A stretch of DNA of 64,000 nt, taken from NCBI GenBank assembly GCA_944359055.1, contig CALVSO010000003.1, forward strand, positions 4,832 through 68,831, in the 5' to 3' direction. Made by a program: the position numbers and the translations under genes. A model generated the notes under the pieces. That model was not told the DNA's origin. It was given only the letters and a program-made list of their open reading frames with translations, and ran no database searches. Below, in pieces: positions 1-64,000 of this stretch. Origin of the DNA: an uncultured Bacilli bacterium. Its GTDB lineage: Bacteria; Bacillota_I; Bacilli_A; RF39; UBA660. Position 1 is the stretch's first letter; every line of letters begins with the position of its first letter.

Positions 1-171
1 TACAATAATATCAATATATGGACAAGCATCTTCTATTACATCAACCCAATCAAAAGATACTAAATTACCTTCATAATCAGATTTAAAAAACATTTCAGAA
101 CCTAATTTTTTCAAAAATATATCAGTTTTATCTTTTACATTTTTTTCAACTTCACATTTAAAATTGTCCAT
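1..171 (-). CDS. hypothetical protein, N-terminal part only (gene continues past the left edge)
   Basis: Reverse-strand ATG at 169-171 (MDNFKCEVEKNVKDKTDIF...), open to position 1. AGGGG Shine-Dalgarno 10 nt upstream. Immediately downstream of the AAA ATPase gene on the same strand. Confidence 0.3.
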   Translation of the reverse strand, partial: MDNFKCEVEKNVKDKTDIFLKKLGSEMFFKSDYEGNLVSFDWVDVIEDACPYIDIIV

Positions 172-188
172 ATAATATCAACCCCTAA

Positions 189-1727
189 CTATATGCTTTT
201 CTTAAGATTTTGTAAATATGCAATACATTCCTTCATTACATCTTTACCAAATTTTTTATTTAAATAAGAAATAAATGGATCAATTTCATCTCTTAATAAA
301 GCAACACTTAATTGATCAAATTTTCTTAATATTTTTTTAGCAATAAAGTAATCAATTGCTTCTATTTCTTTACCACCACAAGCTACATAAACTGGAGTGA
401 ATACCCCTAATTGTTTCATAATACGATTACCAAATGCAATTCTAAAATGTTCAATAACGTAATCATCTATTTCTCCAACATAATTTAATCCTTTATCAGA
501 TAATGGATATTTTTCAACTGCATCAGCAAACAAACTATCTAAATAACTTGAATTAATTTTTACTACATCTTGCTCACGACATTTAAATGGATCTACTTTA
601 GTATTAATATCAATAGGCATTGCTCTATCATATACTTTATCAGTAACCATAAAAGTTGAATCATCATTATTAATAGTACCAATATACCAAAGATTTCCAG
701 GTAATTTAATTTTTCCTTTAATTAATTTTTTAGGATCATCTGGCCAAGCACTAGGTACTAAGTCTACTAACCATTCATCACGACTAGGCATTTCAAGAAT
801 TGATAATAAATCTGCAAAATAATATTCAACACGAGCTAAGTTCATTTCATCTAGAATAATTGTGTGAACATCATCATCAAATGAAGCAGCATATATTTCA
901 CCTAAAGCTTTAGTTTCATTAAATTTTTTTGTAAATTCATTAAAATATCCTAAGAAATCTGATTTATCTCTCCAAGATGGTTCAACAGAAGATACACAAG
1001 CATCCATTCCCATAAATTTTCCCCAAGCATAAGCTAAGGAAGTTTTACCTGTACCAGAGATACCTTGTAGAATAATTAACTTACCACAAGCTAAACCACC
1101 AAAGAAAGGTCTTAAAATTGAAAAATCATAATATAAATGTAATTGGCTAGCTGCGAAGCATCTGAAATCATCAATTAATTGTGCTAAAGTTGTATCGTTT
1201 TGATATTTTTTAATTTTACAACCTTCAAATTGTTCATCGATAGCCACCAATTTAGGAAATCTAATTCCTTTAATAGCAGCATCTTCTTCCTCTTTATTTT
1301 TTTCTTCATCACCAGTTGTATTTTCTTCATTTTCTTCTTCAGGATTTATTCCTAATTGAGAAACTTTCATAGCCATTAATTCTTCTCTTTCTTTCATTAA
1401 CTTTCTAACTTGATCATTTAAATTACCAATTTCAGTTAATAATTCATCTTTGCTTAAATTATTATTTAATTTTCTTATTATTTTTTTAACTAGCAAGAAA
1501 ATTAATAATGCTATTAATAAAACTATTATTATTAAACAAACAACACACATAACAACAAATACTTTTTCATTGCCATTAAAATTATCTTTATAACTTTCAA
1601 TTATTTTAGCGTAATCACTAAAACTAAACATTTGTTTAATACCATTAATAAATCCTTTAAAAGCATTAAACAATCCATCAAAAAAGATAGATATAAATTC
1701 GTAAAAAAATCTTAAAAATGTATTCAT
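189..1727 (-). CDS. membrane-anchored AAA+ ATPase, McrB/AAA_5-like (N-terminal TM helix plus coiled coil, C-terminal P-loop domain)
   Basis: Walker A LIILQGISGTGKTSLAYAW. McrB/AAA_5-like second motif TIILDEMNLARVEYYFADLLSILE. One hydrophobic helix (VVMCVVCLIIIVLLIALLIFLLV) and a KE-rich coiled-coil linker precede the ATPase domain. Confidence 0.65.
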   Translation of the reverse strand: MNTFLRFFYEFISIFFDGLFNAFKGFINGIKQMFSFSDYAKIIESYKDNFNGNEKVFVVMCVVCLIIIVLLIALLIFLLVKKIIRKLNNNLSKDELLTEIGNLNDQVRKLMKEREELMAMKVSQLGINPEEENEENTTGDEEKNKEEEDAAIKGIRFPKLVAIDEQFEGCKIKKYQNDTTLAQLIDDFRCFAASQLHLYYDFSILRPFFGGLACGKLIILQGISGTGKTSLAYAWGKFMGMDACVSSVEPSWRDKSDFLGYFNEFTKKFNETKALGEIYAASFDDDVHTIILDEMNLARVEYYFADLLSILEMPSRDEWLVDLVPSAWPDDPKKLIKGKIKLPGNLWYIGTINNDDSTFMVTDKVYDRAMPIDINTKVDPFKCREQDVVKINSSYLDSLFADAVEKYPLSDKGLNYVGEIDDYVIEHFRIAFGNRIMKQLGVFTPVYVACGGKEIEAIDYFIAKKILRKFDQLSVALLRDEIDPFISYLNKKFGKDVMKECIAYLQNLKKSI

Positions 1728-1730
1728 AAA

Positions 1731-3767
1731 CTACTCTCCCCAATAACTTCCTATTTTACTTGCTATATCATCATAAGCAATTTTATTGTGTAATTCCTCT
1801 TTAATTGATGATAAAACATCAATTGATTCAAACATTTTCCCTTTTACTCTTTTATCGACAAATATGTATTCCATTGCTTCAACAATACCTTGATCTTTTG
1901 ATTTTACTGCTGAAGTTTTTAAATCAACGGCAAATCTATATCCATCTTTAATTAATGATTTAATAATCTTTTTATTCTTTGATAATTCTTCATATTGTGC
2001 TAAAACAATAATATTATTTTTAGCGTATTCATCACCAAACAAATTAAATATTTTATCTAATTTATTAGATTTAGTATATAAACTTTCTGGTATATAGAAT
2101 ATATATTTTTTATTAAAATCAGCATTCAACATATCTTTAACAACTTGTACCAGTAATAATGTTAATAAAACTTCTATTTTATCTTCAGCAACAATACCAT
2201 CATAATAAGTTTTATCTACAATATAATCACTATATACTTTACTAAAATTGATATTATGATTTAATTCAACGGCATAAACATTTTTTATTGATAAATTATT
2301 ATAATTTAATTCAAATAAACTTGTTTCTAATTTTTCGATTGATTCTTTAATCACTGATTTATAAGTTCTTTGAATTTTTAATATATTACTAATCATAGAA
2401 TTAATTGTTTTAGGATCAACTTCAGTTCCGATTAATTTAACCATCTTATTTTTATAAGTTTGTTTTTTTATTTTAGTATCATCGATAACTAAATATGTAT
2501 GTTCTAAATACATAATCAAAGTAAATATATTAGTGTATTTTTTAACCTTTTCGCTATATTTATTATCAGTACCTTTATATGCTTTAATCATTTTTTCTGC
2601 TGCTTCTTTTAATGCATTTTCAATTCTAGTATTCATATTACGGCCATTATACTCAACATTGACATCTCCGCAATAATTATAATATTTACCATCAATATAT
2701 ACTCTTAAGAAATTTTCTCTAATTGTTGCTTCATTTGTTTTTAAATTTTCACCATTATTTAAAACTTCAATTATTTCTTTTAGTTCTTCTTCTTTCATAA
2801 ACATAATTTTTTCAATTATATTTTTGAATTTTTTCTTTTTATTTTTTAACATTTCTAATTTTAATTCTACTTCATTAGATTTAACTTCTTCTTCTTTTTC
2901 TATGATCTCTGGTTGCTCTTCTTCAATTTCAATTTTTTTAGCATAAGCATTTTCAATTTCATCTTTATCAACTTGAATCATTCTAAAATACATAGTTTTA
3001 TCCAAATCTTCAGCTTCTAAAGGTTTTAAATCAATAATTGTCTTATCTAATTTCTCATCTTTTACTTCTTCTACTTTTGTAACTTTTACTTCTTGAACTT
3101 CTTCTTTTATATTGCTTTTAATTTTTTCTGACTTTTCTTTAATATACTTATCATTGATTGTTTTTTTATTATTATTTTTAATTAATTTAATAATATTTTT
3201 TATAAATATTTTTATCTTTTTAACTACATTTGCCATAAATACATCAAATTTTTTCATATCTTTTTCCTTCTTATTCTTCTTAATTGTTAATGTTACTAAA
3301 TAAACTGTAATAATAATTGCAACTAAAACATAAGGATTAAATATTGTTTTTTTAAATATACCAAAAGCAGGTAATACTTTGACAACTTTTCCAACTATTT
3401 GCTCTTGTGTAATTGGATCATCCTTAACATCATTAGCATCACCTTTAGTTACATAAGTACCTTGGTATGCCTCAATAACTCTATGAGTTATAAATTCACC
3501 ATCTTGTTTAAATGTAATAATATCATCTAATTTTATATTTTTAGAATACTTAACAACAATCCAATCGCCAGGTTCAACTGCTTCCCCCATACTTCCTGTC
3601 TGCACTTCAAATACAGAGTAACCAAAAAAACTAGAGTAATCATTACCTAATAATTTGACTTGGATATTGTTATATATAGAAATTAGTAAAACTATTCCAA
3701 AAATAAAAATCAATATATTTAAACCGATATTGGCAACTTTTTCTAAAATTTTACCTTTATTTACCAT
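1731..3767 (-). CDS. sipW-like: SipW-type (archaeal/ER-type) signal peptidase I domain fused to an about 500 aa charged/coiled-coil C-terminal region
   Basis: Residues about 40-160 align with B. subtilis SipW: VQTGSMGEAVEPGDWIVVK matches LSGSMEPEFNTGDLILVK; DDIITFKQDGEFITHRVIE matches GDIITFMQDQNTAVTHRIV; TKGDANDVKDDP matches TKGDNNAAADSAP. Catalytic Ser (GSM) and His (THR) are present. A TM helix precedes and another follows the domain, then a 500 aa K/E-rich extension. Confidence 0.75.
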   Translation of the reverse strand: MVNKGKILEKVANIGLNILIFIFGIVLLISIYNNIQVKLLGNDYSSFFGYSVFEVQTGSMGEAVEPGDWIVVKYSKNIKLDDIITFKQDGEFITHRVIEAYQGTYVTKGDANDVKDDPITQEQIVGKVVKVLPAFGIFKKTIFNPYVLVAIIITVYLVTLTIKKNKKEKDMKKFDVFMANVVKKIKIFIKNIIKLIKNNNKKTINDKYIKEKSEKIKSNIKEEVQEVKVTKVEEVKDEKLDKTIIDLKPLEAEDLDKTMYFRMIQVDKDEIENAYAKKIEIEEEQPEIIEKEEEVKSNEVELKLEMLKNKKKKFKNIIEKIMFMKEEELKEIIEVLNNGENLKTNEATIRENFLRVYIDGKYYNYCGDVNVEYNGRNMNTRIENALKEAAEKMIKAYKGTDNKYSEKVKKYTNIFTLIMYLEHTYLVIDDTKIKKQTYKNKMVKLIGTEVDPKTINSMISNILKIQRTYKSVIKESIEKLETSLFELNYNNLSIKNVYAVELNHNINFSKVYSDYIVDKTYYDGIVAEDKIEVLLTLLLVQVVKDMLNADFNKKYIFYIPESLYTKSNKLDKIFNLFGDEYAKNNIIVLAQYEELSKNKKIIKSLIKDGYRFAVDLKTSAVKSKDQGIVEAMEYIFVDKRVKGKMFESIDVLSSIKEELHNKIAYDDIASKIGSYWGE

Positions 3768-3809
3768 ACTATATCAACCCTATCTTTGACTCTTTTCTTA
3801 CTATATATA

Positions 3810-3838
3810 ATTTTACCATATTCGACATTTTTTTACAA
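3810..3838 (-). promoter_or_regulatory. candidate sigma-A promoter (TTGTAA-17-TAAAAT) with a Spo0A 0A box (TGTCGAA, 3821-3827) in the spacer; a hairpin plus U-run terminator lies just upstream at 3840-3864
   Basis: Reverse strand reads TTGTAA aaaaaTGTCGAAtatgg TAAAAT; the 0A-box consensus TGTCGAA is matched exactly. The hairpin AGAATG-tttaatc-CATTCT at 3847-3864 is followed by an 8-nt U-run on the minus transcript. Confidence 0.4.
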
Positions 3839-3863
3839 TACAAAAAATCAAAAAAAAGAATGT

Positions 3864-5474
3864 TTAATCATTCTCTTTAATTTCTTTAGCAACAATTTTT
3901 TCAACTTGCACAATAAACCAAATTTTTTCAATTGTTGTATCACTTTTTTCTATTTTATTTACTCTTAATATCAATAATATTTTATTAAGTAAATTTTTAA
4001 GATTATCTTCATTTAAATCATCTTCACTAATATTAATACTATTTAATCGATATTTATTACTAATTGTTTTAGCTATATTATTAGTAGAGAAAATTGGTAC
4101 TCCTGTAATAATAATATTAGTTGGATTCATTGCAAACAAATCAAAATTATCGCTATATTTAATAATTTCATCATAATCAGTTATATTATAAACTTTTTGA
4201 ATAGTTAATTTTTTGAAATAATCAAAACTATAATATAAGTTTAAAACATCAGATATAGTTAATGTATCATTTAATATCATCATTACTTTATCTTTGAAAT
4301 ATTCAATATCATAAGTTTTATATAACTCATATAATTCTTTTGCTTTTAAAACTGATTGTAATTTTAATTGTTTTAAAGCACTATCAGATCTAAATTCAAA
4401 TAATCCTGGTCGACCACTAAAGATTTTTTTATTTAATTTTTCTAATTCATTTTCTTTAGTTTCTATTTGATCAATAATAGTTTTTAAACCTTTATACTCT
4501 TTTTTATCAGTAGTTAATAATTTTTCATATTCATCTTTAAAATATTTGAACATCGGATAAAATTCTAAATAATTTTGATATTCTAAAATATTTAATTTTA
4601 ATTTTTCTAAAGCTGGCGCTACTTTATCAACATCAGTAACTTCTGGAATTAAAGAATCAAATGCTGTTTTGCGTCCTTTACTATCACTTAAATATTGTTC
4701 GATATCTAATTCTTTAGTTTTAGCCATAGCTATTATGTCACTAATAGTTTCTTTACTAGCCAAATTTAAATCAATATAAGCATCTTGTAATTTTTCTAAA
4801 CAGTGATTATAATCTTTAATTCTATTTTTCTCCATTACTTCTTTTTGTAACGTCAAAATATAATTATTTAATTTACGACTATTTTTCTTAATTAGTTTTC
4901 TAAAATTTAATTCAATATGTTGAATAAGTTCAGGATTTACCCAATAAATTTGTTCAAAAATTTCTGATACCTTATCATAGCTTTTTAATCTTCTATTTCT
5001 TACTTCTAAAAAAGCAGTCATATATTCATGAACATAACAAGTATAATTAAAATCATCACTTTCTAAATGAATACCTGCTTGTTCAAATTTATCTAATAAA
5101 CCATTTATTATTTCATTTAAAGATTTGAAATTAAATGTATCATAATTATTAATTTGATATAGTAAATCATCAAAACACATTTTTTCGACATAAGTATTAG
5201 TTGGATTTAAAAGAAATTTAACATTTTCTAAAGTTTCTAATTTTTCTGTTAATTTATCTATATCAGTTGATTCCTTAACTTCAAAACTTTTAGCTTTAGC
5301 AATTAAATAATTTCTAGTACTGGTTTTATATTCTTCATATCTTTCAATTATGTTATCAATTGTTTCATTAAATTTCTTTTTATTTGTTTTAGTTTTAGTA
5401 GGCATAGTGGAAATTAATGTTTTTTTTGCTTCAATATCTTTATTTATAAATTCTAAAAAATTATTCATCTTCAT
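3864..5474 (-). CDS. hypothetical cytoplasmic coiled-coil protein
   Basis: 536 aa ORF with no TM segment, K/E-rich with heptad-like stretches. Same strand and tight spacing with the surrounding locus. Confidence 0.45.
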   Translation of the reverse strand: MKMNNFLEFINKDIEAKKTLISTMPTKTKTNKKKFNETIDNIIERYEEYKTSTRNYLIAKAKSFEVKESTDIDKLTEKLETLENVKFLLNPTNTYVEKMCFDDLLYQINNYDTFNFKSLNEIINGLLDKFEQAGIHLESDDFNYTCYVHEYMTAFLEVRNRRLKSYDKVSEIFEQIYWVNPELIQHIELNFRKLIKKNSRKLNNYILTLQKEVMEKNRIKDYNHCLEKLQDAYIDLNLASKETISDIIAMAKTKELDIEQYLSDSKGRKTAFDSLIPEVTDVDKVAPALEKLKLNILEYQNYLEFYPMFKYFKDEYEKLLTTDKKEYKGLKTIIDQIETKENELEKLNKKIFSGRPGLFEFRSDSALKQLKLQSVLKAKELYELYKTYDIEYFKDKVMMILNDTLTISDVLNLYYSFDYFKKLTIQKVYNITDYDEIIKYSDNFDLFAMNPTNIIITGVPIFSTNNIAKTISNKYRLNSINISEDDLNEDNLKNLLNKILLILRVNKIEKSDTTIEKIWFIVQVEKIVAKEIKEND

Positions 5475-5604
5475 TTTCCTCTTCTAACTCTATTTTACTT
5501 TCAACTAAAAATTGCGAAAAATCTGTAATATTTTGATAAACTTCTATTAGTTCTTTTAAAGTTAGTGCCGATAAATCGAAATCTACTTTTTCTTCCCTTT
5601 TCAT
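5461..5604 (-). CDS. possible small acidic protein (47 aa), stop overlapping the start of the downstream gene
   Basis: Reverse-strand ORF MKREEKVDFDLSALTLKELIEVYQNITDFSQFLVESKIELEEENEDE, preceded by AAGGTGAT. Its stop overlaps the ATGAAGATGAAT start of the 536 aa gene. It falls below the ORF-track length cutoff, and the coordinates are accurate only to about 1 nt. Confidence 0.25.
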   Translation of the reverse strand: MKREEKVDFDLSALTLKELIEVYQNITDFSQFLVESKIELEEENEDE

Positions 5605-5620
5605 CTTATCACCTTTTCCC

Positions 5621-6667
5621 CTATTCATATCCTTGTGTATCTTTTAAGAAATTTAATGAAATATATATTTCAGCTCCATCAGAATCTGTTTCTAGACTAT
5701 CAATATCTTGTCCTTCAATCCAAACATACACTCTTGTTTTTGTTATACCATCTGGTACAGTAAATAATGGTTTTTCAAAATCATCATCAGTCATAGTTTC
5801 TTGTAATTCAAAATAATTTGGGTCAAGATTTGGTGAACCAGATACCGTATTTGCTACAAATATAGGACCACCTGCTCTTGTAAATGCATATGTTGGAAAC
5901 TCTTGTCCATCGATTAAATTAACGCCATATTTAGTAGCCCTTTCAATGGAAAGATTAGAATGCGCCTTACTATTTGGCTCAAAAATAATAGAATAACAAT
6001 TATTATTACATTCAATATTTTGAACTTCATTTGCTGGTGCATCTTTAGCAACAGATCCTAACTTAACAATACCAATACGAGCAGAATTTAATAAACCAAT
6101 CATTTCTTCTTCTGCATCTTTTTCCATTGTAATTGAAGTACCATATTCAAAATATAAATTATCGCTTACTGGAGATCCTGAATCATTTTTAAAAAACAAA
6201 TCAAATGCTATATAATTATTGTACTCATTTCTGCCACCTTCATGCATTAAATTAGTTCTTATATAACCATTATTTTTATCCTTATTTGGATATCTAACCC
6301 CACTACTTGAAAACATATTAAATATCGGACTATCATGATTAGTAATTCCATTTGAAGAAATAGGTACTAATCCACCACCTGCCCATTGACTTGTATTATT
6401 AGGATAAGTATATCTTAATCCTCTTATAAGTTCATCAGCAGATATAATTAAATCAGTATCAAAATTAATACCATCTAAAGAAATAGATAATCCAGTATTT
6501 TTTTTAACTGTCATAGTAAATGTTTTTACTCTAACATTTAAATTGGTTGAAAACCACGCATATGTTGAAAAAATAAGCAAAATACCTACTAATACCATAA
6601 CAGTGATAGTAACTTTTTTATTTGTTTTTTCGATAATTCTTTGTCTAAAAGTATTTTGTTTTTTCAT
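5621..6667 (-). CDS. secreted TasA/camelysin-like protein, paralogue class D (SipW-cognate type signal)
   Basis: N-terminus is a basic stretch, then an h-region, then FSTYAWFSTNLNV (compare TasA GGGTWAAFND). C-terminus TKTRVYVWIEGQDIDS is shared with the other paralogues. Confidence 0.6.
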   Translation of the reverse strand: MKKQNTFRQRIIEKTNKKVTITVMVLVGILLIFSTYAWFSTNLNVRVKTFTMTVKKNTGLSISLDGINFDTDLIISADELIRGLRYTYPNNTSQWAGGGLVPISSNGITNHDSPIFNMFSSSGVRYPNKDKNNGYIRTNLMHEGGRNEYNNYIAFDLFFKNDSGSPVSDNLYFEYGTSITMEKDAEEEMIGLLNSARIGIVKLGSVAKDAPANEVQNIECNNNCYSIIFEPNSKAHSNLSIERATKYGVNLIDGQEFPTYAFTRAGGPIFVANTVSGSPNLDPNYFELQETMTDDDFEKPLFTVPDGITKTRVYVWIEGQDIDSLETDSDGAEIYISLNFLKDTQGYE

Positions 6668-6696
6668 TTTTCACCACCTAATTAATAAAGGAAGAG

Positions 6697-6720
6697 TAAT
6701 TAACCAAATTACTCTTCTTT
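6697..6720 (-). terminator. intra-operon hairpin (AAGAGTAAT-taaccaa-ATTACTCTT) followed by a U-rich tract on the minus transcript, downstream of class B gene 6729-8030
   Basis: Perfect 9-bp inverted repeat seen in the sequence; the minus-strand RNA continues cuuccuuuauuaauu. Confidence 0.35.
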
Positions 6721-6728
6721 ATTATCAA

Positions 6729-8030
6729 TTATTCACCATTTGTTGGAGTAATATCTGTACTTGGTCCATCATAACCTGGAATATCAGATTCATTATATCT
6801 TTCTTTAGTGAATCCAAAATTAACTGTAATTTTCTTTCCTAATGAAGCAAAGTCGTAATTATCGATATCTTGTCCTTCAATCCAAATGTAAACTCTAACT
6901 TTTGTAATACTATTTGGAGCTAATGTCATAAATTGTGGACGATCTTTACCAGCAACATTTTTCATTGTATCAGTAAAGTATGGGAATTCAACTAAGTTAT
7001 ATGTATTTCTAACTCCAGCAACATAAGTTTCATAATCTACTGTGTTTTTTGTATAAGTATTGTAAGCTGCACCATCATAAATATTTACATTATCAGCAAT
7101 TTCAATATTATTACTAATTGCATATGTTGGATAAGCTGTACCATCTTTTACAGCAGTACATTTTGAACCAGCATTATATGAATCTGGATCATTAACATCG
7201 TCACCATCAGTAGAAGCTTTTCTTGTTAAACAAGATTTTTGATACCAATTAATAGCATTTTGTACGTGTTTAGTATCGTTTGGTTCCCAAATTTGAGCAT
7301 CTCTACAAATTCCAGTTACTTGAACTTGGCCATCAGCAGCAGGTACATTAGCACAAGTTATTTTTGTGATATTATCAGCTGAAGTTGTATCTGCTTTAAC
7401 ACGCCCGATTTGTGCGAAAGCAACTCTTACTGAATTTTCAATACCAGCTTTTTCTTTTCCACCATTTGCAGAAACTTTAACTTCTGAATTAGTAGTTAAA
7501 TAAATTGCTTCTTCATTTAATGGATTATTATCAGCATAATAAGCATTTCCTGATAAGTTTTTAATGAACAAGTCAAATGCTACATAACCATTTCCTTCTT
7601 CATATTCAACACCACCAGCATTTAAAGTTGTATGATTATCAACTTGTTCTGATAATAATCTATAACCACCTGTAACAGCAGTTAAACTTCCTTTTTCAAA
7701 TAATTTCATTCTTGATGAAGCTTTATCCATATCACCAACAGATGACATTGGAATTAAACCTTCTCCAGGTTGATCTAACCATTGATTAGCATTTCCTTCA
7801 TAAGGATCAGCATTTCTTGCATCTAATGTATATTTCCAGTTTTCTCCATCCATAGATAAGTATAAACCTTCTGTTGTTGCTATGTTAACACTAAATTCTG
7901 CAACATTAACAGTTTTCATACCAATAAACCATGCATATGTTGAAACTGATAATAAGATTGCACATAAAGAACAAATAGCAACTAAATCTCTAATTCTTTT
8001 ACTTTTTTTACTATTATGTTTTTTTGCCAT
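6729..8030 (-). CDS. secreted TasA/camelysin-like protein, paralogue class B (copy 2)
   Basis: N-terminus ...LCAILLSVSTYAWFIGMKTVNVAEFSV. Conserved core AGIENSVRVAFAQIGRV. C-terminus LAPNSITKVRVYIWIEGQDIDNYDFASLGKKITVNFGFTKE. GGAGG Shine-Dalgarno. Confidence 0.7.
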   Translation of the reverse strand: MAKKHNSKKSKRIRDLVAICSLCAILLSVSTYAWFIGMKTVNVAEFSVNIATTEGLYLSMDGENWKYTLDARNADPYEGNANQWLDQPGEGLIPMSSVGDMDKASSRMKLFEKGSLTAVTGGYRLLSEQVDNHTTLNAGGVEYEEGNGYVAFDLFIKNLSGNAYYADNNPLNEEAIYLTTNSEVKVSANGGKEKAGIENSVRVAFAQIGRVKADTTSADNITKITCANVPAADGQVQVTGICRDAQIWEPNDTKHVQNAINWYQKSCLTRKASTDGDDVNDPDSYNAGSKCTAVKDGTAYPTYAISNNIEIADNVNIYDGAAYNTYTKNTVDYETYVAGVRNTYNLVEFPYFTDTMKNVAGKDRPQFMTLAPNSITKVRVYIWIEGQDIDNYDFASLGKKITVNFGFTKERYNESDIPGYDGPSTDITPTNGE

Positions 8031-8057
8031 AATTTCCTCCTATATTTAAATTTTAGT

Positions 8058-8095
8058 AACCTAGAAGATTAATTAAAATCTTCTAGTTACTTTAA
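8058..8095 (-). terminator. intra-operon imperfect hairpin (AGTAACCTAGAAGAT...ATCTTCTAGTTACT) between the class A and class B genes; possible attenuator or processing/stability element
   Basis: About 14-bp stem with one bulge; only a weak A/U-rich tail follows on the minus transcript. Confidence 0.3.
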
Positions 8096-8098
8096 TAA

Positions 8099-9346
8099 TT
8101 ATTCACCTAATGTTGGTCTCTTATCAACATCACTTGGTAATTCAGGATCACCATCATAGTTGATATCTTCACCATATAATTGTTCTTTAGTAAATCCAAA
8201 TGAAAGTGAGATTTGTCCTCCTAATGAAGCAAAATCATAGTTATCAACGTCTTGTCCTTCAATCCAAATATAAACTCTAATTTTTGTAATACTATTTGGA
8301 GCTAAATAGAATAATTCTGGTCTTTCAGTTCCTTCTAAATTTTTCATTGTATCTGTGAATGTTGGAACTTTCATTAATTTACCTTTTGTAGCAGTCATAG
8401 CAACTGAAGCAGTATAACCATTGTATTCAGTACCATCATATACATCTACTTGATCAGTGTAATTAATTTCACCACTTACTGCATATGTTGGAACAAAAGT
8501 ACCATCAGTAACAGTACCACATGTACCACTAAATGAACTTGGATTAGTAATATCAGCCGCATTTCTCTTTAAGCATGATTTTTCATACCATTTAATAGCA
8601 TTATTTACGTGTTTTGTATCATTTGGTTCCCAAATTGTAGCATCTCTATTTGTACAAATACTAGAAACGCCATCACCACCTGTACAATTAATTCCTTGAA
8701 TTTTTGAAGTATTTTCTTCAGTTGCAACTACACGTCCAATTTGTGCGAAAGCAACTCTTACTGAATTTTCAATACCAGCTGTTTTTTGTCCAGCAGCACC
8801 AGTTTTAACAACTGATTGTGGAGTTAAATAAATTCCTTCTTCATTTTTTATATCAACTGTATCATAATAAGCATTTCCTGATAAGTTTTTAACAAATAAA
8901 TCAAATGCTACATACCCATCAACTTCTTTAGCACCAGTATTTTTTACTCTTGCAGCCATTACACGATAACCACCAGGTGATGCTGTAAAACTTCCTTTTT
9001 CATACATTATAAGTCTTGATGAATCAGTATCGATTTTTCCAACTGTTGACATTGGAATCAATCCTTTGCCACCCCAACTGTTTGTATTAGTCAAATATGT
9101 TCCTTTAACACCAGGATCACTATAATTACTTTCATTAATTGTTACTGTGTCACCGAAATTTTTACCATCTAATGAAAGTGATAAACCATCGATTGCAGCA
9201 ATTTCTACATCGAATGCGGTAACGTTAACAGTTTTCATACCAATAAACCATGCATAGGTTGAAACTGATAAAATAGTAGCACATAAACCAGCTCCAACAA
9301 GCAATCTTTTGACACGTTTTTCATGTCTTCTATTTCTTTTTTCCAT
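8099..9346 (-). CDS. secreted TasA/camelysin-like protein, paralogue class A (copy 2)
   Basis: N-terminus MEKRNRRHEKRVKRLLVGAGLCATILSVSTYAWFIGMKTVNVTAFDVEIAAIDGLSLSLDGKNF. C-terminus ITKIRVYIWIEGQDVDNYDFASLGGQISLSFGFTKE. Confidence 0.7.
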   Translation of the reverse strand: MEKRNRRHEKRVKRLLVGAGLCATILSVSTYAWFIGMKTVNVTAFDVEIAAIDGLSLSLDGKNFGDTVTINESNYSDPGVKGTYLTNTNSWGGKGLIPMSTVGKIDTDSSRLIMYEKGSFTASPGGYRVMAARVKNTGAKEVDGYVAFDLFVKNLSGNAYYDTVDIKNEEGIYLTPQSVVKTGAAGQKTAGIENSVRVAFAQIGRVVATEENTSKIQGINCTGGDGVSSICTNRDATIWEPNDTKHVNNAIKWYEKSCLKRNAADITNPSSFSGTCGTVTDGTFVPTYAVSGEINYTDQVDVYDGTEYNGYTASVAMTATKGKLMKVPTFTDTMKNLEGTERPELFYLAPNSITKIRVYIWIEGQDVDNYDFASLGGQISLSFGFTKEQLYGEDINYDGDPELPSDVDKRPTLGE

Positions 9347-9365
9347 ATGTACCTCTCTCTTTTCA

Positions 9366-10061
9366 TTAATTTTCTACGTACTCTGAATTGAAATCCATAT
9401 AAACAGAGAATTCTCCACCTAAAATATCATCTGTACATTCAGGATCACTACCTTCAACCCAAATGACAATTGTGTATTTATCGATATCTCCAGGTTTAAA
9501 ATCATCAACTTTATTACGAGCAACTAATTTTTCTTCTTCAAATGGAATAGTATCTGGCTCATTTCTTCCGTCAGAAGCTTTCTTAGCATACGTAACAGGT
9601 TGTCCATTTCGATAGACTCTAATTCTTACAGCACCGTCAATTTTTTTGATAACATCTGTGATAAAAAGTTCACTCCAATAGCTTGTAATTTCATCTCCAA
9701 CATTCTCAACAAAAAATGTATAAGCAAGGTATTCAGAACCATTATGAGAACCACCAGTAGAATCATCTAAATTATCAGGTAACCAATTACCAGATATATT
9801 AGTGAATGTTTTAGGCGAAGCAACTGATAATTCTGCTTGATACACTTTATAATTAGGATCATCGTAAATGATAATACCTCTACTAAAGTATAAATTTTTA
9901 TCCAGTGTTATACTAAAATTACCACTATTATAAATAATACCTATAACTAAATACAAAAGAATAAATAGGAAAAGAAATATTAATAAAGCTATTCTAAAGA
10001 TATTTTTAAGTTTTCTTTCATTTTTGATTTTCTTTGAACTAAGCTTAATCTTATCTTCCAT
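9366..10061 (-). CDS. membrane-anchored protein sharing the C-terminal WxEGxD domain, paralogue class C (copy 2)
   Basis: A basic N-terminus of about 20 aa, then a single TM helix, then NSGNFSITLDKNLYF...IIIYDD. C-terminus KYTIVIWVEGSDPECTDDILGGEFSVYMDFN. It is 231 aa, versus 230 aa for the copy at 19159-19851. Confidence 0.6.
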   Translation of the reverse strand: MEDKIKLSSKKIKNERKLKNIFRIALLIFLFLFILLYLVIGIIYNSGNFSITLDKNLYFSRGIIIYDDPNYKVYQAELSVASPKTFTNISGNWLPDNLDDSTGGSHNGSEYLAYTFFVENVGDEITSYWSELFITDVIKKIDGAVRIRVYRNGQPVTYAKKASDGRNEPDTIPFEEEKLVARNKVDDFKPGDIDKYTIVIWVEGSDPECTDDILGGEFSVYMDFNSEYVEN

Positions 10062-10126
10062 AACTCTACCCCTTCATATTACCCTATAAACTAGGGTCAC
10101 TATGATATTCTTTACAATACAATATA

Positions 10127-10154
10127 ATTATAACATACATATTTTTTTTGTCAA
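10127..10154 (-). promoter_or_regulatory. near-consensus sigma-A promoter for cassette 2 (TTGACA-16-TGTTATAAT, extended -10)
   Basis: Reverse strand reads TTGACAaaaaaaatatgtatgtTATAAT. About 47 bp, including the -10 and the leader, is conserved with 19874-19920. Confidence 0.55.
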
Positions 10155-10161
10155 TATAATA

Positions 10162-10178
10162 TGTCGATAATTGTCGAA
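10162..10178 (+). promoter_or_regulatory. tandem Spo0A-box-like motifs TGTCGAT (10162-10168) and TGTCGAA (10172-10178) in the divergent promoter region
   Basis: Exact 7-mer match to the Spo0A 0A box TGTCGAA, with a 6/7 copy 10 bp upstream. They sit upstream of the -35 for the minus-strand cassette and about 190 bp upstream of the plus-strand gene. Confidence 0.4.
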
Positions 10179-10363
10179 TTTAATTTTACTTTGTTTTTCT
10201 TTAGTTTACAATACTTTTTGTCAATCTTTTACATTATTTGAATATATTTATTAAATATTTTACACATATTGACACATATAAAATCATATTTTACATTTTT
10301 TTATTGATTTTATACATATATATATGTATAATAAAGATGTAAAAGAAGAAAGAAGGGTTTTAA

Positions 10364-10975
10364 ATGGCAATGAAATTTAAAATATTGTTAGTTATTAGTT
10401 CTTTGGCATTGACATTAAGTTTGATGAGTAATACTTATTCAAGATATGTTGCTGATGTTGATAGCAATATTGATTTGTTATTTGCTAAGTGGCAAATTTT
10501 AGTTAATGAAAATGATATTACCAATAATACTACAACTTCTATCAATATTACTCCAGTAATGGAAGAAAATGTTAACGTTGCTGAAAACACCGTTGCTCCT
10601 TCTTCTAAAGGTTATTTTGATATTGACATTGATCCATCTAATGCTGGTGTATCATTTGATTATTCAATCAACTTAAATATTGAAGATGAAAATATGCCTG
10701 ATTTAATGATTAGTAAATATGCAGTTTTAGATAAGGATTATAATGAAGGTGATCAAATAACTACAACCACTATTTTAAATAATACAATAGATGGAACTGT
10801 TGATTATAATGCTACAGCACATGAACCATTTACAGTAAGAGTTTTCTTTGAATGGTATGAAGGTGTTGATGAAAAAATGGATGATGAAGCTGATACAAAT
10901 ATAGGTTATGAAGCAGCTTTAAATGATAAATCATTATTAGTAAATGCGTCAATTAGTTTCAATCAAAAAATTTAA
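10364..10975 (+). CDS. small secreted protein of the same family (signal-like N-terminus ...LMSNTYSRYV; C-terminal FFEWYEGVDE motif)
   Basis: N-terminal hydrophobic signal; C-terminal motif VRVFFEWYEGVDE resembles the WIEGQD strand of the paralogues. Putative promoter TTGATT-17-TATAAT at 10304-10332. A hairpin terminator follows. Confidence 0.5.
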   Translation: MAMKFKILLVISSLALTLSLMSNTYSRYVADVDSNIDLLFAKWQILVNENDITNNTTTSINITPVMEENVNVAENTVAPSSKGYFDIDIDPSNAGVSFDYSINLNIEDENMPDLMISKYAVLDKDYNEGDQITTTTILNNTIDGTVDYNATAHEPFTVRVFFEWYEGVDEKMDDEADTNIGYEAALNDKSLLVNASISFNQKI

Positions 10976-11033
10976 GAGATTAAAAAATCTCTTTTTTTTA
11001 TACATAAAAAAACACAATTTTATTGTGTTTTAT
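10975..11033. terminator. two adjacent hairpin terminators (AGAGATT-aaaaa-AATCTCT plus T-run; AAACACAAT-ttt-ATTGTGTTT) separating convergent genes
   Basis: Inverted repeats with flanking A and T runs are seen directly in the sequence. Confidence 0.6.
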
Positions 11034-11563
11034 TCTTCTACATCTACTTCATCACCATATTTAATTTCAACTATTAATGCATATAATTCATAAATAAAGA
11101 TTAAGAAACATGGTACTAATACGATAAATAAGAAGCCCCATTGTGATTCAATAATTCCTAAAACATTTCCAATATCATTATATACTTTAGTAGGTCTACC
11201 AATCAAATATTTAATTGAATATGTTTCACCATTTTCAAATGTAAGATAATCATCCATAACTTCTCCAACTTTGCCAATATTTATATCAGCAGTTTTAGAC
11301 ATCTTATCAACTTTATAAACAAATACTTCTTCACCTTTTTGTAAATTTTCTGGCGCTGCTGCTTCAACTAAAACTAAATCACCTTTTTGATATTCTTCAT
11401 GACTTACTTTATCTTTTAAAATTACTAATGAAGTTTCACCAAATACTGTTACTCGATAATCATTGAAATTTAATAATAAAATTGTCATAAATAATGCAAA
11501 AGTAAAATAAACAATTCCCAATGTTACTAATAATACTTTTTTTATTTTTTTTAAAACTTTCAT
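11030..11563 (-). CDS. divergent SipW-like signal peptidase I paralogue (possibly catalytically degenerate)
   Basis: N-terminal TM anchor. YQKGDLVLVE...APENLQKGEEVFVY aligns with SipW NTGDLILVK...NPDDLQKGDIITF. The SGSM and THR catalytic motifs are not clearly conserved. Confidence 0.45.
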   Translation of the reverse strand: MKVLKKIKKVLLVTLGIVYFTFALFMTILLLNFNDYRVTVFGETSLVILKDKVSHEEYQKGDLVLVEAAAPENLQKGEEVFVYKVDKMSKTADINIGKVGEVMDDYLTFENGETYSIKYLIGRPTKVYNDIGNVLGIIESQWGFLFIVLVPCFLIFIYELYALIVEIKYGDEVDVEE

Positions 11564-11572
11564 ACTTCCTCC

Positions 11573-12430
11573 TTAATTACATTCTATTTCTAATAAAGAA
11601 AATTCATTTACATTATAAGTAGCATCTTTATCTACTTTATAAAATATATAACTTAAATTATCTTTACTAGGTATTTCTAAAATTATTTCATTAATATAAC
11701 CATTTGACATATTATAATTTGTTATATTTTCGTTATCAATTCTTAATTTATTAGCATCCCAATTTATTTTAACACATTTTTTAGTGTCAGAAGAATTAGT
11801 TACTGTTAATCGATCATAATTAGAAAATGATTGATATAACATATCTGTTTTTTCTACTAAGTTTTTATCTTTTTTAAGAATAAATGTTCCAGTTAATATC
11901 TTCTCATATGGTTCAGTAGTAACAACTTCAATATTAGCAGTTACATTATCATTTTCTACATCAAAATATATATCTGAAGTAGCTTTTTGAATAACCCAAT
12001 CATAACCTTTTACTTCACAAGTTGCTTTATCAAAATCAGTTGTATCTACACCATCATTTGTATTATTTACACAACTATTATAACTAGATAATGTCCCATA
12101 ATAAACATTCGAATCAGTTCCATTGACTTTACAATTACTACCATCATCTAATGTACAAGTTACTTTATATTTTATATCATAATCAGTAACTAAAGCATCG
12201 TTAATATTATTTTTTAAATTAAAATGAATACTTGTTCCATCCCAAACATTATTAACATTTTTAACGTTATTTCCTAGTTGATCACTACTTAAATAAAATC
12301 CTTGAGAATTTAAATAATAATTCCAAACTGTATTAGATACATATTTTGCTAATGTAAAACCATTTGTAATAAGTAAAATTGTACCTAAAAATATAACAAT
12401 CATTATTAAATATTTGCGCATTTTAATCAC
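11573..12430 (-). CDS. secreted protein with a SipW-type-like signal (ITNGFTLAKYVSN)
   Basis: Basic N-terminus plus h-region, then N/T-rich mature part. Same operon as the TasA-like and SipW-like genes. Confidence 0.45.
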   Translation of the reverse strand: MIKMRKYLIMIVIFLGTILLITNGFTLAKYVSNTVWNYYLNSQGFYLSSDQLGNNVKNVNNVWDGTSIHFNLKNNINDALVTDYDIKYKVTCTLDDGSNCKVNGTDSNVYYGTLSSYNSCVNNTNDGVDTTDFDKATCEVKGYDWVIQKATSDIYFDVENDNVTANIEVVTTEPYEKILTGTFILKKDKNLVEKTDMLYQSFSNYDRLTVTNSSDTKKCVKINWDANKLRIDNENITNYNMSNGYINEIILEIPSKDNLSYIFYKVDKDATYNVNEFSLLEIECN

Positions 12431-12959
12431 CTAACTTCTGCCAACTATTTATTTCTACATCAATGAAATCAGCTAAATTTGTATATTCTAATGAATTATA
12501 TTCACTAGGGAATGTTACTTTTAATTTATAATTATCTAATATTTCATTTGTATGTTCTAGTGTTTGAATTGAAGAATTACATACTAATTCATTTTTTTCA
12601 TTTCTTGAGTAAGTTTCATCACATTTCATTATTAATTCTTCTGTTTCCCCTACTTTATATAATTCAATATCTAATGGCATAAAATGAAATGTTTTAATAG
12701 TAATTTGATATTCAACTGTTACATTACTTAATTCATTATCTTTATTAGTAACTGAAAATAAGTATTCTTCATTACTACCAGGATTTAAATTACTTAGATT
12801 TAATTCTAAATGATTCAATTGTTTACTTTCAAATACAAATTTAGCGATTTTTTGATCTACTTTTACATTACTGTTAGAATTAAACATTGAATATGTAACA
12901 CCAGTACCTAAAAATATAGTTATTAAAATAAACAAAATTATTAATACTTTATGTTTCAT
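12423..12959 (-). CDS. TasA/camelysin family protein (peptidase M73-like fold)
   Basis: GVTYSMFNSNSNVKVDQKIAKFVFESKQLNHLELNLSNLNPGSNEEYLFSVTN aligns with B. subtilis TasA GGGTWAAFNDIKSKDATFASGTLDLSAKENSASVNLSNLKPGDKLTKDFQFEN. Confidence 0.75.
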   Translation of the reverse strand: MKHKVLIILFILITIFLGTGVTYSMFNSNSNVKVDQKIAKFVFESKQLNHLELNLSNLNPGSNEEYLFSVTNKDNELSNVTVEYQITIKTFHFMPLDIELYKVGETEELIMKCDETYSRNEKNELVCNSSIQTLEHTNEILDNYKLKVTFPSEYNSLEYTNLADFIDVEINSWQKLGD

Positions 12960-12968
12960 GATTTCCTC

Positions 12969-15900
12969 CTATCTAACAATAAATTTCTTTTCGATTGTTC
13001 CTATTTTAGTTGTACCATCATATAATTCAAATACAAATTTGTAACCACCTAACATATTTTTAAGTTCTAATTTGTTAGGTAATTCATAAATATTATCAGT
13101 TATTTTGTTTAATTTTGTAGTAGTATAATTACTTAAATCAACTAATGAATAATCTTGATTATAAGCTGATAAAACTTGTTTCTTATATAATGAAACTCTT
13201 ACAGTTGGATTAGTAAAATTACCAGTTTTAATTATGTCAAAATCAATTATATTGTCTGTTATAACATTATTAAATGATACATCAAATCCATAATCAATTG
13301 TAACATTGTTAGTTACAGTTACTGGAACAGTTATTTCATTACTATATGAATTAGCATATTTTCCATCATAAGATGCAAGTGCTTTTATTTTAAAGTAATA
13401 AGTGCCTGTTTCTAATTTGCTATTATCAACTGAAGTAGTTATTTCTAAATTACCAATAGCAGGTATTCTAACTATACCATCATTATTTGGTGAGTATTCT
13501 TTTCCATTTACTTTAAATGTTAAATTTTTTAAATATTCTTTATTTACTATATTTCCATTTTTATCAACTAAACTAACATTTAATCCCATTATTTTATCTT
13601 CATATGTTGTATCATTTATTTGTTTATCATTTATAAAATCATATACTAAATTACTTGTAATATCAATTGTATTAGTAGAATCACTATTATAAATAATTGT
13701 ATCACTATAATTAGAACTAATATTTATACTAGCACTACTTTCATAAATATTAAATGGTTTTAAAGTAGTTGTTAAAGTTTTAATTACACTATCTTGATTG
13801 TTTAATTCCATAGCTATTTTAATATCTTCAATATCAGTTATATCAGTGTTTTTAAAATCTAAAACAATAGTAAAATTCTCATTTATTTGATTTGTATAAT
13901 TATCTTCACTAAATAAAGTATCACTACCTACTTCTTTAAATAAAGTTAAATTATAAATTGTATCTTGTTTGTCAACTGTATATGTATATACTTTATTTTG
14001 GTTGTTATCAATTAAAGTTATTTTTGTATTAAGTGGTAAGGAAGTATTAGATACAATACTATGTGTTTTTCCTTCGTTATAATTATAACTTGATTGATAA
14101 CTTACATTTAAAGTAATAGATGATTTATTTGTTATATAATTTGTAGTAAAGTTATTATTTCTACCAGCATTTAAACTATTAATACTATAACCATCAAATA
14201 TTATATATTCACTATTAACATAAGTAATATAATCAGCATTATCAATTACTTTAACATATAAAATATAAGTACCTTTATTATTAATCGTTATTTTATCATT
14301 ATAAGCATTCCAACTAACACTATCTAATTTATCTTCATTTATTATTTCATTAGATAAATAATATTCTACACTTTTAATACCAGATAAATTATCAATAGCA
14401 GTTATTGTTAAATCGGTATTTTCATTTATATAATTTTTAATAGTTGGATTATTTAATTTATTCCAAGTCTTATCATTCATATTAATAGTAACATCAGAAC
14501 CAGATAAATCCACTATAATTAAATCAGAATTTAAATAATAGATATTATCATTATTATCGACTACTTTAGCATATATAACATATTTACCTTCATTATTTAA
14601 TTCAACTATATTTTCATAATTACTAAAAGTTAAATTTTGTATTTCTTCTTTTGTTAATTCTTTATCACTAATATAATAACTAACTTCTTTAAATGGTCTT
14701 AATGGATCAATTTGTTCGATACTAAAAGCAGTTGCTTTATTAAACTTAATTGAATTTAATTCGTATCCTAAATTGTTCCATGAATATGTTCCCACATGAA
14801 TATTAGCAATTGGATTATTTATATCATCAGTAGCTAATATAGGAAAACTTCCTTCTTCATAAACCCAAACATTTTCTGCGTTACTAGTTAAATCAGTACT
14901 ATCAATAAATTCATTAAATTGTAAATTATTAATAACAAATTCTTTATCTTTTAAATTATTAATATCTGTTAAAGTAACAGTTCCAAATATACTTCCTTCA
15001 TTGGTTATTTCACCATCAGTATAATAAGAATTTTTAAAATTAACAACACTACTTACAATAGAATTTACTAAATATGTTGTTTCTGTTGCAAAAGAATTAT
15101 TAATAGTTAAATTACCATTTGTAACATTATTAATTAAATGAGTAACATTACCTGTACTATAAACTTTATTTAGTGTTCCTTTACCATGAAGTTTATTAAT
15201 TAATCCAGATGTTTTATCACCTGATAATGTTCCGTTATTATATGATTTATTAATTGTAATATCATTAGTATATCCTACTAAACCAACACTATTTTTACCT
15301 ATAATATTAGCTTTATTAATAACATTATTTAAAGTAATTTTATCAGCCTTAGCAACTATTCCACTACTAATACCATAATTATAAGTTACATCATAAGTTA
15401 AATTATCTAATGTTATATTAGTATCTATAACTATTTTACTAATATTTCCTAAATCGAGACTGAAATCACCAGTTACTTCATTATTATTAATTTTTATTTT
15501 ATTTTCACCAATGCTACCTTTAATTGTAACATTAATTATATCACCTTTTATATAAGGAATCATTATATTAGAAAAATTAGATATTGTAGGAACATTAAAT
15601 GTTTCTGTTTTAGTTAATTCTTCATTTGTACCAACAACATAACCATTATATAAAACATTAGTTATATTACAATTAGTAGCACTAGAAGCAATTCCTGCAG
15701 TAATATTACCACCATAAATCATAGAATTTTCAACATACAAATTACTTACATTACCACTTAAATTAGTAAATAAACCAACTTCTTCATTTTCACTAGAAAT
15801 ATATAAACCATATATTCTAAAATAATTACCATCTAAATTACCCTTAAAATTATTTAATGATTCAAATAAATTAATAGATTTTATTTTAGTGCCAGTTTTA

Positions 15901-16298
15901 TCTACATTATCATATATTTCATTAGTATTTTCTTTTACATAAAAGGTTGTATTATTTAATTTATATTTAATACCTTCTTCATCATAACTAAATATACCAT
16001 CATTTAAAACAATATCCTTATTTAACTCAAAATATGTATCAGCATAATCAGTAGTTTTTAACATTTGCGCAAAATAAGCTAATTCATTACCATTAGAAAT
16101 AATATAAGGATCATCAATTGTACCACTACCACTTCGATAACTAGTAGCTACATTACCATCCCAAACTTCAATATCTTTAATAGTATTTCTATTTTTATAT
16201 CTTGCCAAACTAGGTATCATAATTGAACAAATCAATATTAAGCCTAAAATTAAAATTAAATAATTTTGCTTAGGTATTTTTTTCAATAAATCTTTCAT
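12969..16298 (-). CDS. large N/T-rich secreted surface protein: SipW-like signal, parallel beta-helix N-cap motif, tandem Ig-like repeats
   Basis: Signal ...IMIPSLARYKNRNT. DPYIISNGNELAYFAQMLKTTDYADTYFELNKDIVL resembles the cap of right-handed beta-helix adhesin or pectate-lyase-like domains. There are two repeats of about 95 aa (GKYVIYAKVVDNNDNIYYLNSDLIIVD and GTYILYVKVIDNADYITYVNSEYIIFD). No LPXTG motif. Confidence 0.6.
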   Translation of the reverse strand: MKDLLKKIPKQNYLILILGLILICSIMIPSLARYKNRNTIKDIEVWDGNVATSYRSGSGTIDDPYIISNGNELAYFAQMLKTTDYADTYFELNKDIVLNDGIFSYDEEGIKYKLNNTTFYVKENTNEIYDNVDKTGTKIKSINLFESLNNFKGNLDGNYFRIYGLYISSENEEVGLFTNLSGNVSNLYVENSMIYGGNITAGIASSATNCNITNVLYNGYVVGTNEELTKTETFNVPTISNFSNIMIPYIKGDIINVTIKGSIGENKIKINNNEVTGDFSLDLGNISKIVIDTNITLDNLTYDVTYNYGISSGIVAKADKITLNNVINKANIIGKNSVGLVGYTNDITINKSYNNGTLSGDKTSGLINKLHGKGTLNKVYSTGNVTHLINNVTNGNLTINNSFATETTYLVNSIVSSVVNFKNSYYTDGEITNEGSIFGTVTLTDINNLKDKEFVINNLQFNEFIDSTDLTSNAENVWVYEEGSFPILATDDINNPIANIHVGTYSWNNLGYELNSIKFNKATAFSIEQIDPLRPFKEVSYYISDKELTKEEIQNLTFSNYENIVELNNEGKYVIYAKVVDNNDNIYYLNSDLIIVDLSGSDVTINMNDKTWNKLNNPTIKNYINENTDLTITAIDNLSGIKSVEYYLSNEIINEDKLDSVSWNAYNDKITINNKGTYILYVKVIDNADYITYVNSEYIIFDGYSINSLNAGRNNNFTTNYITNKSSITLNVSYQSSYNYNEGKTHSIVSNTSLPLNTKITLIDNNQNKVYTYTVDKQDTIYNLTLFKEVGSDTLFSEDNYTNQINENFTIVLDFKNTDITDIEDIKIAMELNNQDSVIKTLTTTLKPFNIYESSASINISSNYSDTIIYNSDSTNTIDITSNLVYDFINDKQINDTTYEDKIMGLNVSLVDKNGNIVNKEYLKNLTFKVNGKEYSPNNDGIVRIPAIGNLEITTSVDNSKLETGTYYFKIKALASYDGKYANSYSNEITVPVTVTNNVTIDYGFDVSFNNVITDNIIDFDIIKTGNFTNPTVRVSLYKKQVLSAYNQDYSLVDLSNYTTTKLNKITDNIYELPNKLELKNMLGGYKFVFELYDGTTKIGTIEKKFIVR

Positions 16299-16350
16299 AA
16301 ATATCTTCCTTTACCACTTATTTATTCTTTAACTTTTCTACCTTATATCA

Positions 16351-16379
16351 ATTATAACATAATTCGACATCTTTTGCAC
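16351..16379 (-). promoter_or_regulatory. promoter for the large-protein operon: extended -10 TGTTATAAT, weak -35 (GTGCAA), Spo0A 0A box TGTCGAA (16363-16369) in the spacer/-35 region
   Basis: Reverse strand reads GTGCAAaagaTGTCGAAttatgtTATAAT. The arrangement resembles Spo0A-activated sigma-A promoters, which have poor -35 elements. Confidence 0.45.
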
Positions 16380-16385
16380 CTATTT

Positions 16386-16415
16386 TCAAAAAAAATATCA
16401 CACAAATTGTGTGAT
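16386..16415. terminator. bidirectional intrinsic terminator (ATATCACACAA-at-TTGTGTGATAT, flanked by A8 and T4)
   Basis: Perfect 11-bp inverted repeat downstream of the class B1 gene. Confidence 0.6.
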
Positions 16416-16423
16416 ATTTTAAA

Positions 16424-17740
16424 TTATTCATTTGTTGTTGGAACATCTGGTCCATCATAATCAGGGAAATCTGATTGATTGTATCTTTCTTTAGTGAATC
16501 CAAAGTTAATAGTAATTTTCTTTCCTAAAGATGCGAAATCATAGTTATCAATATCTTGTCCTTCAATCCATACATAAACTCTTAATTTAGTAATACTATT
16601 TGGAGCTAAAGTCATAAATTGTGGACGATCTTTACCTTCAACATTTTTCATTGTATCAGTAAAGTATGGGAATTCAATTAATTTCATTGCACCTTTTTGT
16701 CCTGGTTGTGTTCCTTCTGCAGCAGCATTGTATTCTGCTAATGTATTAGTATTAGCTGTATATTTATTATAAGCAGTACCATCATAAATATTAACATTAT
16801 CATCAATTCCAATTGTTCTACTAATAGCATATGTTGGATAAGCAGTTGTTTTATTTAATGTTTTACATGGTGTAGCATCAGTATAAGATGCGCTTGAATT
16901 AACATCTGCACCAGTTCTTTCTAAACATGATTCATTATACCAATTAATAGCATTTTGTACGTGTTTAGTATCATTTGGTTCCCAAATTTGAGCATCTCTA
17001 CAAATACCTGTAACATGTTCTGGATCTTCTGCATCATCTAAACTATCAGCACAAGTCATACTTGTTACTAATTTTTGATTTTCTGTTACATCTGTATCTA
17101 AAGCAGCACTTACACGACCTAATTGAACAAATCCAACTCTTACAGAATTTTCAATACCAGCTTTACCTTCACCATCTAAAGCAACTGTAACAGCTGAATT
17201 AGTATTTAAATAAATTGCTTCTTCATTTTTGACATTATTTTCTGGATAATAAGGATTTCCTGATAAGTTCTTAACAAATAAGTCAAATGCAATATAACCA
17301 TCACCTTCAACATATTCTTTTGAACTAGTTGATCCACCTACTTGTTTAGTATGGTTGTCAACTCGACTAGATAACAATCTATAACCACCTGTAACAGCAG
17401 TTAAACTTCCTTTTTCATATAACTTCATTCTTGATGAAGTTGCATCCATTTCACCAATTGAAGACATTGGAATTAAACCTTGTTTAGGTTGATCTAACCA
17501 TTGATTTGCATTTCCATCATAAGCTGGTGCATTTTTTGCATCTAATGTATATGACCAATCCTTACCATTCATTGATAAGAATAAGCCTTCGGTTGTTGCA
17601 ATATTAATGTCGAATTCTGTTACATTAACAGTTTTCATACCTATAAACCATGCATAAGTTGAAACTGATAATAAAATAGCACATAAAGCACAAAGAGTAA
17701 TCAGATTTCTTACTTTTTGATTTTTCTTTCTTCTTTTCAT
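16424..17740 (-). CDS. secreted TasA/camelysin-like protein, paralogue class B (copy 1)
   Basis: N-terminus MKRRKKNQKVRNLITLCALCAILLSVSTYAWFIGMKTVNVTEFDINIATTEGL. C-terminus ITKLRVYVWIEGQDIDNYDFASLGKKITINFGFTKE. A 49/50-nt tract is identical with copy 2 (16952-17001 versus 7261-7310). Confidence 0.7.
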   Translation of the reverse strand: MKRRKKNQKVRNLITLCALCAILLSVSTYAWFIGMKTVNVTEFDINIATTEGLFLSMNGKDWSYTLDAKNAPAYDGNANQWLDQPKQGLIPMSSIGEMDATSSRMKLYEKGSLTAVTGGYRLLSSRVDNHTKQVGGSTSSKEYVEGDGYIAFDLFVKNLSGNPYYPENNVKNEEAIYLNTNSAVTVALDGEGKAGIENSVRVGFVQLGRVSAALDTDVTENQKLVTSMTCADSLDDAEDPEHVTGICRDAQIWEPNDTKHVQNAINWYNESCLERTGADVNSSASYTDATPCKTLNKTTAYPTYAISRTIGIDDNVNIYDGTAYNKYTANTNTLAEYNAAAEGTQPGQKGAMKLIEFPYFTDTMKNVEGKDRPQFMTLAPNSITKLRVYVWIEGQDIDNYDFASLGKKITINFGFTKERYNQSDFPDYDGPDVPTTNE

Positions 17741-17750
17741 TTTATACCTC

Positions 17751-19169
17751 CTAATTTATTGTCCATATATCATCTACTCGCGTAGCTGTTTTTTTAACTC
17801 CACCATCTTTGAATGTAAATTTAGTCATCCAACTTGGTAAAGTAAATTCCTTTTTGTCATTATCATAAGTAATTTTTGAATTTGAAATATCAGTTATTTC
17901 ACCAGTATTAACATAAGATACTGTTTGGTCTCTAACTACATCATCTGGTAATTCTGGATCACCATCATAATCGATATCTTCTCCATAGAATCTTTCTTTA
18001 GTAAATCCAAATGATACAGAGATCTTTCTTCCTAACGAAGCAAAATCATAGTTGTCTATATCTTGTCCTTCTATATAAATATAGATTCTTACCTTAGTAA
18101 TACTATTTGGAGCAAGTGTTATAAAATCAGGTCTATTAACTCCTTCATTAAACTTATCAGTATCAGTAAAGTAATCTACTTTGTATAGTTTACCTTTTTG
18201 ATATGAATTTGCTATTGATTTAGTATAGCCATTATATTCTTTACCATCATACACATCAATTTGATCTGTATAATCAATAACTCCACTTACTGCATAAGTT
18301 GGATAATAAATTCCATCTTTAATAGTTTTACAAGGTCCACTAAATGAAGCAGGATTAGTTATATCACTGCCAATTCTTTTACGACATGATGTTGTATACC
18401 AACTAATAGCATTAGTAACATGTTTAGTGTCATTAGGTTCCCAAATTTGAGCGTCCCTATCAGCACATATACCAGTAACATCATCATCAGATTTACAAGT
18501 AATGCCTGTAATAACATCAACATCGTCTTCTACTGCTATAACACGTCCGATTTGTGCGAAAGCTACTCTTACAGAATTTTCAATACCAGCTTTTATTTCT
18601 CCATCTTCAGCAACTTTTACTTCTGATTCTGGATCTAAATAAATTGCTTCTTCGTTTTTTGGATTTAATTCTTTATAGTATGCATGTCCTGATTTATTTT
18701 TAATAAATAAATCAAATGCTACATATCCATCAACTTCTTTAGCGCCAGTATTTTCTACTATTGCAGCCATCACACGATAACCACCAGGTGATGCTGTAAA
18801 ACTTCCTTTTTCATACATTATAAGTCTTGATGAGCCAGTATCAATCTTACCAACTGATGAAACAGGAACTAATCCTTTGCCACCCCAACTGTTAGTGTTT
18901 CCAGGATAACTTACAGTTTTATGATTTTCTTCATTAATCGTTACTGTTGTTTCCCAATTCTTACCATCTAACGATAATAATAAACTATCAATAGCAGCAA
19001 TAGAAACATCAAAACTAGAAACATTAACAACCTTCATACCAATAAACCATGCATAAGTTGAAACGGTTAGAATAATCGTACATAAAACAGCAGCAACAAG
19101 TAATTTTTTTACTCTTGTTTCATGTTTTTTCTTACGTCTTTTCATAATCCCTTCTTTCTTATTCTGCAT
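17751..19169 (-). CDS. secreted TasA/camelysin-like protein, paralogue class A (copy 1) with a 55 aa C-terminal extension; the real start is probably the second Met (about 19145)
   Basis: ...LLVAAVLCTIILTVSTYAWFIGMKVVNVSSFDVSIAAIDSL. The other paralogues begin at the basic MKRRKK segment, and GAAGGGA precedes that internal ATG. Confidence 0.7.
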   Translation of the reverse strand: MQNKKEGIMKRRKKKHETRVKKLLVAAVLCTIILTVSTYAWFIGMKVVNVSSFDVSIAAIDSLLLSLDGKNWETTVTINEENHKTVSYPGNTNSWGGKGLVPVSSVGKIDTGSSRLIMYEKGSFTASPGGYRVMAAIVENTGAKEVDGYVAFDLFIKNKSGHAYYKELNPKNEEAIYLDPESEVKVAEDGEIKAGIENSVRVAFAQIGRVIAVEDDVDVITGITCKSDDDVTGICADRDAQIWEPNDTKHVTNAISWYTTSCRKRIGSDITNPASFSGPCKTIKDGIYYPTYAVSGVIDYTDQIDVYDGKEYNGYTKSIANSYQKGKLYKVDYFTDTDKFNEGVNRPDFITLAPNSITKVRIYIYIEGQDIDNYDFASLGRKISVSFGFTKERFYGEDIDYDGDPELPDDVVRDQTVSYVNTGEITDISNSKITYDNDKKEFTLPSWMTKFTFKDGGVKKTATRVDDIWTIN

Positions 19170-19851
19170 CTATTGGCTTAAAATTCATACGAACTTTAAA
19201 TTCACCACCTAAAATATTATCAGTACAATCAGGATCTTCGCCTTCAATCCATAAAACTATTGTATACTTGTCAATATCGTTAGGTTTAAAATTAGTAACA
19301 TCTTCACTCATGATTATTTTATTATCAATAAATGGAACTGTATTTGGTTCTACTTCTCCTTCACTTGATAATTTTGCATAAGTTTGATATTCTCTATTCT
19401 TATAAATTCTAACTCTGATGGCAGCATCAACATTCTTGATAACATCATCGATAATAACCTCTCTAGTATAACCAGCAACTTCATCTCCAGTATTTTCAAT
19501 ATAAAATGTATATACTAAATAACTATCGCCATTATGTGATCCACCTTCGTAATCTTTGATTTCTTCCGGTAACCATATTTCCTTAATACTATTAAAAGTT
19601 TCAGGAGCTTTAGCTAATAATTCTGTACGATATACTTTATATTGAAAATCATCATAAATAATTATGCCATTATCCAAATAAAGATTTTTATCGAGTGTTA
19701 TGCTAAAATTACCATTATTATAAACAATACCCATTACAAAATATAAAATAAGTAAAAGTAAAAGTAATAATATCACAACTAGTTTAAATCTTTTCTTAAG
19801 TTTTTTTTCTTTTTTTAATTTATCGGTAGTTTTAGTAAATTTACTTTCCAT
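19159..19851 (-). CDS. membrane-anchored WxEGxD-domain protein, paralogue class C (copy 1)
   Basis: 230 aa; MESKFTKTTDKLKKEKKLKK, then a TM helix, then NNGNFSITLDKNLYLDNGIIIYDD. C-terminus KYTIVLWIEGEDPDCTDNILGGEFKVRMNF. Confidence 0.6.
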   Translation of the reverse strand: MESKFTKTTDKLKKEKKLKKRFKLVVILLLLLLLILYFVMGIVYNNGNFSITLDKNLYLDNGIIIYDDFQYKVYRTELLAKAPETFNSIKEIWLPEEIKDYEGGSHNGDSYLVYTFYIENTGDEVAGYTREVIIDDVIKNVDAAIRVRIYKNREYQTYAKLSSEGEVEPNTVPFIDNKIIMSEDVTNFKPNDIDKYTIVLWIEGEDPDCTDNILGGEFKVRMNFKPIDAE

Positions 19852-19904
19852 CTTTTACCTACACCCCTTTTTGTACACTACGATATCCTTTACAATACAA
19901 TATA

Positions 19905-19956
19905 ATTATAACATACTTACTTTTTTTGTCAATATTAATTGTCAATGATTGTCGAA
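19905..19956 (-). promoter_or_regulatory. near-consensus sigma-A promoter for cassette 1 (TTGACA-16-TGTTATAAT; -10 at 19905-19910, -35 at 19927-19932) with upstream TGTCAAT, TGTCGAA (19950-19956) and TGTCAT repeats
   Basis: Reverse strand reads atgacatttttCGACAAtcaTTGACAAttaataTTGACAaaaaaagtaagtatgtTATAAT. A perfect 0A-box 7-mer is present, and the leader is conserved with cassette 2. Confidence 0.5.
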
Positions 19957-20025
19957 AAATGTCATATATGTTATTTAGCAATAAAAAAAGTCAAATGTTA
20001 TAATTTGACAATTATTCTTTATTAA

Positions 20026-20790
20026 TTAAGAACCTAATAAAGATAAAATCATATTAATATCTATGTGACTAAAATAAATAATTAAGGCTGCCATACTTAG
20101 AAAAGGTCCATATGGTATTTCGTGATTTTTATTTGTTTTCATTATAAATACTGATACAGGCAAAGCGATAAAAGCTGACAAAAATATAGTAATAATTGAT
20201 AATTCCCAGCCAATTATTAAACCAAAAACAGCCATTAATTTAATATCTCCACCGCCCATAGATTCTCTTTTAAAAATAAAATCGCCAAATAATTTTAGTA
20301 ATAACATAATTATAAAAGATATCAAAGCACTTAATAGTGAATTTAACAAAACATCTAATCCGTTAATAAAATATATTTCAATCATTAATAAAATACTAAA
20401 AACAATTAAAACACTATCTTCAATAATCATATAATAATAATCACTTAAAATAACTATTATCAATAAAGATGTAAATGTTAAAGCAATTATTAAATCAAAT
20501 GAAATACCAAATGATAAATAGCAAATTACAAATAATAAACCACAAATTATTTCAGATATTGGATAAAATATTGATATTTTATCTTTACAATTAACACACT
20601 TACCTTTTTGTAATATATAAGATAAAATAGGTATTAATTCTAAAGGTTTTAATTTATGATTACATTTTGGACAATGGCTACCCGGATATAAAATTGATTC
20701 TCCTTTAGGTAATCTATAAGCCACAACATTATAGAAGGAACCAAAAATGGTTCCTAGTATAAACAACCCTATTATAATACTTAATTCCAT
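20026..20790 (-). CDS. pilD: prepilin peptidase (A24 family, PilD/ComC-like)
   Basis: N-terminal CPKC...CVNC zinc-binding tetrad, catalytic GGGDIKL motif, multiple TM helices. Confidence 0.8.
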   Translation of the reverse strand: MELSIIIGLFILGTIFGSFYNVVAYRLPKGESILYPGSHCPKCNHKLKPLELIPILSYILQKGKCVNCKDKISIFYPISEIICGLLFVICYLSFGISFDLIIALTFTSLLIIVILSDYYYMIIEDSVLIVFSILLMIEIYFINGLDVLLNSLLSALISFIIMLLLKLFGDFIFKRESMGGGDIKLMAVFGLIIGWELSIITIFLSAFIALPVSVFIMKTNKNHEIPYGPFLSMAALIIYFSHIDINMILSLLGS

Positions 20791-20800
20791 AAAATCCCCC

Positions 20801-22741
20801 TTACACTTGAATTGAACTATAGAAACTAAACATTGGAATTACAATTGATAATACTATTCCACCAACCGTAAATGTTAAGAATAAAATCAAAGCTGGTTCA
20901 ACAAATGTTTTAATTCTTGTAACAGCATTTCGATGTAATTCTTGATAATAAGCTGATACTTTTTGCATCATCTCAGCTAATTGACCAGTTCTTTCACCTG
21001 TTGTAATCATTTCATAAGCTGGTACTGGGAAAGCCCAGTGATCTTTAAATGCTAATGAAATTCTTTCTCCTTTAGCTAAATTAGTAATAGTATCTAATAT
21101 TAGCATTTTATATATTTCATTATTTGTCATTTTATTTAATATTTCCATACTATCTGTTATAAAAACATTATGAGCTAAAAGGGATGCGAATGTTTTTGTA
21201 AACATAGTTACTTCATTATAAATAATAACATTACCAAAAATAGGCATGTGCATTAAAAACCACTGAACAAACGTTTTAAATGCTTTAATATTTTTATATA
21301 AATAAACAAATATTAATATAAATACACATACACCAATAATTAAGAATAAATAATTTTTTTGTAAAAATTCACTTGTGTTCATAACAAATATAGTGATTCC
21401 TGGTATCTTTGCACCATCAATTCCTTCATAAATTGCAACGAATTGTGGAACTACCCATACCATAATAAATATTACAGCTGCAATTGCTAAAACAAATATA
21501 ATAGCAGGATAAGTCATTGCGGTAATCATTTGTCTTCTTGTTTTGTCTGATTCAGTAAAATAATCAGCCATGTTATCTAAAACTTCTGGCAATTCACCAG
21601 TCATTTCTGATGTCTTAACCATATTGATAAGTAATCTTGGAAAAGCATTTCCTTGTTTATCCATTGCAGTTGAAAAATTATCTCCCATGGTTAAATCATA
21701 TATCATCGTTCTAAAAATTCTTGAATAACCTTTATTTTTAAATTGATGTGACAATATTTTTAAAGATTCAACTAATGTAATACCAGCTTTAATATATGTG
21801 GATAATTGAGTACAAAAGAAAATTAAATCCTTAGTTTTTATTCTCTTTCTATTAGCATGATTACCATTTCCATAGATTCTTTGAATCCATTTATTAGTTT
21901 CAATACTATATACTTCATTTCCTTCACTTAACAAAAATGAATGAACTTCAACTTTAGAATATGCTGGAAATAATCCTTTAATAATTTTTCCATCTGGACT
22001 TTTAGCAACATATTTATACATAATTTTTTCTTCACTTTTTTCGGCATCTGCACCATCAAAATCCAATAATAATGCTTGCCTATTAATATCTTTTTTATTT
22101 TGAGCATTTTTAACAAATCTATTATTAGTAAATAATTCTTTTATTTTTTTGGGAATACTTCCAATAGCTAAGAAAAATGAATTTATATAATCATTAACTG
22201 TTTTCTTTTCTAAAGTAACATTTTCATTAATATAGATATCAGCTTTAGTTTTTTCTTTCTTCTCTTGTTTTTTCTGTTCTATTTCTTCTTTTTCTTTTAT
22301 TTTTAATTCTTGTAATCTTTTTTTATTCTCTTCTTTTATTTGCCTATTTCTCTCTCTAGCAGCCATTTTCTTTTCTTGTTCCATTTGTTGTTTAGCACGC
22401 ATTTTCTCATTCATTTCATTTACTTTAATAATTCCTCTAACTATTAAAACTATTGGGAAAGCAAAACCAAACACAACATATTTTATAAACAAATATACAA
22501 ATCTTGAACTAACTACAAATCCAATAAATATATATTTTATAAATTTGTAAACAAAATAAGATAAATATAAGAATAAATAACTTATCATCTTAAAAAAGTA
22601 ATATAGAGATGATACTACTATATCAATCAATACAAATAATGTTACAAAAAAACCTATATTTATATATTTAAAAATTACAAACAAAAAACGTACCATTTTA
22701 TACACATATATAAATGGCAACAAATATATTGGTTTATTCAA
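20801..22741 (-). CDS. PilC/GspF-like inner-membrane platform protein with an extra N-terminal domain of about 230 aa (4 TM plus coiled coil); the canonical PilC N-terminus (MYKYVAKSPDGKIIKG) begins at an internal Met near 22021
   Basis: Paired T2SSF-type region (KDLIFFCTQLSTYIKAGITLVESL...) and C-terminal TM segments. In-frame N-terminal extension rich in F, Y and K, with a K/E coiled coil. Confidence 0.65.
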   Translation of the reverse strand: MNKPIYLLPFIYVYKMVRFLFVIFKYINIGFFVTLFVLIDIVVSSLYYFFKMISYLFLYLSYFVYKFIKYIFIGFVVSSRFVYLFIKYVVFGFAFPIVLIVRGIIKVNEMNEKMRAKQQMEQEKKMAARERNRQIKEENKKRLQELKIKEKEEIEQKKQEKKEKTKADIYINENVTLEKKTVNDYINSFFLAIGSIPKKIKELFTNNRFVKNAQNKKDINRQALLLDFDGADAEKSEEKIMYKYVAKSPDGKIIKGLFPAYSKVEVHSFLLSEGNEVYSIETNKWIQRIYGNGNHANRKRIKTKDLIFFCTQLSTYIKAGITLVESLKILSHQFKNKGYSRIFRTMIYDLTMGDNFSTAMDKQGNAFPRLLINMVKTSEMTGELPEVLDNMADYFTESDKTRRQMITAMTYPAIIFVLAIAAVIFIMVWVVPQFVAIYEGIDGAKIPGITIFVMNTSEFLQKNYLFLIIGVCVFILIFVYLYKNIKAFKTFVQWFLMHMPIFGNVIIYNEVTMFTKTFASLLAHNVFITDSMEILNKMTNNEIYKMLILDTITNLAKGERISLAFKDHWAFPVPAYEMITTGERTGQLAEMMQKVSAYYQELHRNAVTRIKTFVEPALILFLTFTVGGIVLSIVIPMFSFYSSIQV

Positions 22742-22859
22742 ATAGTATCACCACGCATTCCCTTTTGCTATTCTTAATACTAACATGATTATACCATATT
22801 TTTCTAAAAAGTAAAACTTTTTTTAAAAATTCATATAATATTTTTGAAAGGAGGAAATT

Positions 22860-23201
22860 ATGAATTTTTATCCTTATTATAATTTTCCTTACACTTCTTT
22901 TACACAAGTACCAAAAGTTGGTGGTTTAAAATCTTTATTTGGTAACATTAAATGGAGTTCTATATTAAGTGGAACTCAAAAAACATTAAATGTTATTAAT
23001 CAAGCAATTCCTATTATTAAACAAGCAGGTCCTGTTATTAATAACGCTAAAACAATGTTTAGAGTTATGAATGAATTTAAAAAAGTTGATATGTCACAAG
23101 AAAACATTATTCAAAATAATATTTCTAATAATACAAATTCAAATGATACAAATGTAGAAACTATTAAAAAAATAGATAATGGTCCTGTATTTTTCCAATA
23201 A
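22860..23201 (+). CDS. hypothetical small protein
   Basis: Strong Shine-Dalgarno (AAAGGAGGAAATT ATG); N-rich, 113 aa. Followed by a bidirectional hairpin terminator at 23204-23226. Confidence 0.4.
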   Translation: MNFYPYYNFPYTSFTQVPKVGGLKSLFGNIKWSSILSGTQKTLNVINQAIPIIKQAGPVINNAKTMFRVMNEFKKVDMSQENIIQNNISNNTNSNDTNVETIKKIDNGPVFFQ

Positions 23202-23213
23202 AAAAAGCCATTT

Positions 23214-25037
23214 TTAGGCTTTTTTACTATCTTCTTTTTTTCTTAGTTCAGTATTTAATATTTTCTTACGCATTCTATAACTCATAGGTGTAACTTCTAC
23301 CAATTCATCATTATTTATATAATCTAAACATACTTCTAAGCTTAATAATCTAGGTCTTTTTAAAACTACTGTATGATCACTTCCACTAGCACGTGTGTTA
23401 GTTAATTTTTTACCTTTTACAACATTAACAGCTAAATCATTATCATGATTATTTTCTCCTACAATCATACCTTCATATACTTCAGCACCAGGTTCAATAA
23501 ACATAACTCCTCTATCTTCTAGTTGTCCTAAAGCATAAGCAGTAGCTTTTCCATTTTCCATAGAAACTAAAACACCTTGTTTTCTTTGACCAACTTTTGA
23601 TCCTGCTAATTTACGATATTCTTTAAATGTATGATTAATTATACCATAACCTTTAGTCATAGTCATAAATTCTGTCATAAAACCAATTAATCCACGAGAA
23701 GGAACAATATAACTTAATCTTACTTGATTTTCATGGCTATGCATATTAACCATTTCACCATCACGATTTCCTAATGCTTCGATAACTGATCCTACATATT
23801 CTTCTGGAACTTCTACTAAAACATCTTCAAATGGTTCACATTTAATACCATCTATTTCTTTTACAATGACTTGAGGTTTAGATACTTGAAGTTCAAATCC
23901 TTCTCTTCGCATGTTTTCAATTAAAATAGATAAGTGTAATTCTCCTCTACCAGATACAATAAATGATTCACTATCATTTGGTTTAACTTTTAAAGATACA
24001 TCTCTTTCTGTTTCTTTATATAATCTTTCTTCAATTTTTCTAGCAGTTAATATTTTACCTTCTTTACCACAAAATGGACTAGTATTAACGCCAAACGTCA
24101 TTTGTAAAGTTGGTTCATCTATTCTAAGTAATGGTAAAGCTTCTTCTTTACCTTGAGTGCAAACTGTTTCACCAACTTCAATATCAGGTAACCCAGCTAT
24201 TGCTACTATTTCTCCTGCTTTAGCTTCAGTTATCTCGATTCTTTTTAATCCTAAATAACCATACATTTTTTGAATTCTAAATTGTTTAATAGAACCATCA
24301 CGTCTTACACAAGATACCATTTCATTTACTTTAGCTTTACCTCTTTTAACTCTACCAATTCCGATTCTTCCTACGAAATCATTATAATCTAGTAAAGCAG
24401 GTTGAAATTGAAATCCGCCATCTAAATCTACATTAGGAGCTGGAATATAATTTATAATTGCTTCTAATATAGGTTGCATTGTATGTTCTTGTGTTTCTAT
24501 TTCCGGATGAATACTAGATGTTCCATTAATAGCAGAGGCATATATTACTGGAAAATCTAATTGATCAATATCCGCACCTAATTCAATAAATAAATCTAAT
24601 ACTTCATCTACTACTTCTTTAGGACGAGCTGTTGGTTTATCTATTTTATTTACAACAACAATTGGTGTTACTCCTGCTTCTAAAGCTTTTTTAAGAACAA
24701 ATCTAGTTTGTGGCATTGTTCCTTCATATGCATCGACTACTAATAAAACACCGTCAACCATATTCATAATTCTTTCAACTTCTCCACCAAAATCAGCATG
24801 TCCTGGAGTATCTAATATATTTATTCTATATCCATCATAATTAATAGCAGTTGTTTTAGCTAAAATAGTAATACCTCTTTCTTTTTCAATATCATTTGAA
24901 TCCATTGAATAAGTATTTTCATTTTCTCTAAAAGTTCCTGACATTTCTAACAATTTATCAACTAATGTAGTTTTTCCATGGTCAACATGCGCAATAATAG
25001 CTATATTTCTTATTTTTTCCATAAACTCACTCCTCAA
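23214..25037 (-). CDS. typA: translational GTPase TypA/BipA
   Basis: IAIIAHVDHGKTTLVDKLL G1 motif, DTPGHADF, NKIDKP. About 607 aa, with a BipA-like C-terminus. Confidence 0.9.
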   Translation of the reverse strand: MRSEFMEKIRNIAIIAHVDHGKTTLVDKLLEMSGTFRENENTYSMDSNDIEKERGITILAKTTAINYDGYRINILDTPGHADFGGEVERIMNMVDGVLLVVDAYEGTMPQTRFVLKKALEAGVTPIVVVNKIDKPTARPKEVVDEVLDLFIELGADIDQLDFPVIYASAINGTSSIHPEIETQEHTMQPILEAIINYIPAPNVDLDGGFQFQPALLDYNDFVGRIGIGRVKRGKAKVNEMVSCVRRDGSIKQFRIQKMYGYLGLKRIEITEAKAGEIVAIAGLPDIEVGETVCTQGKEEALPLLRIDEPTLQMTFGVNTSPFCGKEGKILTARKIEERLYKETERDVSLKVKPNDSESFIVSGRGELHLSILIENMRREGFELQVSKPQVIVKEIDGIKCEPFEDVLVEVPEEYVGSVIEALGNRDGEMVNMHSHENQVRLSYIVPSRGLIGFMTEFMTMTKGYGIINHTFKEYRKLAGSKVGQRKQGVLVSMENGKATAYALGQLEDRGVMFIEPGAEVYEGMIVGENNHDNDLAVNVVKGKKLTNTRASGSDHTVVLKRPRLLSLEVCLDYINNDELVEVTPMSYRMRKKILNTELRKKEDSKKA

Positions 25038-25108
25038 TCAACTGTGTAATTATAGCATTTTTATTTTAATTTGTAAAGGTTTTTGATATAATTATAATAG
25101 GTGGTAGA

Positions 25109-25690
25109 ATGAAATTTTTATTTAGTATATTTATTAGTTTTCTATTTATAGTCAATGTAGATGCTCAAAAATTAGAAGTTACCTTAGATAAATGTGTTGA
25201 TGGTGATACTGCATGGTTTTATTTAGATAATGAAGAACTTAAAGCAAGATTTTTAGCAATCGATACTCCAGAGTCAACAACAAAAAAAGAAGCTTTTGGT
25301 AAAGAAGCTAGTGATTTTACTTGTAATTTATTGAAAAACGCTAATAAAATAGAAATAGAATATGATGATAACAGTGATAAATTAGATAAATATAATAGAC
25401 ATTTAGTTTGGGTATTTGTTGATGACAATTTACTACAAGACTTAATAATTAAAAATGGTTTAGGTGAAGTAGAATATTTATATGGTGATTATAAATATAC
25501 TTCTATATTAGAAGCTAGTGAAATATTAGCTAAAACTAATCGAGTTGGAATGTGGAATGATACATATGATTATTTATACATAATAGGAACTATAATTTTA
25601 ATTGTTATTATAATAATTATTTGTATTTTTAATAAAAAAGTAAGAAAAAAAGTATTCAATAAAATCAAAAAAAAGGTATTTACTTTATAA
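25109..25690 (+). CDS. secreted thermonuclease (SNase-like) with a C-terminal TM anchor
   Basis: Signal peptide; LDKCVDGDTAWF...ARFLAIDTPES staphylococcal-nuclease motifs; C-terminal hydrophobic IIGTIILIVIIIIICIF. Confidence 0.7.
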   Translation: MKFLFSIFISFLFIVNVDAQKLEVTLDKCVDGDTAWFYLDNEELKARFLAIDTPESTTKKEAFGKEASDFTCNLLKNANKIEIEYDDNSDKLDKYNRHLVWVFVDDNLLQDLIIKNGLGEVEYLYGDYKYTSILEASEILAKTNRVGMWNDTYDYLYIIGTIILIVIIIIICIFNKKVRKKVFNKIKKKVFTL

Positions 25691-26927
25691 TAAAACAAAT
25701 ACCTTTTTTTTCATTATTAACAGTTATTTCATACCCTAATAAATTAAGGGTTTTTTTAACAATTGATAAACCTAATCCAAATTGTCCTTTTATCCCTTTT
25801 TTGTAAGGAGTAAATATATTATTTAGGATATTAGGATCAATATGTGGTCCATCATTATATAGTGTAATTTTATTATTTTTAATTGTTATTTTTATTTCTT
25901 TTAAAGCATATCTCATAAAATTGTTTAATAAATTATCAATTATTGCTTCCCACATATCTAATGTACCATTAAATATAGTTTTGCCACTAATATTAACGAT
26001 AAAATTAACATCTGGTCGTTGTATTTTAAATTTATCAACGCTACTTTCAATAATTGGTTTTATATCAATTTTTTCATCTTTTTTTTCTATATCTTTAAGA
26101 TACGCTAATTTATTTAAGTATAAAAGGGAGTGTACTTTTATTTCGAGTTTATTTATTTGTTCTTTAATAATACTTCCGCCTGTTTGAGGATCCATAATTC
26201 CATCCTCAATAGCTTCCATATGTGATTTTATAACAGTAAGTGGAGTTTTAAAATCATGAGAAATATTTTGATACATTTGATTTTTGTATTCTTCTTGTTT
26301 TTTTAAGGTAGCTTTCATGTCGTCAATCGCTTTATTTAAAGTGCTTAACTCGTCATCTACCATATATTCATATTTATCAACATAATCATCATTGTCTAAA
26401 TTATCGACTTTTTCTTTCAGATGATATATTTTTGTTACTATTTGATTCGCCCATAATATAATAATACCAATTGTAATTAATAATGTTCCGATTATTACGG
26501 GTAGTAAAGTTTTCATAATATCGGATCTTATTTCTAATAAATAATCATTATTAGTAATTGCAATTTTATTAATGTATTCGGAATCAATATTATAATAATA
26601 ATATGTTTTACCTAAATAAGTAAATTTGCCATATTCATTATTTACTTTATCTAATATCTGTTTAGTATCAATATCAATTATATCTTTTAAATTATCTGAT
26701 ACTATAATTTTTCCATCAACAACATATAAATAAGCAATATCTTCAAAATCAGCTTTATCTACATTACTTTCAATCAATTCTAATGGTTGTTTTAGATATT
26801 GATATATATTTTTTTCATAGATAGGGAGTAAAAGTTTTGGGAGGAGTAAGCCCAAACTTATAAATATAATTCCACATATAATAATAGCTAATGAAACTAA
26901 TTGTCTATATAAAGTGGTTTTTATCAT
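25680..26927 (-). CDS. sensor histidine kinase (two TM helices, HisKA plus HATPase_c)
   Basis: H-box ISHDFKTPLTVIKSHMEAIEDG; C-terminal GLGLSIVKK G-box. Overlaps the response-regulator gene. Confidence 0.8.
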   Translation of the reverse strand: MIKTTLYRQLVSLAIIICGIIFISLGLLLPKLLLPIYEKNIYQYLKQPLELIESNVDKADFEDIAYLYVVDGKIIVSDNLKDIIDIDTKQILDKVNNEYGKFTYLGKTYYYYNIDSEYINKIAITNNDYLLEIRSDIMKTLLPVIIGTLLITIGIIILWANQIVTKIYHLKEKVDNLDNDDYVDKYEYMVDDELSTLNKAIDDMKATLKKQEEYKNQMYQNISHDFKTPLTVIKSHMEAIEDGIMDPQTGGSIIKEQINKLEIKVHSLLYLNKLAYLKDIEKKDEKIDIKPIIESSVDKFKIQRPDVNFIVNISGKTIFNGTLDMWEAIIDNLLNNFMRYALKEIKITIKNNKITLYNDGPHIDPNILNNIFTPYKKGIKGQFGLGLSIVKKTLNLLGYEITVNNEKKGICFIIK

Positions 26928-27589
26928 GTTAATCGATAACCAAAACCATAAATTGTATTAATATGCAATTTAGGCATTTTCTTTCTTAATCTTCTAATTA
27001 AATCATCAACTACACGATCAGTACCAAAATAATCTTCCCCCCAAATAACATTTAATATGTCATCTCGGCTAAATGATTTACCTTTATTATTTATAAACAT
27101 ATACAATAAATCAAATTCTAAAGTAGTTAAATTAACTTCTTTATCATTATGTAGAACTATTCTTTTATCAATATCTATTTCATAACATTCATATTTTATT
27201 TTATTAGAATTAGTGTAGACTCTTTTTAATATATTGTTGATTCTTAACATCAATTCTTTTGGTGAATATGGTTTAGCTATATAATCATCACTACCCAACT
27301 CAAGACCTAAAATTTTATCCAAGTCTTGATCTCGAGCCGAAGTGAATATAACAGGAACATTTTTGTCTAAACTTCTTATTTTTTTTATTAAATCATATCC
27401 ACTAATTGAATCACCTAACATAATATCTAAAATCCAAAGATCTATTTTTTCTTTGCCTATATACTCTAAAGCATCATTTCCTTTATAAAATTGGATTACA
27501 TCATATCCCTCTTTTTCCATATAGGACTTTATTAAATTATTTAATGATATTTCATCTTCTACTAAACAAATCTTATACACATTCATCAC
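26924..27589 (-). CDS. OmpR-family response regulator
   Basis: Receiver LVEDE...DLWILDIMLGDSISGYDL plus a winged-helix C-terminus (FDLLYMFINNKGKSFSRDDILNVIWG...YGFGYRL). Confidence 0.85.
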   Translation of the reverse strand: MMNVYKICLVEDEISLNNLIKSYMEKEGYDVIQFYKGNDALEYIGKEKIDLWILDIMLGDSISGYDLIKKIRSLDKNVPVIFTSARDQDLDKILGLELGSDDYIAKPYSPKELMLRINNILKRVYTNSNKIKYECYEIDIDKRIVLHNDKEVNLTTLEFDLLYMFINNKGKSFSRDDILNVIWGEDYFGTDRVVDDLIRRLRKKMPKLHINTIYGFGYRLT

Positions 27590-27736
27590 CTATTTTTAGT
27601 ATAACATAAATTTATTCATATACCACCTTCTTTCTTTAAATTTTTTTAATTTATATCTTCATCTATCACCTCCAACACATTAAGTATATAATATCATTGT
27701 GGTAATATTTTGATAAAAATATGGAAAAATGTGGTA

Positions 27737-30184
27737 TTAAATATTTTCTGTATAATTACATCCTTTATGATAATTAGTACAACCTATAAAATCATAATTC
27801 TTTTTATTACTATGTTTAACAATCAATTCTCCATCACATTTAGGACACTTCTTTATTTCTTTTTTATATTTTAAATTATTAGTTTTAAAACTACATAATT
27901 CTTTATCATTAGAACAAACATATAAATTACTTATTTTAAAACTATTATACTTTCTAATTAATGGATAGCCACACTTTGGACATATATGTGGTTTTTTTGA
28001 TAATTTGATACCTGTTTTATTATATAAGGATACATTATCATATTTAATTATTTCTAAAATAAAATCAGATGGTTTATTAACTGGTGTTAAAATATAAACT
28101 TTATTTTTAGTTCTAGTTAATGCTACATAAAATAATCTTCTTTCTTCCGCAAATATAAATGATTTATCTTCTACATTAATTATTTTCATAATCGGATCAT
28201 CTTTAATTTGAGATGGAAAACCATAAGTTCCATCATCACCATTTAAAATAATTACTTGATCATAACCTAGTCCTTTAGAAGAATGAGCAGATAAAAAATC
28301 AATTTCAAAATTAGGAAATTTTTTAGATTTTATTTTGTCATTACTTATTTCATAAAAATCTTCACTGTTTATTAAATAATATTTTTCAAAATTATATCTA
28401 CCAATTAGTAGTATCTTTTGCTTATCACCAAATTTATTTTGAATATCTTTTAAACAATTATTTAACATATTAACCTTATTTTTTAATTTATTACTTGAAT
28501 CATCATAAGTTATAACCATAACTGGATTTTTTAATCTTTTAGGAGAAACTAATTTCTTTTTAATTTGTTTATTATTAGTCATAACAAACTTACCTGCTAC
28601 ATCAATTAATTGTTGACTATTACGATAAGTATGCGTTATTTGTAACAATTCTGCATAACCCATTAAATCTTTAAATTCTGTAAATAATGATATATCACTT
28701 CCTGCAAAAGCAAATATACTTTGAAAATCATCACCAACAGCTATTATTTTAGAATCACTTACTTCCCCTATTTTTTTTGTTAAATTAAATCGTTGCATCG
28801 AGATATCTTGATACTCATCAATAATCACATATTTATAATTTAATTTAGTATTATCTAATTTATAATAAGCTTCATTTATCATATCTTCAAAGTCAATGTA
28901 ATTATTTATTTTTAATTGTTCTTGATAATAATCATATACCCCTTCGATAAAATTTAAAAATAAATTAGTTCGCTCATCAGTATAAATATGTTTTAATTTA
29001 GAAAAATCTTCTTTCGTATAACCTTTTATTTTAAATCCTTGAATAAAATTTAAACAAAATATTATAAACCTAGTATAATAAACATCTTTAGAAGTATCAA
29101 CTAATTTAGAATATACTTCAATATCTTTTTTCGGATTTAATATAATATTATGTTTTAATAATTGTTCTTTTAAATCTTTTAACAAATCACTACTTGAATA
29201 AGTTTCAATTAAGGTTGTATTATTTAATTTATGTATTTTTCTTTTATTATTAATTTGATATTTATATTTTAAACTATTTATATAACCATATAATTTATTA
29301 TAACCTTGTTTATTTAAACTATAATGTTCTAAATAAAATACTCTTTCTCCTTGATAAATAGTAAAATCTGGTAAATAAGTTTTACTTTTATCTAATTTAG
29401 GATAAGGCTTTTCATATTCATAATCAATATTATTTAAATATAAAAAGTTAGCAATCATTACTTCTTCATTAGATTTTAAAAACTCACCTAAAATAGTATA
29501 CCTTTTATTAGTTCGTTCATCAATTACTTGTTTATTATAATCATTTAATCTTGATTTTAAAGTAATATAATCATTTCTTTTCTTATAATTAAAATATTCA
29601 TTTAGACTATTAAATTTTAAAGCGAAATTAGGTATATCAAAATAAAATACAAAAAATTTTAAAAACTCTTTCAATTTTTTATTATCATTACATAACTCTT
29701 TATCAAAATAATCTTTAACTAAATTATAAGAATTAGTTAATACTTTTAAATGTTCATCCGTATTACTTTTTAATATTTCAACACCAAATTTATGAAATGT
29801 ACAAACTAAAGCTGGTATTTTAAAATCTTTATTAATTCTTTGTTTTAATTCAGATACTGCTTTATTTGTATAAGATATTAATATTATATCTTTAGGATCT
29901 ACTTTTTTTATATCAACTAAAAACTTAACTTTAGCTGCCATAGTAGTAGTTTTACCAGCACCAGCACCTGCTATTATTAAATTATAATCTTCATCAGTTA
30001 GTATTGCGATTCTCTGTTCTTCATCTAGAATAATGTTATCATCTATTCCTTTATACATATTATCAAAATAATCTTTATATTTGATTAATGCTTCCTTAAT
30101 ATATTTTTGATTATGTATTTTTACTTTATCATAATCTAAATTATATCTTTTTATATCTTTTACTGAAATGTATTCAAAAGGCAT
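27737..30184 (-). CDS. UvrD/Rep-family helicase-like protein with C-terminal topoisomerase-type C4 zinc ribbons
   Basis: Walker A IIAGAGAGKTTTMAAK, UvrD-like motifs, and a C-terminus CPKCGYPLIRKY...CPKCDGELIVKH...GCTNYHKGC. Confidence 0.7.
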   Translation of the reverse strand: MPFEYISVKDIKRYNLDYDKVKIHNQKYIKEALIKYKDYFDNMYKGIDDNIILDEEQRIAILTDEDYNLIIAGAGAGKTTTMAAKVKFLVDIKKVDPKDIILISYTNKAVSELKQRINKDFKIPALVCTFHKFGVEILKSNTDEHLKVLTNSYNLVKDYFDKELCNDNKKLKEFLKFFVFYFDIPNFALKFNSLNEYFNYKKRNDYITLKSRLNDYNKQVIDERTNKRYTILGEFLKSNEEVMIANFLYLNNIDYEYEKPYPKLDKSKTYLPDFTIYQGERVFYLEHYSLNKQGYNKLYGYINSLKYKYQINNKRKIHKLNNTTLIETYSSSDLLKDLKEQLLKHNIILNPKKDIEVYSKLVDTSKDVYYTRFIIFCLNFIQGFKIKGYTKEDFSKLKHIYTDERTNLFLNFIEGVYDYYQEQLKINNYIDFEDMINEAYYKLDNTKLNYKYVIIDEYQDISMQRFNLTKKIGEVSDSKIIAVGDDFQSIFAFAGSDISLFTEFKDLMGYAELLQITHTYRNSQQLIDVAGKFVMTNNKQIKKKLVSPKRLKNPVMVITYDDSSNKLKNKVNMLNNCLKDIQNKFGDKQKILLIGRYNFEKYYLINSEDFYEISNDKIKSKKFPNFEIDFLSAHSSKGLGYDQVIILNGDDGTYGFPSQIKDDPIMKIINVEDKSFIFAEERRLFYVALTRTKNKVYILTPVNKPSDFILEIIKYDNVSLYNKTGIKLSKKPHICPKCGYPLIRKYNSFKISNLYVCSNDKELCSFKTNNLKYKKEIKKCPKCDGELIVKHSNKKNYDFIGCTNYHKGCNYTENI

Positions 30185-30292
30185 AATATCACCAAAGTTA
30201 TTATATATTAAATGTTTAAAAAAATCAAAGCAATTAAAAAATGCACAATATTTTTAAAATACTATGCATTTTATTTACACTATTTTGCACAA

Positions 30293-30823
30293 TCATTGTG
30301 CATTTTTAAAATAAATATTATTTTCTTTTTCATATCCTAAATTGGTTATTTCTCCATGACCTGGATATAATGTTATATCATTAGGATATTTTTTTATCTT
30401 ATTTATTGATTCAAACATATCTAATTTATTACTATTTTCTAAATCAATTCTACCTATAGAATCTTTAAATATAAAATCTCCAACAAACATTAATTTATCT
30501 TTTTCAAAATATATAGTAATACAAGTATCATCATGTCCTTTAGTATGAATTACTTTAAATTTAAAATTATTTATACTATATTCTTTTTCTTCTAATTTGT
30601 AATCATATACTTTTACATTATATTTATTAACTAATTCCTTTAAAGCACCTATATGATCAAAATGATAATGCGTAATAATAATTCCAACTGGTTTTAAATT
30701 ACCAATTTCATTTATAATTTTATTTCCTTCATCACCAGGATCAATTATTAAACATTCATTATCAATACTTGCAATATAACAATTTGTTTCTAAATATCCA
30801 ACTTTAACTGTTTTTATTTTCAT
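30293..30823 (-). CDS. MBL-fold metallo-hydrolase
   Basis: HYHFDHIG motif plus downstream H/D ligands; 176 aa. Confidence 0.65.
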   Translation of the reverse strand: MKIKTVKVGYLETNCYIASIDNECLIIDPGDEGNKIINEIGNLKPVGIIITHYHFDHIGALKELVNKYNVKVYDYKLEEKEYSINNFKFKVIHTKGHDDTCITIYFEKDKLMFVGDFIFKDSIGRIDLENSNKLDMFESINKIKKYPNDITLYPGHGEITNLGYEKENNIYFKNAQ

Positions 30824-31306
30824 TTATAACTCCTTTTTCATTTTGTACATTTCAATATCATTTCCTAGTTTCTTATATAAATTATAAGCATCAATATTAT
30901 CTTTAAACACTGATATTTCAACTATTTTAACATTATTATCTTTGCACCATTCATAAAACTTGTTTATTAAAGAAGTTGCGATTCCTTTTTTACGATAACT
31001 ATCTAGTACATATAAAGCATCTATTTGAGCAACAGTTTTATAAAATAAATTGCTTGTAACAGATTTTATATAACCATAAATAAATCCTACCGGTTTATCA
31101 TTATCATAAACTGCAAATAAAATATTGTTTTCTTTTTTATATAAATTAACATAATTATTCGTAACAACAAAATCTTCTTTTACATTATTATCATATATTC
31201 TTTCATATTGGACTAATTTAGTTAATAGATTATCACAATCCTTAGCCATTTGATCATTATTTACCTTTTTTATTTCAAACATCATTATTCTCCTTAATAA
31301 TTGCAT
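30824..31306 (-). CDS. GNAT family N-acetyltransferase
   Basis: Acetyl-CoA-binding motif YVLDSYRKKGIATSLI; 160 aa. Confidence 0.65.
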   Translation of the reverse strand: MQLLRRIMMFEIKKVNNDQMAKDCDNLLTKLVQYERIYDNNVKEDFVVTNNYVNLYKKENNILFAVYDNDKPVGFIYGYIKSVTSNLFYKTVAQIDALYVLDSYRKKGIATSLINKFYEWCKDNNVKIVEISVFKDNIDAYNLYKKLGNDIEMYKMKKEL

Positions 31307-32171
31307 CTTTAAATATTTCTTTAATTATTTTTTCTTTTAAATAAATTGGTAGAGGGCTCCCTGAAGCATTGAAATGGCCACCACCATTATATTTTTTAGC
31401 TATTACACTTAAATCAACTTTGTTGTTACCACGATAACTAATACTTTTATCAACATTGATTAATATGACATAATCTAAATAATCATATTTATTAACTAAA
31501 TAATTACCTAATTCACTCATATTTCGTTCAGCAAATACTACTCCCACTTTTTTATTATCTAAAGATATTTCAATTATTTCTTTTTCTTCAATATATCTTT
31601 TTATTCTTAAATTTTCTAGTTCAATTAAATTTAAATCTTCCTTACTATATAATTCATTACTATTAATTATTACATTATAAAATTTGTCTATAAATAATTC
31701 TCTACCATATATTTTAAATAATACTACAATATTATTAGCTTCCTCTTTGCTTGTAATGCTAAAATCATAAGTATCCATTGTTCTTACATGTTCAACTAAT
31801 TTTTTAGTTACATCTTTATTTAATAAATCATTATTATACTTTTCTAATAAAAACTTATAATACAAAGTAGTACCAGATTGTTTAATACCATCAACATCAA
31901 CTACTTTAATAAATGGATATTTATTCATATGAATATTACTTAAATGATGATCAAATACTAAAACATTTTTATTATTAATTAAAATATAATTAGCAGTTTC
32001 TTCACTAATATTTAAATCAACTACAATAATTTCTTCATCGATATTATCCATTACAAATTTATCAACTTCATCTATATCAGCTAAAATATATTTAAAATCC
32101 TTAAATACTAATTTAGATAATATAACTGGTGTAACACCATCTGGATCTGCTTTATGACTAATTATTAGCAT
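31275..32171 (-). CDS. DHH/DHHA1 phosphoesterase (NrnA-like)
   Basis: N-terminal DHH-type fold, C-terminal GGGH motif (YNGGGHFNASG). Confidence 0.65.
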   Translation of the reverse strand: MLIISHKADPDGVTPVILSKLVFKDFKYILADIDEVDKFVMDNIDEEIIVVDLNISEETANYILINNKNVLVFDHHLSNIHMNKYPFIKVVDVDGIKQSGTTLYYKFLLEKYNNDLLNKDVTKKLVEHVRTMDTYDFSITSKEEANNIVVLFKIYGRELFIDKFYNVIINSNELYSKEDLNLIELENLRIKRYIEEKEIIEISLDNKKVGVVFAERNMSELGNYLVNKYDYLDYVILINVDKSISYRGNNKVDLSVIAKKYNGGGHFNASGSPLPIYLKEKIIKEIFKDAIIKENNDV

Positions 32172-32784
32172 CTAATACCTCCTTTATTGGACCATAAGAT
32201 TTTCTATATCCATCAATTAATCCATATTTATGAATTGCTTCAATATGTTTTTTAGTAGGATATCCTTTATGAGAAGCAAAACCATACATAGGATATTTTT
32301 CATCTAATTCATACATCATACTATCACGAGTTACTTTAGCAATTACACTGGCTGCTGCAATAGAAATACTTTTAGCGTCCCCCTTAATAATACTAGTAGT
32401 TGGAATATCTAAATTAATCGGCATAGCATCAATTAAAACATGCTCTAAATTAATTTGTTCTCTTACTTTATTTATAGATATAATCATTGCTTTTCTACTT
32501 GCTTCATAAATATTTATTTCATCTATCTCTTCTGGTGATACAACACCTACTGCGTATGCTACACAATGATTAATTATATAATCATAAAACAAATTTCTTT
32601 TTTTTTCGGATAATTTTTTTGAATCAGTTAACCCTTCTAGTACAAAATCTTTTGGTAATACAACACAACTAGCAACAACAGGTCCTATTAAAGGGCCACG
32701 CCCTACTTCATCTACTCCACCTATATACTTAATACCTTTATCATATAATTCATTTTCATATTCATATAAATCCATTTTTATCAC
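32158..32784 (-). CDS. rnhB: ribonuclease HII
   Basis: GVDEVGRGPLIGPVV catalytic motif; length and architecture typical of RnhB. Confidence 0.85.
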   Translation of the reverse strand: MIKMDLYEYENELYDKGIKYIGGVDEVGRGPLIGPVVASCVVLPKDFVLEGLTDSKKLSEKKRNLFYDYIINHCVAYAVGVVSPEEIDEINIYEASRKAMIISINKVREQINLEHVLIDAMPINLDIPTTSIIKGDAKSISIAAASVIAKVTRDSMMYELDEKYPMYGFASHKGYPTKKHIEAIHKYGLIDGYRKSYGPIKEVLDANN

Positions 32785-32905
32785 CTTATTTATTATATCA
32801 TTTTTATGTGTAAAATTTTAAATTTTTTTAAAATTTGCTATTACACGAAAAATTTTTTTGTACTATAATCGATAAATTTATTTAATTTATATACATTATA
32901 AATTC

Positions 32906-33028
32906 CATACCAATAGTGATTGGCATAATCTAAATCATTATGATATTGCTATCAATGTTGATTCATTAGGTGTTGAAAAAACAGCAGAATTATTAAAAAA
33001 TATTATATTAGAAAAAAACTTACATTAA
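32906..33028 (+). pseudogene. possible C-terminal remnant of a small nucleotide kinase gene in a 470 bp intergenic region
   Basis: Open frame HTNSDWHNLNHYDIAINVDSLGVEKTAELLKNIILEKNLH with a stop upstream. It resembles kinase C-termini such as DSTNLTIDEVVEKFIEVIK of the cmk in this window. A bidirectional terminator follows at 33011-33042. Confidence 0.2.
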
Positions 33029-33251
33029 TTTGTAAGTTTTTTTAACCAGTAATCAAATTATTTTCATGAATTATAACTTAAAATAGTAATATAAATTTAC
33101 TGTTAATTATTATTGTTTGGATTATTGATCCTTCTTTTTTTACTAATTTTGGTACTTATTATTCTATTTTATAAGAAAACAAATCTAAATACCTTTTATT
33201 TTAAGAAATCTTTTGGTTTAATTATTAATTGTCTTTCTTAGAATTATTAGC

Positions 33252-33962
33252 TTACTCAACAGCATTTATCATTAAATATTTATATTTTTCATCTTTATTA
33301 ATGACTTTAATTATTCCTTTTGATATTAGTTCATCTATGCGCTCCATAAAAATTAAATCTATATAGAAGCCACATAATTTCTCCGAAATACATTTTCCTA
33401 CCAATTCTAAATATTCAATTTTTTTCTCTATTTTTATAAAATTTATTATCATACTATCCAAGTAATCAAATGAAAATGACATTAACTTTCCATAATTTAA
33501 AACTCGTAAATCATTATTTTCTTTAACTAAATCATCCCAAATTTTTTTATAATTTATTTTTTCATTATTATCTAAAAGAATTGTATTTTTAGACAATTCT
33601 TTTATTTCACTTGATGTATAACTGCTAAATGAAAAATGATCTTTATTTGCAATATCACAAATAAATATATCAATATTTTTATTACAAAAATAAGATATTA
33701 AAAAATATAACGAACACATATCTTCATTATCTAAAGATGAATACCAAATACGAATTTGTGTTTCTTTTATAGATTTTAGTTTTTCTATTTCACTATTTAC
33801 TGGAATAGTAACATTTTTTAATATTTTAATTTTATAATCTGTCAAACATTTAATATTCCCATAACTGAGAACACAACAAAAAGTCATAACATTATTAAAT
33901 CCAGCACTTTTTAATAAATTTTCACCATATCCATCTATTATAATTTCTAACATTTTTTTCAA
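33252..33962 (-). CDS. hypothetical protein
   Basis: 236 aa ORF with no recognisable motif. Confidence 0.4.
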   Translation of the reverse strand: MKKMLEIIIDGYGENLLKSAGFNNVMTFCCVLSYGNIKCLTDYKIKILKNVTIPVNSEIEKLKSIKETQIRIWYSSLDNEDMCSLYFLISYFCNKNIDIFICDIANKDHFSFSSYTSSEIKELSKNTILLDNNEKINYKKIWDDLVKENNDLRVLNYGKLMSFSFDYLDSMIINFIKIEKKIEYLELVGKCISEKLCGFYIDLIFMERIDELISKGIIKVINKDEKYKYLMINAVE

Positions 33963-34076
33963 TTTCTTATCTCCTTTATTTTTTTATTTATATTTTATTC
34001 TATATAATAGAAAAACTAATCCATTTCTGAATTAGCTATTTATCAAAACTCAAAAATTTCGAGTTTCATATCATAT

Positions 34077-34151
34077 TGGAGGGCCCAGCCGGACTTGAAC
34101 CGACGCTCGGGGAGTTGCAGTCCCATGCCTTACCAACTTGGCTATGGACCC
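34077..34151 (-). tRNA. tRNA-Cys (GCA), CCA encoded
   Basis: Reverse complement GGGTCCATAGCCAAGTTGGTAAGGCATGGGACTGCAACTCCCCGAGCGTCGGTTCAAGTCCGGCTGGGCCCTCCA. Acceptor pairing, T-loop GGTTCAAGTCC, anticodon loop CUGCAAC. Confidence 0.8.
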
Positions 34152-34212
34152 GTGTAAATAAATTATAGCAAAATATTTTTACTTAATCAAGTATTTTACT
34201 ATAATTTATTCA

Positions 34213-35961
34213 TTATTTAAACAAATTATACCTAATTATATTATTTGATATTTCAATTAAGTTTCTTGCATATTCTTCTTTTTCTTTTATATAATTAGAA
34301 TCTACACTTTCATACATTTTATATTCACTTAATTGATTATTATAATATATTTTATCTGTTAACCAATTACCATTTGGAAAAACTACAATATTGTCTTCTA
34401 CACTAAATATGTCATTACCTAAAGCATATTTTGTATCAACACCAAACATATTACCAATAGTAGGCATAACATCAATAGCTCCCATTACTTTATCTATTTC
34501 TTTATGTTTAATATCTTTACTCCATATTATTAAAGGAACTTTAGTCAACTGCTCATATTCATAAAAATCTATTTCCTTACCTAAATATTCTTCATATTCT
34601 TTTTGAGAAAATTTTGCATCATGATCACCATAAATAACTAATACTGTATTATCAAGATTAACTTTATTTATAAATTCACCTATTGCTTCATCAGCATAAT
34701 GAACCAATTTAATATAATTTCCTATTCTAGTACCTTCAGCATTTTCTACATTGAAATCAATTCCTTCAGTATAAAACGGAGTATGATTAGATAACATAAT
34801 TAAAGTTCCGTAATATTTATCATACTCTAAATTATTAATTATATCAGCTGATTGAATAAAAAATGATTTATCAGATAGTCCTAAACCTAATTGTTCAGTT
34901 AAATCATAAGTATCATAACAATAATAGTAATCATAGCCTATTTTTTGATACATTTTATCTCTATTCCAATAATTACATGTATTACCATGCATACTAAAAG
35001 TATAATAACCATTATTTTTAAATAATTTAATTAACGAATTGTATTCATTTTTATCATAACTAGTAAATACTGTTCCTGTTCCTATTGGAAGTAATGAATT
35101 AGTAATAGCTAGTTCGGTATCACTACTTGTTCCAACACTTTCTTCAGAATAATAATTATTAAAATAAATTCCTTCATTTTTCAATTTGTATAGGTTTGGT
35201 GTTATAGTTTCATTTATAAACATACTTTGAATACTTTCAGCATGAATAAACAAAATATTTTTATCTTTAAATATATTAGTGTATTCATTTGTTTTAGTTT
35301 CTTTATTACTATAAAACTCTTCGACTTCTTCTTTAGCTTCAGTATATCCACATTTTGGACACATAAATTTAGATGCTACATAAAATATATCATTTAATTG
35401 ATAGGTATAAACACCTAAATTTCTTACAACATACGCTTTATTCCAATCATGTTTTAACCTGTATATATCATTAGAATTAATTGTTAATAAAGATATTACT
35501 AAAATAGTAAAATAAACTGTAAAACTCTTTTTAAACATATTAATATCTTTAGTTTTATTACTTTTCTTGTATAAAACAATCATTAAAATTATTTGCCAAA
35601 GAAAAATAAAATCAATTATTTTAAATGTTCCAGTTATTGCTTCAGAAGGAAGTCTTAACGCTTGTACAAATGCTTCTAATAAATAAATTGAAGCAAAGTC
35701 ATTAAAATTATTATAGTATAATGAATTAATTGTACAAATAGCAGTTAAAACAATAGAAAATATTAAAAAATATAAATTTCTTTTTTTTATTAAAAATGAG
35801 AAACTATAAATAAAAAGTAATAAAGTTAAATCAAATAATAGATATTTTAAGCTTATAAAACCTGTCGTTAAATAAATTAATATACTACTATTTATTAAAC
35901 TAGATATAATAAATATAACACCATAATCTTTTAATGATGATGAAATATTAAACTTATGCAT
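34213..35961 (-). CDS. ltaS: LTA synthase family protein (polytopic N-terminus plus extracellular sulfatase-like domain)
   Basis: 5 TM helices followed by an alkaline-phosphatase/sulfatase-like domain, about 580 aa. Confidence 0.75.
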   Translation of the reverse strand: MHKFNISSSLKDYGVIFIISSLINSSILIYLTTGFISLKYLLFDLTLLLFIYSFSFLIKKRNLYFLIFSIVLTAICTINSLYYNNFNDFASIYLLEAFVQALRLPSEAITGTFKIIDFIFLWQIILMIVLYKKSNKTKDINMFKKSFTVYFTILVISLLTINSNDIYRLKHDWNKAYVVRNLGVYTYQLNDIFYVASKFMCPKCGYTEAKEEVEEFYSNKETKTNEYTNIFKDKNILFIHAESIQSMFINETITPNLYKLKNEGIYFNNYYSEESVGTSSDTELAITNSLLPIGTGTVFTSYDKNEYNSLIKLFKNNGYYTFSMHGNTCNYWNRDKMYQKIGYDYYYCYDTYDLTEQLGLGLSDKSFFIQSADIINNLEYDKYYGTLIMLSNHTPFYTEGIDFNVENAEGTRIGNYIKLVHYADEAIGEFINKVNLDNTVLVIYGDHDAKFSQKEYEEYLGKEIDFYEYEQLTKVPLIIWSKDIKHKEIDKVMGAIDVMPTIGNMFGVDTKYALGNDIFSVEDNIVVFPNGNWLTDKIYYNNQLSEYKMYESVDSNYIKEKEEYARNLIEISNNIIRYNLFK

Positions 35962-36638
35962 ATTATCAAAGCTCCTATTATAAATCCTGTTATATTATTT
36001 TTTTTATTTTGATGTTTTAAATGTTCTAGTAATTCAAAAAATACAATATATACTAGCATTCCTAATGTTATAGCAAACATAACCCCAATAAAGAATTCAC
36101 TAACATCACCTATCAAATATAATATAAATGATCCAATAAAAGTAGATAGTGATATTACAAAACTTATTAAAATTATTTTTATTTTACTATATTTCGCATC
36201 TTTTAATGTACTACCTATTACCATTCCTAATGGAATATTATGTAAACCAATACCTATTCCTAATAAAATACCTAAATTAAAGTTTTTATTTAAAGTAGAA
36301 TATAAAATCATTCCTTCAATCAAATTATGAATAATTAAAGCTATAGAAGACATTAATCCGATATGGAAAACATGTTCTTTATGATTAGAGTGTTCATGAT
36401 CTGGAATAAATATATCTAATAATTTTAATAGTACAAATCCTATTAAAGCAAATATTATCATATTAAAATAGTTAATATGTTCTAAAGTATGGGGTATTAC
36501 TTCTAAAAATATTAAACAAAACAAAACACTAAAAGCAATACTAATAGATAATTCTGATATTTTTTTCTTTCTTTTAAATAATAATATAATAATAGTACCT
36601 AATAAAACTGTTAATCCAAATAAAAATGTAATAAACAT
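35931..36638 (-). CDS. ZIP family metal transporter (ZupT-like)
   Basis: 8 TM; HNIPLGMVIGS and HEHS His-rich motifs. Confidence 0.7.
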   Translation of the reverse strand: MFITFLFGLTVLLGTIIILLFKRKKKISELSISIAFSVLFCLIFLEVIPHTLEHINYFNMIIFALIGFVLLKLLDIFIPDHEHSNHKEHVFHIGLMSSIALIIHNLIEGMILYSTLNKNFNLGILLGIGIGLHNIPLGMVIGSTLKDAKYSKIKIILISFVISLSTFIGSFILYLIGDVSEFFIGVMFAITLGMLVYIVFFELLEHLKHQNKKNNITGFIIGALIICISLIFHHH

Positions 36639-36642
36639 ATAA

Positions 36643-38892
36643 TCACTCCTTAAACAACTTAGGATATTTTTTAATTAATTTATCCACAAAAATACTCATC
36701 AAGCTAAATATTATAGTCGATATAAATACTAATATCAAGATAAAAATAAACATTTTTAAATTTAAAATAGTTAATGAGAAAAATTCTCTAAAACCAACTA
36801 TTGTAGTTATAAAACCAATTATTAATGAAACAATTAAGACAAATCTTAATTTATTTAAAGGATAACATATTTTAAATAAAAGTAAAAACCCTGTAAAACC
36901 AGTCATTAATACACATAAGGTTGATATTTGGTTATTGTTTAATTTAAATAAATTACCTAAAATAGCCAAAATAATAATATTTAAAACAATAGTCAATGAA
37001 GCAGGTAAAGCTTTACTAAAAACATTAATTAAAAAGTTGCCTTTAATTCGATTATTATTAGGTTCTAAAGCTAAAATAAATGAAGGAACACCAATTGTAA
37101 AAAAGTTAGTTAATGTTAATTGAATTGGTTCAAAAGGATAATTAAAACTTACAAACATAAATATTAAAACTAATAAAAATGAATAAGTTGTTTTTGCTAA
37201 AAATAAAGTAGCACTTCTTTCAATATTATTAATTGTTCTTCTTCCTTCTTTTATAATACTTGGAATTGCGTCAAAATCATCATCTAATAAAACTAATTGA
37301 CTTACATTTCTAGCTGCATCTGTCCCACTCTTAATAGTAATACTACAGTCTGCTTGTTTTAAAGCTAAAACATCATTAACGCCATCACCAGTCATTGCTA
37401 CAAAATGATTGTTACTTTGTAACTGTTCTATTATTTTCTTTTTCTCTATTGGCGTTACCCTTGCAAAAACATTATATTTATTTATATCATCAATTTCTTC
37501 TTTTGATAAATCAATTCCTTTAACACTTAATCCAACATTATTAGCTATTTTACTAATAGTTTTTAAATTATCTCCAGATATAATTTTTATATCAACATTT
37601 TGATTTTTTAAATAATTCAACATTTTTTTAGCATTTTTTCTTATTTCATCTTTTAGAACAATAATACCAATTGGTAAATCATCTTTAGTTATTAATAATG
37701 TTCTATTATCTTGATTATTAATAACTTCTTTTATTTTATTTTTACATAAAAATTCCGGAGCTCCTATTAAAAACTTACCTTCTTCAAACTCTACTCCACT
37801 ATATTTATTAATTGGTGAAAACGGTATTTTTTTAATAACTTTATAATTATCATATTTTTTAAAATAATTTTCTAAAGCATCACTAGTGGCATTATCAGAA
37901 TCTAATGTATTTACTATATTCCCCATTATTTCATTTAAATCATAATCTTCTAATTTAATAACATCGATTACTTCCATCTTACCACTTGTAATAGTACCTG
38001 TTTTATCTAAACAAATTGTATCAACTCTAGCTAACATTTCAATACAATATAATTCTTGAACTAAAACATTTAATCTAGCTAATCTAATTACGGAAACAGC
38101 TAAAACAGTACTAGTTAATAATACTAATCCTTCAGGTATCATACCTAGTAAAGCTGCTACAGTATTAACAATTGAAGATTCTAAATTTTTATCTAAATTA
38201 TATTGATTAAAAAACAATAATAAACCTAATGGAATAATAAATATAGAAACTAATTTAATTATTTTATTTAAAGAATTCATTAATATAGAATTTAATGGTT
38301 TTACATATTTAGCATCTTTACTTATCGTGTTAACATAATTATCATTACCAACATGAATTACTTTAGCTATTACTTTACCTACTACTACAAAACTACCTGA
38401 TTTTAATTCATCATCTTTTTTATAACTTACTAAATCAGATTCACCAGTTATAAAAGCTTCATTTACTTCAACACTACCTTCTAGTATAATACAATCAGTT
38501 ACAATTTGATTACCAGCTTTTAAAATAATTATATCATCTACTACAATATCTTCATTATCAATATTAACAATCTTATTATCTCTTATAACATTAGATTTTA
38601 AAGAGGTAATAATTGATAATTTATCAACAATTCTTTTAGATCTTATTTCTTGAACCATACTTATTAAAGCATTACATACTACAATACCCATAAATAATAA
38701 GTTTTTATAAGAACTAACAAAAAATATTAATAGCGCTAAAATAAAATTTAATAAATTAAATAAAGTAAAAATATTATCAGTTATTATTTTTAAAATACTT
38801 TTAGTTGGAACTACTTTATTTTTATTCGTTAAACCTTTTTTTACTCTTTCATTTACTTCTTTATTATTTAATCCTTTATAATTATGTTCCAT
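36643..38892 (-). CDS. cation-transporting P-type ATPase
   Basis: ICLDKTGTITSGKM phosphorylation motif, MTGDGVNDVLALKQADCSI hinge, TGES-like actuator region. Confidence 0.85.
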   Translation of the reverse strand: MEHNYKGLNNKEVNERVKKGLTNKNKVVPTKSILKIITDNIFTLFNLLNFILALLIFFVSSYKNLLFMGIVVCNALISMVQEIRSKRIVDKLSIITSLKSNVIRDNKIVNIDNEDIVVDDIIILKAGNQIVTDCIILEGSVEVNEAFITGESDLVSYKKDDELKSGSFVVVGKVIAKVIHVGNDNYVNTISKDAKYVKPLNSILMNSLNKIIKLVSIFIIPLGLLLFFNQYNLDKNLESSIVNTVAALLGMIPEGLVLLTSTVLAVSVIRLARLNVLVQELYCIEMLARVDTICLDKTGTITSGKMEVIDVIKLEDYDLNEIMGNIVNTLDSDNATSDALENYFKKYDNYKVIKKIPFSPINKYSGVEFEEGKFLIGAPEFLCKNKIKEVINNQDNRTLLITKDDLPIGIIVLKDEIRKNAKKMLNYLKNQNVDIKIISGDNLKTISKIANNVGLSVKGIDLSKEEIDDINKYNVFARVTPIEKKKIIEQLQSNNHFVAMTGDGVNDVLALKQADCSITIKSGTDAARNVSQLVLLDDDFDAIPSIIKEGRRTINNIERSATLFLAKTTYSFLLVLIFMFVSFNYPFEPIQLTLTNFFTIGVPSFILALEPNNNRIKGNFLINVFSKALPASLTIVLNIIILAILGNLFKLNNNQISTLCVLMTGFTGFLLLFKICYPLNKLRFVLIVSLIIGFITTIVGFREFFSLTILNLKMFIFILILVFISTIIFSLMSIFVDKLIKKYPKLFKE

Positions 38893-39015
38893 AATATTAC
38901 CTCTTTATTATTTTATCACACCAACAAAATTATATCAAAAAAAACTAATATTTTTAATTACAAATTTGTAATATTAATTATCATTTGTTTATAAATTATT
39001 ATATCAATAAAAAAG

Positions 39016-42000
39016 TTAAGCTTCATCACTTAACTTTTTATAATATTCATAAGTTTTAATTGCATTTTCTTTATTTAATTCTAATAATTCAGCTGCTTCT
39101 TTATTAAGTTTATCCAACATTGTATATCTTGTTTGTTTTAATAAGAATTCATCATAAAAACTAAAGTCAGGATTACAATCTAAAGTAAATTTAGTTAGTG
39201 GATTTCTTCTAAATATTGGAAAATACCCACATTTAACTGCTTCTTTTTCAATATCGATACTATTTACCATACCACCTTTAATACCATGTGATATACAAGG
39301 TGCATAAGCAATTATAATAGCTGGACCATCATAATTATTTGCTTCATTAAATGCTTTAATTAATTGCATTGGATTAGCTCCTAAAGATACTTGAGCTACA
39401 TAAACATTAGGATAAGTCATCATCATTCTGGCTAAATCTTTTTTATTTGTTTGTTTTCCTGAACTTGCAAATAAAGCAACACTACCCTTTGGTGTAGCTT
39501 TACTAGCTTGACCACCAGTATTAGAATATACTTGTGTGTCAAGTACTAATATTTTAATGTTTTCACCACTTGCTAAAACATGATCAATACCAGAAAATCC
39601 TATATCATAAGCCCAACCATCGCCACCGATAGCCCATATATTTCTTTTAACAATATAATCTTTATAAGGTAATAGTTCTTTATATTTATTAAAATCAATA
39701 CTATCATAATATTTTTTTGTTATATTATAATCGTTAATATTATTGATATATTCCTCAAATTCATCATATTTACTCATAATATTAACTATTTTTTGTTTAT
39801 TAATTTTATCTGCTTGTAAAAATCCAAATCCATATTCAGCATTATCTTCAAATAATGAACTAGCCCAAGGTATTGTATAAGGTGTTGATGGTGCGCTAGC
39901 TCCATATATTGAAGAACAACCTGTTGCATTAGCAATTATCATACTATCACCAAATAATTGTGTTAACAATTTAATATAAGGTGTTTCCCCACAACCAGCA
40001 CATGCTCCACTAAATTCAAACTTAGGTTGTTTAAATTGGGTATTTTTAACATTATTTAAATTAATCTCTTTACAAGTTATATTTTTAGATAAATAATCAA
40101 ATACTTTTTGCTCTTCTTCTACATCAATTAATTCTTTGAATTCTAAAGATTTTTCTTTAGACATACAAGATTTAATACATAATCCACATCCTGTACAATC
40201 TTTGACACTAATACCAATTATATAATTATTAACACATCTTTCTTTAATATAATCAGGAGCTTTTTCATATTCTTCATCTGATAATTGATAAGGTCTAATT
40301 ACTCCATGAGGACACACAAATGAACACATATTACATTTAATACAATTACTGCTTATCCAATGAGGTACGAAATCAGAAATGCATCTTTTTTCATCTTTAC
40401 TAGTTCCAGCATTAAATGTACCATCTGGCATATTTTCAAAACTAGATACTTTTAATTCATCACCTTTACGATGACGCATTGCCAAATAAACATCAATGTA
40501 TTTTGGTTTTTCAACATATTCATAATTGCCATCTAATTTAACTTCTTTTAAATAACTAATTGCATTATCAATAGTAAATATATTAGCTTTTACTATTTCT
40601 TCACTTTTTAAACCAAATCTATTTTTAATATCTTCTTTTAACTGATTAATTATATCATCATTAAGTAAATTAGATAAATATAGTATTACTACTTCCATAA
40701 TAGTACTTATTTTATTTTTAATACCAGCTTTAGATGCTAATTCATAAGCATTAATAATATAAAATTTAATATTTTTATTCTTAATAATATATTTAACATC
40801 ATCTGGTAAAAAATTTATTACTTCTTTTTCATTTTTTACTGTATTTAATATAAAAATACCATTATCTTTTATTTTATTTAATATTTCGTAATCATCTAAA
40901 TATGTATCTTTAGTAACTACTATTAAACTAGGCTGTTCTACATAATAAGTTGATTTTATTTTATTATCACTAAATCTTAAATGACAATTAGTTACTCCGC
41001 CTGATTTTTTAGAATCATATTGAAAATATCCTTGAACATATTTATTAGTATTTTTTCCTACTAATTTTATTAATGATTTAGAAGCACTTACCATACCATC
41101 AGAACCATAACCATAAACTAACATTTCTAAACTATTATTTAATTTATAATTTGTTTCTTTTAAACTTAAATTAGTTACATCATCATCAATTCCAATAGTA
41201 AAATTATTTATAGGATTATCTAACATATCATATATAGCTTTTATTTGAGCAGGAGTTGTATTTTTGCTTGATAATCCATATCTTCCACCAACAACACTAA
41301 TATTCTTATCTTTTAAAACATTCACAACATCTAAATATAAAGGCTCACTATTAAATTCTTTAGTTCTATCTAATACAGCAATTTTTTCAACTGTATCAGG
41401 TAAAATATTTAAAAAATATTTACTAGAAAATGGACGATATAAATGAACTTCAATTAAACCATATTCTTTTAAATCATCTATTACTTCTTTTATAGTTTCG
41501 CAAACAGAGCCCATTGCTATAATAACTTTTTTTGCTTTATTACTTCCATAATAATTAAATGGTTTATAATCACTATTAGTTATTTTATTAATTTTTTCCA
41601 TATAATTATTAACTATATCAGGTACTTTATCATAATACTTATTTCTTATTTCTGTTGCTTGAAAATAAACATCATCACTTTCACTAGTACCATAAGTTTT
41701 AGGATTATTAGGATTAATTGCTTTATTTCTAAATTCATTTAATTTATCATAATTGATTAAATCTTTAACATCATCGCTCTCTAAAATATCTATTTTTTGT
41801 AATTCATGAGAAGTTCTAAAACCATCAAAAAAATGCATAAATGGTAAACTAGATTCTATAGCTGATAAATGAGCAACTACACCTAAATAATTAGCATCAC
41901 TTACATTACTAGAAGCTAACATATTAAATCCTGTTGCTCTAGTTGCATAAACGTCTTGATGATCACCTAAAATTGATAAAGCATGAGTAGATAAACTACG

Positions 42001-42342
42001 AGCTGCCACATGCATAACACATGGTAACATTTCTCCAGCTATTTTATACATATTAGGTATCATTAATAATAATCCCTGACTTGCTGTAAAAGTAGTAGTT
42101 AAAACACCTGCTCTAAGTAAACCATGAACTAACCCACTAGCTCCAGCTTCACTTTGCATTTCGATTACTTTTACTTTATCACCAAATATATTAGTAACAC
42201 CTTTATTTGACCATTCATCCATATGTTCAGCCATCGGACTAGAAGGTGTAATTGGATAAATACCAGCTGCTTCAGTAAATAAATAAGCAGCATTACTACA
42301 AGCTTCATTTCCATCAATAATAACTTTTTTCACTTTAATCAC
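39016..42342 (-). CDS. nifJ: pyruvate:ferredoxin (flavodoxin) oxidoreductase
   Basis: 1108 aa single-chain PFOR. Two 4Fe-4S ferredoxin motifs (CIKCNMCSFVCP, CTGCGLCIKSC) and a TPP-binding GDG motif. Confidence 0.9.
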   Translation of the reverse strand: MIKVKKVIIDGNEACSNAAYLFTEAAGIYPITPSSPMAEHMDEWSNKGVTNIFGDKVKVIEMQSEAGASGLVHGLLRAGVLTTTFTASQGLLLMIPNMYKIAGEMLPCVMHVAARSLSTHALSILGDHQDVYATRATGFNMLASSNVSDANYLGVVAHLSAIESSLPFMHFFDGFRTSHELQKIDILESDDVKDLINYDKLNEFRNKAINPNNPKTYGTSESDDVYFQATEIRNKYYDKVPDIVNNYMEKINKITNSDYKPFNYYGSNKAKKVIIAMGSVCETIKEVIDDLKEYGLIEVHLYRPFSSKYFLNILPDTVEKIAVLDRTKEFNSEPLYLDVVNVLKDKNISVVGGRYGLSSKNTTPAQIKAIYDMLDNPINNFTIGIDDDVTNLSLKETNYKLNNSLEMLVYGYGSDGMVSASKSLIKLVGKNTNKYVQGYFQYDSKKSGGVTNCHLRFSDNKIKSTYYVEQPSLIVVTKDTYLDDYEILNKIKDNGIFILNTVKNEKEVINFLPDDVKYIIKNKNIKFYIINAYELASKAGIKNKISTIMEVVILYLSNLLNDDIINQLKEDIKNRFGLKSEEIVKANIFTIDNAISYLKEVKLDGNYEYVEKPKYIDVYLAMRHRKGDELKVSSFENMPDGTFNAGTSKDEKRCISDFVPHWISSNCIKCNMCSFVCPHGVIRPYQLSDEEYEKAPDYIKERCVNNYIIGISVKDCTGCGLCIKSCMSKEKSLEFKELIDVEEEQKVFDYLSKNITCKEINLNNVKNTQFKQPKFEFSGACAGCGETPYIKLLTQLFGDSMIIANATGCSSIYGASAPSTPYTIPWASSLFEDNAEYGFGFLQADKINKQKIVNIMSKYDEFEEYINNINDYNITKKYYDSIDFNKYKELLPYKDYIVKRNIWAIGGDGWAYDIGFSGIDHVLASGENIKILVLDTQVYSNTGGQASKATPKGSVALFASSGKQTNKKDLARMMMTYPNVYVAQVSLGANPMQLIKAFNEANNYDGPAIIIAYAPCISHGIKGGMVNSIDIEKEAVKCGYFPIFRRNPLTKFTLDCNPDFSFYDEFLLKQTRYTMLDKLNKEAAELLELNKENAIKTYEYYKKLSDEA

Positions 42343-42411
42343 CTTTAATAATTATATCATAAATTTGATTTTTTCAACTAAAATGATATAATATTTTTAG
42401 GAGATGACATT

Positions 42412-43197
42412 ATGAATTTCAAAAAAATTAATACCAAAAAATTAATTTGTGTTTTATTATCAGGATTTATTATTATATCTATGGTAGGATGCTCAAAAAC
42501 GGATTCTAGTTTAAACGATTCTTATAATCAAGATAATGAAAATATGCCAAAAACTAAAGAAGAATATTTAGATAATAGTCAAGAAATTATAATAGAATCT
42601 AAAGAGGATGATAAAAATAATAATTCAAATGAACCAAATGATAAAAAACAAGATAATAACACACAAGATAATACAATAACTTATTCAGCTAATGATGAGA
42701 CAGCTATTCAAACATTTAATAACATAAATAATGAAATTGATAGCATTTTAAATAGTGAAGATATAGAAAACGCTAAAGATAAAGTAAAAGGAACATTTAT
42801 TACAATAGTTGATTTTATCTTTTATGATAGTGAAATAAATGGAGTAACATTTGATGAATTAACCGATGAAGGTAAACAAAAAGTATTAGAATTAGCTAAT
42901 AAAATTGATACAAAAATTGAAAATAAATTTCCTGATTATAAAGAAACTATATCAGATACAACAAAAAAAGCTTTTAACAAAGCTAGTGAATTAATAAAAA
43001 AAGGTGCTTATAATTTAAGTGAATTTTCAAAAGAAAAATTAGGTGAAGAAAATTATAATGCCATTATTGATGCAAAAGATGAATTTGTTGATTATACAAA
43101 ACAAGCAATTGATATCATCGGTGATGTCGGAAGTAATATATTTGAGAATGGAAAAGAATATATTAAAAATTGGTATGAAAACTTAAAAAGAGACTAA
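42412..43197 (+). CDS. lipoprotein (lipobox MVGC), D/N/K-rich
   Basis: Signal peptide with ISMVGCSK. The stop lies inside the loop of the bidirectional terminator at 43187-43210 (AAAGAGA-ctaattaa-TCTCTTT). Confidence 0.5.
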   Translation: MNFKKINTKKLICVLLSGFIIISMVGCSKTDSSLNDSYNQDNENMPKTKEEYLDNSQEIIIESKEDDKNNNSNEPNDKKQDNNTQDNTITYSANDETAIQTFNNINNEIDSILNSEDIENAKDKVKGTFITIVDFIFYDSEINGVTFDELTDEGKQKVLELANKIDTKIENKFPDYKETISDTTKKAFNKASELIKKGAYNLSEFSKEKLGEENYNAIIDAKDEFVDYTKQAIDIIGDVGSNIFENGKEYIKNWYENLKRD

Positions 43198-43216
43198 TTA
43201 ATCTCTTTTTGTTTTA

Positions 43217-43942
43217 TCATTTTTCTTCTAATTCTTTACTATATATTACACTATTATTTTTACCATTTCTTTTTACATAATATAACGCTATATCAATTTC
43301 TTTAATTGTTTTTGATGAAGTTTTGTTTTTGTCATATATTGAAATTCCAGACGAAAAAGATAAATTTAAATTTTTACTTTTCAAATTAAAAATTTTATTT
43401 ATTTTATCAATACGTTTTTTTACTATTTCAACATTATTAGTGTCAAAAATAATCAAAAATTCTTCGCCTCCATAACGACCAGCAAAATCATTTTTTCTTA
43501 TATTTTCTTTGATAATAGTACCTAACATATTCAAAACTTGATCACCTATTTGATGACCATAATTATCATTTACTTTTTTAAAATCATCTATATCACATAA
43601 AGCAAAAACACTTGCTTTCTTTAGTTTGGAAATAAAATCATCTAAATCTTCTCTGGTTGCTAATCCAGTTATTTTATCTTTTTTTAATGTTGAAATATGC
43701 TCAAAATAATTTGTTACATCTTCTAAATACTCAATTTTATAATTTATATCATTTAAATTAAAACATTTGCTTTTATTTTCATAATATTTATTTCTATATT
43801 TGAAAATATTTTCATCAACTTTATTTTTTGTTAATTCCAAATATCTAGAACTAAAATATTCATTATTATCAAATATTATATGATATTCCCAACCAAATTT
43901 AGATAATAATTCTTTTATATTTTCTAAAGACAAAACGATCAC
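43217..43942 (-). CDS. GGDEF-domain diguanylate cyclase
   Basis: RYGGEEFLIIF active-site motif; 241 aa. Confidence 0.8.
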   Translation of the reverse strand: MIVLSLENIKELLSKFGWEYHIIFDNNEYFSSRYLELTKNKVDENIFKYRNKYYENKSKCFNLNDINYKIEYLEDVTNYFEHISTLKKDKITGLATREDLDDFISKLKKASVFALCDIDDFKKVNDNYGHQIGDQVLNMLGTIIKENIRKNDFAGRYGGEEFLIIFDTNNVEIVKKRIDKINKIFNLKSKNLNLSFSSGISIYDKNKTSSKTIKEIDIALYYVKRNGKNNSVIYSKELEEK

Positions 43943-43993
43943 CTCTAAAATAATTATAAATTATAATCATTAAAAAGTCAAAAAAAGATGTAT

Positions 43994-44554
43994 TTAAACA
44001 TCTAATATTTCTACTTCATCACCAGTTTTTAATAAAAATGCATTAGCATCATCAGTATCTAAATGTAACTCAAAATAAGCTTCTTTACTTACTTTAACAT
44101 TTGTTTCAATTATACCTGGTTTAATTCCCCCTACTTTTATTAATATTTTATCAGGTAAATTATATTTTTCTTTATCTTCATACGTAACATGAATATGTCT
44201 ATCAGCTATAATACAACCATTAGTTTCAATAGATCCTTTTGGCCCTATTATAGTAACAACTTCACTACCATCTAAATCACCAGATGTTCTAACTGGAGGA
44301 TTTAATCCTAATTTATAAGCATCTGTTTTAGAAATTTCAATTTGAGTATAATTTCTTGTAGGACCTAAAACTCTCACATTATTAATTTCGGATTTATTAG
44401 TTTTAATAGTTACTGTTTCATTACAAGCAAACTGGCCAGGTTGAGTTATCATTTTTTTTATAGTTAGATTTTTTCCAAATAAAATATCTAAATCACTTTG
44501 CTTTAAATGAACATGTCTATTAGAAACTCCAACTTTTATTTTCATAATCATCAC
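43994..44554 (-). CDS. PduL/EutD-type phosphate acyltransferase-like protein
   Basis: KVGVSNRHVHLKQSDLDILFG and a second ADRHIHV repeat, typical of the PduL two-repeat fold. Confidence 0.6.
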   Translation of the reverse strand: MMIMKIKVGVSNRHVHLKQSDLDILFGKNLTIKKMITQPGQFACNETVTIKTNKSEINNVRVLGPTRNYTQIEISKTDAYKLGLNPPVRTSGDLDGSEVVTIIGPKGSIETNGCIIADRHIHVTYEDKEKYNLPDKILIKVGGIKPGIIETNVKVSKEAYFELHLDTDDANAFLLKTGDEVEILDV

Positions 44555-44616
44555 CTGTATAATTATATCATATTTCTAACAATTTTTAATATATTTTATT
44601 ATGAGAGGAGAATTTT

Positions 44617-44961
44617 ATGAATTATTATAATCAATACAATGGGCAACCATTATATGTTAAACCTACCCCACCGGGTAATACAAATTATCAACAAATGGCA
44701 CTTCCACCTGAACAATCTTATATTGAAAATATATTACGATTAAATAAAGGAAAAAAAGTTAGAGTACATCAAACATTTCCGGATTCTAATGAATGGCGTG
44801 ACCTAGAATTTACAGGTATTATTGAACAATCAGGAAGAGATCACATAATATTAAGTGATCCAACTAATGGTGTTTGGGAAATGTTATTAATGATATATGT
44901 AGATTATATTTCATTTGATGAACCAATAAATTATGATCCAGATTTTTATCCAAGTAATTGA
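44617..44961 (+). CDS. gerQ: spore coat protein GerQ-like
   Basis: QSYIENILRLNKGKKV...GRDHIILSDP...MIYVDYISFDE matches the conserved GerQ C-terminal domain. Confidence 0.55.
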   Translation: MNYYNQYNGQPLYVKPTPPGNTNYQQMALPPEQSYIENILRLNKGKKVRVHQTFPDSNEWRDLEFTGIIEQSGRDHIILSDPTNGVWEMLLMIYVDYISFDEPINYDPDFYPSN

Positions 44962-45003
44962 TATTTAATAAAATATTTGTTATAATTAGTATGGTGAGTA
45001 TAG

Positions 45004-45549
45004 ATGAGTGCATTTTTTATAACATTAATAATTATTATCATTATTTGTTTAATTTTAGTATGGTATGTTAACACATATAATAAATTTCAAAGTTTTATTA
45101 TCAGAATAAATGAAGTTGAAGCTAATATAGATACTACTTTAAGAAAAAGATTTGACTTATTAAATAAATCAATTAATATTATTAAAGGTAATATAAATAC
45201 AGAAGAAGATGTTTTAGGATTAATAGTAAAATTAAGAAGTAGAAAATTATCTAATTTTGATTTAGACCGACAACTTTATGAAGCAATTAATGAATTTAAT
45301 TATTATAAAGAAAACTACCCAGAATTAAATGAAAGTGATGCCTTATTAAAAATAGATATTTCCTTAAATGAAAGTGAGCACGAAATAACAGCATTAAGAA
45401 AATATTATAATGACATAATTACTGATTATAATAAATTAGTTAGAAAATTTCCAAGTAATATTGTAGCCATATTATCAAAAAATAAAGAAAAAACTTATTA
45501 TGATGGTAAAAATATGAATGACGATATTACAAATGATTTTAAATTATAA
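45004..45549 (+). CDS. LemA family protein
   Basis: N-terminal TM, then LemA-like helices (YNKFQ...LRKYYNDIITDYN). Confidence 0.65.
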   Translation: MSAFFITLIIIIIICLILVWYVNTYNKFQSFIIRINEVEANIDTTLRKRFDLLNKSINIIKGNINTEEDVLGLIVKLRSRKLSNFDLDRQLYEAINEFNYYKENYPELNESDALLKIDISLNESEHEITALRKYYNDIITDYNKLVRKFPSNIVAILSKNKEKTYYDGKNMNDDITNDFKL

Positions 45550-45559
45550 AAAGAGAATT

Positions 45560-45967
45560 TTACTTCTCTTTTTTCTTTCTTCTAAATATCAATAAACAGA
45601 TTAAAAATAATATAATTCCAATAATATAATATACATTATTATTATCTGTAACAACATTATCTTCAGTATCCTCAGTAGTATCTATTTTTAAAACATATTC
45701 TCCATCAGCAGAATATAAATAATTTTCTTTAGCATATCTAGCAACATATTCTGGATCATTTAATTTTTGAATTTCTATTTTTAAATTAGCTTTTTTATCT
45801 TGTAGAGAAACTAATTGATTCTTTAAATTATTTTCTTCTCTTTTTAAAGAAATATAACTATAAGTATATCCGAATAAAGTAACAAAAAAATATACTATTG
45901 CCATAATAGAAAGAATTCCAAATACCATTAATCTTCTTTTAGACGCTTTTGAAACTTTTTTCTTCAT
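45560..45967 (-). CDS. divIC: cell division protein DivIC/FtsB family
   Basis: TM anchor plus coiled coil plus DPEYVARYAKENYLY. Gene order yabP-yabQ-divIC as in Bacillus. Confidence 0.65.
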   Translation of the reverse strand: MKKKVSKASKRRLMVFGILSIMAIVYFFVTLFGYTYSYISLKREENNLKNQLVSLQDKKANLKIEIQKLNDPEYVARYAKENYLYSADGEYVLKIDTTEDTEDNVVTDNNNVYYIIGIILFLICLLIFRRKKKEK

Positions 45968-45990
45968 ACCTATCCTCCTAAAAGATTATA

Positions 45991-46272
45991 TCATTTTTTT
46001 TTAAATAATACAAATTTTTTTAGAAGTTTTTTTATTCCAAATTCTAACAAAAAACCTATTACAAATGAAAAAATATAATAAGGATGAATTATAGCATTGT
46101 TTAATTTAAGTAAAATAAAAAAGTAAATTAATGTAAATACTATAACAATTATTAGAGATAAAATTATATTAAAAAGTTTTGTTTTATAAAATATATCCAA
46201 TAATAATGAAAATAAAATTCCAAATAATATAGAAACTAAAAAAGTTTTTATTTGAATGCTTAAAGTCATCAT
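45991..46272 (-). CDS. yabQ: spore cortex protein YabQ-like (small polytopic membrane protein)
   Basis: 93 aa, 3 TM helices; position between yabP and divIC. Confidence 0.5.
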   Translation of the reverse strand: MMTLSIQIKTFLVSILFGILFSLLLDIFYKTKLFNIILSLIIVIVFTLIYFFILLKLNNAIIHPYYIFSFVIGFLLEFGIKKLLKKFVLFKKK

Positions 46273-46577
46273 TTAAATAATTTACTAAATACTCCTTCTT
46301 CTTTTTTTACACTATCATAACTTAAACTGATTATTGTTCCTTTAATTGAAACTGTACCCTGATATGTATCTAATTTGATTATTTCTAATTCAGTACCTTT
46401 TATTGTAATGTTTCCCATAGTAGTTTCTAATAAAAATTCTTCATTATCAAAACTTTCTATTTTTTTTACACCACTTATTATTATATTTTTTCTTTCATTA
46501 ATAGTTATATTATGATTTAAATTATTTAATGAATCTATCTTGTCCATAAAATCCTCCTTTTTATAAAATATATGCAC
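46269..46577 (-). CDS. yabP: sporulation protein YabP
   Basis: HNITINERKNIIISGVKKIESFDNEEFLLETTMGNITIKGTELEI, a typical YabP beta-rich domain. Confidence 0.7.
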   Translation of the reverse strand: MHIFYKKEDFMDKIDSLNNLNHNITINERKNIIISGVKKIESFDNEEFLLETTMGNITIKGTELEIIKLDTYQGTVSIKGTIISLSYDSVKKEEGVFSKLFK

Positions 46578-46604
46578 AATAAAAAAAGACTATTCTAAAA
46601 TAGC

Positions 46605-47246
46605 CTATTTAATTACTTCAATAAATTTTTCTACTACTTCATCAATAGTTAAATTAGTAGAATCAATATAAATTTGATCATCAGTTCTTGTTAATGAACC
46701 AACTTCTTTATGTGAATCATTATAATCTCTAGATTTAATATTTTCATATATTTCATCATAACTCATATCAATGTTTTTTTCTTGATATTCTTTATATCTT
46801 CTATTAACACGTTCTTCTAAAGTTGCATCCAAATAAAATTTATAATCAGCATTAGGAAATACCACTGTTGTTATATCTCTACCTTCCATTACAACATTAT
46901 TAGAATTACCTAATCTTCTTTGTAAATCAACCATGTTTTTTCTTACTTCAACAATACTAGATATAGGCGATACAATACTAGTTACCTCTTTACTTCTAAT
47001 TTCTTTAGTAACATTTTCACCATCTAAATAAACATTATTATTTAAATCAAATTTAATATCAATGTTATTTGATAATTTAATTATTTCTTCTTTATCTTCA
47101 ACACTCAAATTATTTCTTAATGCTTTTAATGCAACACAACGATAAGTTGCTCCTGTATCAATATTAACTAAATTTAATTTTCTTGATAAGATACTTGCAA
47201 TTGTACCTTTCCCGCTTCCTGCAGGTCCATCAATAGCTACTATCAT
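46605..47246 (-). CDS. cmk: cytidylate kinase
   Basis: IVAIDGPAGSGKGTIA P-loop; CMP-binding region. Confidence 0.85.
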   Translation of the reverse strand: MIVAIDGPAGSGKGTIASILSRKLNLVNIDTGATYRCVALKALRNNLSVEDKEEIIKLSNNIDIKFDLNNNVYLDGENVTKEIRSKEVTSIVSPISSIVEVRKNMVDLQRRLGNSNNVVMEGRDITTVVFPNADYKFYLDATLEERVNRRYKEYQEKNIDMSYDEIYENIKSRDYNDSHKEVGSLTRTDDQIYIDSTNLTIDEVVEKFIEVIK

Positions 47247-47767
47247 TTTATTCCTCCTAATATTTTTAATATTTCTTCTTTTGTTTTATTTAAATTTGTA
47301 TTATCTATAACGTAATCAAAAGTGTAATTATCTAAATCAATTTCTGTAATATGATTTTTTTGTTTATCTGTTAAATTATTATCACTACCATTAATTCTAA
47401 TAGTAATACAATTAAATAATTGCTTAGGTATTGCGATTTCTCCCTTCAATCTTGCATCAGTTACAATAATAACATCAAAAAAATAACTATATACTTTTAT
47501 ATCTTCCATAACTCTTCTAATTAATAATTCTTTATCTATTTTCTTTATCAAATCAATTCCTAATGACTGTAATAAATCACGTGGCTTAGTTTCTTCTCTT
47601 CCATCCCATTTAGTTATCTTTTTTACATATTGTTTCAAATAATAAGCATAAGATATTTGAATACTATTTTTATAATAATCACTTATTATATCTGCAACAT
47701 AATTTTTACCACTTTTAGCCTTGCCTGATAAAATAAATATTTTTGGATTTTTGTTAATATATTCCAT
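47243..47767 (-). CDS. P-loop kinase-like protein (function unclear)
   Basis: ILSGKAKSGKNYVA Walker A; 174 aa; translationally coupled to cmk. Confidence 0.4.
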   Translation of the reverse strand: MEYINKNPKIFILSGKAKSGKNYVADIISDYYKNSIQISYAYYLKQYVKKITKWDGREETKPRDLLQSLGIDLIKKIDKELLIRRVMEDIKVYSYFFDVIIVTDARLKGEIAIPKQLFNCITIRINGSDNNLTDKQKNHITEIDLDNYTFDYVIDNTNLNKTKEEILKILGGIK

Positions 47768-47831
47768 AAATGTTCACCATATATAGTATAACATGTATAC
47801 TTTAAAATGTAAATTAATAGCTATATTTGAA

Positions 47832-48068
47832 TTATTTAATTGATTCTCTCATTTCATCTAAAAATATTTTATCTGGTTTAGTATTTAATATTTTTGCTAT
47901 CTTAAAAGCCATTTTATAAGTTAAATTTCTTTCTTTATTTTCAATTTGCCAATAAAAACATTTGCTAATATTTAATTTATCGGCCATTTTTTGATAAGTA
48001 TAACCTTTACTAATTCTTAATTCTTGCAACTTTTTTAAACAATCTTTTTCCATATTTATTCCTTTCAT
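47832..48068 (-). CDS. XRE-family HTH transcriptional regulator
   Basis: QKMADKLNISKCFYWQIENKERN helix-turn-helix. Confidence 0.6.
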   Translation of the reverse strand: MKGINMEKDCLKKLQELRISKGYTYQKMADKLNISKCFYWQIENKERNLTYKMAFKIAKILNTKPDKIFLDEMRESIK

Positions 48069-48159
48069 ATCTATTTTAGCATACTTTTATAAAAAAGTAC
48101 ATATATTAAATGTAGTCGTTTTCTATTTGTGTATGAGAAGATTTAATTAGGTGAGATAA

Positions 48160-48399
48160 ATGAAAATTGATGAAAATAATAATAAATACATCTATGTAAT
48201 AGTTGGAAAAAACATTAAAAGAATTAGAAAGGCTAAAGGACTTACACAAGTACAATTAGCCGATTTAATTCAATATAATGAAGGAACTATCGCTAATATT
48301 GAAAACAATAGTTTCCAAACATTCAGCTTAGAATTCTTATATATTATATCTAAAAAATTAAATGTCCCAATAGAAGAATTTTTTAAAGGTTTACATTAA
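48160..48399 (+). CDS. XRE-family HTH transcriptional regulator (divergent partner)
   Basis: LTQVQLADLIQYNEGTIANIENN helix-turn-helix. Confidence 0.6.
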   Translation: MKIDENNNKYIYVIVGKNIKRIRKAKGLTQVQLADLIQYNEGTIANIENNSFQTFSLEFLYIISKKLNVPIEEFFKGLH

Positions 48400-49899
48400 A
48401 GGTGCAAACAATCTTAACACAGCTCGTTTTAAACTTCTAAACAAACCTATTTTAGTATCTTCTAAAGTAATTTGTTTTGATATTTCTAAAGTTTCTGAAA
48501 TATCTTTTTTTATATCTTTTATACTATCCGTTTTATATAATAATGTTCCACATTCAAAATGTAAATGTAAACTTCGATAATCCAAATTAACTGTACCTAC
48601 AGTTGCAATTTCATCATCGACCAAAAAAGTTTTAGCATGTATAAATCCTTTAGTATATTCATATATTTTCACATCATTATCTAATAAATTATTATAGTAT
48701 GCTTTAGTTACTTCGTTTACTATTTTTTTATCTGGTATCCCAGGTGTTATAATTTTTACATCAACACCACTTTTAGCTGCTAAGCATAAAGCTGTTTCCA
48801 ATTCATTATCGATAATCAAATATGGTGTTGTAATATAAACATATTTTTTAGCTTTATTAATCATATTTAAACATATATTTTCACTAACTAATTCATCATC
48901 AAATGGACTATCATCATAAGGTTGAACATATCCACTACCTTTTATTTTAATATCTGGTTTAAATTTGTTTAAATCTTCTTTGGTGTTATTAATGTAATCC
49001 CATAAATTTAAGAATATATTAGTTAAATTAAATACCGCATCACCTTTTAACAATATACCATTATCTTTCCAATGACCAAATCTTACTTTTTTATTTATAT
49101 ATTCATCTGCCAAATTAATACCACCAGTAATTCCTACATTGCCATCAATAACTGTTATTTTTCTATGATCTCTATTATTTAATTTAGCCGTTAAAATTGG
49201 TACAAATTTATTAAATGAACATGCTTTAATGCCATATTTCTTTAATTCATCATAATATTTATTAGGTAATGTTACAATACATCCCATATCATCATAAATA
49301 ACCCTTACATCCAATCCTTCACTAGCTTTTTGTTTTAAAACATCTAAAATATCATTCCAAAATATACCTTTTTCAATTATAAAATATTGCATAAAAATAA
49401 ATTTTTTGGCTTGCTTTAATTCTTCAATTAATCTTTTATAATAAACTTCCCCTACTTCTAAATATTCAGTATAAGTGTTTTTATAGATTGGATAACCTGC
49501 ATTATTATATATATAACTAGTTTGATTATAAAAATTAATATCTTTTATTTCTTTAAGAACTTTTTCATCTTGAATTAAAATTTGGTTTAATTTGTTTTTA
49601 TGTTCTAATAATTTTCCTTTTTTGTTTATTTTATTACCAAATATTATATAAATTAATGTTCCAAAAATAGGAATTGTTAAAACTGGAATAATCCACGCTA
49701 TTTTATAACTAGGATTTGCATTACCATTAATTATTTTTAATAATACCAAAATTCCTATAACATAGAAAAATATATAAAAATACCAACCATATTCTTCAAA
49801 TTTATTTAATATTAAAATTAAAACTAATAATTGAATTAATAATAATACCCCCACTATAAAAATTCTATGAGTTAGAAAATTTAGAATTTTTTTAATCAT
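48391..49899 (-). CDS. cls: cardiolipin synthase
   Basis: Two HKD motifs (HRKITVIDG, HAKTFLVDD) and N-terminal TM helices. Confidence 0.85.
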   Translation of the reverse strand: MIKKILNFLTHRIFIVGVLLLIQLLVLILILNKFEEYGWYFYIFFYVIGILVLLKIINGNANPSYKIAWIIPVLTIPIFGTLIYIIFGNKINKKGKLLEHKNKLNQILIQDEKVLKEIKDINFYNQTSYIYNNAGYPIYKNTYTEYLEVGEVYYKRLIEELKQAKKFIFMQYFIIEKGIFWNDILDVLKQKASEGLDVRVIYDDMGCIVTLPNKYYDELKKYGIKACSFNKFVPILTAKLNNRDHRKITVIDGNVGITGGINLADEYINKKVRFGHWKDNGILLKGDAVFNLTNIFLNLWDYINNTKEDLNKFKPDIKIKGSGYVQPYDDSPFDDELVSENICLNMINKAKKYVYITTPYLIIDNELETALCLAAKSGVDVKIITPGIPDKKIVNEVTKAYYNNLLDNDVKIYEYTKGFIHAKTFLVDDEIATVGTVNLDYRSLHLHFECGTLLYKTDSIKDIKKDISETLEISKQITLEDTKIGLFRSLKRAVLRLFAPLM

Positions 49900-49965
49900 A
49901 CTACCACCAACTTAATAATACCATATTTTTAAAATTAAATAAAGAAAAAAGAGTTTATTTAAACT

Positions 49966-50181
49966 CTAAAATCCTATTACTAAACATATGACAAAGAATA
50001 ATAACCCTAAAACCATAGTTAATCTAGTTATAAATAATTCGCCACCACGTTCTTTTCTGTTAGCAAATAAAGCATCACTACCACCAGTTATTACATTAGA
50101 AGCACTTTCTGCCTTACCTGCTTGTAATAATACTATAGAAATTAATAAAATTGAAATTATTATTAATAATATTTGTAACAT
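49966..50181 (-). CDS. secG: preprotein translocase subunit SecG; probable start MLQILL, shorter than the track ORF
   Basis: LLQAGKAESASNVITGGSDALF SecG signature with two TM helices. Terminator hairpin AGAGTTTA-ttt-AAACTCT at 49943-49960. Confidence 0.7.
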   Translation of the reverse strand: MLQILLIIISILLISIVLLQAGKAESASNVITGGSDALFANRKERGGELFITRLTMVLGLLFFVICLVIGF

Positions 50182-50396
50182 TTTAATACATTCCTCCTCG
50201 AACGAGTTATATTGTACCATACTTTTAAAAATAATGCAAATCAATCAAAAATGCTTTATTTTCAAAGGAAATATGGCTATTATATTATATGTAATTAAAT
50301 TTTTTTGATAATTTTATTAAATTTTATTAAATTTTTTGATAATTTTATTAAACTATCTTTAATTTTTATAAAAAATGTGCTATAATTTAGTTACTT

Positions 50397-50472
50397 GTCT
50401 CGTTAGCTCAGTTGGTAGAGCAACAGACTCTTAATCTGTGGGTCTAGGGTTCGAACCCCTAACGGGACACCA
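50397..50472 (+). tRNA. tRNA-Lys (CUU), CCA encoded
   Basis: GTCTCGTTAGCTCAGTTGGTAGAGCAACAGACTCTTAATCTGTGGGTCTAGGGTTCGAACCCCTAACGGGACACCA. Preceded by an extended -10 TGCTATAAT. Confidence 0.85.
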
Positions 50473-50481
50473 ATTTAAATA

Positions 50482-51666
50482 TCAATCAGGCAAATCCTGA
50501 TTTTTTATTTTGTTTATAATTTTTTGATGTTCTAAACTATTAAAATAAGATTCATCTAAAACATTATCATTTAAATATGTATACTTAAATAACAATATTT
50601 TTTTTACTGATTGATTTATCCTATCAATAGAAATATTTTCTTTAATTGTTTTAATTGCATTATAAGCATTATTAGGCATTAACAATATATCAACTCCAGC
50701 ATTTATTGCCATTATATATATTTCTTCATCAGTATAATTATTGTTTAATGCTCCCATATTTAAGGCATCAGTTATAACAAGTCCATCAAATCCTAATTGA
50801 TTTTTTAATAAATCTGTTATTATTTTTTTAGATAAAGTTGCAGGAACTATTTCGTTAGTTATCTTTGGAAATGCAATATGTCCAGTCATTATTATTTTAG
50901 CACCATTTTCAATTGCTTTTTTAAAAGGAACTATTTCATTATCTAATATTTCTTCATAAGTTTTATTAATTATTGGTAAAGATGTATGAGAATCAACAGC
51001 AGTGTCTCCATGACCAGGAAAATGTTTATAAATAGCTATGATACCATTATCTTCTAATCCTTTACCTAAACTAGTGCACATACTAGCAACTAAATTTTTA
51101 TCACTACCGAAACTTCTAGTACCAATAACTTTATTATTAGGATTGGAAAATATATCACAAACAGGACCATTTACAACATTAATTCCTAATACTCTCATAT
51201 CTTCAGCCATAACTTTACCAACTTGATAGGCCAAATTAGTATCTTCAGTTTTTCCCAACTCATACATACTAGGAATATAAGTAGCCTTTTTATCCTGTAA
51301 TCCTTGTAATCTTTGAACAACTCCTCCTTCTTGATCAATCGAAATAATTAAAGGTATTTTACTATTTAATTTTAAATCGTATATATATTTTTTAGTCTTA
51401 GATAATGTAGTAATATTACTTTGATTAATAATAAATCCACTTGGTTTTATATCATTCATAAAATCAATTAATTTTTCGTTTACTATATTATGAGTATCAT
51501 ATATCATCAACATTTGACCAATTTTTTCTTCAATTGTCATATTATTCATAATATTTAATACTTTATCTTCAATTGTCTCAATTTGTGGCTTTGGTGTTTC
51601 AACAATTTTTTCTTGATAAGAACATCCGGACAATAATATTAAAAATAGCCAAAATAATTTTTTCAT
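50482..51666 (-). CDS. glycoside hydrolase family 3 beta-N-acetylhexosaminidase-like lipoprotein
   Basis: Lipobox LLSGCSY; KHFPGHGDTAVDSHT GH3 catalytic region. Confidence 0.7.
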   Translation of the reverse strand: MKKLFWLFLILLSGCSYQEKIVETPKPQIETIEDKVLNIMNNMTIEEKIGQMLMIYDTHNIVNEKLIDFMNDIKPSGFIINQSNITTLSKTKKYIYDLKLNSKIPLIISIDQEGGVVQRLQGLQDKKATYIPSMYELGKTEDTNLAYQVGKVMAEDMRVLGINVVNGPVCDIFSNPNNKVIGTRSFGSDKNLVASMCTSLGKGLEDNGIIAIYKHFPGHGDTAVDSHTSLPIINKTYEEILDNEIVPFKKAIENGAKIIMTGHIAFPKITNEIVPATLSKKIITDLLKNQLGFDGLVITDALNMGALNNNYTDEEIYIMAINAGVDILLMPNNAYNAIKTIKENISIDRINQSVKKILLFKYTYLNDNVLDESYFNSLEHQKIINKIKNQDLPD

Positions 51667-51700
51667 TTATTCATCCCCTTATTATTATGGTTATATTATT

Positions 51701-53446
51701 TTAAACTAATTCTTTTTCATATAATTTCTTATAAAATTCATTATTTTTAATTAATTCATCATGAGTTCCTTCATCTAATATTTTACCATCATCTATTAAA
51801 ATTATTCGATCACTATCAATAACAGTTGATAAACGGTGAGCAATAATCAATATGGTATACTCACCTTTCATATTATTAATAGCTTTTTGAATACTTGCTT
51901 GAGTTTCATTATCTAAAGCACTAGTAGCTTCATCAAATAAAATTATTTCTGTTTTTTTAAGAAGTGCTCTTGCAATTGCTAATCTTTGTCTTTGACCACC
52001 AGATAAAGTAATTCCACCCTCGCCTACAATAGAATCATAACCATCTTTTAAAGTCATAATAAAATCATGTAAACAAGCAAGTTTGCAAGCTTCAATCATT
52101 TCTTCATCAGTCATATCATCTTTAACTAATTTTAAATTATCTCTTATTGAAAAATTAAATATATAAGGATTTTGATTTATAATTGACATATTATTTCTGA
52201 TTGAATCTTTTGTTAAATCGTTTATATTAACATTATCAATTAATATTTCGCCTGAATCTATTGAATATAATCTATTTAACAAACTAAATATAGTTGATTT
52301 ACCACTTCCACTTTTACCTACAAAAACAACAGTTTCATTAGCATGTATTTTAAAACTAATATTTTTAAGTACAACTTTATCTTCATTATAAGAGAAACTA
52401 ACATCTCTAAATTCAAAATCACCATTTATTTTATCTAATATTTTATTACCAAAACTTTCTTTTTTAAATTTTTCATCATCAATTATTTCAAATACTCTTG
52501 TTGCTGCAACATTGAATTTTTTGGTTAATTCAATTAAATAACTGCAATAACTTAATAATTCTAATAATCTATCTTTATACATATAAATTATAACAAAATT
52601 AGCAATACTTAAATAATTTTTCAAACATAAATATGTACCTAACATTATTAAAAACAAATTACTAAAGTCTTGAATACTACCTGTTAAAAAAGTATATTTT
52701 GCATTTACTTTCATCATTTTATAATTTTCATTGTTAGATTCAACTAATTTTTTTTCAGCTTTTTTTAGAAAATTATTTTCAATATTTAATGATTTTATAT
52801 CTCTAGATCCTCTTATTAATTCACTTACTAATCCCGTATTTTTTTCGGATAATTTTCTTCTTTCCTTATCTAATTCAAAATATTTCTTCATTCTGATATG
52901 CTCTAAAATAAATATAATTAATAATATAAGTAAAAAATAAGCAAACATAATTTTATTTATAAAATAAATAGCAATTAAAACACCAATATTACTTATAACA
53001 TCAATTAAGCCATCGCCTAAATTAGAAAATATATTAACAATTTCTTTTGTATCATTATTTATTCTATCAATAAAAATACCAGATGAATTATTATCTAATT
53101 CCGTAGTTTCTAGTTTCATAGCTTCTTTAGCAATATTTACTTGAATTCTAGATGTTGCTTTTAAAGTATATTTATGAAACAAAATATTATATAAAAAATT
53201 AAAAAGATTTCTAATTAATTCTACTATCAAAACCATTATAGTAATTGTTAATAATTCTTTAAACATTCCATCAGTTAAATATAGTAACATCTTAGCTGAT
53301 AAAAGAGGTGTTATAACACTTATACCACATAAAACTAAAGAAAAAATTAAAAATAAAATTATATATTTTTTATCTTCTTTAACAAATTTCCAAGTCTTTT
53401 TAAAATTAATTAATATGTTTTTTAAATTATCTTCCATAAAGCACAC
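51701..53446 (-). CDS. ABC exporter, fused permease plus ATPase (MsbA-like)
   Basis: 6 TM; Walker A GKSGSGKST; signature LSGGQRQRLAIARA; Walker B ILFDEATSALD. Confidence 0.85.
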   Translation of the reverse strand: MCFMEDNLKNILINFKKTWKFVKEDKKYIILFLIFSLVLCGISVITPLLSAKMLLYLTDGMFKELLTITIMVLIVELIRNLFNFLYNILFHKYTLKATSRIQVNIAKEAMKLETTELDNNSSGIFIDRINNDTKEIVNIFSNLGDGLIDVISNIGVLIAIYFINKIMFAYFLLILLIIFILEHIRMKKYFELDKERRKLSEKNTGLVSELIRGSRDIKSLNIENNFLKKAEKKLVESNNENYKMMKVNAKYTFLTGSIQDFSNLFLIMLGTYLCLKNYLSIANFVIIYMYKDRLLELLSYCSYLIELTKKFNVAATRVFEIIDDEKFKKESFGNKILDKINGDFEFRDVSFSYNEDKVVLKNISFKIHANETVVFVGKSGSGKSTIFSLLNRLYSIDSGEILIDNVNINDLTKDSIRNNMSIINQNPYIFNFSIRDNLKLVKDDMTDEEMIEACKLACLHDFIMTLKDGYDSIVGEGGITLSGGQRQRLAIARALLKKTEIILFDEATSALDNETQASIQKAINNMKGEYTILIIAHRLSTVIDSDRIILIDDGKILDEGTHDELIKNNEFYKKLYEKELV

Positions 53447-53636
53447 TTCCTAAAATAATTATAACATTTTTATTTCAATCGAACAATATAACTTGCAATT
53501 AACTCAAAAATATGCTATCATGTATATAGATGTGATTTTTATCATATAATAAAAAAGGTAATACTTGATTTTGCGCGTTAAGTATCTACCTATTAGTTGG
53601 TGGTAGATACCTAATCTACAATAGTGATTAGGTATC

Positions 53637-53729
53637 TTATTTTATTTCTATTATAATTAATAGAGTTACTAATAAAACGATTATAATTAATAAAAATATA
53701 TTTATTATAAATACATCTTTTTTAGTCAT
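53637..53729 (-). CDS. candidate 30 aa hydrophobic peptide (type I toxin-like)
   Basis: GGAGG 9 nt upstream of the ATG. Peptide MTKKDVFIINIFLLIIIVLLVTLLIIIEIK. The SD lies in an inverted repeat (CCTCC-ttcca-GGAGG), and two overlapping hairpins follow the stop. Confidence 0.3.
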   Translation of the reverse strand: MTKKDVFIINIFLLIIIVLLVTLLIIIEIK

Positions 53730-53819
53730 TTTATCAATCCTCCTTCCAGGAGGTAGACACCTAACAATCTTGCATTACCTAATATAAATTATATCATAAA
53801 ATTAATTATATGTAAATAA

Positions 53820-54524
53820 TTAATTTTTATTTTGCATTTTAAACTCTTTGAATATTTTTGTTAAAGCTCTTTTTTCAATTCTTGAAACATAGCTTCTTGA
53901 AATTCCTAATTGTTTAGCTATTTCTTTTTGAGTAACTTCTCTTTCATTATTTAAACCATATCTTTTAATTATTATTTCTTTTTCTCTTTCATCTAAAATA
54001 TTAAAATATTTTTTTAATAAAACAATATTATCTTTTTTTTGAATATCATTCTCAAAATCAGGTTTAGGCGTTTTTAATATATCTAAAAATGTTATTTCAT
54101 TACCATCTTTATCAAATCCAATTGATTCATTTAAACTAATGTTTTTACTATTCTTTTTATCACTTCGATAATACATTAATATCTCATTTTCAATACATTT
54201 GGCAGCATAAGTAGTTAATCTTGTTCCTTTTTTGTAACTAAAACTATCTACTCCTTTAATTAATCCAATTGTTCCAATACTAATTAAATCATCAACATCA
54301 TTTTTTTTATGATCATATTTTTTTACTATATGCGCTACCAATCTTAAATTGTGTTCAATCAATTTATTTCTTGCATCTTTATCTCCTAGATGCATTAAAG
54401 ATACACATTTTTCTTCTTCCTCTTTTGATAATGGATCAGGAAAAACATTATTTGAATAAGCAGCTGTAAAAATATAAAAGTCTTTGAACAATTTTTTTAA
54501 TAATTCTAACATATCACACCTCAA
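53820..54524 (-). CDS. sigK: sporulation sigma factor SigK-like, with N-terminal pro-sequence
   Basis: AFPDPLSKEEEEKCVSLMHLGDKDARNKLIEHNLRLVAHIVKKY...DLISIGTIGLIKG...KDGNEI...ISRSYVSRIEKRAL closely parallels B. subtilis SigK. Confidence 0.8.
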   Translation of the reverse strand: MRCDMLELLKKLFKDFYIFTAAYSNNVFPDPLSKEEEEKCVSLMHLGDKDARNKLIEHNLRLVAHIVKKYDHKKNDVDDLISIGTIGLIKGVDSFSYKKGTRLTTYAAKCIENEILMYYRSDKKNSKNISLNESIGFDKDGNEITFLDILKTPKPDFENDIQKKDNIVLLKKYFNILDEREKEIIIKRYGLNNEREVTQKEIAKQLGISRSYVSRIEKRALTKIFKEFKMQNKN

Positions 54525-55293
54525 TTAAATTTTATGTTTTTGCTTTTAAAAGTATTAAAACTTTAATTTTGTAGTAAAATCTTGTGATACCACAAAAATT
54601 TAAAACTTAGTCATATCATAAAAATATCAAAAAAAATTTACTTTTTTATCATTATATGTTAAAATAACTAAAGATGGAGTTGATATGGTAAGGAGAACTT
54701 TTGTTTTATTTGTTTTAGTCGCTATAGTAATAACAATATTTAAAACAACGAAATACAGAAAATTAAGAAACGAGAAATTATTTTGAATTAAGTTTCATAA
54801 AGTGAAAAAATAATTTTGTTCAAAATGCAGCTTTAACTTAACACTTGATAAACAATGTGATAGAAAGAAAATAATAAAAATTGCTTTAATAAAATGAAAA
54901 GAGTATGAAAAAAAATAATTGATAAATCAAATAGTTGTATTAATTGTAATTCTTAATTAATAAAAAAAGAAAAACAATTGAATATAAAGTAGATTTGACG
55001 AGAATGATATTACTTATTATAACAAATTTAGGATTTATTTTATAATATGATTTTTTTGTTCTATTATCTACATAAAAAATGATTTGAAACTAAATTAAAT
55101 GTTGCTAATATTTTAGTGTAAATTCAAACACTAAGTTTTATTTAATGTGTTTTTCTTTATAGTTGTTATTGATTTACAAAAAATTACATTGCTTATTTAA
55201 TAAATGAGTATAAAGTTACAAGCATCCTTTTATCTTATAATTTATTTAATGATTTACTAGTAATAACATTAGCTTATATTTATATGAAAGTAG

Positions 55294-55644
55294 GTGAAAT
55301 GTAAAATGGCTTTAATTAAATGTGAAGAATGTGGAAAAGAGATAAGTGATAAAACTAAACAATGTGTTCATTGTGGTTATAATAATAGCGAAATAAATTC
55401 TTATTTAAAAAGTGGAAATGGCGTTGCAGTTGCAATTGTTGTACTTGGAATAACGGTAGGATGTATATTATTTTTAACGGGAATAGATTTAACTCAACTT
55501 GAGTCTGTATCTGGCAATTCTGTAGCAGAAAGTTATTATCAACATATAGGCTTCGCATTAATCGGTATATCTTTATATATAATTATGATAACAATTTATA
55601 TGTACAATAAAGTTAAAGGAAGTAAGGAAATAAAATGGCTTTAA
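55294..55644 (+). CDS. zinc-ribbon plus 2-TM small membrane protein (likely start MALIKCEECGK near 55306)
   Basis: CEECGKEISDKTKQCVHCGY followed by two hydrophobic helices. Confidence 0.5.
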   Translation: MKCKMALIKCEECGKEISDKTKQCVHCGYNNSEINSYLKSGNGVAVAIVVLGITVGCILFLTGIDLTQLESVSGNSVAESYYQHIGFALIGISLYIIMITIYMYNKVKGSKEIKWL

Positions 55645-56033
55645 TTAAATGCAAAGAATGTGGAAAAGAGATAAGTGATAAAGCTAAACAATGTGTTCAT
55701 TGTGGTTATGAGAATGATACAATAAAATGTAAAGAATGTGGAAAAGAAATAAGTAAAAATGCTAATGTTTGCTTTCATTGTGGAAATCCAATTAATAAAA
55801 ACATTAGACATAATGAAACTAATAATAATGAATTAGAAACAAAAGCATCTACTGCATATACATTTGCAATATTAGGTTTATTATTAATAGGTCCTCTAAC
55901 CATACCAGGATTAATTATGGCAAATAGTGTATTACAAGTAAATCCTAATCATCCAAAAGCTAAAAATGCTAAAATTATAAGTATAATTGGTTTAATTTTA
56001 TGGGGTCTAATTTTTATAATAACTATATCATGA
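55635..56033 (+). CDS. double zinc-ribbon plus 2-TM membrane protein (tandem paralogue)
   Basis: MALIKCKECGKEISDKAKQCVHCGY plus a second ribbon CKECGKEISKNANVCFHCG, then two TM helices. Confidence 0.55.
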   Translation: MALIKCKECGKEISDKAKQCVHCGYENDTIKCKECGKEISKNANVCFHCGNPINKNIRHNETNNNELETKASTAYTFAILGLLLIGPLTIPGLIMANSVLQVNPNHPKAKNAKIISIIGLILWGLIFIITIS

Positions 56034-56353
56034 TATTTTAAATAACTTTATTTAACAACTGGCACACTTTTTTCTCTCATCAAACAGAACAATTATTAGA
56101 TCAACTCCATTTAATAGTTAGAAAATATAAATTTGGCGTATGCCAAATTTTTTATAATGTCAATAATAGTGTTAACTGTAGAAATTTCCTTTTAAGATTA
56201 TTTATTAATTATTATGCTTGAATGTAGAAATCACCTAATGTAAAAATCAACCTACCTACACTAAAAATGTGAATTTTGTTTTATCGCCAAAACCAATTTT
56301 TTCAACTAAAATTCTTCTAATTATCTAAAATTTTTTTAATCTATTTGACAATT

Positions 56354-56701
56354 TTATAGTGTGAACATTATTTTTTCAGTAGATTTAGCAACATATCTTG
56401 TTCCTTTTTTGTAACTAAAACTATCTACTCCTTTAATTAATCCAATTGTTCCAATACTAATTAAATCATCAACATCATTTTTTTTATGATCATATTTTTT
56501 TACAATATGAGCTACTAATCTTAAGTTGTGTTCAATCAATTTATTACGTGCTTCTTTATCTCCTAAATGCATTAAGGATACACATTTTTCTTCCTCTTCT
56601 TTTGATAATGGATCAGGAAATACATTATTTGAATAAGCTGCTGTAAAAATATAAAAGTCTTTAAACAATTTTTTTAATAATTCTAACATAACACACCTCA
56701 A
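56354..56701 (-). pseudogene. truncated duplicate of the sigK 5' region (promoter, RBS and first 101 codons nearly identical, then decayed)
   Basis: 99/101 identical residues with 53820-54524. The upstream leader (56702-56760) is near-identical to 54525-54585. It diverges after KKGTR through a 9-bp deletion plus substitutions. Confidence 0.7.
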
Positions 56702-56793
56702 TTAAATTTTATGTTTTTACTTTTAAAAGTATTAAATTTAAGATATAATAGTATTAATAGTTTATTTTTTCACATACTAGAAAGGGTGATTTT

Positions 56794-58041
56794 ATGTATA
56801 GTAATTGTTCAAATAAAGCTTACAATCTACACATTATTAGAACTGATAAATTTAAAACAGTATCAGTAAGAATAAACTTTAAAAAATTATTAGAAAAAAA
56901 AGATATTACATATCGTAATTTATTAGGCAAAATATTATTAAATTCTAATAATACATATAAAACAAAAAGAGATTTAGATATTGAAACAGAAAATTTATAT
57001 GGTATTGGAATAGGATGTTCTAATTCATTGATGGGTAATTATATTGTTACTTCATTCAACTCTAATTTTTTAAATGAAAAATATACTGAAGAAAATATGA
57101 ATAAAACATCAATTGAATTTTTATTAAGTTTAATATTTAATCCTAATGTTGAAGATAATAAGTTTAAAGATTTTGATTTAGCTAAAAGATTGGTAACTGA
57201 TGAAATAGATTCTTTAAAAGATAATACTAAAAGATATTCTTTACAAAGAATGTTTGAAATATTAGGTAAAGATACACCATTAGAATATAATTCAATTGGT
57301 TATAAAGAAGATTTAGATCCTGATAATTTATATGAATATTATAAAAAAATGCTTAAAAGTGATTTAATTGACATATTTGTAATTGGTGATGTTAATGAAG
57401 AAGAAATTGTAGAAATATTTAATAAAAACTTTAATGTTAATACAATCAAAAGACCTGGTATATCTCATTTTGTAACTCAAAATATAACTAAATTAAGTAA
57501 AATTAAAGAAACATTACCAATTGAACAAACTAATTTAAATATTGGATTTAAAATTAAAGATTTAACTGACTTTGAAAAACAATATGTTTTATATATTTAT
57601 TCTTTTATTTTAGGCGGTAGTCCTAATTCAAAACTATTTAAAACAGTAAGAGAAAAAAATAGTTTATGTTATAGTATAAACGCTACTTTTAAAGCAATTT
57701 ATAATATTTTATATATTACAGTTGGTACTAATAAAGACGATGTTAAAAAATGCTTAAGTTTAATAAAAAAAGAATTCAATAGAATGGGCAAAGGTGATTT
57801 TACTGATAATGATATCGAATCAGCTAAAATAACTTACATAAATAGTTTAAAAGATATTGAAGATTATCAAGCTAGTATTTTAAGAATGTATGAAAGTAAT
57901 ATTTATTTCAATTACGACTTGTTAGATGAAAGAATTAAAAATATAAGTAAAGTTACCAAAGAGGATATTATTAATTTACATAAAAAAATTAATATGGATA
58001 CAATATTTGTTTTAGAAGGTGAAAATAATGAAGAAAATTAA
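56794..58041 (+). CDS. M16 family peptidase-like protein lacking the HxxEH motif (non-catalytic partner)
   Basis: Pitrilysin-like fold and length, with no zinc-binding HxxEH. Overlaps the downstream M16 gene. Confidence 0.55.
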   Translation: MYSNCSNKAYNLHIIRTDKFKTVSVRINFKKLLEKKDITYRNLLGKILLNSNNTYKTKRDLDIETENLYGIGIGCSNSLMGNYIVTSFNSNFLNEKYTEENMNKTSIEFLLSLIFNPNVEDNKFKDFDLAKRLVTDEIDSLKDNTKRYSLQRMFEILGKDTPLEYNSIGYKEDLDPDNLYEYYKKMLKSDLIDIFVIGDVNEEEIVEIFNKNFNVNTIKRPGISHFVTQNITKLSKIKETLPIEQTNLNIGFKIKDLTDFEKQYVLYIYSFILGGSPNSKLFKTVREKNSLCYSINATFKAIYNILYITVGTNKDDVKKCLSLIKKEFNRMGKGDFTDNDIESAKITYINSLKDIEDYQASILRMYESNIYFNYDLLDERIKNISKVTKEDIINLHKKINMDTIFVLEGENNEEN

Positions 58042-59293
58042 TTTTAAAAACTTGGATTTAGATTTATTCTATGAAAAATTAGATAATGGACTAGAAATAT
58101 TTGTCTTGCCTAAAACAAATGTTAATAATATCTATGTAACTTTTAATACAAAATATGGATCTAATATAAGTGAATTTAAACCAATTGATAAAGATAAAAT
58201 GATTAAAGTACCATTAGGCATTGCCCACTTTCTAGAACATAAAATGTTTGAGCAAGAAGATGGTTCTGATATATTTTCATTTTATAGTGAACGAGGTGCA
58301 GATTGTAACGCTAATACTAATTATACTAAAACAACTTACCTATTCTCTTGTCCTAATTTCTTTAAAGAAAATATAGATATGTTGTTAGATTATGTACAAT
58401 CCCCTTATTTTACTGATGAAAACGTTGATAAAGAAAAAGGCATAATAACTCAAGAAATTAAAATGTATCAAGATATGCCTGGTACAATGATATATGATAA
58501 GATAATTGAAAATACTTTTAAAATTAATCCAATGAAACATCCAATTATTGGTGATATTGAAAATATTAATAAAATTACTAAAGAAGATTTATATACCTGT
58601 TATAATACATTTTATCATCCTTCTAATATGTTTGTAGTAGTTACAGGTAATGTTGATGCCGAAGAAGTTATCAATGTAATTAGAGAAAATCAAAATAAGA
58701 AAAAATTTAAAAAAGAAGAGAAAATTAAAGTTAAATCTTATAATGAACCAAAAGAAGTAGCTAAAGAAAATGATGAAATAAAATTAAATGTCAGTATTCC
58801 TAAATGTGCTATTTGTTATAAATTAAAAATAGAAAAAAATATTCAAAATATCTTTTATTTATTAACATTATTTGATTGTAAATTTTCTTCAACTAGTGAA
58901 TTTGTTCATAATTTATTAGAAGAAAAAATAATAAATGATAACTTAGCTGTTGATTTTGATGATAGTACTGATTATACTTTAATGTTCGTTTTAGGAGAAT
59001 CAACTAATCCTAAAAAATTATTAGAAAAAATAGAAGATGAAATGAAAGATTTAAATATTTCTGAAACTGATTTTGAAAGAAAGAAAAAAGTATTATTAAG
59101 TTCAATTATTTATATGACTGAAAATATCTTTAGTTTAAATAGTAACATAACTAGTGATATTATAAGATATGGTAAATTTAATGAAAATAAATATAATGAT
59201 ATTAAAAATTTAAATTATAAAGATTTTATGAATTTTATTAAAAAAATTGATTTTAAAAATAATACAACTTTAATAATTAATCCAAAAAACTGA
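58019..59293 (+). CDS. M16 family zinc peptidase
   Basis: Inverted zinc motif HFLEHKMFE plus a downstream Glu. Confidence 0.75.
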   Translation: MKIMKKINFKNLDLDLFYEKLDNGLEIFVLPKTNVNNIYVTFNTKYGSNISEFKPIDKDKMIKVPLGIAHFLEHKMFEQEDGSDIFSFYSERGADCNANTNYTKTTYLFSCPNFFKENIDMLLDYVQSPYFTDENVDKEKGIITQEIKMYQDMPGTMIYDKIIENTFKINPMKHPIIGDIENINKITKEDLYTCYNTFYHPSNMFVVVTGNVDAEEVINVIRENQNKKKFKKEEKIKVKSYNEPKEVAKENDEIKLNVSIPKCAICYKLKIEKNIQNIFYLLTLFDCKFSSTSEFVHNLLEEKIINDNLAVDFDDSTDYTLMFVLGESTNPKKLLEKIEDEMKDLNISETDFERKKKVLLSSIIYMTENIFSLNSNITSDIIRYGKFNENKYNDIKNLNYKDFMNFIKKIDFKNNTTLIINPKN

Positions 59294-59318
59294 TGAATTT
59301 TCATCAGTTTTTATCATT
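59286..59318. terminator. bidirectional intrinsic terminator AAAAACTGATGAA-ttt-TCATCAGTTTTT
   Basis: Perfect 10-bp stem flanked by A and T runs, between convergent genes. Confidence 0.65.
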
Positions 59319-59972
59319 TGTAATATTACCATCGCCAGTAACAGGAATTGTATCACCACCATAAGTAGAATTAGGTTTTAATAAAGCTTTAACAAAATCT
59401 TTATCTCTAGCTAATACTTCTCTTACTTCCCTTTTAAATTGACCTGGATAATCTCTTAGATTAGAACTAACACCATATGCTTCTATTCCTAAATTTTTAG
59501 CAATATATAATGCTCTATATAAATGATATTCTTGCGTTACAATAACAACTTTTTTTACTTCAAATATTTCTTTAGCTCGATATAAACTATCATAAGTAGA
59601 TATTCCTGCATGATCCATAAAAATATCATTAGATGGTACACCTTCATTAATTGCATATGTTTTCATAACATTAACTTCATCATAGTCTTCTTGCATATGG
59701 TCACCACTCATAATAATTTTATTTGATACATTGTTATTATATAATTCAACACCTCTTAAGATTCTATCTTCTAACATCGGTCTAGGTTGGTTACCATATA
59801 CTCCAGCTCCTAAAACTAAAATACAATCTACATTTTCTAATGTTTTAGCTTCATCAACTGTTATTATTTTATCTTTATTACTAAAAACAACATAAAAATT
59901 AACACCTAATACACCAACTATAAATAATAATACTATAACTAATAAATATTTTACTATCTTCATATGTAACAC
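59304..59972 (-). CDS. SanA/YdcF (DUF218) family membrane protein
   Basis: N-terminal TM, then VLGAGV...IMSGDH...IVTQEYHLYRALYIAK, characteristic of DUF218. Confidence 0.6.
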   Translation of the reverse strand: MLHMKIVKYLLVIVLLFIVGVLGVNFYVVFSNKDKIITVDEAKTLENVDCILVLGAGVYGNQPRPMLEDRILRGVELYNNNVSNKIIMSGDHMQEDYDEVNVMKTYAINEGVPSNDIFMDHAGISTYDSLYRAKEIFEVKKVVIVTQEYHLYRALYIAKNLGIEAYGVSSNLRDYPGQFKREVREVLARDKDFVKALLKPNSTYGGDTIPVTGDGNITNDKN

Positions 59973-59995
59973 CTATTACTATTTTACCATACAAA

Positions 59996-60847
59996 TTACT
60001 TATTTTCGATTAATTTTTCATCTTTATATTCATAACCTAAATAATTATCTTTAGATATAACAGTTTCTCCTAATTGCTTTTCTAATTCATCGCGAGCAAC
60101 TTTAGCCACACTACCACCTATTTTAGCTACTTTTATATTGTTCCTTAATCCTTGTGGTTTTTGTTTATTAGCTAGTCTTTTTGTTGCCTCTTCACCTAAA
60201 TCAGCTAATGTTACTTCAATACTATCCATATTATCCCTTAAAGATTCTTTTCTTAATCCTTTATATTCTTTATACTCTTTAGCAGTCATACCTGACCAAC
60301 TTTTATATATTTCATTTGTTAAAATGCCATATTCATAATTTTCAGTAATTCCATTTTCTTTCCATACATCAGTTAAACTTTTTCTTTGCTGAATTCCCTT
60401 TATTCGTTTAGCTATCCATAATTCATCGTATCCTTTAGAACGATATAAATCTATTAATCTTTGAATACCAATTGAAGGATCAAATACTTCATCAATTCTT
60501 TCACCACCTAATTTTGCCAACCATTGTTTTATCGGTTCAGCATTTTTACTTGGTATTGATTCAATTATTCTAAACATTCCTTCAATATCTACAACATCTG
60601 TTAAGCGATATTTACCATCTTGAGCTTTCAATTTCAACTGGTGACAATTTGTCACCGTTTCATTTCCTTCTTCTTTTAATCTTTGTTTTAATTTATTCCA
60701 GTATTTTCTTCCATCCTTACTTTCTGATAGAATACTTACAACGTCAACAACACTAATATAATATTTTTCTTCATCTTTGTCCCATATTGTTCTAATATTA
60801 TCATTATTAAATATTTTATTTATTAAATATGTTTTATCTTGTTTCAT
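59996..60847 (-). CDS. Bro-N domain protein (DinD/antirepressor-like)
   Basis: N-terminal NIRTIWDKDEEKYYISVVDVVSILSES...KYWNKLKQRL resembles Bro-N/KilA-N. Confidence 0.45.
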   Translation of the reverse strand: MKQDKTYLINKIFNNDNIRTIWDKDEEKYYISVVDVVSILSESKDGRKYWNKLKQRLKEEGNETVTNCHQLKLKAQDGKYRLTDVVDIEGMFRIIESIPSKNAEPIKQWLAKLGGERIDEVFDPSIGIQRLIDLYRSKGYDELWIAKRIKGIQQRKSLTDVWKENGITENYEYGILTNEIYKSWSGMTAKEYKEYKGLRKESLRDNMDSIEVTLADLGEEATKRLANKQKPQGLRNNIKVAKIGGSVAKVARDELEKQLGETVISKDNYLGYEYKDEKLIENK

Positions 60848-60932
60848 ATTCCTCCTTCTAAACTCCTACAAACATATTATATCATACGAACATATATTTG
60901 TAAACGGTTGTTAAAAAAAGAAAAGAACAAAA

Positions 60933-63900
60933 TTAATTCTTTTCTACTTTGATAATAACATCTTCATCATTTAATTTATCATCAAATGCTAAAGTTTCAT
61001 CTTTAACTAATTCATCACCTAAAACTTCACCCATAACATAATCATAATATTTATCTAACATTTGATTTATTTTTTCACTTCCATGATAAATAACTTTAAT
61101 ATGATCTGTTATAACAAAGTCAGCTTCTTTTCTTAAACTTTGAACTTTACGAACAAATTCACGAGCTAAGCCTTCTAATATTAAATCTTCATTTAATTCA
61201 GTGTTTAATACAACACAAGTTTTATTATTACTACTTGAAGCATAACCTTCTTTTTGTTTTAAAGAAATTAAAACCATTTCATTAGTTAATTTAAAATCTT
61301 CATCGCCTAATTTAACAGTTAATCCATCACTTTGTAATAAGTTAATATCTTTAGTTGATAATTTAGTTAATATTTCTTGTAATTCTTTTACTTTAGGGCC
61401 TAAAGTCTTACCTAAAACTTTAAAATTAGGCTTAACTATATAATCTAAATATTCACTCATATCTTCTTTAAATATTATTTCTTTAACATTTAATTCTTCT
61501 TGGATAACAGATATTAAATTACCAATAATTCTTTCATCATTTTTAGGTAAAATTAAGTGTGATATTGGTTGTCTTACTTTAATATTAGCTTCTTCACGAG
61601 CAAATCTTCCTAATGAACAAACGTCTCTTACTAAATCCATTTGTTCTTCAATTTTTTCATCAATTAATTTTTCATTATATTTAGGGAAATCTGCTAAATG
61701 AATAGATTCTTCACCAGTTAATTTTTGATATATTTCTTCAGTTAAGAATGGCGTTATAGGAGCACATAACTTACATAATGTTACTAATACTTCATAAGTT
61801 GTTAAATAAACAGCTTTTTTAGATTCAGATAATTCACTATCCCAGAATCTTCTTCTATTACTTCTAATATACCAATTTGATAAATCATCATTTAAAAATG
61901 GTACTATTAATCTTGCAACTTTATTTAAATCATATTCTTCATAAGCTGAAGTTACATTTTTAATTAATTTATTTAATTTAGATAATAACCATCTATCAAT
62001 TAATTCTCTTTTACTTTCTTCAATATGATATTCTCTTGGATCAATATGATCAGCATTAGCATACATTTCGAAGAATGAATAAGCATTTTTAAATGTTGAT
62101 ATATATTTAGAATATATTTCTTTTAAACCAGTTTCATCAAATTTTAAAGGTGTCCAAACAGGAGAGGCATATAGCATATAATATCTTACTGTATCAGCTC
62201 CATATTCTGTCATAATTTTAACAGGATCAATAATATTACCAGTTGATTTACTCATTTTTTTACCATAAGCATCTAACATCATATCATTAACTACAACATT
62301 TTTAAAACTTGATTCTCCTGATATAATAGTTGATATAACTAATAATACATAGAACCATCCTCTTGTTTGATCTACACCTTCTGCTATAAAATCAGCTGGA
62401 AATTGTGATTCAAACAATTCTTTGTTTTCAAATGGATAATGAAATTGAGCATATGGCATAGATCCTGAATCAAACCAAACATCTAATACATCTTTCACTC
62501 TATCCATTACTTTACCACATTTACTACATTTAATATGTAATTCATCAACATAAGGACGATGCAATTCTATATTTTTTACATCAACATCTTCAATTATTTT
62601 TTCTTGTAATTCATCTAGAGATCCAATCACTTCTTTATGTCCACATTCACAAGTCCAAATAGGCATTGGACAACCCCAATATCTATTTCTTGAAATTCCC
62701 CAATCAACCATATTTTCTAACCAATTAGCAAATCTTTTTTCACCAATATAATCAGGATACCAATTAATCTTTTTATTTGCTTCAATTATTTTGTCTTTAT
62801 AAGCTGTAGTTTTAACATACCAAGCTGGTTTAGCATAATAAATTAAAGGACTCTTACATCTCCAACAATGTGGATAATCGTGAACTATTTTGATTTTCTT
62901 AAATAATTTATCATTTTCTTTTAAATATTTAACAATTTCAATTTCTAAATCAGTATCAGTTACTAATCTACCTTTCCAAGGTCCTTCTAAATAACATCCA
63001 TCTTTTCCAACAGAATTAACAAAAGAAATTCCTTTTTCACGACATACTCTATTATCATCTTCACCATAAGCAGGTGCGATATGAACAATACCAGTACCAT
63101 CAGAATCAGTTACGTAACTATCTGCTACAACTTCAAAAGCTTTACCTTCTACTTTAACAAAAGGTAATAATTGTTCGTATTTGATACCTTGTAAATCACT
63201 ACCTTTATATTTTTCTAATACTTTATAATCTTCACCCAATACTTTATCAGCTAAAGATTCACATAAAATAAATTTATAACCTTGACTTTCAACTTTTAAA
63301 TAAGTTAAATCTGGATTAACACAAATAGCAACATTAGCCATTAAAGTCCATGGTGTTGTTGTCCAAACTAAGAAATAAACATCTTCATCTTTTTTCTTAA
63401 AAGGAACAATAACAGTATTTACTGAATCTTGTTGATATCCTTGCGCTACTTCGTTACTAGATAATTCAGTACCACATCTTGGACAATAAGGTAATACTTT
63501 ATTTCCATGATAAATCAAACCTTTTTTGTCCATTTCTTTAACAATCCACCACTCAGATTCAATATATTCATTGTCACAAGTAACATATGGATGATCACAA
63601 TCAATAAATTGTCCCATCATATCAGTTATTTTTTTAACTTCACTTATATTAGTAGCTGTTTCACAATTACATTCATGACAAAAATTTTCAATACCAAACT
63701 TTTCAATATCAGATTTATTTTTAAAACCTAATTTCTTTTCAACATTAACTTCAATAGGTAATCCATGAGTATCTAATCCTATTTTTCTTAAAACTCGATA
63801 TCCTTGCATTGTTTTATATTTAGTAAATGAATCTTTGATTGTTTTAGCAAACACATGATGAATACCAGGTTTTGCATTAGCATAAATAGGTCCATCATAA

Positions 63901-64000
63901 AAAACATAATTTTTTTTATCTTTTCTATTTTCTATAGATTTTTCAAATATATTATTTTCTTTCCAAAAAGATAATATTTCTGTTTCTGATTCATTAATTG
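60933..64000 (-). CDS. ileS: isoleucyl-tRNA synthetase (the N-terminus lies beyond the right edge; the track ORF begins at an internal GTG)
   Basis: The frame stays open upstream of 63854 to the window end (...ETEILSFWKENNIFEKSIENRKDKKNYVFYDGPIYANAKPGIHHV). KMSKS motif (KMSKSTGN); C-terminal zinc CxxC pairs. Confidence 0.9.
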   Translation of the reverse strand, partial: INESETEILSFWKENNIFEKSIENRKDKKNYVFYDGPIYANAKPGIHHVFAKTIKDSFTKYKTMQGYRVLRKIGLDTHGLPIEVNVEKKLGFKNKSDIEKFGIENFCHECNCETATNISEVKKITDMMGQFIDCDHPYVTCDNEYIESEWWIVKEMDKKGLIYHGNKVLPYCPRCGTELSSNEVAQGYQQDSVNTVIVPFKKKDEDVYFLVWTTTPWTLMANVAICVNPDLTYLKVESQGYKFILCESLADKVLGEDYKVLEKYKGSDLQGIKYEQLLPFVKVEGKAFEVVADSYVTDSDGTGIVHIAPAYGEDDNRVCREKGISFVNSVGKDGCYLEGPWKGRLVTDTDLEIEIVKYLKENDKLFKKIKIVHDYPHCWRCKSPLIYYAKPAWYVKTTAYKDKIIEANKKINWYPDYIGEKRFANWLENMVDWGISRNRYWGCPMPIWTCECGHKEVIGSLDELQEKIIEDVDVKNIELHRPYVDELHIKCSKCGKVMDRVKDVLDVWFDSGSMPYAQFHYPFENKELFESQFPADFIAEGVDQTRGWFYVLLVISTIISGESSFKNVVVNDMMLDAYGKKMSKSTGNIIDPVKIMTEYGADTVRYYMLYASPVWTPLKFDETGLKEIYSKYISTFKNAYSFFEMYANADHIDPREYHIEESKRELIDRWLLSKLNKLIKNVTSAYEEYDLNKVARLIVPFLNDDLSNWYIRSNRRRFWDSELSESKKAVYLTTYEVLVTLCKLCAPITPFLTEEIYQKLTGEESIHLADFPKYNEKLIDEKIEEQMDLVRDVCSLGRFAREEANIKVRQPISHLILPKNDERIIGNLISVIQEELNVKEIIFKEDMSEYLDYIVKPNFKVLGKTLGPKVKELQEILTKLSTKDINLLQSDGLTVKLGDEDFKLTNEMVLISLKQKEGYASSSNNKTCVVLNTELNEDLILEGLAREFVRKVQSLRKEADFVITDHIKVIYHGSEKINQMLDKYYDYVMGEVLGDELVKDETLAFDDKLNDEDVIIKVEKN

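Follow-up and report, generated by a model that had tools for sequence, protein, structure and literature searches.

A 2,177-bp insertion with zinc-ribbon membrane-protein genes and a second sigK promoter and 5' end at the sigK locus of uncultured gut Bacilli

Genes and features of the sigK locus

All positions refer to the window, the whole stretch of 64,000 nucleotides that was analysed. The intact sigK gene was found on the reverse strand at 53820–54512 (NCBIfam and Pfam), with its ATG at 54512, and encodes a protein of 230 aa. The protein scored 302.6 bits against TIGR02846 spore_sigmaK (cutoff 298.65) and 317.2 against NF004471 (cutoff 252); the SigE models gave 224 and 210 for the same protein, under their cutoffs of 339 and 349. 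It contained the Pfam domains Sigma70_r2 and Sigma70_r4, and identical copies of it were present on at least 22 contigs. At the N-terminus about 17 residues (MLELLKKLFKDFYIFTA) lie ahead of a conserved AYSNNVFPDPLS motif, and we take this stretch to line up with B. subtilis pro-sigma-K and to be a candidate pro-sequence. The leader (54513–54559, reverse strand) contained the elements of a putative sigma-E/K-type core promoter, read from the sequence, namely the RBS GAGGTG at 54522–54517, a -10 element CATAAAAT at 54536–54529 and a -35 element ATA at 54555–54553. These elements, which we take to resemble the B. subtilis sigma-E consensus ATA-N16-18-CATAcanT, probably function as a promoter, and CATAAAAT and the RBS were kept in every lineage, even at a nucleotide identity of about 80%. 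Upstream of the intact sigK only these 47 nt of native-type sequence were present, followed by insert DNA.

The insert DNA begins with an AT-rich spacer (54560–55293, GC 18.7%), the upstream region of a zinc-ribbon operon, which was missing from contigs with an empty site. In one of the filled contigs (L013) an ISNCY element was inserted in the spacer, with a 27-bp duplication. The ORF list contained a possible hydrophobic small ORF of 33 aa in the spacer (54685–54786, forward strand), a candidate gene preceded by a GGAG RBS, for which a family search gave no match. The first-pass annotation had described an ORF-poor, AT-rich region of 769 bp at 54525–55293; the region is present, but it contains a decayed third zinc-ribbon gene (54877–55043, forward strand). 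This relic was recognised as a paralog of the two intact zinc-ribbon genes, Zn1 and Zn2, by local alignment to Zn1, in which 115 of 173 nt matched with a score of 41; dinucleotide shuffling gave a mean of 17.4 (sd 2.2, z = 10.9), and none of 300 shuffles reached the score.

The two intact genes follow on the forward strand. Zn1 (55306–55644, 112 aa) contained an N-terminal zinc ribbon (Pfam Zn_Ribbon_1, E = 3e-5) and hydrophobic segments, and Zn2 (55635–56033, 132 aa) contained a double zinc ribbon (Zn_Ribbon_1, E = 1.5e-12; DZR, E = 1e-8) and a hydrophobic C-terminal half. Zn1 shares a 90% nucleotide repeat with the 5' end of Zn2. The homologs of Zn2 were 99% and 87% identical, and the next ones at most 47%. 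Behind Zn2 lies the non-coding tail of the insert (56034–56371), which had no significant similarity to the 3' half of sigK and was 98.9–100% identical across all filled contigs. A bidirectional intrinsic terminator hairpin with a 9-bp stem and T-runs on both strands was found by the terminator scan at 56129–56150, between Zn2 and the truncated sigK copy, and was called on both strands against 0.2 sites expected by chance.

The only ORFs of at least 25 aa in the insert were Zn1, Zn2, the 33-aa ORF and antisense ORFs. No recombinase, integrase, recombination directionality factor or relic of one was found in the 1.8 kb with the ORF list and Pfam. The blastn search of the insert against 50,697 phage records gave 0 matches, the matches in IMG/VR and PHROGs covered the zinc-ribbon motif only, and the PADLOC search of the insert genes gave no match; on these results a phage or plasmid origin of the insert was rejected. 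Insertion of an IS or transposon was also rejected, because the insert contained no transposase and is flanked by a 342-bp repeat of sigK sequence, unlike the ISNCY insertion in L013 with its 27-bp duplication.

The truncated copy, sigK', was found on the reverse strand at 56354–56689 (Pfam and contig comparison). It is a gene relic with an ORF of 111 aa from its ATG, and it matched positions 1–47 only of the 71 in the Sigma70_r2 profile. Upstream of it, beyond the end of the repeat, lie the native stretch of sequence between sigK and M16 (56737–56793), identical in empty-site contigs, and an M16-family peptidase gene (56794–58041, forward strand; Pfam Peptidase_M16_C). This gene is the divergent neighbour of sigK and, lying outside the insert, was the anchor of the comparisons between contigs.

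The direct repeat and the empty site

The find-repeats search of the region returned 300 nt at 95% identity with a spacing of 2177. A base-by-base comparison at offset 2177 gave a direct repeat of 342 nt with 16 mismatches, far beyond random expectation, which pairs 54218–54559 at the intact sigK with 56395–56736 at the ancestral position, both on the reverse strand. Each copy contained 47 nt of sigK leader and core promoter followed by codons 1–98. The homology begins 4 nt upstream of the putative -35 element, and a run of 109 nt without mismatches abuts the junction. The RBS GAGGTG sits 5 nt upstream of the ATG in both copies, and the 47-nt upstream part differs by 2 substitutions (54514 and 54542), so that the promoters are near-identical. 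At the protein level, counted from the true ATGs at 54512 and 56689, 98 codons are in common with the single difference D46E.

The intact sigK, the truncated 5' copy and the two zinc-ribbon/TM genes between them, as listed in the first-pass annotation, were all seen in the repeat comparison and with Pfam. The core promoter is the same in both copies, but the identical promoter of that annotation becomes a near-identical one. Its 101 codons with two differences had been counted from a TTG four codons upstream and become 98 codons with one difference.

Behind codon 98 the truncated copy continues with a 9-bp gap and 23 diverged nt, and then with unrelated DNA. The 23 nt (56372–56394, reverse strand) are a remnant of sigK codons ~102–109 that matched 54186–54208 at 19 of 23 nt and was invariant across all filled contigs; the 9-bp deletion reported earlier is real. 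Past the remnant the similarity to sigK was at chance level, as 226 of 500 shuffles scored as high. A full-length decayed sigK pseudogene behind the stub was rejected, because the similarity fell to that of shuffled sequence about 30 nt behind codon 98 and tblastn gave no matches.

The adjacency of M16 and sigK was kept in all lineages examined. Most contigs with an identical SigK contained the two genes next to each other, 104 nt apart, without the stub and without the Zn genes. L001 and similar contigs were filled and matched the window, whereas L002–L010 were empty, and the filled site was longer than the empty one by exactly 2,177 bp, the summed length of one repeat and the foreign DNA. 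The adjacency was also found in lineages with SigK 96–97%, 91%, 89% and 87% identical. Since the empty site occurs in many contigs of the same species and in every sister lineage (SigK 87–100%), the insertion is derived and strain-variable. All 9 filled contigs have the identical junction, and therefore the insertion arose once. Most strains of the window's species were without a second sigK copy; the arrangement was present in some relatives and absent in most, and its absence from all relatives, named in the first-pass annotation as a refutation, was not observed. Among about 30 contigs the only size variant was L013 with its unrelated ISNCY insertion, and no longer form of the insert was present. 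The GTDB representatives, which do not include the window's species, had a nearest SigK of 70–75% identity and no common neighbours. Two SigK proteins with the window-type MLELL start (P0137 and P0149) were considered as chimeric intact genes of filled strains and were rejected, as they are SigKs of sister lineages and both stand at empty sites.

A 2,177-bp segment that carries the zinc-ribbon membrane-protein genes together with a second sigK promoter and the first 98 codons is therefore inserted at sigK. The inserted unit consists of about 1.8 kb of foreign DNA (1,834–1,835 bp) and the 342-bp second sigK copy; the foreign part contains, in order, the spacer with the decayed zinc-ribbon gene, the two intact zinc-ribbon genes, the bidirectional terminator and the non-coding tail. 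One copy of the repeat is truncated to a stub of 111 codons, the other belongs to a complete sigK, and the foreign DNA lies between. Because the duplicated piece has all that is required 5' of the junction, the downstream copy and the native 3' half together form a complete sigK with its own promoter. A simple tandem duplication, as the locus had first been read, was rejected, because neither the empty-site contigs nor the rest of the region contain a counterpart of the 1.8 kb that separates the copies; the copies flank unrelated, horizontally moving DNA. The footprint of an insertion at sigK, suggested at the same time, was borne out by the 2,177-bp difference.

The truncated copy occupies the ancestral sigK position beside the M16 gene, and the ATG-to-ATG spacing between stub and M16 is 104 nt, as at the empty sites. 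The stub of a second lineage (L019) had 11 synonymous and 2 nonsynonymous private changes, from which an origin of the stub in an unsampled donor lineage was first read; this was rejected, because the empty-site contig L161 of L019's own sub-lineage carries these variants and shares TCT-CGT and other synonymous variants with the L019 stub. The L019 stub carries its own lineage's allele, and therefore the stub is the displaced native 5' end.

Spread and origin of the insertion

In L019, which stops inside the spacer and could be compared on the M16 side, stub, tail, Zn2 and Zn1, the M16 gene was 90.3–90.6% and the stub 90% identical to the window, whereas the tail was 98.9%, Zn2 99.2% and Zn1 98.2% identical. 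The flanks of L019 are those of the L107/L108/L161 lineage (96–98%), which also has empty-site members. An insert that is 98–99% identical between lineages whose flanks are about 90% identical has therefore spread horizontally, and the route would most simply be homologous recombination. The stub and the intact sigK exchange sequence: the repeat copies differed at 16, 7, 4, 9 and 1 sites in five strains with inserts at least 99.6% identical, and in L017 the 5' end of the intact gene had the stub-type sequence of the window.

A donor was searched for in several ways. None of 17 GTDB relatives contained the Zn operon adjoining sigK, no exact match to the junction was found in the metagenome collection, and the best full-length relatives of Zn2 (36–42% identical) had no sigK or M16 nearby. 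A version of the Zn operon 88.6% identical was present on a contig of 824 nt (L155) that holds no further context. No circular contig of the insert was seen; a contig of 2,304 nt (L020) ended inside the repeats, and its two ends differ.

The arrangement is an ordinary recombination scar, neither a skin-type element nor a regulatory device. It is probably best explained as a derived, strain-variable insertion of single origin that arose by single-crossover integration and moved between lineages. A circular DNA in which the Zn-ribbon operon was linked to a truncated 5' piece of sigK would have entered a cell, and a RecA-type (Campbell-type) single crossover at sigK would have given the order of stub, insert and intact gene. 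The upstream copy, still beside the M16 gene, is a displaced, decaying stub, and the insert would afterwards have been passed on by ordinary homologous recombination through the conserved flanks. In a spore-former, the only insertions to survive would be those leaving sigK whole. An experimental precedent comes from E. coli: of 60 integrants, 56 contained 109–950 bp of the homologous locus in duplicate, the product of one crossover with a circle that bore a shortened fragment of that locus (PMC3240628). A clean single crossover predicts neither the 9-bp gap nor the 4 mismatches in 23 nt at the stub end. These would call for a further step, in which either the end of the incoming fragment was imprecise or the sequence decayed afterwards.

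The 2,177-bp unit may also be a recombinase-free, homology-addressed mobile islet, which would form a circle through the 342-bp repeats, re-enter whichever genome has a conserved sigK by one RecA crossover and leave a stub that templates sigK gene conversion; this we regard as a tentative and rather doubtful extension. If it is true, sigK would survive every integration in working order, because promoter and gene start are part of the address. The stub as a standing gene-conversion template for the working sigK is suggested by L017.

The same final structure is also expected from a degraded integrase-borne island or from a linear-DNA route, homology-facilitated illegitimate recombination (HFIR). 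That the insert is the remnant of an integrase-mediated island or prophage, which targeted sigK at about codon 98–110, restored the gene with a promoter and 5' sigK segment of its own and then lost the integrase and most genes, is unlikely, and it comes first among the alternatives. Integrating elements have a known hot spot in sigK (PMC5025042, PMC3442830), the junction is precise and does not vary between contigs, the 5' end is made whole by the duplicated segment exactly as in such islands, and the insert moves between lineages. The 1.8 kb without an integrase, directionality factor or relic ORF, the absence of phage DNA similarity and the limitation of viral homologs to the ribbon motif argue against it, as does the lack, in the contigs compared, of any larger version of the element. 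The sequence behind the stub is, moreover, still sigK-like, which an unrelated attP arm would not be.

HFIR follows as an equally improbable route, in which linear DNA would have been anchored in the 3' half of sigK and its far end joined illegitimately at about codon 100–110. One-sided homology suffices for such integration (PMC3240628), the process was proposed for the displacement of gene ends in T6SS and Rhs loci, where orphan fragments are left (PMC5361080), and the untidy junction with its gap and clustered mismatches resembles an illegitimate joint. However, recipient DNA is usually deleted by HFIR and not duplicated, and the experimental test gave mostly single-crossover duplications, true HFIR being rare at 3e-10 (PMC3240628). 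It also needs a donor whose sigK natively has the Zn operon upstream; no such donor was found, and M16 stood there in all sampled lineages.

The first-pass annotation had raised a functional decoy of 111 or 115 aa, in which the truncated product (pro-sequence plus regions 2.1–2.2) would titrate core RNA polymerase or the pro-sigma-K protease and be selected for tuning the timing of late sporulation. In favour of it, the 111-codon frame, which has an RBS and core promoter to itself, is open in the window and in 5 further contigs, it keeps positions 1–47 of the Sigma70_r2 profile, and the differences between the copies are nearly all synonymous. The frame is, however, broken in 3 of 9 filled contigs (L013 and L014, 76 aa; L019, two indels), and therefore the product is not conserved among insert carriers. 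The synonymous bias is accounted for by variants that are functional-sigK alleles and that recombination or gene conversion has moved, L019's "private" variants being present in L161, and purifying selection on the stub was rejected on these grounds and on the frameshifts. The copy is missing altogether from most strains of the species, and a selected decoy appears very unlikely.

Still less credible is a filled ancestral state, an old tandem duplication from which the empty sites would be deletions by recombination between the 342-bp repeats. Direct repeats as long as these are able to recombine, with precise loss of the insert, and the copies do interact. However, the empty arrangement was found in every lineage with SigK from 87% to 100%, the near-identity of the insert between flanks that differ by about 10% makes it younger than the lineage split, and no empty-site allele of the window's species had the insert-linked variants, for example C at 54542 and CGT at codon 48. 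A chimeric or mis-joined assembly can practically be dismissed: some metagenome contigs break at the repeats or close to them (L015, L020 and L157), but the arrangement across both repeats was built independently in at least 10 samples of three projects, with strain-specific variants, frameshifts and an internal IS insertion.

The finding shows how a sporulation gene that is indispensable can accommodate an incoming piece of foreign DNA: the insertion supplies a second promoter and 5' coding part, which makes skin-type excision machinery unnecessary. The locus is a clean natural example of insertion-duplication, with empty and filled alleles sampled in two species-level lineages, and also exemplifies how homologous recombination carries a small gene cassette from one lineage to another and how a gene and its relic exchange sequence. 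In annotation, a "second sigK" ORF in these gut Bacilli should be treated as a scar and not as a paralog. No new question on the regulation of sigma-K is raised by the finding.

Comparison with known systems

The skin-type elements (B. subtilis skin, C. difficile skinCd and the phiS63-like element of C. perfringens) resemble the present insertion in placing foreign DNA in or at sigK of a spore-former (PMC5025042, PMC3442830). They encode a large serine recombinase, SpoIVCA or CD1231 (PMC5025042), whereas no recombinase ORF or Pfam domain was present in the insert. A skin-type history, as proposed earlier, is not supported by the locus: such elements split the sigK ORF and need excision in the mother cell to rebuild it, whereas sigK is here a continuous gene of 230 codons for which excision is unneeded, and the insert has neither a recombinase relic nor phage similarity. 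The skin elements are 14–48 kb long, whereas the insert is 2.2 kb.

SXT/R391 at prfC and the dusA-specific islands enter a gene at its 5' end and bring a new 5' end and promoter for it. As here, the element-borne 5' sequence keeps the target functional and the displaced native 5' fragment is found at the other border; those islands have a tyrosine integrase, defined att sites and lengths of tens of kb, none of which was found here. SpyCI at mutL is a comparable 5'-end integrative island (PMC4129442). In the Rhs/CDI C-terminal tips and the V. cholerae T6SS effector-immunity arrays, recombination through the conserved part of a gene likewise orphans the old end (PMC5361080), and the orphan arrays then spread between strains by homologous recombination (PMC5361080). 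Those cases involve variable toxin 3' ends under diversifying selection, whereas here the 5' end of a conserved, housekeeping-type sporulation gene is displaced and the same protein is encoded from both.

Campbell-type insertion-duplication differs from the present case in that here the event is natural and took place in an uncultured gut spore-former, the junction has the extra 9-bp gap and the diverged 23-nt tail, and the fragment brings the promoter along, which keeps the target gene functional. The 342-bp duplication falls within the experimental range of 109–950 bp (PMC3240628). As in the present locus, Campbell-type insertion-duplication gives a truncated copy, foreign DNA and a complete copy in one orientation, and no dedicated recombinase is needed.

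The two sigK copies and their sites

The intact sigma-factor gene sigK (53820–54512 from the ATG, minus strand) contained 230 codons, and a truncated copy of 111 codons (the stub; 56354–56689, minus strand) was present beside the divergent M16 peptidase gene. By its scores on TIGR02846 (302.6; cutoff 298.65) and NF004471 (317; cutoff 252), the intact gene is SigK; SigE models scored under their own cutoffs. A repeat search of the window found a 300-nt direct repeat (95% identity, spacing 2177), and base-by-base comparison at offset 2177 showed a 342-nt repeat (54218–54559 vs 56395–56736) with 16 mismatches, in which an identical 109-nt run adjoined the inner junction. The repeat contained codons 1–98 and 47 nt 5' of the ATG. 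Past codon 98, 9 bp were missing from the stub, followed by 19/23 nt matching sigK and then by unrelated sequence. The remaining 320 nt of the stub aligned with the 3' half of sigK at chance level (226 of 500 shuffles scored as high), and tblastn found no sigK similarity in the DNA beyond the stub. Between the copies were two plus-strand zinc-ribbon/hydrophobic-tail genes (Zn1 and Zn2) and 769 bp of ORF-free DNA. The repeat comparison, ORFs and Pfam bear out the first-pass annotation in its description of an intact sigK, a truncated 5' copy and zinc-ribbon genes between them. The shared codons that it reported were present, but they number 98 rather than 101, with one amino-acid difference (D46E) rather than two, and its "identical promoter" carries 2 substitutions in the shared 47 nt.

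The shared 47 nt contained the RBS GAGGTG (54522–54517, minus strand), the promoter element CATAAAAT (54536–54529, minus strand) and a putative −35 ATA (54555–54553, minus strand) 16 nt upstream of it; together they match the sigma-E-type consensus of B. subtilis. Both CATAAAAT and the RBS were kept in all lineages, down to ~80% identity, and we infer that this putative core promoter is active. The repeat homology starts 4 nt 5' of the putative −35, as selection would demand: a descendant able to sporulate would arise only if the event left the intact copy with its whole core promoter. Just downstream of sigK, a GC-rich palindrome CCTCCTTCCAGGAGG (hairpin 53739–53753) overlapped a strong RBS and was followed by a hydrophobic 30-codon ORF (MTKKDVFIINIFLLIIIVLL..., ~53637–53729, minus strand), which may encode a small membrane peptide and be transcribed together with sigK or after it. 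In sister lineages, a gene for a 264-aa Fic-domain protein separated sigK from an ABC-transporter gene (L101:6208–7002, L107:6207–7001, L112:6207–7001); the window's species lacked it and had a 373-nt intergenic region there (53447–53819).

The exact SigK protein was found on at least 22 contigs in public assemblies. On most of these (L002–L010), sigK adjoined the M16 gene divergently, the two start codons were 104 nt apart, and neither stub nor Zn genes were present. L001 (100% identical over 3.5 kb) and three similar contigs contained the filled arrangement of the window. The distance from the stub ATG to the M16 ATG was also 104 nt and the upstream flank of the stub was identical to that of the empty site; therefore the stub sits at the ancestral sigK position. 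M16-sigK adjacency was found in every related lineage examined (SigK 96–97%, 91%, 89% and 87%, the 91% lineage being Candidatus Faecisoma merdavium by its NCBI name), which makes the empty site ancestral; reference genomes farther away (SigK 75% or less) showed no shared synteny. The filled allele is the empty one with 2,177 bp added, and the region thus carries an insertion that is polymorphic among strains, in place of the tandem duplication first proposed.

The sporulation-associated genes of the contig (~24% GC) include those for SigK, YabP and a GerQ-domain protein (L001 gene table). NCBI taxonomy places Candidatus Faecisoma, the closest relative with a name (SigK 91%), in Mycoplasmatota incertae sedis, but this set of sporulation genes is more in keeping with a Bacilli/Erysipelotrichales-like spore-former. 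A second variable spot was found from the isoleucyl-tRNA synthetase gene to a Bro-N gene (window 59996–63854; also L005, L012, L013, L016, L112). Depending on the strain it contained a NUDIX gene, an S66 peptidase or 314–423-aa ORFs without Pfam matches, and the Bro-N gene was fragmented in some strains (L004, L126).

Sequence exchange and the stub

Across five strains whose inserts share at least 99.6% identity, 16, 7, 4, 9 and 1 positions differed between the copies. Outside the repeats contig L017 did not differ from the window, and its stub was almost the same; the main difference lay in its intact gene, the 5' end of which carried the window's stub-type sequence, with 13 changes confined to that repeat. 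This is a gene-conversion tract from the relic to the working sigK, and the copies thus exchange sequence. Two empty-site alleles of sister lineages (L162:4282–4974 and L163:1816–2508; proteins P0137 and P0149) contained MLELL, not MLEFL, and their proteins had an N-terminus of the window-species type and a remainder of the sister type. The sequences suggest that lineages often recombine with one another within sigK, also where the insert is absent.

The stub frame was open over 111 codons in six of nine filled contigs, was cut to 76 codons by a frameshift (A8 to A7) in L013 and L014, and contained +1 and −1 indels in L019; these breaks tell against the functional decoy product suggested earlier, and the stub is a relic. 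Private stub variants of L019 were 11 synonymous and 2 nonsynonymous, against a random expectation of 19%. An unsampled donor allele, considered from this synonymous bias, was ruled out as L161 carries most of these variants. L161, which has an empty site and comes from the same sub-lineage as L019, encodes E46-S47-R48 as GAA TCT CGT, like the L019 stub; that stub is therefore the lineage's native 5' end, displaced and now gaining indels. The synonymous bias between the window's copies arises because most of their differences are alleles segregating among functional sigK genes.

Contents and spread of the insert

Insert ORFs of 25 aa or more were Zn1, Zn2, a 33-aa hydrophobic ORF and antisense ORFs only, with no recombinase or transposase among them. 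Zn1 and Zn2 matched zinc-ribbon motifs only (Pfam, PHROGs) and had no match in PADLOC. The "ORF-poor" spacer contained a decayed third zinc-ribbon gene (54877–55043; 115/173 nt, z = 10.9). Between Zn2 and the stub, a hairpin with a 9-bp stem and T-runs on both strands (56129–56150) should terminate both converging transcripts. The zinc-ribbon module was present three times in Zn1 and Zn2 (55302–55397, 55631–55726 and 55709–55804; 90% and 67% nucleotide identity); with the decayed copy included, the cassette is a small array, expanding and decaying by tandem duplication. One filled strain contained a ~1.7-kb ISNCY-family insertion sequence inside the AT-rich spacer (L013:3065–4756; transposase of 466 aa, 392 bits on NF033594, cutoff 250), with a 27-bp target-site duplication corresponding to window 54611–54637, the insertion point.

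The exact Zn2 protein was found on at least 23 contigs, always in the window's arrangement among the matches listed. Close homologs were present at the sigK locus only (99%), plus one (87%) on an 824-nt contig, the operon of which showed 88.6% DNA identity; all other homologs were 47% or less. No phage DNA matched the insert, the exact junction had no match in the metagenome collection, and neither sigK nor M16 was found near distant Zn2 relatives. The same 9-bp gap, 23-nt tail and continuation were present in 9/9 filled contigs covering the junction, which points to one founding event.

Insert identity to the window was 99.6–100% in same-species contigs by segment-by-segment comparison. In L019, the M16 genes (90.3–90.6%) and stub (90%) were far less similar to the window than the non-coding tail (98.9%), Zn2 (99.2%) and Zn1 (98.2%), and the insert has therefore moved horizontally. 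The few variants of its own in the L019 insert argue against a chimeric assembly. The flanks of L019 belong to the L107/L108/L161 lineage (M16a 96–98%), which also has empty-site members; two species-level lineages are thus polymorphic for the insert, which is far younger than their separation. Codons 46–63 of the window stub carried L019/L161-type variants (GAA, CGT, ATT), consistent with co-transfer of insert-proximal stub sequence upon entry into the window's species.

Founding event and known systems

The truncated copy, then foreign DNA, then the complete sigK, all in a single orientation, form the signature of a single crossover with circular DNA bearing a sigK 5' fragment; the founding event was probably such a crossover with the chromosome. 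A degraded integrase island would leave the same final structure and is an unlikely origin. Islands at prfC and dusA restore the 5' end of the target gene, an outcome in common with the sigK insert, whereas their machinery is not. Linear DNA entering by homology-facilitated illegitimate recombination (HFIR) would also leave this structure and is quite unlikely; in an E. coli assay meant to detect HFIR, 56 of 60 integrants were single-crossover events instead, with 109–950 bp duplications from circles having lost part of the homologous fragment (PMC3240628). The 342-bp duplication at sigK falls inside that range. No model accounts for the ragged junction, with its 9-bp gap and 4 mismatches in 23 nt, unless the fragment ended imprecisely or the sequence decayed later. 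After a founding single crossover, spread among strains and lineages would proceed by ordinary homologous recombination through the two flanks, M16/stub and sigK, and the differing switch points (~codons 24–39 in the window; within ~30 nt of the junction, or none, in L019) are consistent with this.

The sigK locus bears a natural insertion-duplication scar, and the small cassette within it spreads horizontally; the example is tidy and instructive but will not surprise the specialist. The first-pass observation was sound; its reading as tandem duplication, skin footprint or decoy was only partly right. A skin-type element interrupts sigK, carries the gene for a large serine recombinase and leaves the mother-cell chromosome by excision (PMC5025042), whereas here sigK is uninterrupted and needs no excision, and the insert is without a recombinase, contrary to a skin-type history. 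The closest evolutionary analogy is gene-end displacement in Rhs/T6SS loci (PMC5361080), mirrored here to the 5' end.
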